Below, in pieces: positions 1-64,000 of a DNA stretch of 64,000 nucleotides. The first letter of the stretch is position 1; every line of letters starts with the position of its first letter. Source of the DNA: Pyrinomonadaceae bacterium (GTDB lineage: Bacteria > Acidobacteriota > Blastocatellia > Pyrinomonadales > Pyrinomonadaceae). The notes under the pieces were generated by a model. It searched no databases and was not told the origin of the DNA. It saw only the letters and a list, made by a program, of their open reading frames with translations. Where the stretch lies: contig DASVQA010000076.1 in NCBI GenBank assembly GCA_036389375.1, positions 2,669 to 66,668 of the forward strand, read 5' to 3'. Both the position numbers and the translations under genes were made by a program.

Positions 1-1713
1 GAAATCAAAGAAGCGATAACGGCCCGGCGTGTAGATGAGCACGCAGGCGGGTTCAAGCGGCGTCATGAACGAGCACGACGCGGCGTAGGTGACGGCGATG
101 GCAAAGGCACGCGGGTTAAGACCCAAGCCCACCGCCGTCTTGATCGCAACGGGCAGCACGACGAGCGCCGCCGCCTGATTCGACATCGGCTGCGTCAGCC
201 CGATGGTCAACAGGATGAAGCCGCCCAAGACGGCGTAAGGGCCGTAAGGGCCGAGCGTGCGCTGGATGAAGTCTGCGAGGTACTGATCCGCGCCCGTCTT
301 GGTCATCGCCGTGCCGAAGCCGATCATGCCGGCGATGAGGACGATGAGCCGCCAGTCCACCATGTCGTACATCTCGTTGGCGCGCACGGAGCGCGTGGCG
401 AGCAGCACCAGCACGCCCAGGAGCACCGCGACCGAGAGCGGCACATGCTCGCCAAACGGGTGAAAGACCGAGAGCACCAGAAAGAGCAGAAAGGCTGCGA
501 GCGCCCAGTTGCGCTTCGACGCGCGCCCGCTCCGTTCGGACACGTCTTCGAGCAGCAGCAGATTGCCCTCCGACGTCAGCGGCTCGACGTGTTCGCGCCG
601 CCCCTGCACGAGCAACACGTCGCCGAAGCGCAAGGAGACCGTGCTCAGCTTTGACAACAGAGCGACGCCGTGCCGGTTAATCGCCAGCGCCGTCAGCCCG
701 AAGCGTTCACGAAAGCGCGTGCCTTTGAGCGTCCGCCCGACGAGGCTTGAGCCGCGCAAGACCATCACCTCGAACAACTCGACCCCGCCCGTCTCAAGAT
801 CGCTCTCGCTCAACTTGAAATCGGCCTTGATCTCTATCCCGGCCTCGCTCTTGACGCGCAGAATGTCCTCCATGCGCCCCTGCACGAGTAGCAGGTCGTC
901 GGGCTGGATGCGCTCGCCGGAGCGCGGCGCGATGCGCCCCTGTTTGCCGCGCAGAATGCCGACCACCGTCAAGTCCATCGCCTGACTCAAGTCCGCCTCG
1001 GCGAGCGTCTGCCCGACGAGCGGCGAATTGTCGAGCACGACGACCTCGGTCATGTACTCGCGGATGTGGTACTGCTCGGTCAAATCCGCCGCGCCGCCGC
1101 CGCGCGCAGGCAACAGCCGCAACCCCAGCAGCACCATGTAGAGCATGCCGACGCCGACGATAGCGACGCCCGCGCGCGTCAACTCGAACATCGAGAACGG
1201 CGGCATGCCGTACTGCGGCAACGCGCCGCTTACCGCCAGATTCGTCGAAGTGCCGATGAGCGTACACGTGCCGCCGAGGATCGCGCCGAACGCAAGCGGC
1301 ATGAGCAGCTTCGACGGCTGCACCTGCGCGCGCTGCGCGATGCCTAAGACGACGGGCACGAGCATTGCCGTCGTCGTCGTATTCTTCATGATGGACGCGC
1401 ACCCGGCGGCGACGAACATGATGAGCACCGTTAGTTTGAACTCGTTGCCGCCCGCGATCCGGTGCAAGCGCCGGCCGACGATGTCCACCACCCCGGTCTT
1501 GACCAGCCCGCCCGTCAGGATGAACAACCCGGCGATGATGATCACCACATCGTTCGAGAAACCGCTGAACGCATCGGTCGGCGTGACGGTGCGCGTGACA
1601 ATGAGCGCGATGACGAGCAGGATGGCGACGATGTCCACGGGGATGCGCTCCGAGCCGAACAGGATGAGCGCAACCAGCAGCAGGATGAGTACGGTGGCAA
1701 TGGGAAGAGTCAT
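1..1713 (-). CDS. SLC13/DASS-type ion permease with two internal TrkA-C (RCK_C) domains; C-terminus cut by window edge
   Basis: Absent from the ORF track because there is no stop inside the window. Manual minus-strand translation from ATG (rc of cat 1711-1713) stays open to base 1: MTLPIATVLILLLVALILFGSERIPVDIVAILLVIALIV... Two hydrophobic permease halves flank soluble repeats (VVVLDNSPLVGQTLAEADL...LLLVQG and VMVLRGSSLVGRTLKGTRFRERFGLTALAINR...VLLVQG). Listed + strand ORFs here look like antisense shadows. Confidence 0.8.
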   Translation of the reverse strand, partial: MTLPIATVLILLLVALILFGSERIPVDIVAILLVIALIVTRTVTPTDAFSGFSNDVVIIIAGLFILTGGLVKTGVVDIVGRRLHRIAGGNEFKLTVLIMFVAAGCASIMKNTTTTAMLVPVVLGIAQRAQVQPSKLLMPLAFGAILGGTCTLIGTSTNLAVSGALPQYGMPPFSMFELTRAGVAIVGVGMLYMVLLGLRLLPARGGGAADLTEQYHIREYMTEVVVLDNSPLVGQTLAEADLSQAMDLTVVGILRGKQGRIAPRSGERIQPDDLLLVQGRMEDILRVKSEAGIEIKADFKLSESDLETGGVELFEVMVLRGSSLVGRTLKGTRFRERFGLTALAINRHGVALLSKLSTVSLRFGDVLLVQGRREHVEPLTSEGNLLLLEDVSERSGRASKRNWALAAFLLFLVLSVFHPFGEHVPLSVAVLLGVLVLLATRSVRANEMYDMVDWRLIVLIAGMIGFGTAMTKTGADQYLADFIQRTLGPYGPYAVLGGFILLTIGLTQPMSNQAAALVVLPVAIKTAVGLGLNPRAFAIAVTYAASCSFMTPLEPACVLIYTPGRYRFFDF

Positions 1714-1815
1714 GATCGCTTCTGTTATACTGCCCGCACCTAAGTTAATGAAAAGAGATTTCGGCCGCGTGGGCCGCAGCCGTCTGTGATCTAATTGGAA
1801 AGGGGAACCTCGCTC

Positions 1816-2334
1816 GTGGGCCAGCATCGCATTCTCGTCATAGAAGATCAAGAAGACCTAGCCGAACTTTACGAGTCGTCGCTCAAGCGGGCTAACTATC
1901 AGGTGCGGCTCGCCTACACCGGCGAAGAGGGCGTCGCGGAGTTTCAGGAGCACGGCGCGGACGCGGTACTCCTCGACATGACGCTGCCGGAAATGCACGG
2001 CACAAAAGTGTTGGAAGAGATTCGCGCGATCTCGACGAGCGTGCCCGTGCTGGTTGTGACGGGCGAGACGCTGGCGGAATCGCGCTCCGTGTGCGACCGG
2101 CTCGGCGTGCAGGAGTATCTGACGAAGCCGCCGGAGTTGAAACAACTGCTCGCCGCCTTCGAGCGCGCCCTCGCCCGGCCCACCAGCGACGAAGAGTACA
2201 TCGTCGTCACCATGCGCCTGCCCGCGCGCGTCTTGCAGCAGTTGGTGGATATTGACGCGAACCTCGAACGCGCCATCACGCGCGTCTGCGACGAATGCGG
2301 CGAACCTCTGCGCGCGCTCGCCGCGAAGAAATAA
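1816..2334 (+). CDS. Single-domain response regulator (CheY-like receiver) with short C-terminal extension
   Basis: ILVIEDQEDLAELY...ADAVLLDMTLPEMHG...PVLVVTGE...YLTKP receiver motifs. Track ORF starts at TTG 1795; GTG 1816 follows a GGGGA Shine-Dalgarno. Confidence 0.8.
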   Translation: MGQHRILVIEDQEDLAELYESSLKRANYQVRLAYTGEEGVAEFQEHGADAVLLDMTLPEMHGTKVLEEIRAISTSVPVLVVTGETLAESRSVCDRLGVQEYLTKPPELKQLLAAFERALARPTSDEEYIVVTMRLPARVLQQLVDIDANLERAITRVCDECGEPLRALAAKK

Positions 2335-2399
2335 AGGCGCGCGCGTTCAACTCAAACAACGACGCCAGCGACCGTCGCTAATTATCGCTGATTTGGGGC

Positions 2400-2428
2400 T
2401 TGACAGTTTTCAGAATAAGAATTATTAT
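2400..2428 (+). promoter_or_regulatory. Sigma70-type promoter of the Fur-family gene, overlapped by a Fur/PerR-box-like near-palindrome
   Basis: TTGACA (2400-2405), 17 bp spacer, TATTAT (2423-2428). ATAAGAATTATTAT (2415-2428) matches its own reverse complement at 12/14 positions and covers the -10. Confidence 0.6.
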
Positions 2429-2491
2429 CCGTTTGCTTTAAGACGTGCGCGCGGGCTGCTGGTTTGCAGTTCGTGGGCGGGGAAGAATGAA

Positions 2492-2926
2492 ATGGACGAG
2501 GTAAAGCAGACAGGCGGATTGGCCGAGTTGCGGCAGAAATTGGACGCGCGCGGCGGGCACATGACGCGCCAACGCGCTGCCGTCTACGACTATCTGAGTC
2601 AGTCCACGCACCATCCGACTGCCGAAGAGGTCTTCCTCAACGTCAAACGCAAGCTGCCAAAGATAAGTCTGGCCACTGTTTACAAGAATCTTGAGGCACT
2701 CGTCGCCTGTGCGGCCATCTCGAAACTCACTTACGGCGACGGTTCGGCGCGCTACGACATACGCACCGACCATCACTATCACACGCGCTGCCTTAAATGT
2801 GGGCGCATGTGGGATTTAGAAGCGGGGCGCGGCCTCGCCGCCCTGCAACAGATCGAGCCGCAGGCCGGTTTCAGCGTCGCCGATTACCGGCTGGAATTGT
2901 TGGGCTACTGTCAGGACTGCAAGTGA
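2492..2926 (+). CDS. Fur-family metalloregulator, PerR-like by context
   Basis: C-terminal part of track ORF 2252-2926. MDEVKQTG...MTRQRAAVYDYL...HPTAEEVF...ISLATVYKNLE...HHYHTRCLKCGRMWDL...GYCQDCK shows the Fur winged helix, HHxH and two CxxC pairs. Sits directly upstream of the catalase. Confidence 0.85.
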   Translation: MDEVKQTGGLAELRQKLDARGGHMTRQRAAVYDYLSQSTHHPTAEEVFLNVKRKLPKISLATVYKNLEALVACAAISKLTYGDGSARYDIRTDHHYHTRCLKCGRMWDLEAGRGLAALQQIEPQAGFSVADYRLELLGYCQDCK

Positions 2927-2948
2927 AATTTTTTTTGCTAAGGCATCA

Positions 2949-2962
2949 ATAGTTATTCTTAC
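2949..2962. promoter_or_regulatory. Second copy of the operator-like motif, upstream of the catalase
   Basis: ATAGTTATTCTTAC; its reverse complement GTAAGAATAACTAT matches ATAAGAATTATTAT (2415-2428) at 11/14 positions. Lies in an AT-rich spacer 78 bp before the catalase ATG. Confidence 0.45.
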
Positions 2963-3039
2963 TTTTGGTTTGTCGGCGTGGGCAATCTCGCGGGCGGCCA
3001 ACAACTTGAGCGACCACAGGAAGGAGCAGTTACGAGAGC

Positions 3040-4569
3040 ATGAGCGAGCAGGAGAAGAAGGTCCGGGCGCAGGGCGAGCAGCCAATTCTAACGAACCGTC
3101 AGGGTCATCCCGTCTACGACAACCAGAACAACCGCACCATCGGCGAACGCGGGCCGACCGTGCTGGAAAACTACCAGTTTCTTGAAAAGATCACCCATTT
3201 CGACCGTGAGCGGACGCCGGAACGCGTCGTCCACGCGCGCGGCGCTGGCGCGCACGGATATTTCGAGGCTTACGGCCGGATCGGCAGCGACCCGGCGAAA
3301 AAGTATACGCGCGCTAAACTCTTTCAGGAGAAGGGCAAGCGCACGCCCGTCTTCGTCCGCTTCTCGACCGTGATTCACGGCGGGCACTCGCCGGAAAACC
3401 TGCGCGACCCGCGCGGCTTCGCCATCAAGTTCTACACCGAAGACGGCAACTGGGACTTGGTCGGCAACAATCTGCAAATCTTCTTTATCCGCGACGCGGT
3501 CAAATTCCCTGACCTCGTCCACGCCTTCAAACCCGACCCCGTGACAAACCGTCAGGACGCGCGCCGCATCTTCGATTTCATCAGCCTGACGCCCGAAGCC
3601 ATGCACATGATCACGTGGCTCTTTAGCCCATGGGGCATCCCCGCCAGCTACCGCGAGATGCGCGGTTCCGGCGTCAACACCTACAAGATGGTGAACGCGG
3701 GCGGCGAGGCGGTGCTCGTCAAATATCACTTCCGCCCGAAGCAGGCGGAGCGCAACCTGACGCAGACGGAGGCGGACGAGATCCGTAACTTCAACCACGC
3801 GACGCAGGACTTGTACGAAGCCATCGAACGGGGCGACTATCCTGAGTGGGAGATGTTCGTGCAGATCATGTCGGACGACGAACACACGGAGTTGGATTTC
3901 GACCCGCTCGACGCGACGAAGCTTTGGCCCGAAGAACAGTTTCCGCTCCTGCGCGTCGGCCGCCTCGTGCTCGACAAGAACCCCGCGAACTACTTCGCAG
4001 AGGTCGAGCAGGTCGCCTTCGGCACGGGCGTGCTCGTGGACGGGCTAGATTTCTCCGACGACAAACTGCTGCAGGGGCGCACCTTCTCCTACTCCGACAC
4101 GCAACGCCATCGCGTCGGCACAAACTACCTGCAACTGCCCATTAACCGGCCCAAAGTACATGTCGCCACCAACCAGCGCGACGGGCAGATGGCCTTCTAC
4201 GTGGACAGCATAGAAGCGGGCGAGAACCCGCACGTCAACTACGAGCCGTCGAGCAAAGGGGGCTTGCGTGAAGCGCCGAAGACGGGGCTGGACTATACGC
4301 CTTACGTCTCCGGCCACGTCGTGCGGCAGGCGATCAGCCGGACGAACAACTACAAGCAGGCGGGCGAGCGTTACCGCTCGTTCCAGCCGTGGGAGCGCGA
4401 CGAACTGATCAGCAATCTGGTCGGCGCGCTCGCACAGTGCGACCGCGACATACAGGAACGCATGGTCGGACATCTGTTACAGTGCGACTCGGATTACGGT
4501 CTACGTGTGGCGGACGGGCTGGGCGTCAGGGCCAACGAACTGACAGCCCGCACGGCCGGCGGACGCTAA
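3040..4569 (+). CDS. katA: Monofunctional heme catalase (small-subunit type)
   Basis: 509 aa with ...[23 protein letters not shown]...RFSTV...[21 protein letters not shown]...FFIRD... hallmark catalase motifs. Confidence 0.95.
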
Positions 4570-4655
4570 ACAAATATGGCAGCGCGGCCCGCGGCGGCGG
4601 CCCGGTTTTCAAGTCCGCCGCAGGCTGCGCCCTGACCAGAGAGGGGAGACATACG

Positions 4656-5042
4656 ATGCGGCAGGCTTACGCTGAAGACGTTCACAGGCTCGCGCAAGCG
4701 AACCAGAATTTTCGACAGGTGTTGTTCACCACCGAGCGCTCACAACTCGTGCTGATGACGCTGCAACCCGGCGAGGAGATCGGCGAAGAGGTACACGAAG
4801 GGATCGATCAGGTGCTCGCGTTCGTCGCGGGGACGGGCGAGGCAGTCATCGAAGGCGAACGCCAGCCGGTGCGGGCCGGCAGCGTCGTGGTCGTGCCCGG
4901 CGGCACGCGGCACAACTTCATCAACACGGGCGGCGCACCGCTCAGACTCGCCACCATCTACACGCCGCCGGAACACCCGGACGGCACAGTGCATCGCACG
5001 AAGGCCGAAGCCGACGAGTACGAGCGCGCACATCATCACTGA
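4656..5042 (+). CDS. Cupin-domain protein
   Basis: MRQAYAEDVHRL...LQPGEEIGEEVHEGIDQVLAFVAGTGEAVIEGE...VVVPGGTRHNFINTG. GAGGGGAG Shine-Dalgarno before ATG 4656; the upstream part of track ORF 4389 overlaps the catalase. Confidence 0.8.
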   Translation: MRQAYAEDVHRLAQANQNFRQVLFTTERSQLVLMTLQPGEEIGEEVHEGIDQVLAFVAGTGEAVIEGERQPVRAGSVVVVPGGTRHNFINTGGAPLRLATIYTPPEHPDGTVHRTKAEADEYERAHHH

Positions 5043-5209
5043 GGCACGCGGAGGCGCAGTTCCGGTCATACGCAGTTCACTCAAAGGGCGGCTCAGCGTG
5101 TGATGAGGGCGAGAGGGGCTGCTTGAGTCGCAGCCCGCGCTCGCGGCGGACGCCGCCCGCCGGCCTTTGACAGCCGGCGGGCGGCGTCGCGCTCCTTTAG
5201 GTGTGACTG

Positions 5210-6442
5210 TTAGCGGGGCGGGGCGAGGAATACGTCCCAAGCCCAGCGCGATAGTTTCGTGGGCCGCGTGGCGGACACCTTGGCCCTGTAGCGGAACACG
5301 TTGCCATGCTCATCGCGCCGCCGCGCCTCTCTGTAGTCGAGCGCGAGGGCCGCGACGCCAAGTTCCGACAGCGGGTGCAACTCGGCCGGCTCTGAACTGC
5401 CGTTGTGGTTCACGTCCTGCCATAGGCGCAGGGCATTGAACACGGTATCGCTGGCGTTGATGATCCGGTCGCCGTTGCCGCCCTGCGCCGGGTCGTCGAA
5501 TACAGCTAGGGCCGCGAAGCCGTTCGGATCGGCTGCGGCGGGCTGCGGCGTGCGGTCGCCAAACAACTCTTGCCCATTGTCTATGCGCCCGTTGCCGTCG
5601 CGGTCAAGCGCAAGCCAGGCGTCGTCGCTACCCACTTCCGTCCATGCGAGCCGGTTGGGCGTGCCGTCGCCATCAATGTCAAAGTCCACGCCGCCGCGCC
5701 CGTCCGTAAGGCGGACGCCGTCGCCCGCCGTGTCAAGGATGACCGGCGTATAGCAGTTGCCCCAAGGGTCGCAATATGCGCCGACCAGCGCGCAACGCTG
5801 GTCACATTCCTCCCGACACTCCATGCGCCCGTCGGTCACCCCGTTGCAATTGTTGTCGATCCAGTCGTCACAGATTTCCGGCGCGCCGGGATGGATTGAG
5901 GCATCGAAGTCGTCGCAGTCGTCGCCGCCGCAGGACTGGTCTGTGTGGCCGTCGCCGTCTAGGTCGCAGCAGGCGTCGCCGCCCTGACAGTCGTTATCGA
6001 TCCCGTCGCTGCAAATTTCAGTCGCGCCGGGATGAATGTTGGAGTTGTTGTCGTTGCAATCGGGGCCGCCGCAGGCCGAACTGTTGTAGCCGTCGTGATC
6101 CAGATCGCAGCATGACGGGTCGTTGAATCGATTAAAGATCGTGACGAACTCGTCGTGACATGGATTCTGCTCGGTGTCGTTACCAAACCGGCAGGTAATG
6201 TCGCGCGTCTGCAAGGACTGGATACCGGAGCCGTTACTGAAGCCTGAGTTGCCCTGCACGGAACGCGCGCCGCAGACCGCGCTGCCACAATCGTCCGACT
6301 GATCCGCATCGAAGTTCTGACATGCGTTGATGACCTGTGCGGCCGCGAGGGTCGCTGGCTTATACGGCGCACGCTGGCCCTGAGCGATCAGCAAAATGAT
6401 CCCGAGTGCCAAGACCGCGGCCAGAAGAGCGTTCAATTTCAT
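5210..6442 (-). CDS. Secreted cysteine-rich protein with MopE-type putative metal-binding repeats and Asp-rich calcium-binding-like repeats
   Basis: Start moved to MKLNALLAAVLALGIILLIAQG (signal peptide, AGGAGG Shine-Dalgarno). Repeats CDLDHDGY..CGGPDCNDNNSNIHPGATEICSDGIDNDC and DLDGDGH..CGGDDCDDFDASIHPGAPEICDDWIDNNCNG, then DFDIDGDG...LDRDGNGRIDNGQELFG. Confidence 0.7.
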   Translation of the reverse strand: MKLNALLAAVLALGIILLIAQGQRAPYKPATLAAAQVINACQNFDADQSDDCGSAVCGARSVQGNSGFSNGSGIQSLQTRDITCRFGNDTEQNPCHDEFVTIFNRFNDPSCCDLDHDGYNSSACGGPDCNDNNSNIHPGATEICSDGIDNDCQGGDACCDLDGDGHTDQSCGGDDCDDFDASIHPGAPEICDDWIDNNCNGVTDGRMECREECDQRCALVGAYCDPWGNCYTPVILDTAGDGVRLTDGRGGVDFDIDGDGTPNRLAWTEVGSDDAWLALDRDGNGRIDNGQELFGDRTPQPAAADPNGFAALAVFDDPAQGGNGDRIINASDTVFNALRLWQDVNHNGSSEPAELHPLSELGVAALALDYREARRRDEHGNVFRYRAKVSATRPTKLSRWAWDVFLAPPR

Positions 6443-6467
6443 GGTGTGCCTCCTTTCTATGGCGCGC

Positions 6468-7151
6468 TCATTTACTGTCCGGCACAAACTGCTCGTCGCT
6501 TACGCGGAGCCACTTGCGCACGGCCTTTGCGTCCGGGTTGCGCTTGAAGAGATGCCCGCCCGACCAGAGCGTGTCGTCGTCGAACAGCACCTCGCCCAGC
6601 CTGAAGGTAGCTTTGTGAATGAGGTTGACGGACGGATACCTGAGTTCGATGAGCCGCTTGATCTGACCGTAATCGGCGGCGAGTGAAACCTCAAGTGAGT
6701 CGTGCGGCAGCAGGCGCAACGGCGGATTGCTGCGCGTCACTTCAAGGTCTGGATGGCGACCCACGAAGAGTTGGTGGAGCAGCACGTGCCCTGTGGCCCC
6801 GGTCTCAGGGAAGTCTATGTCAATGCGGGCCCAGGTAATGGGCTTGGCCGCACGGTTCGTGAGCCTGATGGTCACGTCCTGTAGCCAGTCGGCCTCACCC
6901 TCGAACTTTTCAGCCAGATGGGCCGGTATGCCCTTGACCTTGAGGCTGGCAAATTCAACCGGCTCGGCCTGCGTGGTAAAGCCTTTCGCTACGAGTCGCT
7001 CATTCCCGTGTAAGGCCGGCTCTTCTTGGGCTTGGTGGTACGTCCAACCGCTCAGGTACAGCGTGAGGACGCAGAGGTTGGCGATGGCGAGCGCGATGGT
7101 AACTTTCAGCCGCCGCGCAGAGTGGTTGGGCTGACGCTCCTGCTTGACCAT
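6468..7151 (-). CDS. Hypothetical membrane-anchored protein
   Basis: MVKQERQPNHSARRLKVTIALAIANLCVLTLYLSGW with one N-terminal TM and an AGGAGG Shine-Dalgarno before ATG (rc 7149-7151). No family recognised. Confidence 0.6.
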   Translation of the reverse strand: MVKQERQPNHSARRLKVTIALAIANLCVLTLYLSGWTYHQAQEEPALHGNERLVAKGFTTQAEPVEFASLKVKGIPAHLAEKFEGEADWLQDVTIRLTNRAAKPITWARIDIDFPETGATGHVLLHQLFVGRHPDLEVTRSNPPLRLLPHDSLEVSLAADYGQIKRLIELRYPSVNLIHKATFRLGEVLFDDDTLWSGGHLFKRNPDAKAVRKWLRVSDEQFVPDSK

Positions 7152-7311
7152 GATGCACCTCCTGTCTGTTGTTTGGGGTGTGAGATTGACGAAAACTTGG
7201 GGGCAGGCACTCGTCAACGAGCGTGCGAGGTATGCTTGCGAGGGCCCGAAGGATATGCCTCTTTGCCGCGCCCGTCAACAATAGATGTGCGGGCCCGGCC
7301 GGCGCGCTGGC

Positions 7312-8340
7312 TTAGTCGAACAGTGTCTGCTCGACGGCGGTGGCGGCTTTCTTCGGCGCGCGTTTCTTCGGCTTGTCGGTTGCGCCGGGATGTTCGGCGA
7401 GGTGTTCGGCGTTGAAGCCGAGTTCACGTAAGCGCGCGGCGAACTTGGCGGGGCCGTGCATGGTGATGATGCGGACTGCGCCGGTTTCTCGTGCAAGGCG
7501 GACAAGGTCTTCGTAGTCGGCGTGATCCGAGAGCGGCAGCACCAAGTCCACGCCTCTGTACATGTAGGGCGCGCTCTTGCTCATGGCCCAGCCCGTGAGC
7601 ATGATGACGTAGCGCCGCTCGATGTTTAAGACCATCGGCTGCTTACGACAGCCCGGCGGCGCAATGAGCACGCGCCCCCGCAGGTTGGCGCGTTCATAAC
7701 GCTCATACGGCCCCGCAAACTCCACGCCCAACTCGCGGTAAATCTCCGACACGTTCCACACAGAGCCATGCAGCGTCACGCGATAGCCGCGCCGCAGTAG
7801 AATCTCCAACGCCTCCTGCCCTTTGCCGAGCGCGTAGGCGAGTACGACCGGCACGCGTTCATCCGAGAGCGCGCGATCCACCGCCGCGTACAACCGCTCG
7901 TTCGTCACCACGTCCGGCGGGAAGTGATAGAGCGGGTCGCCGAAGGTGGACTCCATCACGAGCGTGTCGCACGGCACGACGACGGCATCCTCCGCCGCCA
8001 CGTTCGGACGCAACTTGATGTCGCCCGTATAGACCAGCCGCTCGCCGTCGGCTTCGACCAACACCTGCGCCGAGCCGAGACAATGACCGGCCGGGTAGAA
8101 GGTCAGAGCATAGCGCCCGTAGTCGCGCCGCTCGCCGTAGTGTTGCGTGCTGATTTCGGCCGCGCCGCGCCGGTGCTGGAAGATGCGCGCGGTCGCGGGC
8201 GTGGCAATGATCGCGCGATGCTCCGCAATGTGATCCGAGTGTGCATGCGAGATCACGCAGCGGTCGCGCGGGCCGTCTGCGTCGAGCCACAGATCAAGGT
8301 CGGGCAAGTACAGTCCTTCACGATATTCGACGCGCAACAA
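7312..8340 (-). CDS. MBL-fold/beta-CASP-like exonuclease resembling the ligase-associated DNA damage response exonuclease family
   Basis: MLRVEYREGLYLPDLDLWLDADGPRDRCVISHAHSDHIAEH...MESTFG...AYALGKGQE...PLSDHADYEDLVRLARETGAVRIITMHG. Size and motif order match that family as I recall it. Confidence 0.65.
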   Translation of the reverse strand: MLRVEYREGLYLPDLDLWLDADGPRDRCVISHAHSDHIAEHRAIIATPATARIFQHRRGAAEISTQHYGERRDYGRYALTFYPAGHCLGSAQVLVEADGERLVYTGDIKLRPNVAAEDAVVVPCDTLVMESTFGDPLYHFPPDVVTNERLYAAVDRALSDERVPVVLAYALGKGQEALEILLRRGYRVTLHGSVWNVSEIYRELGVEFAGPYERYERANLRGRVLIAPPGCRKQPMVLNIERRYVIMLTGWAMSKSAPYMYRGVDLVLPLSDHADYEDLVRLARETGAVRIITMHGPAKFAARLRELGFNAEHLAEHPGATDKPKKRAPKKAATAVEQTLFD

Positions 8341-8517
8341 AACTTAAGACCCTCAGGCGGCAGTGTCGCCTGAGCGACGGCGCGCCACACTCAACCGGCC
8401 GTTGACTTGTCTTCGGGAGATTCGCTCGCACCTATTATAATGCACCGCCCGCGTGCGCGTCATCGAATAGACGCGGCGATACAACCCAGACGCTACGTGC
8501 GACCGAAGCAACCTCAA

Positions 8518-9276
8518 ATGACAACACCGCCCGCAGAGCCGCCCGTCGCCGCCGCACCTGACCCGCCCGCCGCCCGCCGCACATGGCTGCGCCGTCTCGC
8601 CGCGCTTCGTCTGCGCCGCGCCGAGTGGGTCTTCGTCGTGGCGCTGACAGGCTTTGCCGCGCTCGCCATCCTCGCGCATCTCTACGCCTATTTCGGTTGG
8701 GACGTGGCCACCGCACACGCCTTGCAACGCGCGCCCGTGCCCGGCCTCTTCACCTTCATGCGCGCCGTCTCAAGCTTCGGCAACGCGTGGCATCCGTTTG
8801 CGCTGACGACCGCAACTGCGCTCGCGCTGCTCGCGCGCGCGCGCCGCACGGAAGCGGCCGGCCTCGTCCTGAGCGCAGGCGGCGGCAGCCTCGTCAACAC
8901 CATCGTCAAACTCGTCGTCGCGCGCCCGCGCCCGGCCGCCGCGCTGGTCTCTGTGTACCGGCCGCTCTTGACCAAGAGCTTCCCTTCAGGGCACGTCACG
9001 TTCTACGTCTGCTACTTCGGCTTCCTCTTCTTCGCTGCCTACGCCGTGCTGCCGCCGCGCACATGGGCCCGCCGGCTCGCCCTCACCGCGACGGCGCTGC
9101 CGGTCGCCACCGTCGGCCTCTCGCGCGTCTATCTCGGCGCACACTGGCCCAGCGACACGCTCGGTGCATACCTGCTGAGCGGGCTGTGGCTCGCGTGCGC
9201 CGTCCACCTCTATCGCAGGTGGAAAGAGCGTTCGACGCTGCATCCGGAGGACAAGCCGGGCGTTAGTGTTCGATGA
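8518..9276 (+). CDS. PAP2-family phosphatase (membrane)
   Basis: SFPSGHVTF...SRVYLGAHWPSDTLGAY PAP2 motifs with multiple TM segments. ATG 8518 (MTTPPAEPP) preferred over the track start. Confidence 0.8.
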   Translation: MTTPPAEPPVAAAPDPPAARRTWLRRLAALRLRRAEWVFVVALTGFAALAILAHLYAYFGWDVATAHALQRAPVPGLFTFMRAVSSFGNAWHPFALTTATALALLARARRTEAAGLVLSAGGGSLVNTIVKLVVARPRPAAALVSVYRPLLTKSFPSGHVTFYVCYFGFLFFAAYAVLPPRTWARRLALTATALPVATVGLSRVYLGAHWPSDTLGAYLLSGLWLACAVHLYRRWKERSTLHPEDKPGVSVR

Positions 9277-9913
9277 TGACGGTTGTGCCGTTGGGAATGT
9301 TGTCGAAGAGTTCTTTGATGTCGGCGTTGGCCAGCGCAATGCAGCCCCACGTCCAGTCTGAGTCTGTGCCGCCGCCGTGCAGCATCACCTCGCCGCCGAG
9401 CGCGGTGTCCCAAGGCGGCTGTCGTTTGCGCCGGATGGCGCGCACGATGCGGTCGTGCTGCGCCTGCGTGATGAGGCCCGCGCGCAAGCCGCGCGCGGCA
9501 TCTTCAGCATTCGGGTAGCTCAAGCCGAGCGAGAGATAAAACTGACTCTGCGCGTTTTTAGCGCAGACGTAGAACTCGCCTTCGGGCGTGCGCCGGTCGC
9601 CCTGTCGCTCCTTGTCGTCCGACGGACTCAGACCGAGCGCGACGCGGTAAGTTTTAACGAGCCGACCGGCGGAATAGAGTGCGAGTTCGCGCCGACTTTT
9701 ATTGATGATGATGCGCGGCGCGACGAGCGGCAGCTTGAGCGGCGCGGGCGTGGGCGTGGACAGGGGCGCGGGCGCGCTGTTTGTGGGCGCTGCGACATGC
9801 GGGGCGAGCGCCGTCATGCCGACCTCGGCGCGCTGGCACGCGCCGACAAGCACGACGCAGATGGTCGCGCAGGCGGCGAGTAGGCTTAGCCGTGCAGGCA
9901 CACGAGATGGCAT
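9263..9913 (-). CDS. L,D-transpeptidase (YkuD domain) lipoprotein
   Basis: Lipoprotein signal ...VVLVGAC; catalytic motif ...MLHGGGTDSDWTWGCIALANADIKELF. Its 3' end overlaps the convergent PAP2 gene by 14 nt. Confidence 0.85.
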   Translation of the reverse strand: MPSRVPARLSLLAACATICVVLVGACQRAEVGMTALAPHVAAPTNSAPAPLSTPTPAPLKLPLVAPRIIINKSRRELALYSAGRLVKTYRVALGLSPSDDKERQGDRRTPEGEFYVCAKNAQSQFYLSLGLSYPNAEDAARGLRAGLITQAQHDRIVRAIRRKRQPPWDTALGGEVMLHGGGTDSDWTWGCIALANADIKELFDNIPNGTTVIIEH

Positions 9914-10030
9914 GGGAGCAGTTAGACAAACGCGCGCGCGAATTTGTTCCCAAACGCTTGCCGGGCGCGCATCAGCTTTGCGCGCGCCGTTGCGACTTAG
10001 ACCGCTTGCCCGGTGACTTGGGCTGTTTGT

Positions 10031-11677
10031 TTACGGCAGGAGTCGCCAGTTGTGCGTCGGCTCAGGCGGGATGCGTTTGTGCTGCTCGACCCAGTCGATG
10101 ATCAACTCGCGTATCTCCTCGCTTGAGCGGAACAGTTCGGGCGCGCCCCGGTACATCGTGTAACCGCCGCCGCCGTTGACGCGATAGTTGTTCGTGGCGA
10201 GTTTGAGCTTCTGTGTTGCGCTCAAGGGCTGACCGCGCCAGCGCAAGTTCTGGATGCGTTGCCCGATGGGTTTGGTGATGTCCAGATCGTAAGTGACGCC
10301 TTCGGCAATGTCGAAGTTGTAGCCGGGAATCTTTTCGTCCACGAGCGCGGCGGCGGACTGGCCCGGCGCGTAGGTTTTGAAATATCGCGCCGAGTGCTCC
10401 AACGCATCCTTCAATTGCTGCCCCGTCACTTCGATGACGACCAGCGTGTTCTCGTACTCGTAGAGCGCCGCGATGTCGCGCACCGTGACGGGGCCGCGCG
10501 CGACGTGCGCCGCCGGATTGAAACTCGCCGCCATCGAAACGTCCGCGCGGCCGGCGTCCAGTTGCACGCGGTGGATGAGATCGAGCAGGGCGTTATCGCC
10601 GAGGCGCGCATCCTGCGCGGAGAGTTCAACGGCCGATTCGCCGATCACATGGTTGAGCCATGCTTGCGTCTCGCGGTCGTAAGGTTCTGCGAGTTTCATG
10701 GTGGCTGCATCCGGCGCGGACGCTTCGACGCTCAGCGTGCGCGCCTGTTTGGCGACGACCTGCCAGCGCCCGGCCTGCGCGCTCCTGGCAAAATAAACGT
10801 CCACGCGCGCCACATGCGACGCCCACCTATTCGCCTGCGTCAGCAGCACACCATTGATCAGCAAGTCGGGGACTTCGCGGTGCGTGTGCCCCATCAGGAT
10901 CACGTCCACGCCTTTGACCTGTTCGGCGATGGCGATGGCTTCGTTCTCGTGGGCCACCTGACCGGGCGTCACCTCGCCCGTGCGCAGGTCAGCGGCTAAC
11001 CCCATGTGCATCGCAATGACGACGAGATCGACGCGCTCCTTGTTGCGCAGCACGCCGACCCACTTCTGCGCTTCGGCGACTGGCGCGCGAAATTCCAGCC
11101 CCGCGTAGTTCTCCTTGTTCTCCCAACTCGGAATGCCCGGCGTCGTCAGCCCAAGTATGCCGACGCGCACGCCGCCCACTTCTTTCACGAGATATGGCTG
11201 ATAGTAAGTCTCCTGCGTGCCGGTGCGGTAGGTGTTGGCGGAGAGCCACGGAAACTGCGCTTCGCGGCGTGCTTTGGCGAGCACGGCGAGACCGAAGTTG
11301 TATTCGTGATTGCCGACCGCGAGCGCGTCGTAGCCGAGCGCGTTCATGGCGAGCATCATCGGATCGGGCGGCGCGTTGTTCAGCTTGTTGTGAAAGTATT
11401 CGAGCGGCGTGCCCTGAATCGTGTCGCCTGAATCAAGGAGCAGCGCCGCCGGGTTCTCCTTGCGAATTTGCTTGATGATGGTCGCGGCTTTCGCCAAGCC
11501 GCGCGCGTCCGGTTTGTTCGTGTAGTAGTCGAGCGGGTAGATGTTGCCGTGCAGGTCGGTCGTCGAGATGATGGTCACCCACGCGCGCTGCGGCGCAAGG
11601 TTGGCGCTTGAGGGCCAGCACAGCACGAAGACCGCCAACAAGCCAGCCAGCCAGATACTCGTTCGATTAACTTTCAT
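10031..11677 (-). CDS. Secreted bifunctional metallophosphatase/5'-nucleotidase (UshA/CpdB-like)
   Basis: Signal peptide; TTDLHGN, DSGDTIQGTP, GNHEYNFG, MGHTH metallophosphoesterase motifs plus a C-terminal nucleotidase domain. Confidence 0.85.
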   Translation of the reverse strand: MKVNRTSIWLAGLLAVFVLCWPSSANLAPQRAWVTIISTTDLHGNIYPLDYYTNKPDARGLAKAATIIKQIRKENPAALLLDSGDTIQGTPLEYFHNKLNNAPPDPMMLAMNALGYDALAVGNHEYNFGLAVLAKARREAQFPWLSANTYRTGTQETYYQPYLVKEVGGVRVGILGLTTPGIPSWENKENYAGLEFRAPVAEAQKWVGVLRNKERVDLVVIAMHMGLAADLRTGEVTPGQVAHENEAIAIAEQVKGVDVILMGHTHREVPDLLINGVLLTQANRWASHVARVDVYFARSAQAGRWQVVAKQARTLSVEASAPDAATMKLAEPYDRETQAWLNHVIGESAVELSAQDARLGDNALLDLIHRVQLDAGRADVSMAASFNPAAHVARGPVTVRDIAALYEYENTLVVIEVTGQQLKDALEHSARYFKTYAPGQSAAALVDEKIPGYNFDIAEGVTYDLDITKPIGQRIQNLRWRGQPLSATQKLKLATNNYRVNGGGGYTMYRGAPELFRSSEEIRELIIDWVEQHKRIPPEPTHNWRLLP

Positions 11678-11746
11678 CCTGCATCAATCTCTGCGCCCTG
11701 ATTTGCATCTTTGCGTGAGAATTTTCTAAAGACTAAGAGGGCGGTC

Positions 11747-13408
11747 TTACTGTGCGACATAGACCTCGACGGCGCTTAGACCGTTCACGTAGCCTTCGTA
11801 AATTTTGGGAAATTGCTGACGCACCTGCGCCATCTTGTCGCGGTTCTCAAAGTAGGTGCGCCCGCGTTGGAGGATGAAATAGACGGGGCGCGGCTGCGCG
11901 TTCACGTCAAACTGCGGGTCGGAGAGCGCGCGCGATTGCAGATCGGTGCGCCCGTACTGTTGCAGGTAATAGCGCACGACGCCGGGCGTCTCGTGCGCGA
12001 TGGTTGCACCGGGGGGGGCGTGTTCGCAGATGAGTTTGATCGCTTCGCGCAGGCCGTCGTCGTAGAACTCGTCGTGCGGGAAGTAGTAGCCCGCGCGCCC
12101 TGCGCCGAGCGCGTTCGTGTAGAGCGCGTAGTGCGGCCCCGCCTTGTATGCGAGCCAAGCCGGCACGGCCAGAAAGACGAGCAGCACGAGCGCGCGCAGC
12201 ACACGCGCGGGCGTCTGCCGACGATCATCCGGCCAGAGCGTCGCGCCCCAGCGCAGCAGCGCCGCGATGCCGACCGCCGCGATCATGTAGACGAGCGGCA
12301 GCAGCGAGAGCACGTAGCGCAACCATTTCGCGCCGACCAGCGAATAGGGCACGATCCAGAGCGCGAACATGAGCAGCACAAACGCGGGGCCGGGTTTGCG
12401 CCACGCGCGCACGCAGACGGCGAAACCCAGCACGAAGGCGACGAGCAGCGGGAGCGGCGTCTTGATCGCCAGATAGAGCGCGTAGAAGTAGGCGGGCGTG
12501 CCGAAGGGCGTCTGCGACAGCACGTTCTGATAGAGCGTGTTGCCCATCAGGTAGCCGTGATGCGTCAGCAGTTTCTCGCCCGAATAGGCGTCCAGATATT
12601 GCCACGTGCGCGGCCAGAACAGCGCGAAGTTGGCGAGCACGAAAGGGATGGGCAGGACGAGGTAGAAGAAGCCGGGCGTGCGCCCCGCCGGCTCGCCCGG
12701 CTCACGCTGACGCTGCTGAACGAGATGGTGATAGAGCATGTTCAGCCCGAAGTAGTGCGGGAAATACTTCGACGCCAGCATCAGCCCGAACGAGATGGCG
12801 CTCCAAATGTAGAAGCGTTTCTTGCGCTGCTCGGCAAAACCGCTCGTCTGTTTAGCGCGCAGGTAGAAGTAGAAGGCAAAGAGCATGAAGAAGACTAAGA
12901 GCGTGTCCTCTTTGCCGATGCGGTTGTAGGTGATGGCGTTGACGCCGAAGGCCCAGAGCGTGGCGGCGATAAGCCCCGTCCGCCGGTCGAAGAGTGCGGC
13001 GGTCAATAGAAAGAGCGGGCAGACTGTGAGCGCGCCAAAGAGCACGTTCGGCAGCCGCAGCCCGGCCTCTTCGCTGATTCGCTGCGCGGGCGCGGCGTGC
13101 GCGTTCCAACGCGCCGTCGCACCGAGCGAGAGGAAGATGAGCGCCTTCATCAACATCGGATGTTCGGCGTTCTGCGTCACATCGCCCCGCCCGTAGGCGC
13201 GCACGGCGTCGAGTTTGTTGATCTCGTCCTCGGCAAACCCGGCGCTGCCAAGTTCGCGCAGGCGCAGGCCCGCGCCGCACAGGCACAGCAAGACGAGCAC
13301 GAGCGCCAAGCGCCGGTCGAGCAGCCGCCCGCGCCGCTCCGGCGCACGCGCCGCCGCGACCGCCGGCAACTCTAACTCTTCAGTTGTCAGTTCGACGGAT
13401 TGCACCAT
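11747..13408 (-). CDS. ArnT/PMT-like (GT39/GT83-type) membrane glycosyltransferase
   Basis: Long polytopic protein with a ...FAEDEINKLDAVRAY... loop and about 10 TM segments. ATG at rc 13406-13408 preferred over the upstream TTG. Confidence 0.65.
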   Translation of the reverse strand: MVQSVELTTEELELPAVAAARAPERRGRLLDRRLALVLVLLCLCGAGLRLRELGSAGFAEDEINKLDAVRAYGRGDVTQNAEHPMLMKALIFLSLGATARWNAHAAPAQRISEEAGLRLPNVLFGALTVCPLFLLTAALFDRRTGLIAATLWAFGVNAITYNRIGKEDTLLVFFMLFAFYFYLRAKQTSGFAEQRKKRFYIWSAISFGLMLASKYFPHYFGLNMLYHHLVQQRQREPGEPAGRTPGFFYLVLPIPFVLANFALFWPRTWQYLDAYSGEKLLTHHGYLMGNTLYQNVLSQTPFGTPAYFYALYLAIKTPLPLLVAFVLGFAVCVRAWRKPGPAFVLLMFALWIVPYSLVGAKWLRYVLSLLPLVYMIAAVGIAALLRWGATLWPDDRRQTPARVLRALVLLVFLAVPAWLAYKAGPHYALYTNALGAGRAGYYFPHDEFYDDGLREAIKLICEHAPPGATIAHETPGVVRYYLQQYGRTDLQSRALSDPQFDVNAQPRPVYFILQRGRTYFENRDKMAQVRQQFPKIYEGYVNGLSAVEVYVAQ

Positions 13409-13478
13409 GATTAAGGCATGACGAAGGCGGCGGCTCCCTGCGGCGGGCCGCAATGAAACCCGGCGCTTGCTTTAGCCT

Positions 13479-14555
13479 TCATCGCTCCGCGTTCATCGTT
13501 TTCATTTGGGCGGCGAGGCTTGCCTGCGCTTCGACGGCGACGGCGCGTGGATTGAGACCCTGCCGGACAAGGAGCGCAATACCGATGATCGTCCAGACGA
13601 CGACGCGCGCCTTGCGCACGATGGCGAGCGCCACACCACTCGTCGTGCCGAGTTGCAGGGCGGCGGTGAACTGCCCCGTGCCCGCCTCGTCCACGCCCAC
13701 ACGCATCGGCACGAACTTGAAGATCACGTTGATCACGCGGTTGACCGATTCCAACACAAAGGCCGCCAACCACGTCGGCCGCACGGGGCTGATGAAGTAG
13801 AGCGTCACATAAATTTCGACGATGCCCGCAAGATGAAAGCCGGCTTCCAGGAGCAGGATCGGCAGAAAGCGCGCCCGGTTGCGCGCATAGAAACCGTAGA
13901 CGCGTTCCTCGACGGCGGCGATCCGCACGCGCCGCGTCTCCAACCAGCCGCGAAAGATGCGCCGCGCATACAAAAATTCCAGCGCCCGACTGACGAATCG
14001 CCACTGTCTTTGCACGACCACGTAGCCCAGCAGCACGAAGACGACGACGCCCGCGATTGTGCCCAGACAGACGATGCGTAGCTTCTGCGGCAGCGGGAAA
14101 CTCAGGAGCAGCGAGACGAGGCCGGCGAGAATAAAGAGCGCGACCGAGAGACTGTAGAACAGGTTCTCGACCGCGATGGCGGCGACCGCCGTGCCGAGCG
14201 GGACGCGGTCGCGCACGAGCGCCGCCTTAGTCGGTTCGCTGACGACGATGCCGAGCGGCATCACGTTGCCGAGCGCATCGCCCGCGAGGTATGCGCGCAG
14301 CGCGTCGCGCAGCCGCAAAATGTGCGGCGCTTCAAAGCAGCGCGTCCAGGCGAGCGAGCGCACGAGCGGGCGCACGCCGGAGACGAGCAGCACGAGCAGG
14401 AAGCCCGCGCCCAGATCGAGCATGCTGCGCCAGATGTCGCGCGGGCCTGCGCGCCAGACGTAGTAGGCAAAGAGCAGCAGCCCCAGCGCGGCGAAGAGGA
14501 CGCCGGCCGGCGTAAAGCGTCTGGTCGTACTCTCTTCTGTAATCTGGTCGCTCAT
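13479..14555 (-). CDS. Flippase-like (lysylphosphatidylglycerol synthase TM region, UPF0104-type) membrane protein
   Basis: 358 aa polytopic with typical RAYLAGDALGNVMPLG...E and late ...VPMRVGVDEAG... segments. Immediately upstream of the glycosyltransferase on the same strand. Confidence 0.6.
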   Translation of the reverse strand: MSDQITEESTTRRFTPAGVLFAALGLLLFAYYVWRAGPRDIWRSMLDLGAGFLLVLLVSGVRPLVRSLAWTRCFEAPHILRLRDALRAYLAGDALGNVMPLGIVVSEPTKAALVRDRVPLGTAVAAIAVENLFYSLSVALFILAGLVSLLLSFPLPQKLRIVCLGTIAGVVVFVLLGYVVVQRQWRFVSRALEFLYARRIFRGWLETRRVRIAAVEERVYGFYARNRARFLPILLLEAGFHLAGIVEIYVTLYFISPVRPTWLAAFVLESVNRVINVIFKFVPMRVGVDEAGTGQFTAALQLGTTSGVALAIVRKARVVVWTIIGIALLVRQGLNPRAVAVEAQASLAAQMKTMNAER

Positions 14556-14975
14556 TCGTTGCGCGCGCCGAGGCAGGGCGGAGTCCTTATTCTGTGTGCG
14601 TTCGTGATCAGCGAGTAAAGTGCAAGATACGTGATTGCGCCGCGAGTCTCAACCGCGCGGGCGGCGGGCGCGCACGTCTGGCGGCCCGGCCCGGCCAGCC
14701 ATAGCAGTGCAAGCGGCGCGCCATTTCGTGCGCCGCCGCGCGCCTTGCGCCCGCGCCGCTTTTTCAACCTGTGCCGCCATATGTATGCGCCGGATGACGA
14801 AGAAATGCGGCGCGGCGGCGGTCGCCGCGCGCCACCTGCTTTGACATGCAGATGGCGCGCGGCGCGTGGTCGCGCAACTGCGTCGTCGCGGGTTGACCGG
14901 AGACGCGTTGATCAGCGATGCTACGTGCTTACAGCCAACAGTCAAAGACAGCTTCTAATAGAGGGCGTTATAGCT

Positions 14976-16151
14976 ATGAGTAAAGCAGCCACAGAGGTTC
15001 TGACCGGGACGCCGTTGACCATCTACTCGGAAGACGAACAGATGTTTCGCGCCAGCGTGCGCGAGTTTGCCGAGGGCGAGATTCGCCCGCGCGTCGAGCA
15101 GATGGACGAAGCCGGCAAGATGGACGCCAATATCATCAGGCAACTGTTCGAGCTTGGGCTGATGGGCGTCGAGACGCCCGAAGAGTACGGCGGCGCGGGC
15201 GCGTCCTTTTTCACCGCGATCATCGGCGTCGAAGAACTGTCGCGCGTCGATCCGTCGGTCGGCGTGCTGATGGATGTGCAGAACACGCTGGTCAACAACG
15301 CCCTGATCCGCTGGGGCAACCCCGAACAGAAAAAGAGATACCTGACGCAACTCGCCACCGACAAGGTCGGGGCTTACGCGCTCTCGGAAGCCGGCTCCGG
15401 CTCGGACGCCTTCGCCATGCAGACGAAAGCCGTCGATCAAGGCGACCACTTCCTGCTCAACGGCCAGAAACTCTGGATCACGAATGGCAACGAGGCCGAG
15501 ATTTTCGTCGTTTTCGCCAACGCGAACCCCGAAGAGGGCTATCGCGGCATCACCGCCTTCATCGTCGAGAAAGGCTTCCCCGGCTTCGCCGTCGGCAAGA
15601 AGGAGAACAAACTCGGCATCCGCGCCTCTTCGACCACCGAGATCATCTTCGACAACTGCCGCGTGCCGAAAGAGAACTTGCTCGGCGAGTTTGGCAAGGG
15701 CTACAAAGTCTCCATCGAGACCTTGAATGAAGGGCGCATCGGCATCGGCGCACAGATGATTGGCCTTGCGCGCGGCGCACTCGAAGCGGCGCTCAGCTAC
15801 ACGAACGAACGGCAACAGTTCGGCAAGTCCATCAATCAATTTCAGGGCGTGCAATTTCAACTGGCCGAGATGGCCACCGATCTCGAAGCCGCGCGCCTGA
15901 TGGTCTACAACGCGGCGCGGCTGAAGGACGCGGGGCTGCCCTTCGTCAAAGAAGCGGCCATGGCCAAACTCACCTCTTCGCGCGTGGCCGAGCGCATCGC
16001 CTCGAAAGCGATTGAACTCTACGGCGGCTACGGCTACGTCAAAGATTACCCGGTCGAAAAATACTGGCGCGACTCGAAGATCGGCGCGATCTACGAGGGC
16101 ACGTCCAACATGCAGTTGCAGACGATTGCCAAACTGATCATCGGTAAGTAG
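14976..16151 (+). CDS. Acyl-CoA dehydrogenase (short/branched-chain type)
   Basis: [11 protein letters not shown]...[15 protein letters not shown]...[13 protein letters not shown]...WITNG...[21 protein letters not shown]...YEGTSNMQ. The Arg-rich N-terminal 115 aa of the track ORF is rejected. Confidence 0.9.
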
Positions 16152-16175
16152 GCGCACTCCGCAGGCGAACTGATT

Positions 16176-16496
16176 ATGACCGCATCACGCATAGAAGTCT
16201 TCGAGCAGATGCTCGCCAGCGACCCCGACAATACGATGGTCATGTTCGGGCTGGCGAAAGAGTACGAGAAACTTGAGCGGCACGCCGACGTGGTCGCCCT
16301 GCTCAACGACTACCTGAAGCGCGCCAACGACGAGGGCAACGCCTACGGCATGCTCGCGCGCGCCTATGAACGCTTAGGCAACCGCACGGCCGCCAAGGCC
16401 ACCTATCAGCGCGGCATCGAAGTGGCGACCGCGCACGGCCATCCCTCGATGGCGGAAGACTATCGCATGACGATTGAGAGCGATTACGCAGACTGA
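16176..16496 (+). CDS. Small TPR-like protein
   Basis: 106 aa of helical repeats: FGLAKEYEKLERHADVVALLNDYLK...YGMLARAYERLGNRTAAKATYQRGIEVA. Confidence 0.6.
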   Translation: MTASRIEVFEQMLASDPDNTMVMFGLAKEYEKLERHADVVALLNDYLKRANDEGNAYGMLARAYERLGNRTAAKATYQRGIEVATAHGHPSMAEDYRMTIESDYAD

Positions 16497-16507
16497 GCGA
16501 GCGCGTT

Positions 16508-16714
16508 ATGGAAGAACTGATCTTCGTGGTTGAAAATGCACTGGAGGGCGGTTATACCGCGCGGGCATTGGGCACGTCGATCTTCACCGAAGCCGACGAC
16601 TTGGCCGGACTGCGCGAGCAGGTGCGTGACGCCGTGCGCTGCCACTTCGATGAAGGACAGGGGCCGAAAATTATCCGGCTGCACTTTGTTCGGGAGGAAG
16701 TGATCGCAGCATGA
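16508..16714 (+). CDS. hicB: HicB-like antitoxin (short form, no DNA-binding domain)
   Basis: MEELIFVVENALEGGYTARALGTSIFTEADDLAGLREQVRDAV has the HicB/UPF0150-type N-terminal fold signature. Its stop overlaps the next ATG (ATGA). Confidence 0.65.
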   Translation: MEELIFVVENALEGGYTARALGTSIFTEADDLAGLREQVRDAVRCHFDEGQGPKIIRLHFVREEVIAA

Positions 16715-16953
16715 AGCTGCCCCGTGATGTGTCGGGCGACGCGCTGGCTAAGGCGCTTAAAGCCCTCGGCTATCAGATCACGAGGCAGACGGGCAGTCAC
16801 TTGCGTTTGACTACAATGGAGAATGGCGAGCACCACATCACCATTCCGCGACATGACTCGTTGCGCATTGGCACATTCGCCGCAGTCATTGATGATGTCG
16901 CAACGCACTTTGGTTTGACGCGGGATCAATTATTGGCGCGCATTAAATTGTAA
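16711..16953 (+). CDS. hicA: HicA-like toxin (YcfA family)
   Basis: [34 protein letters not shown]...[12 protein letters not shown] is a HicA-type dsRBD-like motif with the catalytic GSH. Confidence 0.7.
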
Positions 16954-16976
16954 GACTGGAGCAGGAGTTTAGCGAC

Positions 16977-19097
16977 ATGGCGACCGAGTTGCAGACGCGA
17001 GAGTATCAGGGCTTGAGCCGCGAGCAGTTGGTGGGTATCTACCGGACAATGTACCTGTCGCGGCGGATCGACGATAAGGAGATACAGCTTAAGGCGCAAT
17101 CGAAAATCTTCTTCCAGATTAGCGGCGCGGGGCACGAGGCGGTGCTGGTCGCCGCCGGGCTGGCCCTGCGACCCGGCTATGACTGGTTCTATCCGTATTA
17201 CCGCGACCGCGCGCTCTGTTTGCAGCTTGGCATGACGCCGCACGAACAGTTGCTCTCGGCCGTGGCGGCGGCCGCCGATCCGAACTCGCACGGTCGCCAG
17301 ATGCCCTCCCACTGGGGGCACAAAAAACTGAACATCGTCTCGCAGTCGTCGCCGACGGGCACGCAGTGCTTGCAGGCGGTTGGTTGCGCCGAGGCGGGCT
17401 ATCGCTTCCAGTTGATCGCGGAGCTAAAGGACAAGGTCGAGCAGTTTCACGCGGACGAGGTAGTTTACGTCTCGCTCGGCGACGGCACGACGAGCGAGGG
17501 CGAGTTCTGGGAGGCGCTCAACACGGCCTGTAATCTGAAGTTGCCGGTGCTGTTCCTCGTCGAAGACAACGGCTACGCGATCAGCGTGCCGGTCGAGGTG
17601 CAGACGGCGGGCGGCGACATCTCGCGTCTCGTCGCAGGCTTCCCCGACCTGCTGATTCAAAAATGTGACGGCACTGACCCGCTCGAATCCCTGACGACGC
17701 TGCAACGCGCGGTGGACTACTGTCGCGCCCGACGCGGGCCGGCGCTCGTCCATGCGAAAGTGATCCGCCCGTATTCGCACTCGCTCTCGGACGATGAAAA
17801 ACTCTATCGCCCGGACGAGGAGCGCACGTCCGACGCCGAGCGCGATCCCGTCAAACGCTTCGGCGCGCGGCTGGTGGATGAAGGGATCGTGACACAGGAG
17901 GAGTTGCAGCAGATCAAGGACGAGGTGGACGCGGAGGTGAGCGCGGCGGCCGATGCGGCGCTCGCCAGCCCGCAGCCCGACCCGCAGACCGCGCTCGATT
18001 TCATCTACTCGCCCGACGTTGACCCGACCGCGCAGGCGTTCGACACGGAAGCCGTTGGCGGCGCGGAAGGCAAAGAGGGCACGATGGCCGATCTGATCAA
18101 TCGCTGTCTGCACGAAGAGATGGCGCGTGAGCCGCGCATCGTCGTCTTTGGCGAGGACGTGGCCGACGTGTCGCGCGAGGAATATCTCGAACAGGTCAAA
18201 GGCAAGGGCGGCGTCTTCAAAGTGACGGCGAACCTGCAACGCAAGTACGGCAGCGCGCGCGTCTTCAACTCGCCGCTCGCGGAAGCGAACATCGTCGGGC
18301 GGGCCATCGGCATGGCGACCAGAGGGCTGAAGCCGGTCGTCGAGATACAGTTCTTCGACTACATCTGGCCCGCCTATCACCAGATCAGAAACGAACTGGC
18401 GTTGATGCGTTGGCGCTCAGGCAATGAATGGCAGTGCCCCATCGTGATCCGCTGCCCCGTAGGCGGTTATCTGAAGGGCGGCGCGGTCTATCACTCGCAG
18501 TCGGGCGACACACTGTTCACGCACATACCGGGCTTGCGCGTCGTCTATCCGGCGACCGCGCGCGACGCCAACGGTCTGTTGCGCACGGCGATTCGCTGCG
18601 CCGACCCCGTCCTTTTCCTCGAACACAAGCACCTCTACCGGCAGGCTTACAACAAGTCGGCCTATCCGCCGGACGGCTTCCTGATCCCCTTCGGCAAAGC
18701 CAAGACCGTGCGCGCCGGCACAGACCTCTCCATCATCACCTACGGCGCGCTCGTCCAACGCTCGCTGACCGCCGCCAAACAGGCCGCCGAGCAGCAGGGC
18801 ATCAACGTGGAAGTCATAGACCTGCGCACGCTCGCGCCCTACGACTGGCCGGCCATCGTGCAGAGCGTCAAGCAGACCAACAAGGTCATCATCGCGCACG
18901 AAGACACGCGCACACACGGCTTCGGCGCGGAGATCGCCGCCCGCATCGCGGATGAACTCTTCGAGTACCTCGACGCCCCCGTCCGCCGCGTCGCCGCCCT
19001 CGACACCTTCGTCGCCTACGCCCCGCAGGTCGAAGACCACATCCTCCCGCAGATCGACGACGTGGCCCGCGCCATCACGGAACTTTACGCCTACTAA
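16977..19097 (+). CDS. Fused alpha/beta E1 component of a TPP-dependent 2-oxoacid (branched-chain type) dehydrogenase
   Basis: N-terminal alpha part ([14 protein letters not shown]...[15 protein letters not shown]), Pro-rich linker, beta part ([10 protein letters not shown]...GGVFKVT...[12 protein letters not shown]...EIQFFDY). Confidence 0.9.
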
Positions 19098-19117
19098 GGG
19101 GGCAGCTAGATCACAAA

Positions 19118-19150
19118 GGGGCGACCGGCCAATCCGGTCGCCCCTTTGTT
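19118..19150 (+). terminator. Rho-independent terminator of the E1 gene
   Basis: GGGGCGACCGG-ccaat-CCGGTCGCCCC followed by TTTGTT. Confidence 0.8.
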
Positions 19151-19164
19151 CATGCCGATAAGCC

Positions 19165-19314
19165 GCCTAAGCTCCCGCCATTAAGAGCCGTCTAATCTGC
19201 CGCCCTGTTTCGTAAGTCGTTGCAAATTCAGGACTGAAGTAATAGCTTAAGATATTAGACGGCTAATCGGGCGTATTTGTCGGTAGCAGTTAGGGCGTCT
19301 AATTTAAGTTAGGC
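19165..19314 (+). repeat. Left junction of the cassette region: nested inverted/direct repeats with attC/attI-like boxes
   Basis: GCCTAAG (19165-19171) and GTTAGGC (19308-19314) are a near-complementary outer pair. Perfect 11-bp inverted repeat AGCCGTCTAAT (19186-19196) / ATTAGACGGCT (19254-19264). Third copy GGCGTCTAAT at 19294-19303. GTTAGGG (19289) and GTTAGGC (19308) are direct repeats. Confidence 0.45.
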
Positions 19315-19341
19315 TTCTAAACTTGAGAGGGTTTAGAGGAA

Positions 19342-19557
19342 ATGACAAAACACCTGATTCGCCTGGTTACCGCCTTGCTGTTCTTGCGGGTGTCCGCTCA
19401 TGACTCGACCGCACAATCCGAGCAACGGCAATGCGTCGGTTTTCGCTTCCAGGGCAGAAGCGCAATCACGGCATGCACGCGACCGCCCGCAGCTTCGCTG
19501 GCATGGAGCTTGTACGGTAAATCGCAGCTTGTGTGGTCGGCTCGGCGCTCCGGTTAG
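19342..19557 (+). CDS. Possible small ORF (71 aa, hydrophobic N-terminus)
   Basis: ATG preceded by GAGAGGG/GAGGA; MTKHLIRLVTALLFLRVSAHD.... No family recognised and it may be non-coding. Confidence 0.25.
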   Translation: MTKHLIRLVTALLFLRVSAHDSTAQSEQRQCVGFRFQGRSAITACTRPPAASLAWSLYGKSQLVWSARRSG

Positions 19558-19581
19558 CGCCAGCGTTGGGCATCCGGAAAG

Positions 19582-20178
19582 ATGAACGGCAAACCAAAGT
19601 GCATCATCGTCACGGGCCGGCCGGGAGCGGGCAAAACCACGCTGGCGAAGAAGCTTGGGGCACGCCTGTGGTTGCCGGTCGTCAGTCGTGACGAGATCAA
19701 AGAGGGTTACGTAAACACGTGCGGGGTCAAACACGATCAGCTACCAGCCAATACGAATGCAGTAGCATCCAACTTCTTCTTCGATATCGTAAACCAATAC
19801 CTCGTCAACAAGGTTTCTATCATCATAGAGGCTGCCTTCCAGCACAAGGTTTGGGAGCCGAGAATAGCCAAAATTGCCGAAATTGCCAGCCCATTCATGA
19901 TTGTTTGCGCAATAGACGGCGATCTGGCGGCAAGCCGACATCTACAGCGAGGTCTGGATGAGCCGGGTAGAGAGTTCTATCACGGCGATAAGCGAGTTTC
20001 GGTTTACAAGGTCACAGGTGCCGTCGCTCCCGCAGGTGAGTATGAAGCCCCGGACTTCAATGTGCCTACAGTGCATGTATCTACGGATAATGGGTACTGC
20101 CCCGGCATAGACGAGATTATCGAAAAGATTCATCTACAACATGCCTGCCAAGCCGCCGAAGATGACGCTGCTCGTTGA
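19582..20178 (+). CDS. P-loop kinase-like ATPase (AAA_33/zeta-toxin-like fold)
   Basis: KCIIVTGRPGAGKTTLAKKLG...VVSRDEIK Walker A. Gene is bracketed by GTTGGGC (19565-19571) and GCCCAAC (20190-20196). Confidence 0.7.
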   Translation: MNGKPKCIIVTGRPGAGKTTLAKKLGARLWLPVVSRDEIKEGYVNTCGVKHDQLPANTNAVASNFFFDIVNQYLVNKVSIIIEAAFQHKVWEPRIAKIAEIASPFMIVCAIDGDLAASRHLQRGLDEPGREFYHGDKRVSVYKVTGAVAPAGEYEAPDFNVPTVHVSTDNGYCPGIDEIIEKIHLQHACQAAEDDAAR

Positions 20179-20189
20179 CGCGTACGCGC

Positions 20190-20237
20190 GCCCAACTCTC
20201 GCGTCCGGCGGCACTACTGACGGACGCTCCGTGCAGG
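20190..20237 (+). repeat. Short attC-like site (candidate)
   Basis: GCCCAAC-TCTCG-CGTCCGG-cggcactactga-CGGACG-CTCC-GTGCAGG. R'' is a perfect RYYYAAC, the L''/L' arms pair with one unpaired base, and R' is degenerate (GTG instead of GTT). Confidence 0.4.
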
Positions 20238-20304
20238 TACAGGCATCGAGCATTTGCCTGCTTTGTCAATGACCTTCTAACTTAGCATCCAGATGTGAAG
20301 AACC

Positions 20305-20682
20305 ATGTCGAAGAATGCCACGTTCGCTGCTGCCATCGTCGAAGCAATACGGAACGCGAAGATCGTCGGCGTTCGCGCCGGCCCTGAGCACCGCTACACG
20401 GGTGTCTGGGTCGTAGTCGTTGACGGCAGAGTTTTTGTGCGCTCCTGGAACGACAAGCCTACGGGCTGGTTCCGCGCCTTCAGGCAGCAACCATGTGGGA
20501 CGATTAAGGTCGGGGCGCTCGAAATCCCTGTCCGGGCCAAGTCAGTTCGCGGCGCGCGCATTCGTGATGCTGTCACGGTGGCGTTCGGCGAGAAGTACAA
20601 CACGAAGGCGTCGCTCAGGTGGGTAGAGGGATTTGCCGAACCAGCACGCGCACTCACGACGCTGGAGTTCGTTCCGGCCTGA
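20305..20682 (+). CDS. DUF2255-like small protein
   Basis: 125 aa with ...HRYTGVWVVVVDGRVFVRSWNDKPTGWFRAF..., recalled as the DUF2255 signature. Confidence 0.6.
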   Translation: MSKNATFAAAIVEAIRNAKIVGVRAGPEHRYTGVWVVVVDGRVFVRSWNDKPTGWFRAFRQQPCGTIKVGALEIPVRAKSVRGARIRDAVTVAFGEKYNTKASLRWVEGFAEPARALTTLEFVPA

Positions 20683-20741
20683 GCATCGGCAATCAGCGCC
20701 AACTCGTCGGGTTTATCGTTGTAGGGCTGGCGCGACGCGCT

Positions 20742-20852
20742 GCTGAACAACTCATTGAACCCGACCATCCTTAGCTTGCCTCTCATTAACCTTTGCTGAT
20801 ACATCTTAGGTCGCTACTGTTGTCGGGCGGCGGGTTAATTCGGGCGTGAGGC
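20742..20852 (+). repeat. attC-like site 1 (111 bp)
   Basis: R'' GCTGAAC (20742-48), AACTC, L'' ATTGAAC (20754-60), variable imperfect palindrome (CCGAC...GTCGG), L' GTTAAT (20834-39), TCGGGC, R' GTGAGGC (20846-52). L''/L' pair with one extrahelical base. Confidence 0.7.
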
Positions 20853-20875
20853 GCAAAGTCGAATGGAGAATAGAA

Positions 20876-21403
20876 ATGAGGATAAGCAAACGTCTTTACC
20901 TTTTTCCGCTAGCCGTGACTTTGTTGATGGTCTTTCCAAGCCAACCGAATGTGTGCGCGCAAACATTGAGCAGCGAGCCACAGACCGCGACGCTGTTGAC
21001 GCGCAAGATAACTGATGGCGTTGACAATTACACGCAAGCGGCATTCAGCTTTAAGTATGGTGTTAATGGCGATGCGGCGTTGAAAGTTACAAGGAATAAT
21101 TGGGATTTATTGTTCGGTAATAGTTCCTTGCCTGATGCCTTCGATGTCACAATGGTAACGAACGATTGCAGCCGCATAAAAGATTTGGGCGCATTGAATT
21201 GGCCAGATGTTTACTACGTTCCTGTGCTTCCGGCGCACCTTGAACCGACGCGCGAACCCAGCGTAAAGGCCATCATCGGTCATATGTATGTTGTGCATAC
21301 CAAAGATACAGACAATGATCATTATGCGTTGTTCCGCGTGGAGGCCCTCGAACCGGGCAAGAGCGTTACGATCTCATGGAAGTTGGTTATCTCGCCAGAA
21401 TAA
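20876..21403 (+). CDS. Secreted hypothetical protein
   Basis: ATG 20876 after GGAGAA; signal peptide MRISKRLYLFPLAVTLLMVFPSQPNVCAQ. The track start GTG 20846 is actually the attC R' box. AT-rich codon usage. Confidence 0.65.
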   Translation: MRISKRLYLFPLAVTLLMVFPSQPNVCAQTLSSEPQTATLLTRKITDGVDNYTQAAFSFKYGVNGDAALKVTRNNWDLLFGNSSLPDAFDVTMVTNDCSRIKDLGALNWPDVYYVPVLPAHLEPTREPSVKAIIGHMYVVHTKDTDNDHYALFRVEALEPGKSVTISWKLVISPE

Positions 21404-21431
21404 AGAGTGGCGCGTGCTCACGTCCGATTGC

Positions 21432-21533
21432 GCCTAACAACTCATTCAACCGGAGCGCAAGTTAGCATGTCCTTCATCGTTAACTTGGCTGTCGCGGCGT
21501 TGTATGCGTGCCCGGTTAATTCGGGCTATTAGC
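21432..21533 (+). repeat. attC-like site 2 (102 bp), homologous at both ends to site 1
   Basis: R'' GCCTAAC (21432-38, perfect RYYYAAC), AACTC, L'' ATTCAAC (21444-50), inner hairpin CAAGTTA...TAACTTG, L' GTTAAT (21515-20), TCGGGC, degenerate R' TATTAGC (21527-33). Confidence 0.7.
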
Positions 21534-21557
21534 TTGCTTATTGAGAGATAAGGCTTG

Positions 21558-21944
21558 ATGAATAAACAGTTCGTATTTGTTTATGGCACGTTGCGGCCGG
21601 GCGGCACGCGCGCTCTGCCTGATATCTTGCCTGCGGCAAAGTTTATTGGTCGGGCAAACGTGCGCGGCCGCCTCTATGATCTGGGTGCATATCCGGGCTT
21701 GCTGGTTGATGCCGCCGGCTCGTTAGTGCTGGGCGAAGTCTATGAGATTGATGATGACATTCTGCATAAGTTGGATGAGATAGAAGCCGCAAGTTTTTAT
21801 TGGCGGAAGCCGGTTGAAGTCGCGCTTGCTAACCACAGCCTGACCTGTTGGGTTTATGAACCGGATGCCGAGTTTTATCCCCTTCAAGTATTAATTACTT
21901 CAGGTGATTGGATTGAATATGCTAAGACGAAAACCGCACAATAA
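21558..21944 (+). CDS. Gamma-glutamylcyclotransferase (AIG2/GGACT-like)
   Basis: FVFVYGTLRPGG...GRANVRGRLYDLGAYPGLL...VLGEVYEIDDDILHKLDEIE. Confidence 0.8.
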   Translation: MNKQFVFVYGTLRPGGTRALPDILPAAKFIGRANVRGRLYDLGAYPGLLVDAAGSLVLGEVYEIDDDILHKLDEIEAASFYWRKPVEVALANHSLTCWVYEPDAEFYPLQVLITSGDWIEYAKTKTAQ

Positions 21945-22412
21945 ATGGGGTTGCTCATGCATATTAAAATAGATGATCTAAGCGGGGCGGAGATATATGA
22001 ACTGTTGCAGGAACATCTTCAGAGTATGCGTCAACACTCGCCGCCTGAGAGTGTGCATGCGCTGGATATTGAGGCGCTGCGCCAACCTGATATTACGTTT
22101 TGGACAGTCTGGGAAAACGGCGAACTGCTTGGCTGTGGCGCACTCAAAGAACTCGATGCACAGCATGCCGAAATCAAATCTATGCGGACGGCTACGCGGC
22201 ATCTGCGCAAGGGCGTGGCGCGCACGCTGCTTGCTCACATACTGGCAGAAGCCAGACGACGTGGCTACGACCGTTTAAGTTTAGAGACGGGTTCAATGGC
22301 CGCGTTCGAGCCGGCCCGCCAGCTATACGCCCGGTTTGGCTTTATCTATTGCGCGCCGTTTGCGGATTATGTCGAAGACCCTAATAGCGTCTTTATGACC
22401 AGAGAGCTTTGA
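21945..22412 (+). CDS. GNAT-family N-acetyltransferase
   Basis: ...WENGELLGCGALKEL...AEIKSMRTATRHLRKGVARTLLAHILAEARRRGYDRLSLETG...ARQLYARFGF. Abuts the GGCT stop (TAA-ATG). Confidence 0.85.
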   Translation: MGLLMHIKIDDLSGAEIYELLQEHLQSMRQHSPPESVHALDIEALRQPDITFWTVWENGELLGCGALKELDAQHAEIKSMRTATRHLRKGVARTLLAHILAEARRRGYDRLSLETGSMAAFEPARQLYARFGFIYCAPFADYVEDPNSVFMTREL

Positions 22413-22428
22413 GTTTTGGCGTTTGCCT

Positions 22429-22953
22429 ATGCTTGGCTTGCGGCGCGGCACGGTGAGGCTCGTGCCTTACACGACGGAGTGGGCGCGGCTGTTTGCCTCG
22501 GAGCGGCGGCTGCTGGTCGCTGCGCTCGGCGGGCTGGCGTTAGCGGTGGAGCACGTCGGTTCGACGGCCGTGCCGGGACTGTGCGCGAAGCCGATTCTGG
22601 ACATCGGCGTAGCGGTGCGTGACGAGGCAGATGCGGCGGCGTGCGTTGTGCCGCTCGCGGGGCTTGGTTATGAGTATCTCGGCGCGCGACGCGGTGCGGG
22701 CGGGCACTTCTTCGCCAAAGGCGCTGACGAAAGACGCACGCATTACATCCACGTAGTCGCGCAGGCTGAACCGGACTGGGCCGCCTATCTACGTTTCCGC
22801 GACCGCCTGCGCGCCGACGCGACCGCCAGAGACGAATACGCACGCCTCAAGCAAGACCTCGCCGCCGCGCACGCCGCCGACCGCGCGCGCTACACGCGCC
22901 AGAAAGCCGCCTTCATCCAGCGCATCCTCGCGGACACGACAGCCCACGAATGA
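22429..22953 (+). CDS. GrpB-family protein
   Basis: VRLVPYTTEW...VEHVGSTAVPGLCAKPILDIGVAV...YEYLG...H.H.V. GC is much higher than in the preceding four genes. Confidence 0.8.
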   Translation: MLGLRRGTVRLVPYTTEWARLFASERRLLVAALGGLALAVEHVGSTAVPGLCAKPILDIGVAVRDEADAAACVVPLAGLGYEYLGARRGAGGHFFAKGADERRTHYIHVVAQAEPDWAAYLRFRDRLRADATARDEYARLKQDLAAAHAADRARYTRQKAAFIQRILADTTAHE

Positions 22954-23286
22954 GTTTCAAGACCGAGCGCCGCAGCCACTCCGGCCGGCGGTAGCCGCCC
23001 GTTCTCGCTCGCCCACGGCCAGCCGGCCGCAAGGCCTCTTTCTAACAACAAAACTGCCGTAATCTGCCCGGCTCACGCGCGCGGGCTGAGCGGTCAGTTG
23101 CCATACACAGATGTATTGTATCGTTTCGCGTCGCCGGCCTGGCCGGCCGCCTTAAAGCCAGTCTTTAAGCCACTTACGCCTGCGCGCCTGCGGCATGGTG
23201 GTTGCCCCATCAAGCCGTGTGTCACGAGCTAGTTTCCCATTACTCTCCCAAGCGTAAAACTGTTTCTGAGGAGGAGAATTACCGCT

Positions 23287-24252
23287 ATGAGTAAACGTTT
23301 GCTGAGCTTTGCGGCCAGCGCAACATTGATCCTGACGCTTGCTGGCCTCGCCGTCGCGCAGGACACCAAAACGACAACTACCACCACCACCCAAACTACC
23401 AAGACGATTCAAAATGCCGACGGCACTTACACCATCATCCAGTACCCGGCCGATAAGGAAGTCACGGTCAATCTGACGCCGGGGACGACCATGAGCAGCG
23501 CGAAGGGCATGGCGCGCGTCATGCGGCACGGCGACGCGACGACCATCAACCTCGACCTGTCGGGCCTGCCCGCCGACGCTTCGACCGTCAACCTCTACGC
23601 CGTCGATCCGACCGGCGCGTTCACGCTGCTGGGGCCCGTGAATCTGGCCAACGGCACGGCGACGCAGTCGTTCACGACGCCGCTCGACAAGTTCATGCTC
23701 GTGCTCTCGCCGAACGGCAGTTTGAGTTCGATGGCGGCTAACGACATCATGTTCCGCAGCGCAGTGCCTGAAGGCTTCGCGGTTGTGCCTTACGCGCAGA
23801 GCGGCCCGCAGGGCGGCGCAGCCGTCGGCGAACGCGTCGCGGCGACGGCGGCTCCGGCCGCGGCTTCGCCCTACAGCGTGCCGATGCTCAATATCCCGAA
23901 CTTCCGGCGCGGCACGGACACGCACTTGCGCGTTAACTTCGCCGAACTGAACGACGCCCGCGCCAACGTCTTCCTTGAGCCGCGCAAAGACGGCCCGACG
24001 ACGATCAAGATGCGCTTCCACAGTCTGACGCGCGTGCCCTCCGACAAGCGGATCGTGCTCTGGGCCGTTTCGCCCGAAGGCACTTACACGCGCCTCGGCC
24101 AAGTGATCAATACGCGCAACCGCAACGAAGCGCAGATTCAGACCGAGACGGCGCTCAAGGACTTCGGTCTGCTCGTGACGCTCGAAGACAAGGACGAAGT
24201 GCCGAACCCGTCCGGCCCGACCTTCGCCACCGTCGTCATTGACAACAAATAG
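23287..24252 (+). CDS. Secreted hypothetical protein (Thr-rich linker, two similar beta-rich halves)
   Basis: Signal peptide MSKRLLSFAASATLILTLAGLAVAQ, then TKTTTTTTTQTTK. No family recognised. Confidence 0.7.
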   Translation: MSKRLLSFAASATLILTLAGLAVAQDTKTTTTTTTQTTKTIQNADGTYTIIQYPADKEVTVNLTPGTTMSSAKGMARVMRHGDATTINLDLSGLPADASTVNLYAVDPTGAFTLLGPVNLANGTATQSFTTPLDKFMLVLSPNGSLSSMAANDIMFRSAVPEGFAVVPYAQSGPQGGAAVGERVAATAAPAAASPYSVPMLNIPNFRRGTDTHLRVNFAELNDARANVFLEPRKDGPTTIKMRFHSLTRVPSDKRIVLWAVSPEGTYTRLGQVINTRNRNEAQIQTETALKDFGLLVTLEDKDEVPNPSGPTFATVVIDNK

Positions 24253-24280
24253 CGTTCGCGTCCGCGAACCTTAAATCAAT

Positions 24281-24317
24281 GCCGCCTTCTCTAAAGAGAG
24301 GGCGGCAATTTTTTTTC
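24281..24317 (+). terminator. Rho-independent terminator
   Basis: GCCGCCTTCTCT-aa-AGAGAGGGCGGC (one mismatch) followed by AATTTTTTTT. Confidence 0.8.
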
Positions 24318-24662
24318 AGCGCGCGCCGGGGCTGCAAACAGTCGTCTCTTTTCATCGCTTGGCGCGTCGTCCTTCTTTCTGTTGACCCGTGCCGCGCCGT
24401 CTGTGTATAGTTGATTTGCCGGTCGGCGCTGACCCCGAACCAGCGACACGGCGCGTTTGCTTAAAAGGCCCACCCGGCGCGACTATCCGTTCTTAAGGCC
24501 AACGTAAAAGCGGCCACAGTTCTTCCGTCAATCCGTTTCGTTCCTGACGACGCGCCAGCCCGCGCGCCGCCAACGCCCAACAACGTTAAGGGAGCACTCC
24601 TCGCTTTGTCCCTTTTGACACGGGCCCGCCAGAGCGTGCCCGCGCTTGAAAGTTATTGAGCT

Positions 24663-25805
24663 ATGCTGACACGCAGACTCCCCCTCTGCTTCGCCCTCCT
24701 GTTGCTTGCCGTCGCCGTGCAGGCGCAGGAAGCGTCGCTGCCTGAACTCGTCCGTCGCGTCAAACCCGAAGTCGTCTCCATCATCACCTACGACGCGAAG
24801 GGCAACACGTTAATGACCGGCAGCGGCTTCTTCGTCCGACCGGGCCAGATCGTCACGAATCTGCACGTGATTGAGGGCGCGCGGCGCGTCGAAATCAAGA
24901 CGCTCGACGGCAAGGGGCGCATCTACCCGTCTGCCGGCGCGCTCGCCGTAGATGAAGAGGGCGATCTTGCGCTCCTGAGCGTCGGGATGCCGGCCGAGCG
25001 CGCGCACGCGGGCGACTTGACGACCGACCTGCCCGACGAGGGCGAGCGGATTTTCGTCATCGGCAACCCGCTCAGGCTGGAAGGCTCGGTCGCGGATGGC
25101 ATCGTCTCGGCCGTGCGCGAAGTGCCGAATCTGGGGCGCATCATACAGATCACCGCGCCCATCTCGCACGGCAATTCGGGCAGCCCTGTCTTCAACATGA
25201 GGGGGCAAGTCATCGGCGTCGTCACGATCAAGGTCGTGAACGGGCAGAACATCAACCTCGCGCTCGGTGCGGCGCGCGTCGCAGACCTCCGGCCCGGCCG
25301 TTTGCAGACCTTCGACGAGCTTGTTGCGCGCTACGGCCGGCCCGCGACCGACGCGGAATCTTCCGCCGAGTGGTGGTACAAGAACGGCTTGAGTTCGCTG
25401 TGGCTCGGCAACTACGACGGCGCGTTGGATTCGTTTGAGAACGCGGTCAACAAGAACCCGCGGCGCGTCGAAGCGTGGATACAGGTCGGCTATTGCAAGG
25501 TCAAGCAGGGCAAGAACACAGAAGCGATCCGCGCTTACAAGCGGGCGCTCAGCCTGCGCCCCAACTCGGTCGAAACCTACAACAAACTCGGCGACGCCTA
25601 CTACTACGCTGCCAACTTCGACGAAGCCATCGTTGCCTACAAACAGGCCGCGCGCCTGCGCCCCGACCAACCCGAAGCCTACTACAATCTCGGCATGACT
25701 TATTTAGAACTCGGCGACCGCGACGCCGCCAACGCACAGGCCCGCGTCCTTGAGTCGCTCGACGCGGAGTTGTACAAGAAGCTGCTGAACGAACTGCACA
25801 GATAA
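24663..25805 (+). CDS. Secreted trypsin-like (S1C-type) serine protease fused to TPR repeats
   Basis: Signal peptide; GSGFFV...TNLHV...D.ALL...GNSGSPVFNMRGQVIGVV; C-terminal TPRs (AWIQVGYCKVKQGKNTEAIRAYKRALSLRPN...). Confidence 0.85.
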   Translation: MLTRRLPLCFALLLLAVAVQAQEASLPELVRRVKPEVVSIITYDAKGNTLMTGSGFFVRPGQIVTNLHVIEGARRVEIKTLDGKGRIYPSAGALAVDEEGDLALLSVGMPAERAHAGDLTTDLPDEGERIFVIGNPLRLEGSVADGIVSAVREVPNLGRIIQITAPISHGNSGSPVFNMRGQVIGVVTIKVVNGQNINLALGAARVADLRPGRLQTFDELVARYGRPATDAESSAEWWYKNGLSSLWLGNYDGALDSFENAVNKNPRRVEAWIQVGYCKVKQGKNTEAIRAYKRALSLRPNSVETYNKLGDAYYYAANFDEAIVAYKQAARLRPDQPEAYYNLGMTYLELGDRDAANAQARVLESLDAELYKKLLNELHR

Positions 25806-25826
25806 GCGCGCCGCCAAGTTGAAACT

Positions 25827-25873
25827 AAACAGCGCACGGGGTTCTGACTGGATCAGAACCCCGTGCGCTGTTT
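25827..25873. terminator. Bidirectional terminator hairpin between convergent genes
   Basis: AAACAGCGCACGGGGTTCTGA-ctgga-TCAGAACCCCGTGCGCTGTTT, a perfect 21-bp stem with A/T-rich flanks on both sides. Confidence 0.8.
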
Positions 25874-25898
25874 AAGCTGCTTAATGCGCGTGTTGGTT

Positions 25899-27347
25899 TC
25901 AGTCGCCCGTGTTGTTCGTGAAGATGTTGCGGTCGATTGATTTGGGATCGCCGATGACGACGAAGCGGAGGTTACGCATGTACTTCTGCGCGACGCGTTG
26001 CACGTCTTTGGCGTTGACGGTGCGGATGCGTTCGAGGAAGTCGAGCGAGTTGCGCCAGCCGCCGCCGATCAGTTCGTAGCGCGCCAGTTCCGACGCCTGC
26101 GCGAGGTTGGTCTCCTGATTCATGTAGTAGCGCGTCAGGTAGCCGGAGATTTCCAGCGCGATCTCCTGCGGGTCGGTCGGCTCGTTTTGCAGCCGCGCGA
26201 TCTCGTTAAGCATGACGCCGACCGCCTGATTCGCATCAACAGCCGTCACGTAGATGCCGCCGACGTTTGCGCCCTGCTCACGCAGAAAGGCGTCAGGCGC
26301 GTAAGAGAGGTTGCGCCTGAAACGCACCTCGACGAGCACGCGGTCGTTGAGAATCGCGGAGGCGACCCGCATCGGGTAGATGTCTTCGGAGGTCAAGGGC
26401 GGCGCGGCAAAAACGCCCTGAATGTAGTTGGTCGGCAAGCCCTTTTGCGTCACGTCCACCGAGCCGGTGGCAAACGTAAGCTGCGGCAGCGGCTCAAGCT
26501 TGTAAGTGCCGACGGGCAGCTTGCCGAAGGTGGCGGCGATGCGCTGGCGCAACACGGTGGCGTCCAGATCGCCGACGATGACGAGCAGCAGGCGCGACGT
26601 TTCCATCTGGCGCTTGTGAAAGCCGCGCACGTCTTCGAGCGTCAGGCGCGAAATGGTCTCGGCCGAGCCTTCCGGGTCGTTGCTGTAAGGATGACCGGCG
26701 TAGGCGACGCGCGATTGCAGCACTTGAAGGTAAGCGTCGGGCACGTCCGCCTCGTTGCTGCGCGCGACGATGAGCCGCTGCTGCACGCGCTTGAAATCTT
26801 CGGGCGCAAAGGTCGGGTGGAGCGCGAGGTCGGCGAACATCTCCCAAGAGCGGTCGAAGTTCGGGCGCGTACAGATCATGCCGAGCACGGAGTAGTCGTA
26901 ACTGACATCGTCGCTGATCTGCGTGCCCATGCGCGCCTGTTCGCGGCGCAGCAGTTCGCGCGGGAACGCCTGACTCGCTTCGGTCGCCGCGTCCCACATC
27001 AACGCCTCGATGCCTGCGTTCTGCGCCGTCACGTTGCGCGCGCCGCCGCGCAGGAACAAGCCCGTCGCCACCGTCAGACTGCCCGCGCGCCGCTTCACCA
27101 GCACCTTCAGCCCGTTCACCTCAAACTCGGTGACGAGCGCGGCGGCCGTGTCCGCGACCGCTTTGACCTTCGCCGTGTCGGGCAGCGCCGGTTGTGTCAG
27201 CTTCGACTGCGGCGTGGCGGTCTCGCCTTGCCCCTTCGTCGCCTCCTGCGCGTACACAGCTACCTGCGACGTACACGCCATGCCTGCGCTCAACACCAGC
27301 GCCAGACTGAGCACCCAACTGCCGATCAACTTCCGCATCTGGTTCAC
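25899..27347 (-). CDS. M16-family peptidase-like protein lacking the HxxEH motif (probable non-catalytic partner)
   Basis: 482 aa with signal peptide and M16 fold-type sequence. No HxxEH seen in the N-terminal domain. Confidence 0.7.
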   Translation of the reverse strand: MNQMRKLIGSWVLSLALVLSAGMACTSQVAVYAQEATKGQGETATPQSKLTQPALPDTAKVKAVADTAAALVTEFEVNGLKVLVKRRAGSLTVATGLFLRGGARNVTAQNAGIEALMWDAATEASQAFPRELLRREQARMGTQISDDVSYDYSVLGMICTRPNFDRSWEMFADLALHPTFAPEDFKRVQQRLIVARSNEADVPDAYLQVLQSRVAYAGHPYSNDPEGSAETISRLTLEDVRGFHKRQMETSRLLLVIVGDLDATVLRQRIAATFGKLPVGTYKLEPLPQLTFATGSVDVTQKGLPTNYIQGVFAAPPLTSEDIYPMRVASAILNDRVLVEVRFRRNLSYAPDAFLREQGANVGGIYVTAVDANQAVGVMLNEIARLQNEPTDPQEIALEISGYLTRYYMNQETNLAQASELARYELIGGGWRNSLDFLERIRTVNAKDVQRVAQKYMRNLRFVVIGDPKSIDRNIFTNNTGD

Positions 27348-27434
27348 TATCCTTTATCTGCTATTGATTGCTTCGGCCACCGGCGGCGCGGTCAACGTCT
27401 GCGCCCGCCGCTCACTAACTCTCGCGCTGGCCGC

Positions 27435-28895
27435 TCACTGGCCGATCAAATCCTGCTCCGTCAGTTTCGCCTGCGCCTGCGATTCCTCGGAGAGCATGGC
27501 TAGGCCAACGTGCGGCTTGCCCTGTATGTAGGTCGTCACGTAGCGGTTGATGTCTGCGCGCCCCGTGCGGCGCAGGTTGCCGAGATAGCCGCGAAAGTAG
27601 TCAAGACCAGTCGAAGCCCACCAGAAGCCGATGGTGTGCGTGTAGTCGGTCAGCTTCTCGCGCGAGAAGAGATCGTCGGCTTCGACCAGACCCTTCGAGT
27701 TCTCCAACTCCTGATCGGTGAAATAGCCGGGGTCGTTGAAGTGCGCGATCTCTTTGTAGATGGCGGCGAGCGCCGCCTTTGCTTTGTCGGGCGTGGTCTG
27801 CGCGACGAGTTGGATGGGGCCCGTATTGCGCTGCGTGTAGTAGAGCAGATCGACGCCGGTGACGAGACCGGAATCGACGAGCGCGCGCTGGAAGTGCGAG
27901 TCGGGCTGGCGCAGGATAAAGGAGAACACGTCCGCTGCGTAGGTCGCCGGATTGTCCTTGCCGATGGAGGGGCCGTGCCAGCCGAGCATGATGATGACGT
28001 TGCCGACCGGCTGCTTCATCACCACGCCCTGACTCTTCGGCAGCGCCGGGTGCTCGACCAAGGGGAATTTCTTGAACGGGTCTTCGGTGCGCGCCCAATC
28101 GCCGAAGAGTTCCTCCGCAACCTTGTAAACCTCTTCTGGCTGCGCGTCGCCCGTGACGATGAGCGCCGAGTTGTTCGGCACGTAATAGCGCGACTGTATG
28201 AGGCGCATCGTGTCGGTCGTCGCGGCTTTCACCGTCTCGCGGTTGCCGATGGGATTCTTGCGGCTGGGATACTTGTAAAAGAGCCGGTTGATCATCTCCT
28301 GATTGAGAAAGAAACCGGGGTTCGACTCCTGCCGGTCGATCTCGCCTAAGACGGCTTGTCGCTCCTGCTCGAACTGCCCCGCTTCAAAGAGCGGACAGCG
28401 CGCCGAGTCGCGCAAAGAGAGCATGGCGGCGCGCAGGTTCGGGCTGGTCGTGTGCGAGTAGTAGTTGACGATCTCTTCGCGCGTCGAAGCGTTTGAGAGG
28501 ATGCCGAGTTGATCTATCTCGCGCAGGTACGATGCGTTCTTGATCAGGGCGCAGTTGGCCTTGAAGAACATATGCTCGTAGAGGTGCGACAGCCCGTTTA
28601 GCTCGGGCGGCTCGGTGAACGAACCGTTCTTGACGGCCAACTCAATCGTGATGAGTGGGATCGAGTGATCTTCCAGCACGATCACTTCCAACCCGTTCGC
28701 CAGAATCTTGTTGGCGAGTTGCGAGGCCGCTTGCGGGAGCGGCTTTGCTTGCGCGGCGGCCGGCGCGGCGGTCTGGGCCGGGGCGCTGACACGCTGCGTC
28801 TGGGCGAGCGTAGCGACGGGCCAGCCCAACGAGAGCAGGAGCGAAAGAGCGAGCGCCGGTGCGGCAAGACGGCGCAGCAAAGATGTGTGCTTCAT
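27435..28895 (-). CDS. M16-family zinc peptidase (pitrilysin/insulinase type)
   Basis: Signal peptide; GLSHLYEHMFFKAN (HxxEH) and downstream E-rich motif. Confidence 0.85.
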   Translation of the reverse strand: MKHTSLLRRLAAPALALSLLLSLGWPVATLAQTQRVSAPAQTAAPAAAQAKPLPQAASQLANKILANGLEVIVLEDHSIPLITIELAVKNGSFTEPPELNGLSHLYEHMFFKANCALIKNASYLREIDQLGILSNASTREEIVNYYSHTTSPNLRAAMLSLRDSARCPLFEAGQFEQERQAVLGEIDRQESNPGFFLNQEMINRLFYKYPSRKNPIGNRETVKAATTDTMRLIQSRYYVPNNSALIVTGDAQPEEVYKVAEELFGDWARTEDPFKKFPLVEHPALPKSQGVVMKQPVGNVIIMLGWHGPSIGKDNPATYAADVFSFILRQPDSHFQRALVDSGLVTGVDLLYYTQRNTGPIQLVAQTTPDKAKAALAAIYKEIAHFNDPGYFTDQELENSKGLVEADDLFSREKLTDYTHTIGFWWASTGLDYFRGYLGNLRRTGRADINRYVTTYIQGKPHVGLAMLSEESQAQAKLTEQDLIGQ

Positions 28896-29083
28896 AGATA
28901 CTCGGCTCGAATGATGTCAGTTAGCAGAATCGTCCGCGCTTGAGCGGGCGGTCGCAGTAAAGCTGAAACCAGCCGACTACCGAGCGTTCAGATTCGCACC
29001 ATTTAGAGGCAAGCATAACACGGCGCGTTGCTCGCCTCACAACACGTCAGGGGCAGGAAGGCAGGCAATTTCAGACGTGACGG

Positions 29084-29188
29084 AAAAAAAATAAACCACG
29101 CAGCCACGCGAAAGCCGAGCATGAAGCATGAGGGCGAAACAGTTCGCGGCCTTACTTCATCGCGCTTTCGTGTGGCTGCGTGTGGTTT
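29084..29188 (-). terminator. Long compound hairpin terminator downstream of the kinase gene
   Basis: Arms 29093-29115 and 29164-29188 pair in 7+8+7 bp blocks, with inner helices ATGAAG/CTTCAT and GCGAA/TTCGC. On the minus strand it is followed by TTTATTTTTTTT (29084-29092). Confidence 0.65.
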
Positions 29189-29201
29189 AAGTTTTCGCTT
29201 G

Positions 29202-30824
29202 TCACGACTTCACGCGCGGCATGTCGGCGAGCGCGCGGGCGCGCATGGTGGCGCGGAAGGCCTTGGCGCGTTCGCCGCCTGCGTTTGCCGACCACTTGAC
29301 GCGCACCGCGCGGGACTCGCGCCCGTCCGCGCCGACGCGCATGCTGTAGGTCTGGCGCGCGCGCGGAACGTAGAGCACGAGGCGGCGGCTGAAGGCATCG
29401 TTGCGCGCGTCCGTGCCGGTGCAGAGTATCTCCTCATAGCCGTCGCCGTCTGCATCCACCACTTCGGTCGTCCAGTTCGCGCCGCGAAAATCTTCCACGT
29501 CGAGCGGCGCGCGCCCCGTCACACGATAGCCGCCGTTTGCGCCGCGCGCTTCCAGCATGAAGAGGTGCGAAGTGCCGTCGCGGCGTTCGTCGTGCAGGGC
29601 GACGACGGCCGGGCCGTTCTCCGTCCGCACGATGCGCGCCTCGCTCACTTTGCCGTGCTGCACGACGGACGCCGCGAGTTGGCGCGCGCCCTGTTCGGTA
29701 AGCGGCGGCGGGCTGGCAAGAGCAATGGGGCGCGCTTTGCGTGCCGCATCGTCGTTGACTGAGACGGTGGTTGGCGACGCGTCGGCGGCCGTGTTGGCAC
29801 TGAGCGCAGCGGCGTGCGCGCCATTAGTCACGGCGGACTCCGCGCTGTGCGCCCAGACGAGCCATGCGCCGCCGAGCGCGGCCAGCAGCGTGGCGGCGGC
29901 GATCATGCGCGACGCGAGCGAGGCGCGGCGGTTCACCGTTGCAAGCGTGCCAGCGAAGGGCGGCGCGACGACTTCCGGCGCGGGCGTGTAGAGACTGTGT
30001 GCGAGCAGACGGCGCGCGTCCTGTGCAGATTTGGGCCGGTCGCTCGGACTCTTGGCCAAGAGCGAATGCACGACGAGCGCGAGCCGGCGCGGCAGGTCGT
30101 GGCACTGCGCGACGAGCGGCGGCGGCGGAGTGGTCGCCTGTTTGATGAGCACGGCCGATTGCAGTTGATCCGTGAAGGGGGGGCGACCCGCCAGCATTTC
30201 ATAGAGCAGCACGCCGACGCTGTAGAGGTCGCTCGCCAGTCCGACGGGCTGACCGAGACACTGTTCGGGCGACATGTAACGCGGCGTGCCGATGATGAGA
30301 CCAGACTCGGTCGTCGCGTGGGTCTTGGTCACGTCGGCGGCGGCGGTCAGCACTTTGGCGATGCCGAAATCCAGCAGACAGACGCCGCGCCCGGTGAGCA
30401 TGATGTTGGACGGCTTGAGGTCGCGGTGGACGATGCCGAGCGCGTGCGCTTCCGCCAACACGTCGCAGATGGCGCAGGCGATCTCGACGGCGCGCTGCGG
30501 CGCGAGTCGCTCCTGTTTCGTCAGCGCGTCGGCGAGCGTCTCGCCCTCGACGTACTCCATGACGATGAAGGGCCGGCCGTCGGGCAGGCGGCCTGCGTCG
30601 AAGATCATGGCCGCGCCCGTGTGCCTGAGACGCGCCATCGTGCGCGCCTCGCGCATGAAGCGGTCGCCGACTTCCGGGTCGGCGGCAAACTCCGGCTTCA
30701 GGACTTTGATGGCGACAGGGCGTTCGAGGCCGAGGTGTGTGGCGCGGTAAACCGTGCCCATGCCGCCCCGCCCGATCTCGCGTTCGACGCGGAAGCGGTT
30801 GGCAATCAGATGGGGGATGCTCAT
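29202..30824 (-). CDS. Ser/Thr protein kinase with TM segment and extracytoplasmic C-terminal domain
   Basis: MSIPHLIANRFRVEREIGRGGMGTVYRA...AIKVL...HRDLKPSNIM...DFGIAK...GTPRYMSPEQ. The C-terminus contains VDADGDGYEE (FG-GAP-like). Confidence 0.9.
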   Translation of the reverse strand: MSIPHLIANRFRVEREIGRGGMGTVYRATHLGLERPVAIKVLKPEFAADPEVGDRFMREARTMARLRHTGAAMIFDAGRLPDGRPFIVMEYVEGETLADALTKQERLAPQRAVEIACAICDVLAEAHALGIVHRDLKPSNIMLTGRGVCLLDFGIAKVLTAAADVTKTHATTESGLIIGTPRYMSPEQCLGQPVGLASDLYSVGVLLYEMLAGRPPFTDQLQSAVLIKQATTPPPPLVAQCHDLPRRLALVVHSLLAKSPSDRPKSAQDARRLLAHSLYTPAPEVVAPPFAGTLATVNRRASLASRMIAAATLLAALGGAWLVWAHSAESAVTNGAHAAALSANTAADASPTTVSVNDDAARKARPIALASPPPLTEQGARQLAASVVQHGKVSEARIVRTENGPAVVALHDERRDGTSHLFMLEARGANGGYRVTGRAPLDVEDFRGANWTTEVVDADGDGYEEILCTGTDARNDAFSRRLVLYVPRARQTYSMRVGADGRESRAVRVKWSANAGGERAKAFRATMRARALADMPRVKS

Positions 30825-31048
30825 GTTGAAACCCTCTGTTGGGGAAGGGTCTCGGACAGCCCGGACGACGCGCATGGACGCGAGGGAGGTGGCAACGGAC
30901 GACAAAACGCTCGCCGGGCGGCGAGAGGTCTTCAGTTAAATTGTTTCACGAGACAAGGGAGAAACAGACGTAAACTTTTACGGCTGCCGGGCTGGCACGG
31001 AGTGTAGCACCAAGCGCGCGAAAAGGTAAGAGCGAGCAGGGCGGTTCT

Positions 31049-31531
31049 TCAATGCCCGCCGAGCGCCAGCAGCCAGTGGGCGAACAGGACGAAGAAGAAG
31101 AGTGCGGCGTAGACGGTCGCACCAACTTGGGTGCGGCGGCGCAGGCGCGCGGCCCTATGCGGCGCTGAGAGCGCCACGCCGATGAGCGCGCAGCCGAGCG
31201 TCAACAGTCCGAACACAAGCACGGGCCCCGCCGGGTTCACTTGCAGCGCCGAACTTAATTGACCTTGCAGCGCGAGCAGCGTGCTGCGCGTCAAGCCGCA
31301 GAACGGGCACGGCACGCCGAACTGCTGGCGAAACCAGCAGCCCCAAGCGAGCGCGTGCCCGGCGAACTTGACCGAGTTGAGATCGGCGAAGACGACGAGG
31401 CGCGCGAGTGCAAGCGCCGCGACGAGCGTAGCGCCGAAGCCGCCGGGCACGACGCCGGGCCGGTTAAGCCATAGACCGAACCGGCCACCGCGCCTGCGTC
31501 GTGCGCCGTAGTTGTCGAGTAATGCGCTCAC
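31049..31531 (-). CDS. DUF2752-like membrane protein
   Basis: CPFCGLTRS motif with flanking TM segments. Overlaps the upstream RDD gene by 4 nt. Confidence 0.65.
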   Translation of the reverse strand: MSALLDNYGARRRRGGRFGLWLNRPGVVPGGFGATLVAALALARLVVFADLNSVKFAGHALAWGCWFRQQFGVPCPFCGLTRSTLLALQGQLSSALQVNPAGPVLVFGLLTLGCALIGVALSAPHRAARLRRRTQVGATVYAALFFFVLFAHWLLALGGH

Positions 31532-32256
31532 GCGTTCTTGATGACGAAGGTGCTGGCCGCTTTGTCGTGGATAGTCTGCTTCTTCTCGTCCCAGAGGGGA
31601 AAGAGCAGGTCAACGATCACGAGCACCGAGCCGACCATCGGCACAAGCCCCAGACCGCTCTGCACCACGAGACGCAGAATCAGCGTGCCGATGGACGGGA
31701 TGTTGCCGCCCGCGTCCACGACCTTGAGGTGCTGCGTGTTCTGCCCGATGGACGCGCCGCGTTTGCTGACGAGGTACACCTTGTTGTAGATGCCGAAGCC
31801 GAAGACGGACAGGAAGGTGATGAACGTGCCGAAACAGATGATGCCGCCGGGCAGCGGGTTGTTATCACCGCCGACCGCACCCGCGCCGCCCGCCAGCACC
31901 ATGAAAATGATGAGCAGCACGATGCCGATGCCGATGCTGATGCCGTAGTCGATCAATGCGCCAACGGCGCGGTCGCCCCACTGCGCGTAGTTCATGGCCG
32001 CGCCGTAGGTCGGCGCAGGCGTGGCGTAGCCGTAGGCGACGGGGGGCGGCGGCGGCGTCTGGAAAGTCGGATTGGGGGGCGGTGGCGGAGCGTAAGGGCT
32101 GCCCTGCGGTGCGCTGCTGCTGCCGATTGGGGGCGCGTTTAGGTCTTCGGTCGGCGTGCGCCAAGCGCCGGGCGCGGGCGCGAGCGCCGCGCCACACTGG
32201 ACGCAGAATTTAGTGCCGTCAACATTGTTCGTGCCACAAGATGCGCAAATGGCCAT
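31528..32256 (-). CDS. Zinc-ribbon plus RDD-family membrane protein
   Basis: MAICASCGTNNVDGTKFCVQCGAAL zinc ribbon, Pro-rich linker, then an RDD-type TM domain (WGDRAVGALIDYGI...). Confidence 0.7.
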   Translation of the reverse strand: MAICASCGTNNVDGTKFCVQCGAALAPAPGAWRTPTEDLNAPPIGSSSAPQGSPYAPPPPPNPTFQTPPPPPVAYGYATPAPTYGAAMNYAQWGDRAVGALIDYGISIGIGIVLLIIFMVLAGGAGAVGGDNNPLPGGIICFGTFITFLSVFGFGIYNKVYLVSKRGASIGQNTQHLKVVDAGGNIPSIGTLILRLVVQSGLGLVPMVGSVLVIVDLLFPLWDEKKQTIHDKAASTFVIKNA

Positions 32257-32299
32257 GTGCTTCTCCTTCGAGGGGGTTGATTGCTGTCGTGCGATTTAT

Positions 32300-33136
32300 T
32301 CAAGCGACGGCGGGCAGCCAGAAAGTCTGTCCGTCGGCGACGAGGCGGCGCAAGCCCAGAGCGGGCAACTCTTTCTCATGAACACCGAGAAAAGTAAAGT
32401 GCGGCAGGTCGCTCTGCACGGTTTGAAACCAGCCGTGCCGCGCTAATGTAGCGCGCGCCTGCGCGTTCGTAAACTCGGCCACGTCGAATGCGATCAAAGC
32501 CAGATGCTGCGACGCGCCGGGCGCAGCCACCGAGTAGAGAATAGATTTAGAAAAATCCTTGCTGCAAAACAGCCCGCGTGCTTCGAGCGCAAGCACGGCC
32601 GCGATCTGTTCAGCCGGTGCCAGCGCGCGCACGCGTGCCGCTTCCGCCGCCGGCAGGCATTCCGCCAGCAGCCAGTGGTCGAGCGCCGGTTCGACGCGTG
32701 AAGCCCACAGTCGCAGCGTGTCGGCGTAGGTGCGACGGGCCGCCTCTGCACCGCCGCGCGGCGTCAGATTAAAGCCCGCCGCCTGCGCTTGCGCGCGGGC
32801 GGCGACGAGGGCGGTGAGCGCCGCCGGTTGCAGTTCGATGATTGTGTCGCCAAACACCTCGGCGCGCAGTTCGGTCGCCGCTTGAAACGCTTCGACCTCG
32901 GCGGCGCTGCGAAACACGCAGGTGGGCGGCACGCGCACGCTCGCAGCCGCCAGAAACATCGCGCCGTACTCCGTCAGCAGTCGCCGCGCGACCGGATCGT
33001 GCAGGTCGCAGATCTCCGCGACCGTCATGCCGCGCGCAGCGAGCGCGCGCGTGAGCGCGGCGTAGAAGGGCGAGGCCATAAAAGCTTGTGCGCCTCCGGT
33101 ATCTGCTGTTGTGCTCGCGTGGTTGCTGTCGCGCAT
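32300..33136 (-). CDS. Possible M15 (VanY/LAS-type) D-Ala-D-Ala carboxypeptidase-like protein
   Basis: PGASQHLALIAFDV resembles the SxHxxGxAxD motif, and HGWFQTVQSDLPHFTFLG resembles the terminal GF...E.WH motif. No signal peptide; start uncertain. Confidence 0.45.
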   Translation of the reverse strand: MRDSNHASTTADTGGAQAFMASPFYAALTRALAARGMTVAEICDLHDPVARRLLTEYGAMFLAAASVRVPPTCVFRSAAEVEAFQAATELRAEVFGDTIIELQPAALTALVAARAQAQAAGFNLTPRGGAEAARRTYADTLRLWASRVEPALDHWLLAECLPAAEAARVRALAPAEQIAAVLALEARGLFCSKDFSKSILYSVAAPGASQHLALIAFDVAEFTNAQARATLARHGWFQTVQSDLPHFTFLGVHEKELPALGLRRLVADGQTFWLPAVA

Positions 33137-33255
33137 GCGGCTCGTCGTGACCCTGCGCGGACGCCCGGAGGCGGTCGGCGTGCAGTCCGTTTTGCGTTAT
33201 GCTAACAGGAGTTGGCAGTGAACGGAAGAAGGTTGCGGGGACACGCGAGGGCGTA

Positions 33256-33630
33256 ATGGAGCAACTGGCACAATTTCGCGCGACGCTGGCGACCTACCGC
33301 AAGCACGGCTGGCAACTCCGGCGCGTGCTGATGCGCCCCGACACGCTCGCGGCGCTGCAACAGACGAACGGCGACGAGGCGTCGGCCACGCCGCGCTTTG
33401 AAGACGTGGGCGTGCAGCCTGCCGCCTTCGACGCCATGTGGCTTGCGCGCCCCTCGCACGCCGGGCGCGAAGCGTGGGAGTTGCGGCTCATAGCCGAGCC
33501 GCCTTATGCGCTCTTTGAGTTGTTTGAACCGGACGAGGCGGAAGAAGACCGCGCAGACGTGCGCCGCGAGATGGAAGCAAGGCTCAGAGAAATGGTGAGC
33601 GGTGAAGGCGAGCCGGCGCACGATGAATGA
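33256..33630 (+). CDS. Hypothetical protein
   Basis: ATG 33256, MEQLAQFRATLATYRKHGWQLRRVLM..., acidic C-terminus. No family recognised. Confidence 0.5.
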   Translation: MEQLAQFRATLATYRKHGWQLRRVLMRPDTLAALQQTNGDEASATPRFEDVGVQPAAFDAMWLARPSHAGREAWELRLIAEPPYALFELFEPDEAEEDRADVRREMEARLREMVSGEGEPAHDE

Positions 33631-33689
33631 ACGATGAAGGAGAACCGGCCTCTCCGCAGTCTATCGTTCGGCGCGCACGCTCGTCCCTT

Positions 33690-34730
33690 TTATCTCCGGC
33701 CCATCTTGACGGGAATCACCATGCGCTGACCGGCACGCATAACGGCGACGTTCACGGTCTGACCGGGCGCAGCGCGATGGATGCGCGCTTCAAATTCGGC
33801 TGTGGTGCGAATCGGCGTGCCGTTGAACTCGACGACGATGTCGCCCTCTTGCAGTCCGGCCAGATCGGCCGGGCGGTTGGTGATGACTTCGCCTAGCTCG
33901 ACGCCGTGCAGGTTCGTGCCCGGCACAGGCACGCGCTCGAAATTGTCCACGCCAAGAAAGCCTTCGGGGCCGCCGCCCGGATTCATCAGCGAGCGACTGT
34001 CCGGGTTGAAATCGGCCGGTGAAGCGGTGGTGAGCGTCGTCACCTTCGGCTCGCCGTCGCGCAGGAAGGCAAGCTCGACCGCCTTGCCGATGGGCGTCGC
34101 GCGCAGCAGACGCGCCATGTCGGCTTCGTCCTTGGGATGTTTGCCGTCGAAGGCGGTGATGATGTCGCCGCCGACGAGACCGGCCCGCTCGGCCGGGCCG
34201 TTCGGGATCACCACATCCAGCATCACACCATCCTCGACGCCGACGAATCCGCGCGTGCCGAAGAACGAACGCGGCCCGAGCACGTTCGACGACGGCGTGT
34301 TAATCCCCAGTATGGTACGCACGTTCTGCCTGAACCTGTCGCGCAGGAAAGGCCGGCTGCGCAGCCATGTGCCGCCAAACGCCGAGGTGAGCAGGATGAA
34401 CATCAGCGGCCACATGAGCCAGTTTGAGCGCCCGCCGCAAAACGAGCGCGCGCGGCGCGGCATGGCGCTGGGCGCAAGCGTGGTGGTCGGCGGCGCGGGC
34501 GCTTGCGCCATCGTCTGCGGCGTGGGTGTGACCGCGACGGGCAGCGTGCCGTCAAAGCGCATCGTCTCAACGTACTCGGCGATGCCTTCGCCAAGCCGGT
34601 AGCCGCACGTGCGACAGAAGCGCATGCCGCGCAGCAGCCCGGCATGACAGTTTGGGCAGGAGAGTGTCTCGACGGCGAACGGGCGGGCAGTTTTGTTCGC
34701 GTCTGCCTGTTGATTGGTCTCCATGAGCAT
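33690..34730 (-). CDS. Zinc-ribbon membrane protein with two PDZ domains
   Basis: CPNCHAGLLRGMRFCRTCG, then a TM segment, then two PDZ-like segments (GPAERAGLVGGDIITAFDG..., RPADLAGLQEGDIVVEFNG...). Confidence 0.75.
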   Translation of the reverse strand: MLMETNQQADANKTARPFAVETLSCPNCHAGLLRGMRFCRTCGYRLGEGIAEYVETMRFDGTLPVAVTPTPQTMAQAPAPPTTTLAPSAMPRRARSFCGGRSNWLMWPLMFILLTSAFGGTWLRSRPFLRDRFRQNVRTILGINTPSSNVLGPRSFFGTRGFVGVEDGVMLDVVIPNGPAERAGLVGGDIITAFDGKHPKDEADMARLLRATPIGKAVELAFLRDGEPKVTTLTTASPADFNPDSRSLMNPGGGPEGFLGVDNFERVPVPGTNLHGVELGEVITNRPADLAGLQEGDIVVEFNGTPIRTTAEFEARIHRAAPGQTVNVAVMRAGQRMVIPVKMGRR

Positions 34731-34999
34731 GTACCTTAAGATTGGTCGGGCGTTTGCCTACGAGGGCACTGCATCCGAGTTACCGGCGCGTCACAAAACT
34801 ATTACGCGTGCCGGGACGCGCCGGTTGCACATTGTTATGCCGCAGCATAAACTTTACACCTGAACGAGTAACGAAAGCACGCGCGCGGGCAACGGAAGCG
34901 ACCAGAACGTGTCCTTAAAGAACAGTCCAAGCGCAAGGCTGAAAACGCCCGGGCGCGTCTGCGCCGCCAGAAGTTTGCAAGCGAAAGGTAAACCCGACC

Positions 35000-35218
35000 G
35001 TGGAAGTAGTCAAAGCACTCGCCGCCCTGAAGCCGCTCTACGGCAAGGACAACGTAGAGGTTGTGACCGAAGACGGGCAGCGCGTGCGCGGGCTTGTCAA
35101 GAGCATGCGCCAAACGCAGGCGCTCACCAAGCCCAGCGTCAAGATTCAACGCGCCGACGGCGAGATCATCAAGATCGCCTTCGACTCCATCGCCGAAATC
35201 ATTGATCATAATCAATAA
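35000..35218 (+). CDS. Small hypothetical protein (72 aa)
   Basis: GTG start with plausible codon usage. No family recognised. Confidence 0.35.
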   Translation: MEVVKALAALKPLYGKDNVEVVTEDGQRVRGLVKSMRQTQALTKPSVKIQRADGEIIKIAFDSIAEIIDHNQ

Positions 35219-35340
35219 CGGAGTCCGCAGCGTCCAGCGAGTCAAAAAGCAGTTGTCCTTTGACTCTCTGGACTCTCCCGACTTGTTTTAACTATAGTAC
35301 ACATCATGCGAGCGCGCGCTTTCGCCTCGCATGTGGTGCG

Positions 35341-35982
35341 ATGGAGAAAAGCTCGAACATGACGATGGAAGAGTTGGGCGGGCGCGTGGCGAGCGTGTGG
35401 GCGGGCTTGCGGCCGGCGACGCGCAACCTCGTCGAGCGCGCACTGCAACAGCAGTCGCCACCCGCCGCACCCGTCGCGCGCACCACCGCCGCCTACGACG
35501 CGCGCGCCGAATGGGAGTTGAGCCGTCTGCTCGCCGCGCTGGATGAGCGCGTGCGCGAACAGAGCGCGATCTCTATGAGTCTCGAACAGACGCGGGAACT
35601 GGGGCGCGTCGCGGAGGCTTGCGCGCTCGTCCTGCATCACGAGGCGCGCTCGGCCGAAGTCTTCGCGCAACTCTTCGAGCGCGCCCTGCGCGCACATGAT
35701 TATCGCCGCGTGGACACAATCGCCGACACGCTCGCGCCGCGTCTGCCGCCAAGCGAAATTTGCGAACTCGCGCGCCACGCCAACCCGGCCGTGCGCGCGC
35801 TCGCCAACGAGGCGCTGGCGCAAGCGCCGACCTCGACGCTCGTTGACCTGCTAGGCGATCCGGTGGACGCAGAAGTGGCGCGCGACGCGCTCGCCGCGCA
35901 AGCCGACGATTACGGCTCGGACGAAGCGCGCTGGCTGCTCAATGCGCTCGAACGCGCCGACGAACTCGAAGACGACGAATAA
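35341..35982 (+). CDS. Hypothetical helical (HEAT-like) protein
   Basis: ATG 35341 MEKSSNMTMEELGG...; ...ARHANPAVRALANEAL... HEAT-like segment; acidic tail. Confidence 0.5.
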   Translation: MEKSSNMTMEELGGRVASVWAGLRPATRNLVERALQQQSPPAAPVARTTAAYDARAEWELSRLLAALDERVREQSAISMSLEQTRELGRVAEACALVLHHEARSAEVFAQLFERALRAHDYRRVDTIADTLAPRLPPSEICELARHANPAVRALANEALAQAPTSTLVDLLGDPVDAEVARDALAAQADDYGSDEARWLLNALERADELEDDE

Positions 35983-36038
35983 AAAAAGCCGCTCAAACCT
36001 GAGCGGCTTTTCACTTTCATCCGGCAAACTGTTCGCCT

Positions 36039-36893
36039 TCAACTCTGCGCTGCCGCGCCGATCTCGCGCAGGCGTGCGAGCGTCTGCTCGATCAGCCAGT
36101 TCGGCGTCGAAGCGCCGGCGGTCACACCGACGCGCGCCACGCCGCGCAAATCCGCCGCGTCAATCTCGTCGGGTGTCTCGATCAGAAAACTGCGCGCGCA
36201 CTGTTCCTTGCAGACCGAAAGCAGCTTGATGCTGTTTGACGAATGCTTGCCGCCGATCACGTAGAACGCGTCCACATGCCCGGCGAGCGCGCGGGCCGCG
36301 TCCTGCCGGTCGCGTGTGGCCGAACAGATGGTGTTGACGATCTGCGGTTCGCTGTCGGCCTTGAGGCGCACGGCGTCGGCGGCTTCCAGAAACGTGCTCA
36401 ACTTGATCGTTGTCTGCGAAACGACCAGCGGCGCGTGCAGCTTGGGCAGGCCCGCCACTTCGCTCGCGTCGCGGACGACGTGTGCATTGTTGGGTGCGTA
36501 GCCTTTGACGCCGATCATCTCCGGATGGTCTGGATTGCCGACCACGACCACGTCGCGCCCCTCGTGGGCGGCGCGCTCGGCAAGCTTCTGCACCTTCGTG
36601 ACGAACGGGCACGTCGCATCAATGACACGCTCGGCGCGCGCTTCCAACTCGCGCTGCACTTCAGGCGTCACGCCATGCGCGCGGATGACGGCGGTGATGC
36701 CTGTCTCCACCTCTGCGGGCGCGTTGATGGTCGCCACGCCTTCGGCTTCGAGTCGCCCGATCTCCTGCGTGTTGTGGATGAGCGGCCCCAGCGTGCGCAC
36801 CTTTGCGCCGTCTTGGAGTGCTTCTTCAACCATCTCGACGGCGCGCTCGACGCCGAAGCAGAAGCCGTATTCCTCAGCTAAGAGAACCTGCAT
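36039..36893 (-). CDS. ispH: 4-hydroxy-3-methylbut-2-enyl diphosphate reductase
   Basis: MQVLLAEEYGFCFGVERAV...GPLIHN...TCPFVTKV...NTICSAT...VIGGKHSSN. Confidence 0.95.
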   Translation of the reverse strand: MQVLLAEEYGFCFGVERAVEMVEEALQDGAKVRTLGPLIHNTQEIGRLEAEGVATINAPAEVETGITAVIRAHGVTPEVQRELEARAERVIDATCPFVTKVQKLAERAAHEGRDVVVVGNPDHPEMIGVKGYAPNNAHVVRDASEVAGLPKLHAPLVVSQTTIKLSTFLEAADAVRLKADSEPQIVNTICSATRDRQDAARALAGHVDAFYVIGGKHSSNSIKLLSVCKEQCARSFLIETPDEIDAADLRGVARVGVTAGASTPNWLIEQTLARLREIGAAAQS

Positions 36894-36911
36894 AAGTTTT
36901 ACGCGAACTGT

Positions 36912-37190
36912 TTAGACCGTGCCCGGCGGTTGATCCGTTACGTGCGGCGTGGGCGTGCGTCGCCGGGCCCACTCTGCGCGCAAGCGGTCGCCGCCTGCCA
37001 CGGCCTGCTCGATCCAGTCAATGTTCTTGTCGGCGAACCAGCCGACCGCGCCCCAGAAGTTCTTCTGCAACTCGCCGAGCCGGTGTGCCGCATCCTGCGG
37101 CAGGATCGCGTAGGACGCTTCGCAGAATTGGCGCAGCGCGTCGCAAATGGAAGCGCAGGAACGATTCGGTGTCTGGTTTGTGTTATCCAT
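36912..37190 (-). CDS. Hypothetical small protein
   Basis: MDNTNQTPNRSCASICDALRQFCEASY... with a GAGGAG Shine-Dalgarno. No family recognised. Confidence 0.45.
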   Translation of the reverse strand: MDNTNQTPNRSCASICDALRQFCEASYAILPQDAAHRLGELQKNFWGAVGWFADKNIDWIEQAVAGGDRLRAEWARRRTPTPHVTDQPPGTV

Positions 37191-37595
37191 GCTCGTCACA
37201 CTCCTCACACCCTCATACGGTCGCATCGCGCCGCACGTTCCCGCAGAAATAGTAGCACAGCGCCCGACGTAAGGCGCAGCGCACTCATCGGGGCGCGTAG
37301 GGGCATAGCCGGGCGTGTGTTATAGTCGAATCGTTCGCGCGCCTTTGTTCTTTAGACAATCTACTCTCGACATCGGGATTTGCGCTTCGTCCTTCTCCTT
37401 GTGCCGTCTGTTGTTTTGCACATGCACACGTGCTTCAAGGAGCCGATGTCAACACCCACACCAGCAAATAATTCAAACGCCAACGGACGACCAAGCAGAT
37501 GCCCTGTGCCCGGCATAGGTGTCCTTGGCTATTAGCGTCAGGCAGTCGCCACGCGCCGCGCAAGCGCGCAATTAGCTTTGGCAGAATAGGAAAAG

Positions 37596-37838
37596 ATGAA
37601 TCAGCCGCAAAGAACGCAAGCGCCGCAAACGTGTGCATGGTGCGCGGGCACGGGGAAGCGGGCCGTTTCGATGGGCTACGTCATCTCGTGTCTGGTCTGC
37701 GGCGGCAAGGGCAACGTGCTGATCGCGCAACCCGCCGGCCAGTGCCTGCAATGCGGCGGCTCCGGCCGGCGCAACGTGACCAGCCCATGCCTGACCTGCG
37801 CCGGCACGGGCTGGGGGCGCGTCTTCAGTCAGAACTGA
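37596..37838 (+). CDS. Stand-alone DnaJ-type zinc-finger mini-protein (4x CxxCxGxG)
   Basis: CAWCAGTG, CLVCGGKG, CLQCGGSG, CLTCAGTG within 80 aa. Confidence 0.7.
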   Translation: MNQPQRTQAPQTCAWCAGTGKRAVSMGYVISCLVCGGKGNVLIAQPAGQCLQCGGSGRRNVTSPCLTCAGTGWGRVFSQN

Positions 37839-37925
37839 GGCGGGCCGGGCAGAGGGCCCGTCTTTTAACTTTGGTCGCCCAAGTCGGCGCAATTAACAGT
37901 GCTCTCAGGAGTCTTAAGCAACCTT

Positions 37926-38213
37926 ATGGCTGTAACAAACAAAGTCGCGCGCGCCGAGCGCAGCGATCTCGCATCAGGGGAACAATGGCCGGGCATCGTC
38001 TCCCGCTTTCAACTTATCATCCTCGCGGCCCAACGGAATAAACAACTGCTGCGCGGCGCGCGCCCGCGCATCGAGGCCGACACGCTCAGGCGACGCAATA
38101 CCAGCATCGCGCTGGAAGAGGTCAGGCAGGGGCTTGTGCCCTTCACGAACGATAGCAAAGAGCGCGGCCCTGCCCTCGCCGAGACCGAGGCGCAGCCGGA
38201 TACGTTGTTATGA
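37926..38213 (+). CDS. rpoZ: DNA-directed RNA polymerase omega subunit
   Basis: ...SRFQLIILAAQRNKQLLRGARPRIE....NTSIALEEVRQGLV matches the RpoZ core (NRF.L...A..RA.QL ... A..E...G). Confidence 0.75.
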   Translation: MAVTNKVARAERSDLASGEQWPGIVSRFQLIILAAQRNKQLLRGARPRIEADTLRRRNTSIALEEVRQGLVPFTNDSKERGPALAETEAQPDTLL

Positions 38214-38271
38214 GCAGGCGCAACGCCGCTCCGTTCCCCTGATTGCAAGTCCGAGGTTAACTATCAAGACG

Positions 38272-38520
38272 GTGAGGCTGAAAGAGTTGCGGGTCTATAT
38301 CAACCCGGCGGGCGCAGACGCGCTGGCGAAGCACGGCGTGTTCTACAGTCGGCGCGCGGACGGCCCCTACTATCGCTGGCTCTTTGAGGAAGGACAGGCG
38401 CAATGGTGTTGCTCCCGCGTCCACCTGCCGAACCTGACGCTCAAGACGCTCCGCATCGCACACTGGCAGACCGTGCCGGACGCGTTACGGGAGACGCTGA
38501 TTGAATACTATGCGGAATAG
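38272..38520 (+). CDS. Hypothetical small protein (start uncertain: GTG 38272 or TTG about 38287)
   Basis: ...LRVYINPAGADALAKHGVFYSRRADGPYYRWLFEEGQAQWCCSRVHLPNLTLKTL.... No family recognised. Confidence 0.4.
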   Translation: MRLKELRVYINPAGADALAKHGVFYSRRADGPYYRWLFEEGQAQWCCSRVHLPNLTLKTLRIAHWQTVPDALRETLIEYYAE

Positions 38521-38655
38521 GCGCGGCCCGAGCCGCCGCACCCCGCGCTTGCGTTTAAGGGATAATGCGCCGGCAAATTCGCGTCGCCGCCAGCAGGCCC
38601 GTGCGTTAGCCGGTACAATAAACGGACTGAAGCCTGTGCAACCGCTCCCTCCGGT

Positions 38656-38685
38656 TTGTACGCTAGAGCACATAACTGTTATATT
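38656..38685 (+). promoter_or_regulatory. Candidate promoter for the radical SAM gene
   Basis: TTGTAC (38656-61), then an extended -10 TGtTATATT (TG 38677-78, TATATT 38680-85). This leaves an AT-rich leader of about 130 nt. Confidence 0.4.
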
Positions 38686-38820
38686 CACCCAGGACGATCA
38701 TCTTTCGACATCTGGATCGAGTTCTCACGATCTCCCTCCTTTTGCCGTCAGTTATTTGTTTCCGGCAACCCCCTCAAGTTCATTAAAATTTCAACCTGCA
38801 AAACATAGCAGAGAACTATT

Positions 38821-40401
38821 ATGAAAATTCTACTCTACAACCCTGACAACGGCGTGACGCGCAATTTCATGCCGCATCTTTGGATGTTCCTCCTGCAAGC
38901 CCTCACGCCGCCCGGCCACGAGGTCATACTGGTGGACGGCAACGCGCGCGCGATGAACGATGAGGAACTCGTCCGCTTTGTGCGTGCAGAGGGCATCGGG
39001 CTTGTCGGCATCGGCGCGATGACGCGGATGGTGGCGAAGGCTTATCGCGTCGCCGACGCGGTGCGTGCGGCAGGCGTGCCGGTCGTCATGGGCGGGCCGC
39101 ACGTGACGGAAGTGCCGGACGAAGCGCTTGGCCGGAGCGGCGGGCCGCGCCATGCCGATGCCGTCGCGCTCGGCGAAGCCGACGAGACTTGGCCACGGAT
39201 CGTGGAAGACGCGGCGCGCGGCGAACTCAAAGAGGTCTATCAGCCGATTGACGAGACGGGCAAAGAGCGTAAGCCGAGTCTTGGCAATTATCCGGCGATC
39301 CCCTGGGAGTCGTTAAATCTCGATCAGTTCAACATCGCGCCGCGCGTCCTGCGCCCGCTGCTCAAGCGCGTGGGGCCGGGTTGGAGCACAATTCGCATCG
39401 TGCCGATTGAATCGGGGCGGGGCTGCCCTTATGGCTGCGAGTTCTGCACCGTCACGGGCTTTTTCGGTGATTCCATCCGCTTCCGCAGCAATCAGAGCAT
39501 CGTGGACGAACTGCTCAGGTTGAAAGCGCGCGCCAAACGTGAAGGCGGCCGCACCTCCGTCTTCTTCGTGGACGACAATTTCGCCATCAACATCAAGCGC
39601 ACCAAGTCGCTCCTGCGCGACATCATCGCGGCCGACGCGCAACTGCCTTGGACGGCGCAGATCAGCGCGAATCTGTTGCGCGATGAAGAACTGGTCGATC
39701 TGATTGCGGCGGCGGGTGGCATGGTCATCTTCATCGGCATGGAGTCAATCGATCCGGTCAACCTCGCCGACGTGAACAAGGGCTTCAACAAGCCGAACGA
39801 ATACGCGGCGGTGCTCAACCGGCTTGCCGAGCGCGACATCTACGCGATCACGTCCTTCATCTTCGGCATGGATAACGACACGCCCGGCGTCGCCGACCGC
39901 ACGCTCGAACAGATTCGCACTTGGCCGCCGGGCCTCCCCGTCTTCGGCCAACTCACGCCCTTTCCCGCCACGCCGCTCTACGACCGCTTACAGAAAGCCG
40001 GGCGCTTGACGCGCCCGACGCACTGGCTCGATTTTGCGCCGTACAAGATGGCCCACACGCCGCTCAAGATGACAATCGCCGAGGCGCAGGCCGAACTAGA
40101 ACACGCGTGGGTCTCTTCCTATAGCCCGGAGCGGATCGCCGAAGCCCTCGACTCGATCAGTCACAAGTCGGTCGGCTGGCGCATCTACCACTTCGTCCTG
40201 CGGCTCTCGTTTCGCGGCATCTACTTCCCGCAGATGGGCTGGCGTTCATGGCTGAAGGTGGTGGCGCAGAACCGGCGCACGATCTATCGGCTGACGACGG
40301 AGGCGGTGAGTACCTACCGTGCCGCGCGCAAGCGCAAGGCCGTGAGCGGCGCGCCAGCGCGGCCCGCGCACAGTACGAACGAGGCCACGCAAGATCGCTA
40401 A
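38821..40401 (+). CDS. B12-binding-domain radical SAM enzyme (class B type); substrate unknown
   Basis: N-terminal MKILLYNP...GHEVILVDGN...VGIGAMT...VVMGGPH Rossmann-like B12 domain. GRGCPYGCEFCTV gives CxxxCxxC. 526 aa. Confidence 0.85.
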   Translation: MKILLYNPDNGVTRNFMPHLWMFLLQALTPPGHEVILVDGNARAMNDEELVRFVRAEGIGLVGIGAMTRMVAKAYRVADAVRAAGVPVVMGGPHVTEVPDEALGRSGGPRHADAVALGEADETWPRIVEDAARGELKEVYQPIDETGKERKPSLGNYPAIPWESLNLDQFNIAPRVLRPLLKRVGPGWSTIRIVPIESGRGCPYGCEFCTVTGFFGDSIRFRSNQSIVDELLRLKARAKREGGRTSVFFVDDNFAINIKRTKSLLRDIIAADAQLPWTAQISANLLRDEELVDLIAAAGGMVIFIGMESIDPVNLADVNKGFNKPNEYAAVLNRLAERDIYAITSFIFGMDNDTPGVADRTLEQIRTWPPGLPVFGQLTPFPATPLYDRLQKAGRLTRPTHWLDFAPYKMAHTPLKMTIAEAQAELEHAWVSSYSPERIAEALDSISHKSVGWRIYHFVLRLSFRGIYFPQMGWRSWLKVVAQNRRTIYRLTTEAVSTYRAARKRKAVSGAPARPAHSTNEATQDR

Positions 40402-40649
40402 GAAGTGATGTGCATCACGTCTTCCCGCTCGTGAGTGACCACTGAGAAGGCCACAAATGCGCCCATGCCGCACGCGACTAAAGCGGCGAGGATCGCCAGC
40501 CCCAAATTCAGGCCGCCCCCCTGCGGATCGAGTTTCCCCGCCATATCTCTGAATTGCACGAACAGGTAAAATTGCCAGACGGCCACTAAGGCGCTCGCCC
40601 CCGCGATGAGCGCGCAGACCACGCGTAGCGAGTTGTTTAATTTGATCAT
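40398..40649 (-). CDS. Small two-TM membrane protein
   Basis: MIKLNNSLRVVCALIAGASALVAVWQFYLF...LGLAILAALVACGMGAFVAF. Its stop overlaps the stop of the convergent radical SAM gene. Confidence 0.5.
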   Translation of the reverse strand: MIKLNNSLRVVCALIAGASALVAVWQFYLFVQFRDMAGKLDPQGGGLNLGLAILAALVACGMGAFVAFSVVTHEREDVMHITS

Positions 40650-40956
40650 AACCGGCCCCCGAAGCGCGCACAGCGCGCGACTGCTGTAACACGGGCCGCA
40701 ATAGCCCTGTCATGCGCGTGCGCTGATCGCTATCAAAGCTGTGGACTTCAGTGGGTCTGGGGAATTCCAGAGAGACTGAGAAGGGAGCGAGCTAAACTCG
40801 GTTCGCTATCATCTTACCCGTAAGCAAGGTAGAAGTCCACGCGCTGCCTTGGGGAAAGTTGCGTGCGAGTTGCCGTGCGTCATCTGTTAGTCGCCGGCTT
40901 GGGCCCGGTCTTAAGGCTCGTCCGCAGATAGATTGAACACTACAAGGGAGAATTTT

Positions 40957-41808
40957 TTGCTCAAAGAACGCACTTCATATTTGGCCTTCGCAGGCCGGGC
41001 GGGTAGTCTGCCCCGGCTCAACTGGACGCATAGCGCGCTCGTCGTCGGGCTGCACGCCTGCGGGCTGCTTGGCCTCTGGTTCTGGCCGCGGCGCATAGAC
41101 CTCGTCCTGTTTTTTACCTTCTACCTGCTCACGACCTTCGCGATCAGCATCGGCTATCACCGGTTATTCACGCATCATGGCTTTCGTTGTCAGCGCTGGC
41201 TGCGGCGGGCGCTGGCTTGGACGGGCGCGGCGGCGCTACAGGGCGGCCCGGCGCGTTGGGTGGCGATTCATCGTCGCCATCACCGCATGGCCGATCAGCA
41301 GGGCGACCCGCACACGCCGTTGCGCGGCTTTCTGCACGCGCACATGGGCTGGATCATGTGCCGCGACGAGCAAGAGGGATGCGATTATCGTCAGTTAGTG
41401 CCGGACGTGTCGGGCGGCGACGGCTGGATGCGCGTGCTTGATCGCGGCGCGCTGTTCATGTTGCCGGGGTTGCTGGCGGCGCTCGTCTGTTACGCCATTG
41501 CGGGCTGGCGCGGCGTGCTCTGGGGCGCGGTGCTGCGCACGCTGAGCCTGTGGCATCTGACGTGGTGCATCAACAGCGTCTGCCACGTCTGGGGTCGCCG
41601 CCCGAACCAGACGCGCGACGAAAGCCGCAACGTCTGGTGGCTTGGGCTGCTGACGATGGGCGAAGGCTGGCACAACAACCACCATGCGCGCCCGGCCGCC
41701 GCCATGCACGGCTGGCGCTGGTACGAAGTTGATTTCTCAGGTTACGCGATCCGACTGCTCGCGCGGCTCGGCCTCGTCTGGGCCGTCATCCGTGCGCCGC
41801 AGAGTTAG
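40957..41808 (+). CDS. Membrane acyl-CoA/acyl-lipid desaturase (delta-9 type)
   Basis: His boxes HRLFTHH, HRRHHRMADQQGDPHTP, GEGWHNNHHARP. TTG 40957 follows a GGGAG Shine-Dalgarno. Confidence 0.85.
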   Translation: MLKERTSYLAFAGRAGSLPRLNWTHSALVVGLHACGLLGLWFWPRRIDLVLFFTFYLLTTFAISIGYHRLFTHHGFRCQRWLRRALAWTGAAALQGGPARWVAIHRRHHRMADQQGDPHTPLRGFLHAHMGWIMCRDEQEGCDYRQLVPDVSGGDGWMRVLDRGALFMLPGLLAALVCYAIAGWRGVLWGAVLRTLSLWHLTWCINSVCHVWGRRPNQTRDESRNVWWLGLLTMGEGWHNNHHARPAAAMHGWRWYEVDFSGYAIRLLARLGLVWAVIRAPQS

Positions 41809-41837
41809 CGGCGCGCAGGTTTCATAGCCTGCGAACG

Positions 41838-42614
41838 TTATGCGCCGAGCGCATCTTTCACCGTCGGCCACATCATCTTGGCCCAATACTCGTAACCCTC
41901 GTCGCTTGGGTGGAAGCCGTCGGCCGAGAAGAACTCAGGATGCGCAGGGATGATCTCGCGGCTGAGCTTATAGGCATCAACCAGTTTGACGCCGCGCCGC
42001 GCCGCGATCTCGTCAATGCGTGCGTTAAAGAGTCCGATGCGGCGCGCGACCTCTGCGCGGGCATATTCGGGCACGGCGGGCGCGGGCGCGATGTCGGGGA
42101 TGTTGGTGGCGACGATGGGCACGCCGGTCGCGCGTTGCAGGCGCGTGATGATCTCCTCGTAGTTCTGCGCGAAGCGTTCGACGGGGACGTTGTTGGTCAG
42201 GTCGTTGATGCCGATGCCGACGGTGATGATGGTCGGCTGCGCGGCGACGACGCGAGGCAACTGGCCGCGCAGCACATCGTCCGTGCGCGCCCCGCTCACG
42301 CACAGGTTTACCACGCGCGCGCCGGGCCGGACGCGCTCGATGCGTGTCAGCAGCCGCGCCACGTAGCCGCCGCCTTGGCGCGCGCCCATGCCTACGCCGG
42401 TCGAATCACCGAGCGCCACATAGACGACCGGCGCGCTAATCCTCTCAGCCGCTTGCTGCGGCTCGTTCACCCCAACAGCCCCCATGTTCGTCTCCCCTCC
42501 ATGCAAATGCTCCGTCAAGCGCGCGCACGCGCCGCTGCCGAGCGCCAGCAGACCGATTAACGCCGCGCGCATCAATGTGCGGCGCGCGGTCTTGACACAA
42601 TCACCCTTGTGCAT
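41838..42614 (-). CDS. Secreted SGNH/GDSL hydrolase
   Basis: Signal/lipobox LLALGSGAC; VALGDSTGVG (GDS block), GINDL, DGFHPS. The N-terminal 100 aa of the track ORF is rejected. Confidence 0.75.
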   Translation of the reverse strand: MHKGDCVKTARRTLMRAALIGLLALGSGACARLTEHLHGGETNMGAVGVNEPQQAAERISAPVVYVALGDSTGVGMGARQGGGYVARLLTRIERVRPGARVVNLCVSGARTDDVLRGQLPRVVAAQPTIITVGIGINDLTNNVPVERFAQNYEEIITRLQRATGVPIVATNIPDIAPAPAVPEYARAEVARRIGLFNARIDEIAARRGVKLVDAYKLSREIIPAHPEFFSADGFHPSDEGYEYWAKMMWPTVKDALGA

Positions 42615-42661
42615 CGTTCCTGCCCCCTTGCTCGTGCCTCTTGTTCGTTCCCTTGCGCTGT

Positions 42662-45490
42662 TCAGAATAGTTCGTCTGAGCGCACCGGCTCGCGCAGGAT
42701 GAGTTCCGCCGCGCGGCGTGCGACTTCGGCCGCCTGCGGGTGCGTCGTGCCCAGCCCGGCGATCTGCAAGAGCGATTCGCCGGTGCGCGAGAGCAGGCGG
42801 AAGAGGTCGCCCTCTTCGGCGCGCGTCTCGTGGACGAGCGTGCTCCACGTCGCCCCTTGCGTCCAACGCGCGGCGGTCGCGGCGGCCGAGAAGTTCAACC
42901 CCTCGACCGGCTCGATCTCGTGTCGCCATTCGACGCTCGCCACGTCGTAAGCCGTCTGCTCAAACTTCGCAAGCGCGACGACGATCTGATCGTCTAAGGC
43001 CAACTGACCATAATCGCGGTCAGGATCGGCGGCGAGCGCGGCGACGAGCGCGGCGGCGCGTGGCGGATCAAGTTGCGCGAAGAGGCCGCGCGTGATGGCT
43101 TCGCCGACGAGGAGCGGGCGGTCTAACCGCAGGTCGGCGAGCCAGCGCCCGCGTTCGGTGACGCGCTCTGCTGTGTAATCGAGATAGCCGAAATGATCGA
43201 GCACGCGCGCGCGCCGCTCGAACGGTTGCCAGACCTCCGCGAGCAACGCTTCGATGCGGCGCTCCATGCGGCGGAAGTTCGCGGCGTCAGGCATCGTCGT
43301 CCACAAGGTCTGCTCGCAGAGCGCGCGCGCCGCTTCGTCCGTCTCGATGGAGAGGTCTGTGCTGAGCAGCCTGTCCACTAGGCTGTCAATCAACGCGGCG
43401 GCTTCGTCCACGTCGGCGCGTGCTTCGCGCAGGCGCGGCTCGCGCAGCGCGACGGCGCGGCCCGCCCGCACGTCGGCAAACGCCGCGTCGCGCGCGTTCT
43501 CCGTGAGCGGGTAAATCTCTTCATAGACGCGCCCCACGCGTTCGAGCGCGAGCGTGGCGCGGCGGCCGTCCTCGCGCACGCCGCCCAGACTGCCCTCGCG
43601 CCGTTCCATGACGAAGACCAGACGCTTGCCGCTGCGCCCGATGCCGACGACGCGCCCGGGCACAACCGCCTTGTCGAGCCAGCCGAGATAGACTTCGGCG
43701 CGCGTCTGCGGCGCGTCGCCGTAGAGCCGTTCGCGCGCGCTCATCAGGCGCTCGAAGCCGAGCGCGACGGCGAGCGGCCACTGGCAGCCGGTCGTCCGCA
43801 ACGTCTGTTCAATCCGTAGCCCGCACTCGTCGCGCTCGCGCTCAAGGCGCGTGACGCGCTCGACCGTCTCACGATAGGCAAAGCTGCGCGCGGCGATCTC
43901 GCGCACGTGCGCGAAGCCGCCGTAAGCGTCGAGCAGATTCAGGAGCGTCGTGTAGGTTGCGCGAAACTGGCTCTCAAGCGGATCGGGCGGCGCTTGCAGG
44001 AGCGCGGCGAGCGTGCGCGGGTCTTGATGCAAGCCGGGCGCGGCGACGACGAAGCCGACGTTGTCGCGGCTGCGGCGACCTGCGCGCCCCGTCATCTGTT
44101 GCAACTCGGAGGCCGACAAAGGCCGCCAGCCGTGCCCCGTGCGCGCGTCCATGTTGCTTAAGACGACCGTGCGCGCGGGGAAGTCCACGCCCGCCGCGAC
44201 GGTCGCCGTCGCAAAGATGGCGTCGAGCAGACCGGCGCTCATCAACTTTTCAATAGCGAGCTTCCAGGCGGGCAAGTGACCGGCGTGGTGCGCCGCGACG
44301 CCGCCGCGCACGACCGTCTGCCAGTGCCTGTGCTTGCGCACCTCGGCGTGCGTCTCTGCGAACTCGCTGAGAAACGCGAGTCGTGCGGCGCGGCGTTCGT
44401 TGTCACGCGCCGGGCGGGGCAAACCGTGCGCGGCTTCCACGGCCGCTTCGTCGCAGCGCCGCCGCGTGGGCAGAAAGACGATGGCGGGCAGCAGATCGTA
44501 AGCACCGAGCGCGGCGAGCAGGCTGGCGGGCGGCATCTCCGGCATGTGCATCTTCGTCAGCCCGCGCGGCTCACGCCGCGCGCCGCTCCAACGCGCACCT
44601 TGTCGTTGCGCGTGCGCTTGTTCGAGAAACTGCGCGAGTTCAGGATTGAAACGGCCGTGCTCATCAAAGAGCGCGGCGAGTTGGCCGTCCGGGTAGAGAA
44701 AGGCCGCGCGCAAGGGGACGGGGCGCGCGCCCGGTCGCCCGACGACGCCGCAACGCACGCCGCGCACCTCCGCGATCCACGCGGCGAACTCGGCCGCATT
44801 GCCGACCGTCGCGGACAAGAGCAGCAGACGCACGCGCGGCGGCGTCAAGATGATCGCCTCTTCCCAGACGTGCCCGCGCTCCTCGTCAGCCAGATAGTGC
44901 GCCTCGTCCATCACGACGAGGTCGGCGCGCAGTTCGCGCCCCTCGCGCAGCGCGTCGAAGAGTTGATTGCGATAGACCTCGGTTGTGCCGACGACGAGCG
45001 CCGCGTCCGCGTTCTCCTTGCGGTCGCCCGTGAGTATGCCGACCGACGTGCGGCCAAAGGCTTCGGCAAACTCCTGATACTTCGAGTTGGTCAACGCCTT
45101 CAAAGGGCTGGTGTACCAGACGCGCCGACCGGCGGCGAGCAGCCGCCTGATCTCTTCGCGCGCGATCCAGGTCTTCCCGCTGCCGGTCGGCGCGGTCACA
45201 AGCACGTCCTCGTGTTCCACGGCCGCGAGTGCTTCGAGTTGGAACGGATCAGGCTTGAACGGCGCGGGCGGCGGCGTGCCGATGCCTTCGAGCAGACGAC
45301 GCACGGGGCGTGCGCGCAGCGCGCGCGCGGCCGTGGCGCTGACCGAGCCGGTTTCGGCGTGCGCCGGTTTCGCGCCCGCCTCACGCCCGCGCCCGCCATC
45401 ATTTCGGCGTGCTCCGTCATGTCCCTGCTCGGCGTGCCGTCTGCGCCGCGCGGGGCTGCGCTGGCGTCCCGTTCCGCGAAAGCGTGCCAT
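42662..45490 (-). CDS. Ski2/HelY-like DExH-box helicase
   Basis: APTGSGKTW, TSPLKALTNSKY, DEAHY, SAT, VAAHHAGHLPAWK...FATATVAAGVDFPARTVV, QMTGRAGRR, plus a C-terminal helical region. Confidence 0.85.
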   Translation of the reverse strand: MARFRGTGRQRSPARRRRHAEQGHDGARRNDGGRGREAGAKPAHAETGSVSATAARALRARPVRRLLEGIGTPPPAPFKPDPFQLEALAAVEHEDVLVTAPTGSGKTWIAREEIRRLLAAGRRVWYTSPLKALTNSKYQEFAEAFGRTSVGILTGDRKENADAALVVGTTEVYRNQLFDALREGRELRADLVVMDEAHYLADEERGHVWEEAIILTPPRVRLLLLSATVGNAAEFAAWIAEVRGVRCGVVGRPGARPVPLRAAFLYPDGQLAALFDEHGRFNPELAQFLEQAHAQRQGARWSGARREPRGLTKMHMPEMPPASLLAALGAYDLLPAIVFLPTRRRCDEAAVEAAHGLPRPARDNERRAARLAFLSEFAETHAEVRKHRHWQTVVRGGVAAHHAGHLPAWKLAIEKLMSAGLLDAIFATATVAAGVDFPARTVVLSNMDARTGHGWRPLSASELQQMTGRAGRRSRDNVGFVVAAPGLHQDPRTLAALLQAPPDPLESQFRATYTTLLNLLDAYGGFAHVREIAARSFAYRETVERVTRLERERDECGLRIEQTLRTTGCQWPLAVALGFERLMSARERLYGDAPQTRAEVYLGWLDKAVVPGRVVGIGRSGKRLVFVMERREGSLGGVREDGRRATLALERVGRVYEEIYPLTENARDAAFADVRAGRAVALREPRLREARADVDEAAALIDSLVDRLLSTDLSIETDEAARALCEQTLWTTMPDAANFRRMERRIEALLAEVWQPFERRARVLDHFGYLDYTAERVTERGRWLADLRLDRPLLVGEAITRGLFAQLDPPRAAALVAALAADPDRDYGQLALDDQIVVALAKFEQTAYDVASVEWRHEIEPVEGLNFSAAATAARWTQGATWSTLVHETRAEEGDLFRLLSRTGESLLQIAGLGTTHPQAAEVARRAAELILREPVRSDELF

Positions 45491-45653
45491 GATGCGGGAT
45501 TCTAACGCAGGGGCATTGTGAAACGGTCACGGCCGGTGGTAAGTTTGTGCCTCCCCCGTCGCAACGTTCGGCTAGGCTGGCACGTCTAATACAGGTGCGG
45601 TGTGCGCCCGTAAGTTTTCGTGCCGCCCGCTTCAGCGCCCAAGTTTGCACGTT

Positions 45654-46742
45654 ATGGCAGAACTGTTCGCCGACCTAGACCTAGACCGCCGCGCGCCGCG
45701 CGGGGCACGCATGCTGCGCACTATCACCGGCTCGCTCGTGGTGCATACGATCTTCGTCCTGTGCCTCGTCTACGTGCCGGCCGTGCGCGACACGTTCCAA
45801 CTCGCCAGCACGCTCTCCGGCATCAGATTCGTGGATGAGGCTTACGACCGGACGGAAGTAGGCGAGCGCGCGGTGATGATTAAGGCCGACGACAAACTCT
45901 ACTATCCGGCGGGCTACTTCGAGCAGACCAACGCCGCTGCGCCCTTAGCGCCGCCACCGGCCGAGCCGCAGTTCGTCGCCGCCGTCCGACCACCAAAGCC
46001 GACGCCGACGCCGACGCCCGTGCCGACGCCCGCGCCGTCCGCATCGCCGTCGCCATCGCCTGCGTCGTCGCCGGAGGTCGCGCAGAACGGGGCGGCCAAG
46101 CCGGGCGCGTCGCCGGCTGCGTCGCCAAACGCGTCGCCCTCGCCAGTCGAGCCGCAGACGGCGGAAGAGGCCGAGCGTGCCTTGCAGGCCAACAGTCAGC
46201 CGAAGTTTCCGCCGATCAACGCGCGCCCCTTCACCGATCTGCTGCAAAAAGGGCAGCAGATGAAAGCGGCGGGCGAGATCGATCTCAACGGCACGTTGGA
46301 GTTGACGGTCGAAGCCGACCGCCACGCCGATGGCACGCTAGGGAACATCGAGATCACCGGCGGCTCGGTCAGCAACGCCAAGCTGAAAGAACTGGCCAAA
46401 GCGTTCATCGCGGCCTTGAGCGAGAGCAAGGCGCTCGCCGCGCTCGTCGATACAGAGCACCTGCGGATGCAGCTCAAGCTGGACGACAAAGAGGTGGACG
46501 TGCGGATCGTGACCGAGATGGAATCGGCCGATCTGGCCGCCAAGCGCGCGAACGGCTATCGCGGCGCGATCATGCTCGGCGCGTTCGCCAAGAAGGGCAA
46601 GGACGAAGAAGCCATCTTCAAGAATCTGCGCGTCACAGTCAACGATAAACAGGTCGGGCTGACGCTTAACATGCCGCGCCAAGCGGCGGGCGATCTTTTG
46701 TCCAAGCTGACAAAAAAAACTGAACCCGGCCCGACCAGCTAG
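45654..46742 (+). CDS. Membrane-anchored protein with Pro/Ser/Ala-rich linker (hypothetical)
   Basis: MAELFADLDL...TGSLVVHTIFVLCLVYV TM, then PKPTPTPTPVPTPAPSASPSPSP linker and a C-terminal globular part. Confidence 0.6.
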   Translation: MAELFADLDLDRRAPRGARMLRTITGSLVVHTIFVLCLVYVPAVRDTFQLASTLSGIRFVDEAYDRTEVGERAVMIKADDKLYYPAGYFEQTNAAAPLAPPPAEPQFVAAVRPPKPTPTPTPVPTPAPSASPSPSPASSPEVAQNGAAKPGASPAASPNASPSPVEPQTAEEAERALQANSQPKFPPINARPFTDLLQKGQQMKAAGEIDLNGTLELTVEADRHADGTLGNIEITGGSVSNAKLKELAKAFIAALSESKALAALVDTEHLRMQLKLDDKEVDVRIVTEMESADLAAKRANGYRGAIMLGAFAKKGKDEEAIFKNLRVTVNDKQVGLTLNMPRQAAGDLLSKLTKKTEPGPTS

Positions 46743-46785
46743 CGCGCTTCTGGCTGGTCGGGCCCGCTCTGTTAAAATCTGACCG

Positions 46786-47172
46786 ATGTCCGAGCAGACT
46801 TCAGGACAAATCGCACGTCTGACGCAGCCGACCGCACGGCAGCAGGTCTTGCTGCACGCCGTCGTCGGCTCGCTCGTGCTGTGCGCCGTGCTCGTGCCGC
46901 CGGTCTTACAACCCGGCGTGCTCGCGGCACAGGAGCAGAGCGCCGTGCGCCCTACCGCCGCCGGCCGGCGAGTCCAGCGCATCACCCCGCAGCCTGCGTG
47001 CGGCGATCAGCATTTGCGCGCTTTTCTGCGCGCCTCGACCAAGCAGCAGGCGCGCCTTGCGGTCTTGAATAACATGACCGCTTCGGCCAACGGTAAGCGT
47101 CTGGCCCTGCGGCTTGAAATGTCGCGCGAGCGGGCCGGCAACCTGCAACGACAACACCTTTCGATCCCTTAA
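46786..47172 (+). CDS. Hypothetical protein with N-terminal TM
   Basis: 128 aa with an AVVGSLVLCAVLVPPVL hydrophobic segment. No family recognised. Confidence 0.4.
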   Translation: MSEQTSGQIARLTQPTARQQVLLHAVVGSLVLCAVLVPPVLQPGVLAAQEQSAVRPTAAGRRVQRITPQPACGDQHLRAFLRASTKQQARLAVLNNMTASANGKRLALRLEMSRERAGNLQRQHLSIP

Positions 47173-47338
47173 CAACACGCCCGGACGAGCGTCCCGCACG
47201 CGCTCAGCGGTTCGCTTGCTCCACCATCCGTCGCTCACTTACAATCGCACGCTGCGCTCCTACGCGCAGACGCGCGCTATGGCGGCTATGAGTTTTCAGT
47301 CCGCCGCGCTTCGGTTTTGCAGGGAAGGTGTTTAGGTT

Positions 47339-50113
47339 ATGGGCATAGATAAATTTCTGACTAAGGTTTTCGGCAGCAGCAATCAGCGTTATCTGAAGGC
47401 GCTGCAACCGACCATCGAGCGCATCAACGAGCTTGAGGCGCAGGTCAAGCCGCTCTCGGACGATCAGATGCGAGCGCGCATCAACGAGTTTCGCGCGCAG
47501 ATCGCGCAAGCCGTCGCCGCCGCCGGCGACAAGGAAGAACGCAGACGGCGCGAGCAGGACGTGCTTGAAGAGATACTGCCGGAAGTCTTCGCGCTCGTGC
47601 GTGAGGCGTCCGTGCGCGCCACCGGCATGCGCCATTTCGACGTGCAACTCATCGGCGGCATCGCGCTCCATCAGGGCAAGATTGCCGAGATGCGGACGGG
47701 CGAAGGCAAGACGCTCGTGGCGACGCTGCCCGCCTCGCTCAATGCTTTGACGGGGCGCGGCGTCCACGTCGTTACCGTCAACGACTATCTGGCGGCGCGC
47801 GACGCCGACTGGATGGGGCGCATCTACAAGTTTCTCGGTCTCACCGTCGGCGTCATCCAGAATGACATGGACGACTGGGCGCGCAAAGACGCCTACGCCG
47901 CCGACATCACCTATGGCACGAACAACGAGTTCGGCTTCGACTATCTGCGCGACAACATGAAGTTCGACCTCGCCACCTGCGTCCAGCACGGGCATTACTT
48001 CGCCATCGTGGACGAGGTTGATTCAATCCTGATTGACGAGGCGCGCACGCCGCTCATCATCTCCGGCCCGTCCGACGAAGCGACCGACAAGTATTTCAAA
48101 GCCGACGCGATCATCCCGATGCTCAAACGCGGGCAGGAGATCGAAGAGTCGCCCGGCCACAAGAAGGTCACGGGCGATTACGTCGTGGACGAGAAGCAGC
48201 ACACGGCCGTGCTGACGGAAGAGGGCGTGGACAAGGCCGAGCGGCTCTTAGGCGTCGGCAATCTCTACGACCCGTCGAATATGGAGATGCTCCACTGCGT
48301 CGAACAGGCTTTGAAGGCGCACACGCTCTACCGACTCGATCATCAATACATCGTGCGCGACGGCGAAGTGATCATCGTGGACGAGTTCACGGGGCGCACG
48401 ATGCCGGGTCGGCGCTGGTCGGATGGTCTGCATCAAGCGGTCGAAGCGAAAGAGGGCGTGAAGATAGAGCGCGAGAACCAGACGCTCGCCACCATCACGC
48501 TGCAAAACTATTTCCGGCTCTACCAGAAACTAGCCGGCATGACCGGCACGGCCGCGACCGAAGAGGCGGAGTTCGACTCGACCTACAAACTGCAAGTCGC
48601 CATCATCCCGACGCACCGGCCGATGGTGCGCGTGGACAACCCCGATATGATCTTCCGCACGCTGCCGGAAAAGTGGGACGCGGTGATTGACGAGATCAAA
48701 GAGTGTTACGAGAAGGGGCAACCCACGCTCGTCGGCACGGTGTCGGTTGAAAACTCGGAATTGATCGCGCGCAAACTGCAACGCGCGAACGTGCCGCACA
48801 ACGTCCTCAATGCGAAGTATCACGAGCGCGAGGCCGAGATCGTCGCGCAGGCGGGGCGCAAGGGCACGGTCACGATTGCGACCAATATGGCGGGGCGTGG
48901 CACGGACATCCTCTTGGGTGGCAATCCTGAGTTCATGGCGCGCGAGTTTCTGAAGCAGGCCGAGATCGACCCGGACGAAGCGACGCCCGAACAGTTTGAA
49001 GAGGCTTTAGAGCGCGCCAAGCGTATCGTCGAAGCGGAGCATAAAGAGGTGGTCGCGGCCGGCGGCTTGCACATCATCGGCACGGAGCGGCACGAATCGC
49101 GCCGCATTGATAATCAGTTGCGCGGGCGTGCCGGTCGGCAGGGCGACCCCGGCTCGTCGCGTTTCTTTCTCTCGCTCGAAGACGATCTGATGCGTATCTT
49201 CGCGGGCGACAAGGTCAAGGCGTTGATGCAGCGGCTGGGGATGGAGCAGGGCGTCGCCATCGAGTCCAAGATGGTGTCGAAGCGCATCGAGGCGGCGCAG
49301 AAATCGGTCGAAGGGCGCAACTTCGAGACGCGCAAACACCTGCTGCAATACGACGACGTGATGAACCGGCAGCGCGAGACGATCTACGGGCTGCGCCGCC
49401 AGTTGATGGAAGAACCCGATCAGCGCGAGTTCCTGCTCGGCGACACGGGCGTGGCGCACGATCTGCTGGCCGACCTGACCGGACAATACCTGAACGCGCA
49501 AGCCGCGCCGGACGACTGGGACGTGGAGAACTACAAAATCCAGCTTCAGTCCGTCTTCGCTTTCGACGCGGACGCCGAAGGGCTGAACTTCGACAACGCG
49601 ACGGCGGGCGAGCTACAGGAGACGATCTGGCAGAAGCTGAAAGAGAAGTACGCCGAGAAAGAGGCGCAGGTTGGCGCAGAAGCGATGCGGACTTACGAGC
49701 GCATCATCATGCTCAACATCATCGATGCGCAATGGAAAGATCACCTGCTCGCGCTCGACCACTTAAAGCAGGGCATAGGTCTCGTCGGCTACGGGCAGAA
49801 AGACCCACTCGTCGAATACAAAAAGGAGAGCTTCGATCTGTTCCAAGCGATGCTCGACCGCATTGACACGTTCACCATTCGCTCGCTCTTTAACCTGCAA
49901 GTCGTCGCCGAGCAAGCGCCCGAACAACTGCAACAGCGCCGCCGCAGCCGCCCGACCTCGATGACCTTTACGGGCCCCAATCAGGGCGCAGCCGCCGCCG
50001 GGGAAGAGGCGGCGCGCACCAAGACCGTCACGCGCGATCAGCCAAAGGTCGGGCGCAACGAGCCGTGCCCGTGCGGGTCGGGCAAGAAGTTCAAGAAGTG
50101 TTGCGGCGCATAA
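47339..50113 (+). CDS. secA: Preprotein translocase ATPase SecA
   Basis: ...[26 protein letters not shown]...TVNDYLA.RD..., [10 protein letters not shown], and a C-terminal [18 protein letters not shown] motif. Confidence 0.97.
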
Positions 50114-50148
50114 AGTCTGTCCGCCGCAACACGCATGGAGGGTCGTCT

Positions 50149-50994
50149 ATGTTTAAGCCTCACGCGACCAATGCGGCGCAACGCACCGCCCTGCTGTTCC
50201 TGTTCGTGTGCCTGTCGCTCGCAGGCACACGGACAACTATCTACGCCCAACAATCACCGGCCGTCACTTTAGCCACCACTTCGACGGCCACTGCGCGCGG
50301 GCTTGAGCTATACAATCAAGGGAATTTCAAAGAAGCCATCAACGCGCTGAAGCAGGCCAGCCAGCAGCAGCGCACGGACGCAACCGCTTGGCATTTTCTC
50401 GGGCTTGCTTACCAGCAGACGGGCGATCTGAAGAACGCGCAGAAGGCGTTGGAGACGGCCCTTTACCTGCGTTTCGCGCAGTTCGCGCCCAACTCGTTCG
50501 GCGTGGACGGCAAGCAATTCGCTGACCTGAACAAAGATGAGCGCGCAGTTTTTCTCGCCGAACAGGTGCGCCGTTACCGCGCGGCTCTGCCGACGCTCGA
50601 AGCTTATCTTCAGTTGAACCCGCCGGACGCAGCCCTGTGGCGCGAACAAGCTGAGAGCCTGAAGTTTTATATCGAGCACACGGAAGCAACGGACAGCGAG
50701 CCGTATATCGCTACGCTGACGGACGGGTTAACGCGGGCGGCCATCACCTTCAAGCGGGAGCCGGAGTTCAGCGCAGAGGCCCGCCGGTACAATATCACCG
50801 GCGAAGTCACACTACGCATGGTGCTCGCAGCCGACGGCACGGTGCAGCACATCCTTGTGGTCAAGCCGCTGCCCTATGGCTTGATCGAACAGTGCATCGA
50901 GGCGGCCCGCGCCATGCGCTTCAACCCGGCCATAAAGGACGGCCGCCCCGTCGCGCAATACACGTCCGTCACATACCATTTCTACATCTACTGA
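50149..50994 (+). CDS. TPR plus TonB C-terminal-domain protein
   Basis: Signal peptide; TPRs (AWHFLGLAYQQTGDLKNAQKALETAL); C-terminal ...PEFSAEARRYNITGEVTLRMVLAADGTVQHILVVKPLPYGL..........FNPAIKDGRPV. Confidence 0.75.
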   Translation: MFKPHATNAAQRTALLFLFVCLSLAGTRTTIYAQQSPAVTLATTSTATARGLELYNQGNFKEAINALKQASQQQRTDATAWHFLGLAYQQTGDLKNAQKALETALYLRFAQFAPNSFGVDGKQFADLNKDERAVFLAEQVRRYRAALPTLEAYLQLNPPDAALWREQAESLKFYIEHTEATDSEPYIATLTDGLTRAAITFKREPEFSAEARRYNITGEVTLRMVLAADGTVQHILVVKPLPYGLIEQCIEAARAMRFNPAIKDGRPVAQYTSVTYHFYIY

Positions 50995-51062
50995 CGGCGT
51001 GCCCGTGTGCGCCGTGTTAAGAACGCGCAGGTCGCCGGCCCCCGCGCTGCTGCTTTCACCCT

Positions 51063-52274
51063 TTGAGTACGAACACCACGTCAACTAACCCGGTCGTGCA
51101 AGCCATCGTGGCGGGCACAGCGCCGACGGCTGCGCGCCTGATGGCCGCGCGCGGCATGTTGCCGCTCGCGCAGACCGAACTGCTGGAAGTGCTTGTCGCG
51201 CTCAGCGCCGATAGCGACGAAGGGATCGCGCAGGCGGCCGGCGAGACGCTCGCCGCGCAAGAGTCGCCCGTGCTCGTCGAGGCCGCCACGGCCGCCGATA
51301 CGCCGCCCGCCGTGCTTGCGTATCTCGCGCGCCGCGAGCGGGCCGAGCGCGCCGTCCACGAAGCGGTGGCACTCAATCATCACACGCCCGACGACGCCAT
51401 CGCCGCGCTCGCCGCCGCGACGCCTGACAGTTCGCTCCTCGAACTCATCACGATCAACCAGCAGCGCCTCATTCGCGCGCCCGCGATCATTGACGCAGTG
51501 CTCGCCAATCCGGCGCGCACACACGAAGCCGAGCGCCGCGTGCGCGAAGTCCGCCGCGAGTTCTTCGAGAAGGAGCGCGGCGCACAGCAGATCGCCGCCG
51601 AGATGCGTGCGCGCGGCGCAAGCGCGGCGGCCGAGTTCTTCGAGCAAGCCGAGTCGGTCGGCGGCGTCGGCGGGCTGACGGTCGAAGACGCCTGGCTCAT
51701 CGCCGAGCACATCGAGGTCGCGGACGCAGACATTGACGACTCTTGGCTACCGCTCGAACGCTTGGAGGAAATTTTTGCCGAGAGCGATGAGCAGCGCATC
51801 GCCAACGCAGAGCGCGTGCTGGCGGAAGCGGCGGCCGAAGCCAGTGAGGTCGCACCCGAACGCATCTCGCTCATCCGGCGCATCATGCTGATGTCCGTCA
51901 AGGATCGCGTGAAGCTGGCGATGAAAGGCGACCGCGAGACGCGCGGCATTCTTATCCGCGACTCCAACAAGGTCGTCGCCACCGGCGTCATCAGCAATCC
52001 GCGCATCACCGATCAGGAAGTGGAGAACATCGCCTCGATGCGTACCGTCTCGGACGAAGTCCTGCGGATCATCGGGATGAACCGCGCCTGGACGCGCTCT
52101 TATCCCATCATCCATAACCTCGCGCGCAATCCGCGCACGCCCCTCGCCGTCGCCATCACCATCCTGACCCGCATCCAGACGCGCGACCTTCAACAACTCT
52201 CGCAGAATCGCAACGTCTCCGACGCCGTCCGCCGCCAGGCCCAACGCCTCCTGCACATGCGCGGCGGACGCTGA
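51063..52274 (+). CDS. Hypothetical helical-repeat protein (leucine-rich-repeat-variant-like NPxxP repeats)
   Basis: TTG start; repeated NP(A/R)xT... segments (LANPARTHEA, ISNPRITDQE, ARNPRTPLAV). No firm family. Confidence 0.55.
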   Translation: MSTNTTSTNPVVQAIVAGTAPTAARLMAARGMLPLAQTELLEVLVALSADSDEGIAQAAGETLAAQESPVLVEAATAADTPPAVLAYLARRERAERAVHEAVALNHHTPDDAIAALAAATPDSSLLELITINQQRLIRAPAIIDAVLANPARTHEAERRVREVRREFFEKERGAQQIAAEMRARGASAAAEFFEQAESVGGVGGLTVEDAWLIAEHIEVADADIDDSWLPLERLEEIFAESDEQRIANAERVLAEAAAEASEVAPERISLIRRIMLMSVKDRVKLAMKGDRETRGILIRDSNKVVATGVISNPRITDQEVENIASMRTVSDEVLRIIGMNRAWTRSYPIIHNLARNPRTPLAVAITILTRIQTRDLQQLSQNRNVSDAVRRQAQRLLHMRGGR

Positions 52275-52354
52275 AAAGCAGAGACGAGTGACGAGCGACG
52301 AGTTAAGGAATTTCTGCCTGCTCGTCACTCGTCACTTGGCATTCGTCACTGGCC

Positions 52355-52885
52355 TTAAAATATCTGTGAGCCTTTGCGTAGCACCGACCAGGCGACATCG
52401 GTGAGGGTGTGGCTGGCCGCGCCCCACCACAGACCGGCCAGCGCGGCGAGCAGGACGTGCAACGTGCGTCCCTGCATCAGCGCGCCCGCTTCAATCGCGC
52501 GCCATGCGCGGAGCACCGCGCTGTAATCGGCCGGCGTGCCGGCGACGAGTGTGGCGCGCAGGTAGATGGCGGCGCACACGACGAGCGTCAGCATCAGCGC
52601 GAAATAGACGACGCGGATCAGCGTGCCGAAGATGATGCCGTGCGACCAGCGCGAGCGGTGGCGAAAGAGGGCGCGGTACGGCCACCAGAGGAAACGAAAC
52701 AGACCCCAACGCGTGTACTGCCGCGACAGTATGTCGAGGTCTGGGCCGAACATCAGTCCACCGAACAGCATCGCGCCCGTCGCCGTCGCCGCCAGCAACA
52801 CGCTCCCCGTCGCGCCCCACGCCGCCGCGAAGGTCGGCGCAGCCAGCAACAAAGTGATCGCGTCGTGTGTGCGTCCCGAAGGCAT
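52355..52885 (-). CDS. Putative membrane metal-binding protein (DUF2227/COG2389-like)
   Basis: MPSGRTHDAITL...FGPDLDILS...RWG.FRFLWWPYRALFRHRSRWSHGIIFGT. Confidence 0.55.
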   Translation of the reverse strand: MPSGRTHDAITLLLAAPTFAAAWGATGSVLLAATATGAMLFGGLMFGPDLDILSRQYTRWGLFRFLWWPYRALFRHRSRWSHGIIFGTLIRVVYFALMLTLVVCAAIYLRATLVAGTPADYSAVLRAWRAIEAGALMQGRTLHVLLAALAGLWWGAASHTLTDVAWSVLRKGSQIF

Positions 52886-52966
52886 AAGAGCAGAGGTCAG
52901 AGGTCAGAGGTCAGAGGTTAGCTAAGCAATTTTGCTGCTACTGACCTCTGACCTCTGACCTCTGCT
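52886..52966. repeat. Palindromic heptad-repeat element, copy 1
   Basis: GCAGAGGTCAGAGGTCAGAGGTCAG pairs perfectly (25 bp) with CTGACCTCTGACCTCTGACCTCTGC around a central AGCAATTTTGCT mini-hairpin. Arms are built of (GAGGTCA)x3. Confidence 0.9.
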
Positions 52967-53058
52967 TATAGCATGTGCTCTCGCGGCGAGGCAAAAAGTC
53001 GTGGTTTGCCTGCCGGGCGAGCGGCACGCTACACTGTGCGCTCTTTGTTGGATTAACG

Positions 53059-54060
53059 ATGGGTAAACGCGGACGAACACAGACTTTCATGGAGTATGCC
53101 GCGACGCGCGCCCTGCTCGGCACGCTCGGCGCGCTGCCGCGCGCGGCCGCCGTCGCCGCCGGCCGCGCGCTGGGCCGGCTCGCCTACGCGTTCGGCGGCA
53201 ACCTGCGGCGCACAGGTCAGATAAATTTGCGCCTCGCTTTCCCGGACATGAACGAGCAGGAGCGGACGCGAATCCTGCGCGGCTGTTACGACAGTCTGGG
53301 GCGCACGCTCGGCGAGTTTAGCCGCTTCCCGCGCGCCACGCGTGAGAGTCTGCGCGCGATGATTGATTACGACCCGGTGGGACTCAGTCACCTGCGCGCG
53401 GCCGAGGCGGCGGGACGCGGTGTCATCTTCCTGACCGGACATCTGGGCGGTTGGGAGGTGCTCAGCTTTGGCTGGTCGGCGCTGGAATACCCGATCAACT
53501 TCATCGTGCGCCCGTTGGATAATCCGCGCGTCGAAGCGTTGATCGAAGGCATCAGGACGCGCTTCGGCAACACCGCCATCAGCAAGACTGCCGCCGCACG
53601 GCAGGCGCTCCGCGTCCTGCGTAGTGGCGGCACGCTCGGCATCCTCGCTGACCTCAACACGCAGGCCAAAGAGGGTGTGTTCGTCCCTTTCTTCGGTCAT
53701 TTGGCCTGCACAACGACGGGGGCGGCCCTGCTGGCCCTGCGCGCAGATGCTCTGGTTATCCCGACTTGCGCTGTCTGGGACAAACAGCGTGGGCGCTACT
53801 TCTTTCACGGCGACCCGCCGGTCGAACTCGTTCGCACGGGCGATGAAAAGCGCGACATCGAAATCAACACAGCAAATTTTGCCGCCGCCATCGAACGCAT
53901 GATCCGCGCTTATCCTGACCAATGGCTCTGGATTCACAAGCGCTGGCACACACGTCCCGCAGGTGAACTAAGCCCTTATCATCGGCCCTCGCCAGCCCAA
54001 GATTCGCCTCGACTTACGCTTTCAGCCACCGAAAGCGAACTTTCCAATCGTCGGCCGTAA
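53059..54060 (+). CDS. LpxL/HtrB-family lipid A (Kdo2-lipid IVA) late acyltransferase-like protein
   Basis: ...NLRLAFPDMNEQERTRILRGCYDSLGRTLGEF...FLTGHLGGWE...ILADLN...FFGHLACTTTGAALLA...YPDQWLWIHKRWHTRP. Confidence 0.8.
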   Translation: MGKRGRTQTFMEYAATRALLGTLGALPRAAAVAAGRALGRLAYAFGGNLRRTGQINLRLAFPDMNEQERTRILRGCYDSLGRTLGEFSRFPRATRESLRAMIDYDPVGLSHLRAAEAAGRGVIFLTGHLGGWEVLSFGWSALEYPINFIVRPLDNPRVEALIEGIRTRFGNTAISKTAAARQALRVLRSGGTLGILADLNTQAKEGVFVPFFGHLACTTTGAALLALRADALVIPTCAVWDKQRGRYFFHGDPPVELVRTGDEKRDIEINTANFAAAIERMIRAYPDQWLWIHKRWHTRPAGELSPYHRPSPAQDSPRLTLSATESELSNRRP

Positions 54061-54154
54061 AATCTTTCACCACCTTAAGTGTTGCAATATTAACGTTTAG
54101 CTCTATGTCAGCCGTTATGTTACGGAAGTGTGGAGAAAATTTGTAAATTAATGC

Positions 54155-54183
54155 TTGACAGTCACGAAGAGTTGGTGTAATTT
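54155..54183 (+). promoter_or_regulatory. Orphan sigma70-like promoter in an AT-rich spacer
   Basis: TTGACA (54155-60), 17 bp, TAATTT (54178-83). No convincing ORF follows on the + strand. Confidence 0.35.
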
Positions 54184-54415
54184 CCCACACGTTGATAGAC
54201 AATCAACTTCTGAACGGTCTTTGTTAATGAAAGTGGACGTTGCCGGTTCTGTGGCGGACGGTTGAGGCTTAAAGCTTTTTAAAGTTTTCTACCGCATAAC
54301 AGCAATTTTATCTCGCCCGTACCAACGCACCGCCGAACGCCGGGTCGCACGTAAGTGGCGATCTCCAGCTTAATGTCAACGCCACCCTGAATCTCCGAGC
54401 CTGCCCAAAAGTTTT

Positions 54416-54446
54416 AGCCTCGCCAGTCCCCCAAACTGGCGAGGCT
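54416..54446. terminator. Bidirectional hairpin terminator (fabG on the minus strand; possible + strand transcript)
   Basis: AGCCTCGCCAGT-cccccaa-ACTGGCGAGGCT. Followed by CCTTCTCTTTCT on the + strand and by AAAACTTTTGGG on the minus strand. Confidence 0.7.
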
Positions 54447-54511
54447 CCTTCTCTTTCTGGCCAAAATTATTCTGCGCAGCAAGCGCCGGGTCGCAAGCTA
54501 AAGCCTTGTAA

Positions 54512-55270
54512 CTACATGGCCAAGCCGCCGTCAACCTGTATGATCTGGCCTGTGATGTAGCGGGCGATGGGCGAGAGCAGGAAGCAGGCGATCTGTGCGA
54601 CCTCGTCCGGCTCTGCGAAGCGCCCGAGCGGAACCTGTTCGAGCAGTTTGGCGCGATAAGCTTCATCGAGCGCGCCGGCCATCTCGGTCGCCACCAGTCC
54701 CAACGCCAGCGCGTTGACCGTCACCTTGCGGCTCGCCACCTCTTTCGCCAGCGCCTTCGTCAAGCCGAACAGGCCAGCCTTCGATGCGGAGTAGTTCGAC
54801 TGCCCGGCCATGCCGACCACGCCGCTAACTGAAGAGATGTTCAGGACAGCGCCGCCACCCTCTTGCCTGAGCATCACGCGCAGAGCGGCGCGCGCAAAAT
54901 TCCATGCGCCCTTAAGATTCGTGTCTATGACGGCGTCCCAATCGGCCTCTTTCATGCGCAGGATCAGGTTGTCGCGCGTGATGCCGGCATTGTTGACGAG
55001 GAAATCTATGCGCCCGAAAGTATCCTTGGTCTGTTTAACCATCTCGGCGGCGGCTTCCGTGTGCGCCACGTCACACTGCGTCGCCAACACGCCGACGCCC
55101 AAAGCCTCTAGCTCACGCTTTAATTCTTCGGCCGCCTCGGCGCTCTGCGCGTAATTGAACGCGACCGATGCGCCGCGCCGCGCCAACTCCAAAGCGATGG
55201 CGCGACCGATGCCACGCGTCGCGCCCGTGACGATTGCCGCCCGCCCGGCAAAAGATTTCTCATCGCTCAA
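54512..55270 (-). CDS. fabG: 3-oxoacyl-ACP reductase
   Basis: TTG start after GGAGGA. AIVTGATRGIGRAIA..., NNAGI, SS..G..G..GQSNYSASKAG..G.TK, the classic SDR/FabG pattern. Confidence 0.9.
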   Translation of the reverse strand: MSDEKSFAGRAAIVTGATRGIGRAIALELARRGASVAFNYAQSAEAAEELKRELEALGVGVLATQCDVAHTEAAAEMVKQTKDTFGRIDFLVNNAGITRDNLILRMKEADWDAVIDTNLKGAWNFARAALRVMLRQEGGGAVLNISSVSGVVGMAGQSNYSASKAGLFGLTKALAKEVASRKVTVNALALGLVATEMAGALDEAYRAKLLEQVPLGRFAEPDEVAQIACFLLSPIARYITGQIIQVDGGLAM

Positions 55271-55286
55271 AATGTTCGTCCTCCAT

Positions 55287-55358
55287 AGAGCAGAGGTCAG
55301 AGATTAGAGGTTAGTCAGAACGGTTTTTAACTGACCTCTAATCTCTGACCTCTGCTCT
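55287..55358. repeat. Palindromic heptad-repeat element, copy 2
   Basis: AGAGCAGAGGTCAGAGATTAGAGGT pairs (25 bp) with ACCTCTAATCTCTGACCTCTGCTCT. Shares the AGAGCAGAGGTCAGAG terminus with copy 1 and abuts the galU stop codon. Confidence 0.9.
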
Positions 55359-56228
55359 CTACAGTTTCAATGATCGCAGATACTCGGTGAACGCGGGCGC
55401 GAGGTCGGGGCGCTTCAAAGCAAATTCGACGGTGGCGACGAGGAAACCGAGTTTGTCACCCGCGTCGTGACGCGTGCCCGCGAAGCGGACGGCGTAAAAG
55501 GGGCGCTTCTTCAGCAGGGCGCGCATGGCATCGGTGATCTGAATCTCACCGCCTGTGCCGCGTGGTGTCTGTTCGATCTCGGCAAAAATGTCGGGCGTCA
55601 GGATGTAGCGCCCGATGATGGCGAGGTCTGACGGCGCTTCGGCAAACGGCGGCTTCTCAACCATGTCTTTAACGCGGAAGACGCCGTCTTCGATCTCTTC
55701 GGCATCGAGCGCGCCGAAGCGCGAGATGGCTTCGCCCGCCACCTGCATCGTGCCAACTACCGGCGCGTCGTACTGCTCATAGACGCGCAGCAGTTGTTTG
55801 AGCGCGGGCACTTCGGCGTCCACGATGTCGTCCGGCAGCAGCACGGCGAACGGTTCGTCGCCGACGAAATCGCGCGCCTGATAGATGGCGTGCCCTAAGC
55901 CAAGCGGTTCGCGTTGGCGCACGTAGCTGATGCGCGCGAGTTCCGAGACGGCGCGGGCCTGCTCGAACAGTTCGGTCTTGCCGCGCGCGCGCAGCGTGTG
56001 TTCGAGTTCAAACGAGATGTCGAAGTGATCTTCAATCGCGCTCTTGTCGCGTCCCGTCACGATGAGGATCGATTCGATGCCTGACGCGACCGCCTCTTCG
56101 ACGCCGTACTGGATAAGCGGTTTATCAACGAGCGGCAGCATCTCCTTGGGCGACGCTTTGGTTGCGGGCAGGAAGCGCGTGCCGAGACCGGCGGCGGGGA
56201 AGACGGCTTTGCGAATCTTCTGCGGCAT
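55359..56228 (-). CDS. galU: UTP--glucose-1-phosphate uridylyltransferase
   Basis: KAVFPAAGLGTRFLPATKASPKEMLPLVDKPLIQY..EE...GI....VTGR.K..IEDHFD. Confidence 0.95.
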   Translation of the reverse strand: MPQKIRKAVFPAAGLGTRFLPATKASPKEMLPLVDKPLIQYGVEEAVASGIESILIVTGRDKSAIEDHFDISFELEHTLRARGKTELFEQARAVSELARISYVRQREPLGLGHAIYQARDFVGDEPFAVLLPDDIVDAEVPALKQLLRVYEQYDAPVVGTMQVAGEAISRFGALDAEEIEDGVFRVKDMVEKPPFAEAPSDLAIIGRYILTPDIFAEIEQTPRGTGGEIQITDAMRALLKKRPFYAVRFAGTRHDAGDKLGFLVATVEFALKRPDLAPAFTEYLRSLKL

Positions 56229-56415
56229 GATTAAAGGTTAGCCCCCTTGTGCGAGCAACGCGAGCCAGATAACGATTGCCGACGGCAAAGACACGAGCCG
56301 GTGCAAGCGCAAAATCGCTTCGCTTGACAGCCGCGCGTAGCGTCGGCTAGGTTGATTTTTTCGTTCACAGCAGAGTTGCGACGACTACATACCACACGTC
56401 AAAGGACGGCGGCAA

Positions 56416-57708
56416 ATGCTCGATCTAAACTACGTCCGCGAAAATTTGGCGCGCGTCCGCGCGGCGCTCGAAGCACGCGGCTTTCCAACTACGGCGCTCG
56501 ACGATTTCGCGCGCCTTGATGCCGAGCGTCGCCGCGCCATCTCCGAGTCCGACCGTCTGAACGCCGAGCGCAACACCGCGAGCCGCGAGATCGGCGCGCT
56601 GATGAAGGCAGGCCAAAGGGACGAGGCTGAGGTGCGTCGGCGCGCCGTCGGCGAGTTAAAGGAGCGCATCGCGGAACTCGACCGCGCGCGTGACGACGCC
56701 GAAGCGCGTATGCATGAATTGCTCTCGACCATCCCGAACGTGCAGCACGAGAGCGTGCCGGCCGGCGCGGACGAGACGGCGAACGTAGAGGTGCGGCGCT
56801 GGGGCCAAGCGCCCGCGTTCGACTTTGAGCCACAGGATCACGTCGATCTCGGTACGCAACTCGGCATACTCGATCTCGAACGCGCCGCCAAGATCGCCAG
56901 CGCGCGCTTTGCCATCCTCAAGGGCGCGGGTGCGCGGCTCGAACGCGCGCTCATCAACTTCATGCTCGACGTACATACGAGCGAGCACGGCTACGAAGAG
57001 ACGCTGCCGCCCTTCATCGTCAACGCAAACTCGCTTTTCGGCACGGCGCAACTACCGAAGTTCGAGGCCGACCTGTTCAAGCTGACGGACGAGCGCGGTC
57101 TCTATCTGATCCCGACGGCCGAAGTGCCCGTCACGAACATCTACCGCGAAGAGATTCTGGACGAGGCGCAACTGCCGATGAAGTTCGTCGCCTACACGCC
57201 CTGCTTCCGCTCCGAGGCGGGCAGCTACGGGCGCGACACGCGCGGCGTCATCCGCCAGCATCAATTCGACAAGGTCGAGTTGGTAAAACTCGCGCGCCCC
57301 GAAGATTCTTATGCGGAGTTGGAATCCTTAACGCGCAACGCGGAGACCGTCTTGCAGCGGCTGGGGCTGCACTACCGCGTCGTCACGCTCTCGACCGGCG
57401 ACATGGGTTTTGCGTCCGCGAAGACCTACGACATAGAGGTGTGGCTGCCGTCGCAGCAGGCGTTCCGTGAAATCTCCTCGTGCTCAAACTTCGAGTCGTT
57501 TCAGGCACGGCGCGCGCAGATACGTTTTCGCCGCGCGGCGGGCGGCAAGCCCGAATACGTCCACACGCTCAACGGCTCTGCGCTTGCCGTCGGGCGCACG
57601 TGGCTCGCCATCCTTGAGAACTATCAACAGGCGGACGGCTCGGTCGTCATCCCCGAAGCTTTGCGCCCCTACATGGGCGGGCTGGAGAAGATAGAAGGCA
57701 GTAAATAG
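56416..57708 (+). CDS. serS: Seryl-tRNA synthetase
   Basis: [12 protein letters not shown]-terminal coiled coil; class II motifs ...[21 protein letters not shown]..., [14 protein letters not shown]. Confidence 0.97.
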
Positions 57709-57791
57709 AGATCAAAAGGCGATCAGTTGCAGCAGGAGCGCGGGTTACGCTCCGTGCAATTGATCGCCTTTACTGTTTAACTGCTGACAGC

Positions 57792-59600
57792 CTACTTGAT
57801 TTCAATGTCGAACGGCAGCATCGCCATGATCTCGCCGCGCTGCATGCGGTCGAGGATGGCGGCGTAGCGCAACGTGCGGCGCACGTCCGCCGGCAGGGCC
57901 GCGACAAGAGCGCGTTGCTGTGCATCGTTGACGCTGGCGCGGGCGCTGTCATCGTCGTCGTTGCTGAAGAACTGGCCTAAGAAGGTGCGCGGCGCGGGGA
58001 AGACGACGCGGCGCACGCCCCGGTCGGCGGGAATGCTGGCCAACTGCTTGGCCACTTCGATGGCGCGATCCATGCCGCCGAACTCGTCCACGAGGCCATT
58101 CTCTTTCGCCTGCGCGCCCATCCAGACGCGCCCCTGCGCGATGGAGTTGACGTATTCGGCGTCGCGCTTGCGCCCCTGCGCCACCTTCGGCACGAAGTCG
58201 TCCCAGTAGAAGCTGTTGAGCATCGCCTTGAACTTCACGCGCTCCTCGTCCGTGAACTTCTCCGTCTCGCGGAACAGCCCGGCGTTCTTGCTCGTCAGGA
58301 CGTACTCGTTGTTGACGCCGATCCAGTCGTAGAAACCTTTCAGGACGGGCTTGCCGGCGAAGACGCCGATTGAGCCGGTTAGCGTCGAAGGCTGCGCGAC
58401 GATGCGGTTTGCGCCCATCGCAATGTAGTAGCCGCCTGACGCTGCGAGATCGCTCATCGAGACGACGACCGGCTTCTTCTGCTTCGCCGCTTCGACCGCG
58501 TGCCAGATAATGTCGGACGCGTAGCTCGTCCCGCCCGGACTATCCACCCTGAGCACAATCGCCTTGATGCTCTTATCGTCGCGCGCGTCGTTCAACGCTT
58601 TAACGACCGTGTCGGAGCCGACGACGCGCTCGCCGAACGTGCCGCCATCGCTCGAAGTGCCCGAAGAGATCGCGCCTGAGGCGTAAATGATTGCGATGCG
58701 CTCGCCCTCGTTCAGCCCCAGCGATTCGAGTGTGACGCGACGATAATCCGCCGCTTTGACCAGCCGCAGTTTGTCGTCGTCCTTGTAGCCGAGCCGCTTC
58801 TTCAGTTCCTGCTCGACTTCGTCGCGGTACTTCGCATCGTCAATCAAGCCGAACTTCTGCGCCTCGGCGGCGCTGACCGGCGCGTTGTCAATGATGGCCT
58901 TCACGTCATCCACAGACTTGTGCCGCGCGCTCGCAATCGCGCCCACGTAGCGCGTGAAGATGTCGTCGAGCATGGACTTGAGCACCTCGCGGTGCTCCGG
59001 CGTCATCTCTTTGTTCGTGTACTGCTCCGGCGCGCTCTTGTATTTGCCCACGCGCTCGAAATCGGGATAGACGCCGAGCTTATCGAGCGAGCCGCGCAAA
59101 GACATCACGTCGGCCGCGAGACCGACGATGAACAGATCGCCGATGGGCGGGATGTAGATGCGGTCGCACGCGGTCGCAATGTAATACTCCTTGTTCGTGC
59201 CATACTCCATATAGGCATAGACGGGCTTGCCCGACGTGCGAAAGTCCGCGAGCGCGTCGCGTATCTCGTCGGCCTTGGCCCAGCCCGCCATCGTCAGATC
59301 AATCTCAAGCAGAATGGCGCTGATGCGTTTGTCAGCTTTCGCTTTTCTGATCTGCGTGAGGAAACTGGTGAGCGAGCGGTCGTCGCGGCCGAGGAAACGA
59401 CTGGCGACCGGGTCTTCCGGCGCGTAATCCGGCAGCGTGCCTTCGAGCTTCAGGACGAGCACGCTGTTGCTCGCCAACGCCGGCTCGTTATCGCGTAGCG
59501 ACCAGAAGAGTAGCCCCACGACCAGCGCGACGACGAGGCCGATGGCGAGCACGATGCTGCCCACGACGAGTACGACTTTACCTGCGCGTGTGATTGCCAT
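57792..59600 (-). CDS. sppA: Signal peptide peptidase SppA (67K type, duplicated domain)
   Basis: N-terminal TM and two ClpP/crotonase-like halves. ...VVVSMSDLAASGGYYIAMGANRIVAQPSTLTGSIGV.... Confidence 0.9.
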   Translation of the reverse strand: MAITRAGKVVLVVGSIVLAIGLVVALVVGLLFWSLRDNEPALASNSVLVLKLEGTLPDYAPEDPVASRFLGRDDRSLTSFLTQIRKAKADKRISAILLEIDLTMAGWAKADEIRDALADFRTSGKPVYAYMEYGTNKEYYIATACDRIYIPPIGDLFIVGLAADVMSLRGSLDKLGVYPDFERVGKYKSAPEQYTNKEMTPEHREVLKSMLDDIFTRYVGAIASARHKSVDDVKAIIDNAPVSAAEAQKFGLIDDAKYRDEVEQELKKRLGYKDDDKLRLVKAADYRRVTLESLGLNEGERIAIIYASGAISSGTSSDGGTFGERVVGSDTVVKALNDARDDKSIKAIVLRVDSPGGTSYASDIIWHAVEAAKQKKPVVVSMSDLAASGGYYIAMGANRIVAQPSTLTGSIGVFAGKPVLKGFYDWIGVNNEYVLTSKNAGLFRETEKFTDEERVKFKAMLNSFYWDDFVPKVAQGRKRDAEYVNSIAQGRVWMGAQAKENGLVDEFGGMDRAIEVAKQLASIPADRGVRRVVFPAPRTFLGQFFSNDDDDSARASVNDAQQRALVAALPADVRRTLRYAAILDRMQRGEIMAMLPFDIEIK

Positions 59601-59751
59601 AACTTAAAAATTCAACCTCAACTAAAAAAACTCGCGTCGCGCCCAAGCACGCCGCAAAGTCGTATCTGTTTACGTGCCGCGCACGGAAAAGTTTATGCGA
59701 GCAGCAAGCAGCAGCCGGCAGTTAAAACAAACAGCCTTGCTCTTTAACCTT

Positions 59752-60870
59752 CTACTGTCGGCTGTTTTTCGCAATCCAGCCGCCGCCCAAAACTTCGTCG
59801 CCGCGATAAAAGACGGTCGCCTGTCCGGGCGTGATGGCGCGCTGTGGTTCGTCGAACCGCACGCGCGCGCGTTCGTCGTCGAGCATCTCAATCGTGGCGG
59901 GCGCGGGCACGTGGCGATAACGCACGCGCACCTCTGCGCGCACGGGCGCGGCCGGTTTGTCGTATGCGAGCCAGTTGACCCCGCGTGCGATAAACTCGCG
60001 GTCGAGTAACTCGGCATCTTCGCCGACGACGACGCGATTGCGCTGCGCGTCAATCTGCACGACGTAGAGCGGGCGCTCGTTCGTGAGGCGCAAGCCGCGC
60101 CGCTGCCCGACCGTGTAGCGATGCACCCCGGTGTGCGCGCCCAGATGTTCGCCGCGCGTGTTCACGATCTCGCCGGCGGGCGGCGTACTTGTCGCTCTGC
60201 CTTCAGCCGCGAGATAACGATCAATAAAGCTCGCGTAGTCGCCGTCGGGCACAAAACATATCTCCTGCGATTCGGCCTTTTCGGCGACCGGCAGCGCGTG
60301 GCGGCGGGCGGCGGCGCGGGCATCCTCTTTCACGAGCGCACCGAGCGGAAACAGGGAGCGTGATAACTGTGCCTGCGTCATCTCCCACAGAAAGTAGGAT
60401 TGATCTTTGCGCGCGTCCAGCCCGCGCAGCAGGCGATAACGATGCGCGCCTTCGTCAAATTCCACGCGCGCGTAATGACCCGTCGCCACCTTCGCGCAAC
60501 CCAGACTCTGCGCCAAACGATCTAATGCCGCGAACTTCAGCCGGCTGTTGCACGCAACACAAGGGATCGGCGTCTCGCCGTTCAAATAGCTTGCGACGAA
60601 CGGCTCGACCACGTCGCGCTCGAATTCGCGTTCAAGATTCAGGACGTAGAAGGGAAAGCCCAAGTCTGCCGCCACGCGCCGTGCATCGTACACGTCGTCC
60701 AATGAACAGCAGCGGCTCGGCAAAGGCTCGCCGTTTTCATCCACGCTCAGCCCGCGTCGTTGATTCCACAACTGCATGGTGAAGCCGACGAGGTCGTGCC
60801 CCTGCTCCTTGAGCAGCGCGGCCGCCGCCGAAGAATCAACGCCGCCGCTCATAGCTACTGCAATCTTCAT
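59752..60870 (-). CDS. mnmA: tRNA 2-thiouridine(34) synthase
   Basis: [20 protein letters not shown]... PP-loop; ...CNS.LKF..L...A..LG....ATGHYAR...D..KDQSYFL. ATG at rc 60868-60870 preferred over the track start. Confidence 0.93.
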
Positions 60871-61081
60871 CGCCGCGAAATTCCCATCTAAACCGCTAAT
60901 TTGCCGCCCTTTCAAAGCGGATGCTAAGATGCTCGCACGGATGAAAATCTGCGCGGCAGTTAACAGTTAAGGATAACCCGAAACGGCGCGAATCGTCAGC
61001 CGGCCGAAGCCATAGGGGAACTCTCGCCCGCGCTGGGTGTGAACCTGCGAAGCTGAACCGAGACGCGAAATCTATTAGCCC

Positions 61082-61888
<807 letters not shown>

Positions 61889-61942
61889 TCAAGCCAATAA
61901 TTATTCATCATGCTCGTATCAAGAATCTGTTAGGAGAAACCG

Positions 61943-62392
61943 ATGAAACGTAAAGCTTCCGCCATGTGGCAGGGCGGTTTGAAGGATGGCAAGGGCACGA
62001 TCTCGACCGCGAGCGGTGTGCTTGATAACACGCAGTATTCGTTCAGCACGCGGTTTGAAGATGGCATCGGCACGAACCCCGAAGAGTTGATCGCGGCGGC
62101 GCATGCGGGCTGCTTTTCAATGGCGCTGTCGGGGCAACTCGGCAATGCGGGGCTAACTGCCGAGAGCATCAACACGACGGCGACGGTCACTTTGGAGAAG
62201 ACGGACGCGGGGTTTACCGTCACTAAAGTTCATCTGGATGTGACGGCGCGGATTCCCGGCGCGGAGCAGTCGGCGTTCGAAACGGCGGCGAATAACGCGA
62301 AGGCCGGTTGTCCGATCTCGCGCCTGTTGAAGGCCGAGATCACGATGGACGCGAAGCTCGATACCTCAGGTGGCGGAGGCGAAATGTCGTGA
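61943..62392 (+). CDS. osmC: OsmC-family peroxiredoxin
   Basis: ASAMWQGGLKDGKGTIS...TNPEELIAAAHAGCFSMAL...AKAGCPISRLL. Confidence 0.9.
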   Translation: MKRKASAMWQGGLKDGKGTISTASGVLDNTQYSFSTRFEDGIGTNPEELIAAAHAGCFSMALSGQLGNAGLTAESINTTATVTLEKTDAGFTVTKVHLDVTARIPGAEQSAFETAANNAKAGCPISRLLKAEITMDAKLDTSGGGGEMS

Positions 62393-62958
62393 ACGACCCG
62401 CTTGGGCAACATTATCTGGCCGATGCGCTCAAGGTCTTCCGCACGTACAAGGAACTCGGCGAGCGCGCCATCGCGCAGGCGCGTGATGAAGACCTGTTCG
62501 TTACGCTCGACCCGGAGGCGAACAGCATTGCGCTCGTGGTCAAACACATGTGGGGCAACATGCGCTCGCGTTGGACGGATTTCCTCACCAGCGACGGCGA
62601 GAAACCGGATCGCAACCGCGACACGGAGTTTGTGCAGGACGAGGGCTTGACGCGCGCCGACGTGCTGCATTGGTGGGCGGACGGCTGGCAATTGGTGTTC
62701 GATGCGGTCGAGCCGCTCGACGCGGCAGATTTAGCGCGCACGGTCACGATTCGCGGCGTGCCGCACACGGTCATGCAGGCGATCAACCGGCAACTGGCGC
62801 ACTACGCGTACCACGTCGGGCAGATCGTCTTTCTGGCGAAGCATTTCCGATCAAGCGAGTGGCAATCGCTCAGCATCCCGCGCGGGCAGTCGGCCACAGT
62901 TAATGAACAACTGCGCGCCGAGCAGCAAGCAGCTAAGCAGTCTGATGAGCGAGCATGA
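62389..62958 (+). CDS. DinB-superfamily (DUF1572-like) protein
   Basis: GTG 62389 overlaps the osmC stop (GTGA) after GGAGG. ...NSIALVVKHMWGNMRSRWTDFLTSDGEKPDRNRD.EF...INRQLAHYAYHVGQIVFLAKH. Confidence 0.7.
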   Translation: MNDPLGQHYLADALKVFRTYKELGERAIAQARDEDLFVTLDPEANSIALVVKHMWGNMRSRWTDFLTSDGEKPDRNRDTEFVQDEGLTRADVLHWWADGWQLVFDAVEPLDAADLARTVTIRGVPHTVMQAINRQLAHYAYHVGQIVFLAKHFRSSEWQSLSIPRGQSATVNEQLRAEQQAAKQSDERA

Positions 62959-64000
62959 GCGCAAAAGCAGCGGCGCTGAGCGCGCAGCGGCGACGGACGC
63001 GGACGTAACGTCGACGGATGCCGACGTGCAAGCAAGCGACGAGGCGCGTGTCCTTGACGATGAGGCCTGGCGCGAGCGTCTGCGCGCAACGGGCGGGGCG
63101 GGCGAGCGGCGCGGCTTCGCTACGCTCGCGCGCGAGTTGAGCCAGTTGCCGGCTGATCGGGCGCGGGCGACGCTTGAGACGAGCGCCGCGTTGGCGGCTG
63201 TGAGTCTGCGCGTGAGCCGCGAGTTTTTGCGGGCTGCGCCACAGGCGGCACGCGTGCTCTCGGGCGAAGAGTTGCGCGCGTGGGGCGAGTTGGGGCGGCG
63301 TCTGGCGATGGCCGACGCGGAGACGGGCGCGGGCTTCTTCGGCGCGGGCGTGGCGGACTTGCGCGCCGTCCCGTCGGCTGCGCGCATGCTGCTCTTTCAG
63401 GTCTGCACGCGCCAACTGGGGCTATCCACTTCCGTCGCCACCGAGACTTTCCGCCGCGCCCCGACCATCGCGGCGGCGGTGGACGATGCGGCGCTGCTGG
63501 CGGCCGTCTTCACCGTCACCGTCGAGATTGCGCGCCGCTCCGCCACGCACAGCGCAGACTTCCTCAACGCCACGCCGCGCGTCTTCGCACATCTCGCCAG
63601 CTTCGGGGCTGACAAAGCCGCGGTTGCGCAGGCGGCGCTCGCCGCCGCAGCAGCCTTCGCGGCGCGTGCGGGCGGCGTGGCGTCCGACCTGTGGGCGGCG
63701 CTGCCGGCGGCGACCGATAAATTGAACGCTGAACAGGCATGCGCGCTGTTTGGTGCGAGCGAAGCGTTTCTGGAACGCGGCGGCGCGGCGGCGTTGCACG
63801 TGTTCGCGGCGGGCGGCGAAGTGCTGCGGCTCGCGCCGGAGTTGTTCGCCGCGTGGCTCGAACTGCTGCACACGGTCGCGGCGCAGGGGAACGCGGCGCT
63901 GGTCGCGCTCGCGCGCACGAGTCCCGGCATCTTTCACGGGGTGGCGGCGGCACTCGCCAGCCGCACGCAATTCGGCGCGCTCATGCGGCGCGTGCTGGCG
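62945..64000 (+). CDS. N-terminal part of a probable CbbO/NorD-like (VWA-containing) partner of the CbbQ/NorQ ATPase; runs off the window
   Basis: Absent from the ORF track because it has no stop. Manual translation from ATG 62945 is open to 64000: MSEHERKSSG...RGFATLARELSQLPADRARATLETSAALAAVSLRVSREFLRAAPQAA.... Ala/Leu-rich helical repeats resemble NorD/CbbO N-terminal regions. The diagnostic VWA domain would lie beyond the window. Confidence 0.45.
   Translation, partial: MSEHERKSSGAERAAATDADVTSTDADVQASDEARVLDDEAWRERLRATGGAGERRGFATLARELSQLPADRARATLETSAALAAVSLRVSREFLRAAPQAARVLSGEELRAWGELGRRLAMADAETGAGFFGAGVADLRAVPSAARMLLFQVCTRQLGLSTSVATETFRRAPTIAAAVDDAALLAAVFTVTVEIARRSATHSADFLNATPRVFAHLASFGADKAAVAQAALAAAAAFAARAGGVASDLWAALPAATDKLNAEQACALFGASEAFLERGGAAALHVFAAGGEVLRLAPELFAAWLELLHTVAAQGNAALVALARTSPGIFHGVAAALASRTQFGALMRRVLA

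Follow-up and report, generated by a model that had tools for sequence, protein, structure and literature searches.

In the 64-kb stretch of Pyrinomonadaceae DNA analysed here (the window), a variable insert with low GC3, specific to this window, occupies positions 19099-22422 on the plus strand. It lies between the gene of an E1 dehydrogenase (2-oxoacid dehydrogenase E1, 16977-19097) on one side and a GrpB-family ORF (22423-22953, +; Pfam GrpB 2.2e-48) and an RskA_C-like gene (23287-24252) on the other. GC3 amounts to 0.55-0.58 in most ORFs of the insert, compared with 0.80-0.85 in the flanking genes. Exceptions are a DUF2255 ORF with 0.72 and a GGACT ORF under the listing threshold of 0.55. 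The plus strand of the insert features, in this order, a relic attC designated site 0 (19460-19571), a cassette-like ORF of 198 aa for a P-loop kinase of the AAA_33/zeta-toxin-like type (19582-20178; Pfam AAA_33 2.4e-9, Zeta_toxin 3e-8; GC3 0.58), the DUF2255 cassette ORF of 125 aa (20305-20682; Pfam PF10012 1.3e-15), attC site 1 (20742-20852), a cassette ORF of 175 aa (20876-21403) and attC site 2 (21432-21534). These are followed by two further ORFs of low GC3, a GGACT/AIG2-like gamma-glutamylcyclotransferase (21558-21944; Pfam PF06094 3e-24) and, abutting it, a GNAT acetyltransferase (21945-22412; Pfam PF00583 4.5e-18). Searches with PADLOC and NCBIfam revealed nothing specific for the cassette ORFs, and no sigma-70-like promoter was found within 19000-23300.

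The bottom strand of an attC site generally forms a hairpin, whose R''/R' and L''/L' pairs make up two boxes for integrase binding with an unpaired spacer between them. The recombining strand is marked by two extrahelical bases, and strand exchange takes place at G|TT in R'. The first-pass annotation had described two elements of this architecture, and the reading of both repeats as integron attC sites is supported. The sequences occur as quoted there, and a home-made family covariance model (R1), which was derived from 90 relatives in other genomes, the sites of the window being excluded, recognized site 1 with 72.6 bits (E 1.2e-19) and site 2 with 74.0 bits (E 4.6e-20), the best other score in the whole window with filters off being 10.9 bits (E 0.8). 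Site 1 additionally reached 86.9 bits with a subfamily HMM. The conserved ends are unique to the two sites, with AACAACTCATTSAACC occurring exactly twice in the window (20746 and 21436) and likewise GGTTAATTCGGGC (20833 and 21514, without mismatches).

Site 1 consists of R'' GCTGAAC (20742-20748), which fits RYYYAAC at 6/7 positions, the spacer AACTC (20749-20753), L'' ATT-G-AAC from 20754, a loop motif AGCTTGCCTCTCAT (20773-20786), L' GTTAAT (20834-20839), the spacer TCGGGC (20840-20845) and R' GTGAGGC (20846-20852), in which GTT is changed to GTG. Site 2 features a perfect R'' GCCTAAC (21432-21438), the same spacer AACTC (21439-21443), L'' ATT-C-AAC from 21444, the loop motif AGCATGTCCTTCAT (21464-21477), L' GTTAAT (21515-21520), the spacer TCGGGC with an inserted T (21521-21527) and R' ATTAGCT (21528-21534), with A in place of the G of GTT. 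Thus, GTT is missing from the R' of both sites. The R' of site 2 had previously been read as TATTAGC, a register replaced here by the best alignment with its 1-nt insertion in the preceding spacer. The proposed pairing of L'' (ATTSAAC) with L' (GTTAAT) leaving one base unpaired holds for both sites, the base being G20757 in site 1 and C21447 in site 2, and a second bulged base follows six pairs past the first (A20764 and A21454, respectively). A further pairing suggested for the centre of site 1, CCGAC with GTCGG, was not retained, as covariation in the family gives AACCSG/CSGGTT with a bulged A and a GC stem of 5-6 bp. The spacers AACTC and TCGGGC lack mutual complementarity in both sites. 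The L stem is paired at 13/14 positions in site 1 and in site 2 (family mean 13.2), and the R box at 5/7 and 3/7, respectively (family mean 5.9). Site 1 begins 59 nt and site 2 28 nt past the upstream stop codon, the downstream ORF starts 24 nt past the site in both cases, and the two sites are 580 nt apart, with site 0 located 1.2 kb upstream. All checks proposed in the first-pass annotation favoured the attC reading. As to folding, intact relatives form the R box and a bulged stem on the bottom strand and leave the spacers unpaired, e.g., a close intact relative of site 1 (L120:7497-7607) with a z of -5.2 against shuffled sequences. Site 1 alone folds no better than shuffled ones (z +0.93), and site 2 reaches a z of -1.95.

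The likeness to class 1 59-base elements noted in the first-pass annotation was supported by comparison with a 60-nt sequence 100% identical to the attC following aadA1 in plasmid R100 (NC_002134). The family model aligns with this element end to end, including all 21 pairs and both bulges (48.3 bits, E 2e-13). Both feature the same order of parts: R'' RYYYAAC is followed by a 5-nt spacer and by L'' with a bulge after 3 nt, next come 6 bp, the second bulged A, the GC stem and L', and R' GTTRRRY lies beyond a spacer of 6 nt. They also share the primary sequence CTAACAAnTC..TTCAA..C.GA / ..TTAA.TC..GCGTTAG. Nevertheless, the R100 element comprises 60 nt in contrast to the 102-111 nt found here, where a loop of 45-60 nt carries a conserved motif. 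Unlike class 1 elements, the copies in the window have GTG or ATT for GTT and adjoin neither intI nor attI, and their host is an acidobacterium instead of a proteobacterium.

The two sites belong to a well-defined attC family of soil Pyrinomonadaceae, to which it is specific; the loci sampled contain more than 350 copies. A search for further members, as recommended at the outset, was successful: a scan of public genomes showed the family in at least 120 genome stretches, almost all of them from metagenome-assembled genomes of Pyrinomonadaceae/Acidobacteriota, forming one-stranded arrays in the sense that up to about 15 copies within 8 kb share their orientation. Among the listed loci, 359 model matches were obtained in 681 kb. 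All copies lie on one strand in 114 of the 120 loci, and 45 of them hold a single copy per 8 kb, so that the family is often dispersed and not confined to arrays. Adjacent sites are separated by a median of 571 bp, the longest ORF fills 82% of the gap (median) and runs on the attC strand in 97 of 113 intervals; the arrays thus represent co-oriented cassettes of one ORF each. This co-orientation speaks against a generic dispersed REP element without a link to ORF ends, the outcome that had been named as contradicting the attC reading. R'' is most often GCCTAAC and R' most often GTTAGGC, most copies fit RYYYAAC and GTTRRRY, and the crossover triplet GTT is kept in 239 of 254 relatives (94%), a few relatives having ATT or GTC in its place. 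The common layout begins with a 7-nt R'' and a 5-nt unpaired spacer, continues with the bulged L stem, the loop and L', and ends with R' past a 6-nt spacer. Pairing amounts to 90.9% of the cells in 90 relatives as compared with 22-44% after sliding the 3' partners, compensatory changes between GC and CG occur at five stem positions, and the bulged bases occupy identical columns throughout the alignment of these 90 as well as in the aadA1 attC of R100. Even in a distant copy (L125), the L box is fully compensated (CTT-G-CACCTG-A / CAGGTG-AAG) with both bulges present. In the loci L010, L093 and L068, arrays of the family adjoin divergent integron-integrase genes (TIGR02249, 456-491 bits at a cutoff of 265), and the integrase protein of L010 is 55% identical to IntI1 of R100. 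Judged from this position, these would be the cognate integrases, and the family sites are predicted to be recombined by an integron integrase in their folded single-stranded form.

Besides, the loop contains a motif, AGCnTGnCTTTCAT, conserved in all stem subfamilies at a fixed distance of 39-40 nt from the start of R''. Consensus structures of the loop were not found in any subfamily by RNAalifold, and the motif could be assigned with clarity to neither the paired nor the unpaired state. It represents the one unexplained item of the attC analysis. A function as a putative binding site of an extra protein or as a signal for expression of the downstream cassette is conceivable, though doubtful.

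Each attC is expected to mark the 3' end of a mobile gene cassette. Accordingly delimited, one complete cassette extends from 20847 to 21528 (+), i.e., from the base after the G of the site 1 R' to the equivalent base of site 2, and comprises the ORF 20876-21403 together with site 2. The ORF is preceded by GGAG 7 nt before its ATG. Its earlier description as a secreted protein stands as far as the translation, read by eye, features an N-terminus like a signal peptide, but matches to Pfam, NCBIfam or PADLOC were not obtained. Homologues with 40% identity are located in the cassette arrays of L011 and L066, the former at 2974-2402 between attCs at 2997-3096 and 2275-2380. A crossover inside R' predicts that the R' of one site is complementary to the R'' of the next. 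In the family arrays, R' matched the R'' side of the following site at 9.97 of 14 positions, as opposed to 7.65 for its own and 7.53 for random ones (Wilcoxon p 4e-16). The same pattern was seen in the window, where the R' of site 1 with its tail, GTGAGGCGCAAAGT, fits the R'' side of site 2, GTTAGGCGCAATCG, in reverse complement at 10/14 positions and its own R'' side at 6/14; taken alone, the comparison in the window is not significant. Two expected partner sequences were not found, namely the start of the cassette ending in site 1 and the R'' of the cassette beginning after site 2.

Site 0 was assigned to the subfamily of site 1 by an HMM built from 9 subfamily relatives and run over the whole window, which matched 19477-19544 (21.3 bits, E 1e-5); the family covariance model did not match it. 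It has the subfamily length of 112 nt and features an R''-like GCGCAAT, the core CGACCGCCC..AGCTT, an L'-like GGTTAG and R' GTTGGGC (19565-19571), ending 10 nt before the next start codon, with only 5/14 pairs of the L stem left. Further attCs were recognized neither between the kinase and the DUF2255 ORF nor after the GNAT and GrpB ORFs by the covariance model, the family HMM and four subfamily HMMs. As no attC was found between kinase and DUF2255 or after the GGACT-GNAT pair (covariance model and HMMs), cassette status is supported for only part of the ORFs in the insert. Two candidate parts, a GCCCAAC box just past the stop codon of the kinase ORF and TTCTAACAAC at about 23046, found no support, and a generic heuristic (AAC...GTT with a spanning stem) applied to 19000-23400 yielded hairpins of coding sequences only and nothing convincing.

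The region between the E1 and the RskA-like genes varies among relatives. In L124, L126 and L127, the RskA_C-like gene directly follows the E1 gene, while other small genes are inserted there in L128, L123 and L125. Among the latter, L125 carries an attC of the family in this same region, in contrast to L128 and L123 without any. The GrpB ORF shares 69% amino acid and 73% nucleotide identity with the GrpB gene of L128, which adjoins the RskA-like gene as well, and it is regarded as an older resident of the same variable region, shared with L128. In L089, a GrpB homologue sits between attCs. Comparison of the intergenic parts of the insert with the 120 loci, among them the three with intI, revealed no similarity. 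Likewise, insertion junctions could not be drawn from the island-less L124, whose intergenic DNA aligns no better than shuffled controls. An integrase was found in the window neither by tblastn with IntI1 nor among 20 mid-size ORFs searched against Pfam; the window extends at least 19 kb to either side of the cluster. An attI was not recognized in the window, and no transposase was seen flanking the cluster. Elsewhere in the genome, beyond the 64 kb examined of the 203-kb contig, an integrase may be present.

Altogether, the locus is very probably a cluster of cassettes without an integrase nearby, with two well-preserved attC sites and a decayed relic in a variable hotspot, and this cluster is probably immobilised. 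Most likely, the cassettes would have been brought in by an integrase working in trans or within a piece of an array. As both preserved sites lack GTT and the third has lost its stem, the cassettes are probably fixed by now and would represent decaying passengers rather than active mobile units. Nevertheless, sites 1 and 2 retain intact L stems and both of their bulged bases, and a few relatives also carry ATT or GTC, so that the sequences would allow for some residual activity, which may persist. With at least two attC sites close to each other and no integron integrase in the 64-kb window, the cluster is a CALIN; intI and attI beside the array, as in a complete integron, were not found in the window. 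CALINs and SALINs are clusters of attC sites and single attC sites, respectively, without an integron integrase (Cury et al., 2016, PMC4889954; Loot et al., preprint 10.1101/2022.09.11.507474), and small clusters are typical, 1362 of the 2961 CALINs surveyed holding just two cassettes. The present locus, with two or more attCs within a few kb and no integrase nearby, shows no essential difference from these, and it may have originated from an array fragment or from an attC x attG insertion. The family further resembles the attCs of sedentary chromosomal integrons, e.g., Vibrio VCRs and the Acidobacteria model of Ghaly et al. (2021, PMC8352920), in its lineage-conserved sequence, its hundreds of copies and its cassette arrays of mostly unknown function.

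The closest competing explanation regards the locus as a working satellite array, in which an integrase encoded elsewhere in the same genome continues to recombine sites 1 and 2 in trans and the region between the E1 and RskA-like genes is a recurrent landing site. The nearly complete L stems with both bulged bases, the variability of the region among close relatives with a family attC at this place in L125, and the many solitary copies or small clusters of the family are consistent with it, and insertion of cassettes outside att sites has been documented (preprint 10.1101/2022.09.11.507474). Against this stand the loss from both sites of the GTT that nearly all relatives keep, the poorly paired R box of site 2, the folding of site 1, the decay of the adjacent site 0 and the regions of L128 and L123 devoid of family attCs, and an array in working order is considered unlikely. 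The intergenic region may also be a preferred attG-like landing site reused by a distant integrase.

Alternatively, a complete integron could once have resided here and have lost its integrase and attI by subsequent deletion in place, with a remnant of the array staying behind. Integrase loss is the classical explanation for CALINs (Cury et al., 2016, PMC4889954), and several boxes of the CTAAT/GTTAGG type are present in 19186-19314 upstream of site 0, among them GTTAGGC at 19308, together with an 11-bp inverted repeat. Still, this stretch is dissimilar to the loci carrying intI and attI, tblastn revealed no integrase pseudogene, and relatives have the E1 gene beside the RskA-like gene or unrelated genes in between, never an integrase. 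The GTTAGGC at 19308 was rejected as the start of a first cassette or as an attI core, since GTTAGGC with its tail can pair with the R'' side of site 0 at only 8/14 positions, which is not above chance, 41% of random 14-mers reaching 10/14 in a scan of this kind. A deletion in place thus seems improbable. Far less credible still is a dispersed palindrome of the REP or MITE type, or a transcription terminator, unrelated to integrons. Such repeats share with the family that they are imperfect palindromes of about 100 nt in intergenic positions after ORFs, with many copies which are often solitary within their 8-kb contexts. In contrast, the family copies are strictly co-oriented with the upstream ORF, contain the RYYYAAC/GTTRRRY boxes and have their bulges in register with the R100 attC. 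Moreover, their arrays adjoin integron integrases, and the complementarity between R' and the R'' of the next site is specific to cassette exchange. T-runs of the terminator type were not found after the sites, and Rfam gave no match to them, attC itself being absent from this database.

The preferred reading as a probably immobilised cassette cluster illustrates that attC architecture is recognizable from raw sequence alone. The current understanding of integrons remains unchanged by it, since acidobacterial attCs and small CALINs have already been described (PMC8352920, PMC4889954), and the integrase-less cluster is an ordinary kind of element. In the library searched, no paper named Pyrinomonadaceae and dealt with their integrons, the two containing both words being concerned with beta-lactamases to judge from title and abstract. 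The locus adds to the record an instance of integron cassettes left behind outside an integron, here in an acidobacterium from soil, with accessory genes for kinase-like, DUF2255, secreted and acetyltransferase-type proteins. Of greater use than the finding itself are its by-products, i.e., the attC family of the Pyrinomonadaceae, its putative cognate integrases (L010, L093, L068) and the loop motif. These could help to assign gene cassettes from soil to their hosts and to study the decay of attC sites once no integrase maintains them.

Two plus-strand elements in the window, site 1 (20742-20852) and site 2 (21432-21534), were interpreted in the first-pass annotation as attC sites bracketing one open reading frame, and this interpretation is supported. 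Their sequences are identical to those quoted there, and the left motif AACAACTCATTSAACC as well as the right motif GGTTAATTCGGGC occur exactly twice in the 64-kb window, at these sites only. Site 1 starts 59 nt after the stop of a small DUF2255 ORF (20305-20682, plus strand) and site 2 starts 28 nt after the stop of an ORF (20876-21403, plus strand) for a 175-aa protein whose N-terminus resembles a signal peptide, with the next start codon lying 24 nt past the end of each site. A family covariance model (R1), built from acidobacterial elements only and with the window sites left out, was run on the whole window with filters off and gave 74.0 bits for site 2 and 72.6 bits for site 1, the best other match reaching 10.9 bits; relatives score 45-105 bits. 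Both sites retain 13 of 14 L-stem pairs, together with 5 of 7 (site 1) and 3 of 7 (site 2) R-box pairs, the family means being 13.2 of 14 and 5.9 of 7.

Further array members, as envisaged in the annotation, were sought in one pass over 185,579 species-representative genomes with the pattern AACTCATTSAACC-N(50-80)-GGTTAATTCGG, which yielded at least 120 stretches with a match. The hosts of the listed stretches are nearly all Pyrinomonadaceae or other Acidobacteriota MAGs, and some of the listed stretches contain as many as 10 exact matches in 8 kb. The 174 exact matches among those listed are all distinct in sequence, beginning with seven bases of RYYYAAC type (GCCTAAC in 50 cases) and ending with seven of GTTRRRY type (GTTAGGC in 43). 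By profile HMM, 383 copies were found in the 120 listed loci, all on the same strand in 114 of them. Between adjacent attC pairs (n=113) the gap has a median of 571 bp, its longest ORF lies on the attC strand in 97 pairs, and this longest ORF covers 82% of the gap (median). A generic dispersed repeat, the alternative raised in the annotation, does not agree with such co-oriented copies and ORF-filled, cassette-sized gaps; the family loci are cassette arrays and not a randomly dispersed repeat. Some exact family members belong to MAG contigs with the labels Bacteroidota, Chthoniobacterales, 'delta proteobacterium' and Anaerolineae (L006, L041, L042, L059), which reflects either cross-phylum cassette transfer or binning errors.

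The structural layout of attC sites was imposed on an alignment of 90 relatives: a 7-pair R box, two unpaired spacers (5 nt and 6 nt) and an L stem in which 3 pairs, one bulged base, 6 pairs, a bulged A and 5 pairs follow one another. Under this layout 90.9% of the cells are paired, dropping to 22-44% in the control with 3' partners slid by 1-3 columns, and five positions of the stem show GC<->CG exchanges, each in 21-30 of the 90 sequences. The same stem was found unaided by RNAalifold in the whole set and in four subfamilies on either strand. Moreover, a distant copy in L125, a relative sharing the E1 dehydrogenase gene of the window, has an L box that differs in sequence yet is fully compensated (CTT-G-CACCTG-A-CCGCCC / GGGCGG-CAGGTG-AAG), with both bulges kept. 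In the folding check proposed in the annotation, the bottom-strand DNA of intact relatives adopts the textbook attC fold, with an R box, both spacers unpaired and a bulged stem. Site 1 has a fold no more stable than that of shuffled sequence (z +0.93), whereas the fold of its close relative L120:7497-7607 has a z of -5.2.

The link to integrons is given by full-length IntI1 homologues in L010, L093 and L068, detected by tblastn with an IntI1 sequence as query. All three pass the NCBIfam model TIGR02249 'integron integrase' (456-491 bits, cutoff 265), and each of the genes is divergent from an adjoining family attC array; the L010 integrase shares 55% identity over 314 residues with the annotated IntI1 of plasmid R100. 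Across the family, the R' of one site, extended by the 7 nt downstream, shows complementarity to the R'' side of the following site at 9.97 of 14 positions, versus 7.65 for its own and 7.53 for a random R'' side (p 4e-16), as expected if crossover takes place within R' and every cassette brings an R'' of its own. The resemblance to the classical 59-base element, noted in the annotation, proved correct in detail, because R1 aligns end to end with the aadA1 attC of R100 (48.3 bits, E 2e-13), keeping the 21 pairs and the two bulges all in register. The 60-nt reference attC is 100% identical to the segment that immediately follows aadA1 in the class 1 integron of this plasmid (intI1-aadA1-attC-qacEdelta1-sul1).

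The 45-60 nt loop of the family varies freely except for the motif AGCnTGnCTTTCAT, which is conserved in 81-88 of 90 relatives per position (alignment columns 33-46), lies 39-40 nt from the R'' start in 219 of 256 elements and is retained by each of the four stem subfamilies as well as by both window sites (20773-20786 and 21464-21477). Its pairing state is ambiguous, and inspection of the sequences revealed no consistent peptide. In part, it resembles a repeat of the L'' region.

The R' box starts with GTT in 239 of 254 full-length relatives, with GTG in site 1 and, after a 1-nt spacer insertion, with ATT in site 2; in addition, site 1 features CCATCC where its subfamily has CCGCCC. Since the conserved triplet at the attC cleavage point matters for recombination activity, we infer that the sites would be weak or dead in recombination. 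A third, strongly decayed attC of the subfamily of site 1 (site 0, 19460-19571, plus strand, R' GTTGGGC) was matched by the subfamily HMM at 19477-19544 (21.3 bits, E 1e-5 for the whole window) and has 5 of 14 stem pairs left; the start codon of a kinase-like ORF follows 10 nt past its end. The attC sites of the cluster are partly degenerate. Because the R' and tail of site 1 match the reverse complement of the site 2 R'' side at 10 of 14 positions, versus 6 of 14 for its own R'' side, 20847-21528 takes the form of a complete cassette; the 10/14 agrees with the model, although it is not significant alone. Homologues of the 175-aa ORF (40% identity) reside inside cassette arrays of L011 and L066, the one in L011 being flanked by two family attCs.

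The cluster lies in an insert between the E1 dehydrogenase gene (16977-19097) and an RskA_C-like gene (23287-24252) on a metagenome contig of 203 kb, the E1 protein being identical to that of an NCBI Pyrinomonadaceae MAG. Most insert ORFs (19582-22412) have a GC3 of 0.55-0.58 versus 0.80-0.85 in the flanking genes, the exceptions being DUF2255 (0.72) and GGACT (below the 0.55 listing threshold). In L124, L126 and L127 (E1 identity 89%) the interval is empty, with the RskA_C-like gene 354 nt after the E1 gene. In L128 (92%), E1 is followed by Mannosyl_trans2, Imm7, RibD_C, DinB and GrpB genes, in L123 (91%) by another gene set and in L125 (90%) by other genes and a family attC (10254-10362). 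As GrpB and the DNA beyond are shared with L128 (69% aa, 73-74% nt), the window-specific part is 19099-22422. Among close relatives within the Pyrinomonadaceae, the interval (19099-23250) forms a variable hotspot, and attC-bearing cassettes are found in it in at least two lineages. Genomic GWT sites have been shown to receive cassette insertions (preprint 10.1101/2022.09.11.507474); either such an event or a translocated array fragment may account for the cluster here. Upstream of site 0, 19186-19314 holds a cluster of CTAAT/GTTAGG-type boxes, including an 11-bp inverted repeat (AGCCGTCTAAT at 19186-19196, ATTAGACGGCT at 19254-19264), GGCTAATCGGGCG at 19261-19273, which resembles the family L'-spacer, and the boxes GTTAGGG (19289) and GTTAGGC (19308). 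The cluster of boxes may represent remnants of an attC or attI, with no test being significant.

Directly after the E1 stop, a GC-rich hairpin followed by a T-run (19116-19149) resembles a terminator, and read-through expression of the downstream cassettes is therefore unlikely; a search of 19000-23300 detected no sigma-70-like promoter. Immediately before the E1 gene, two small overlapping plus-strand ORFs (16508-16953), the second of which has a HicA_toxin Pfam match according to the source-contig gene calls (L121 7532-7977), probably form a HicAB-type toxin-antitoxin pair, which is absent at this spot in L124 and L126. L124 (3251-3357), L126 and L127 (both 3245-3351) carry a solitary minus-strand family attC (68 bits) some 4 kb upstream of E1, with a methyltransferase gene on one side and a 171-aa ORF on the other, i.e., a SALIN without an integrase nearby in relatives that lack the island. 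Elsewhere in the window, short tandem CAGAGGT/TAGAGGT heptamer runs occur at 52877-52921 and 55284-55314, 2.4 kb apart.

Integron attC sites, clusters of them without an integron-integrase (CALINs) and lineage-specific attC families are well established (PMC8352920, PMC4889954), a covariance model for attCs of the phylum Acidobacteria is already published (PMC8352920), and in published surveys small CALINs outnumber the other classes (preprint 10.1101/2022.09.11.507474). The literature searched contains no paper on Pyrinomonadaceae integrons, the two in which both words occur appearing to concern beta-lactamases. No integron integrase was found in the 64-kb window by tblastn with IntI1 or by Pfam scan of 20 mid-size ORFs. 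The absence of an integrase from the cluster, the partial degeneration of its sites and its location in a variable hotspot are three facts added to those of the first-pass annotation. The window cluster adds a member to the already known attC/CALIN class rather than a new class.
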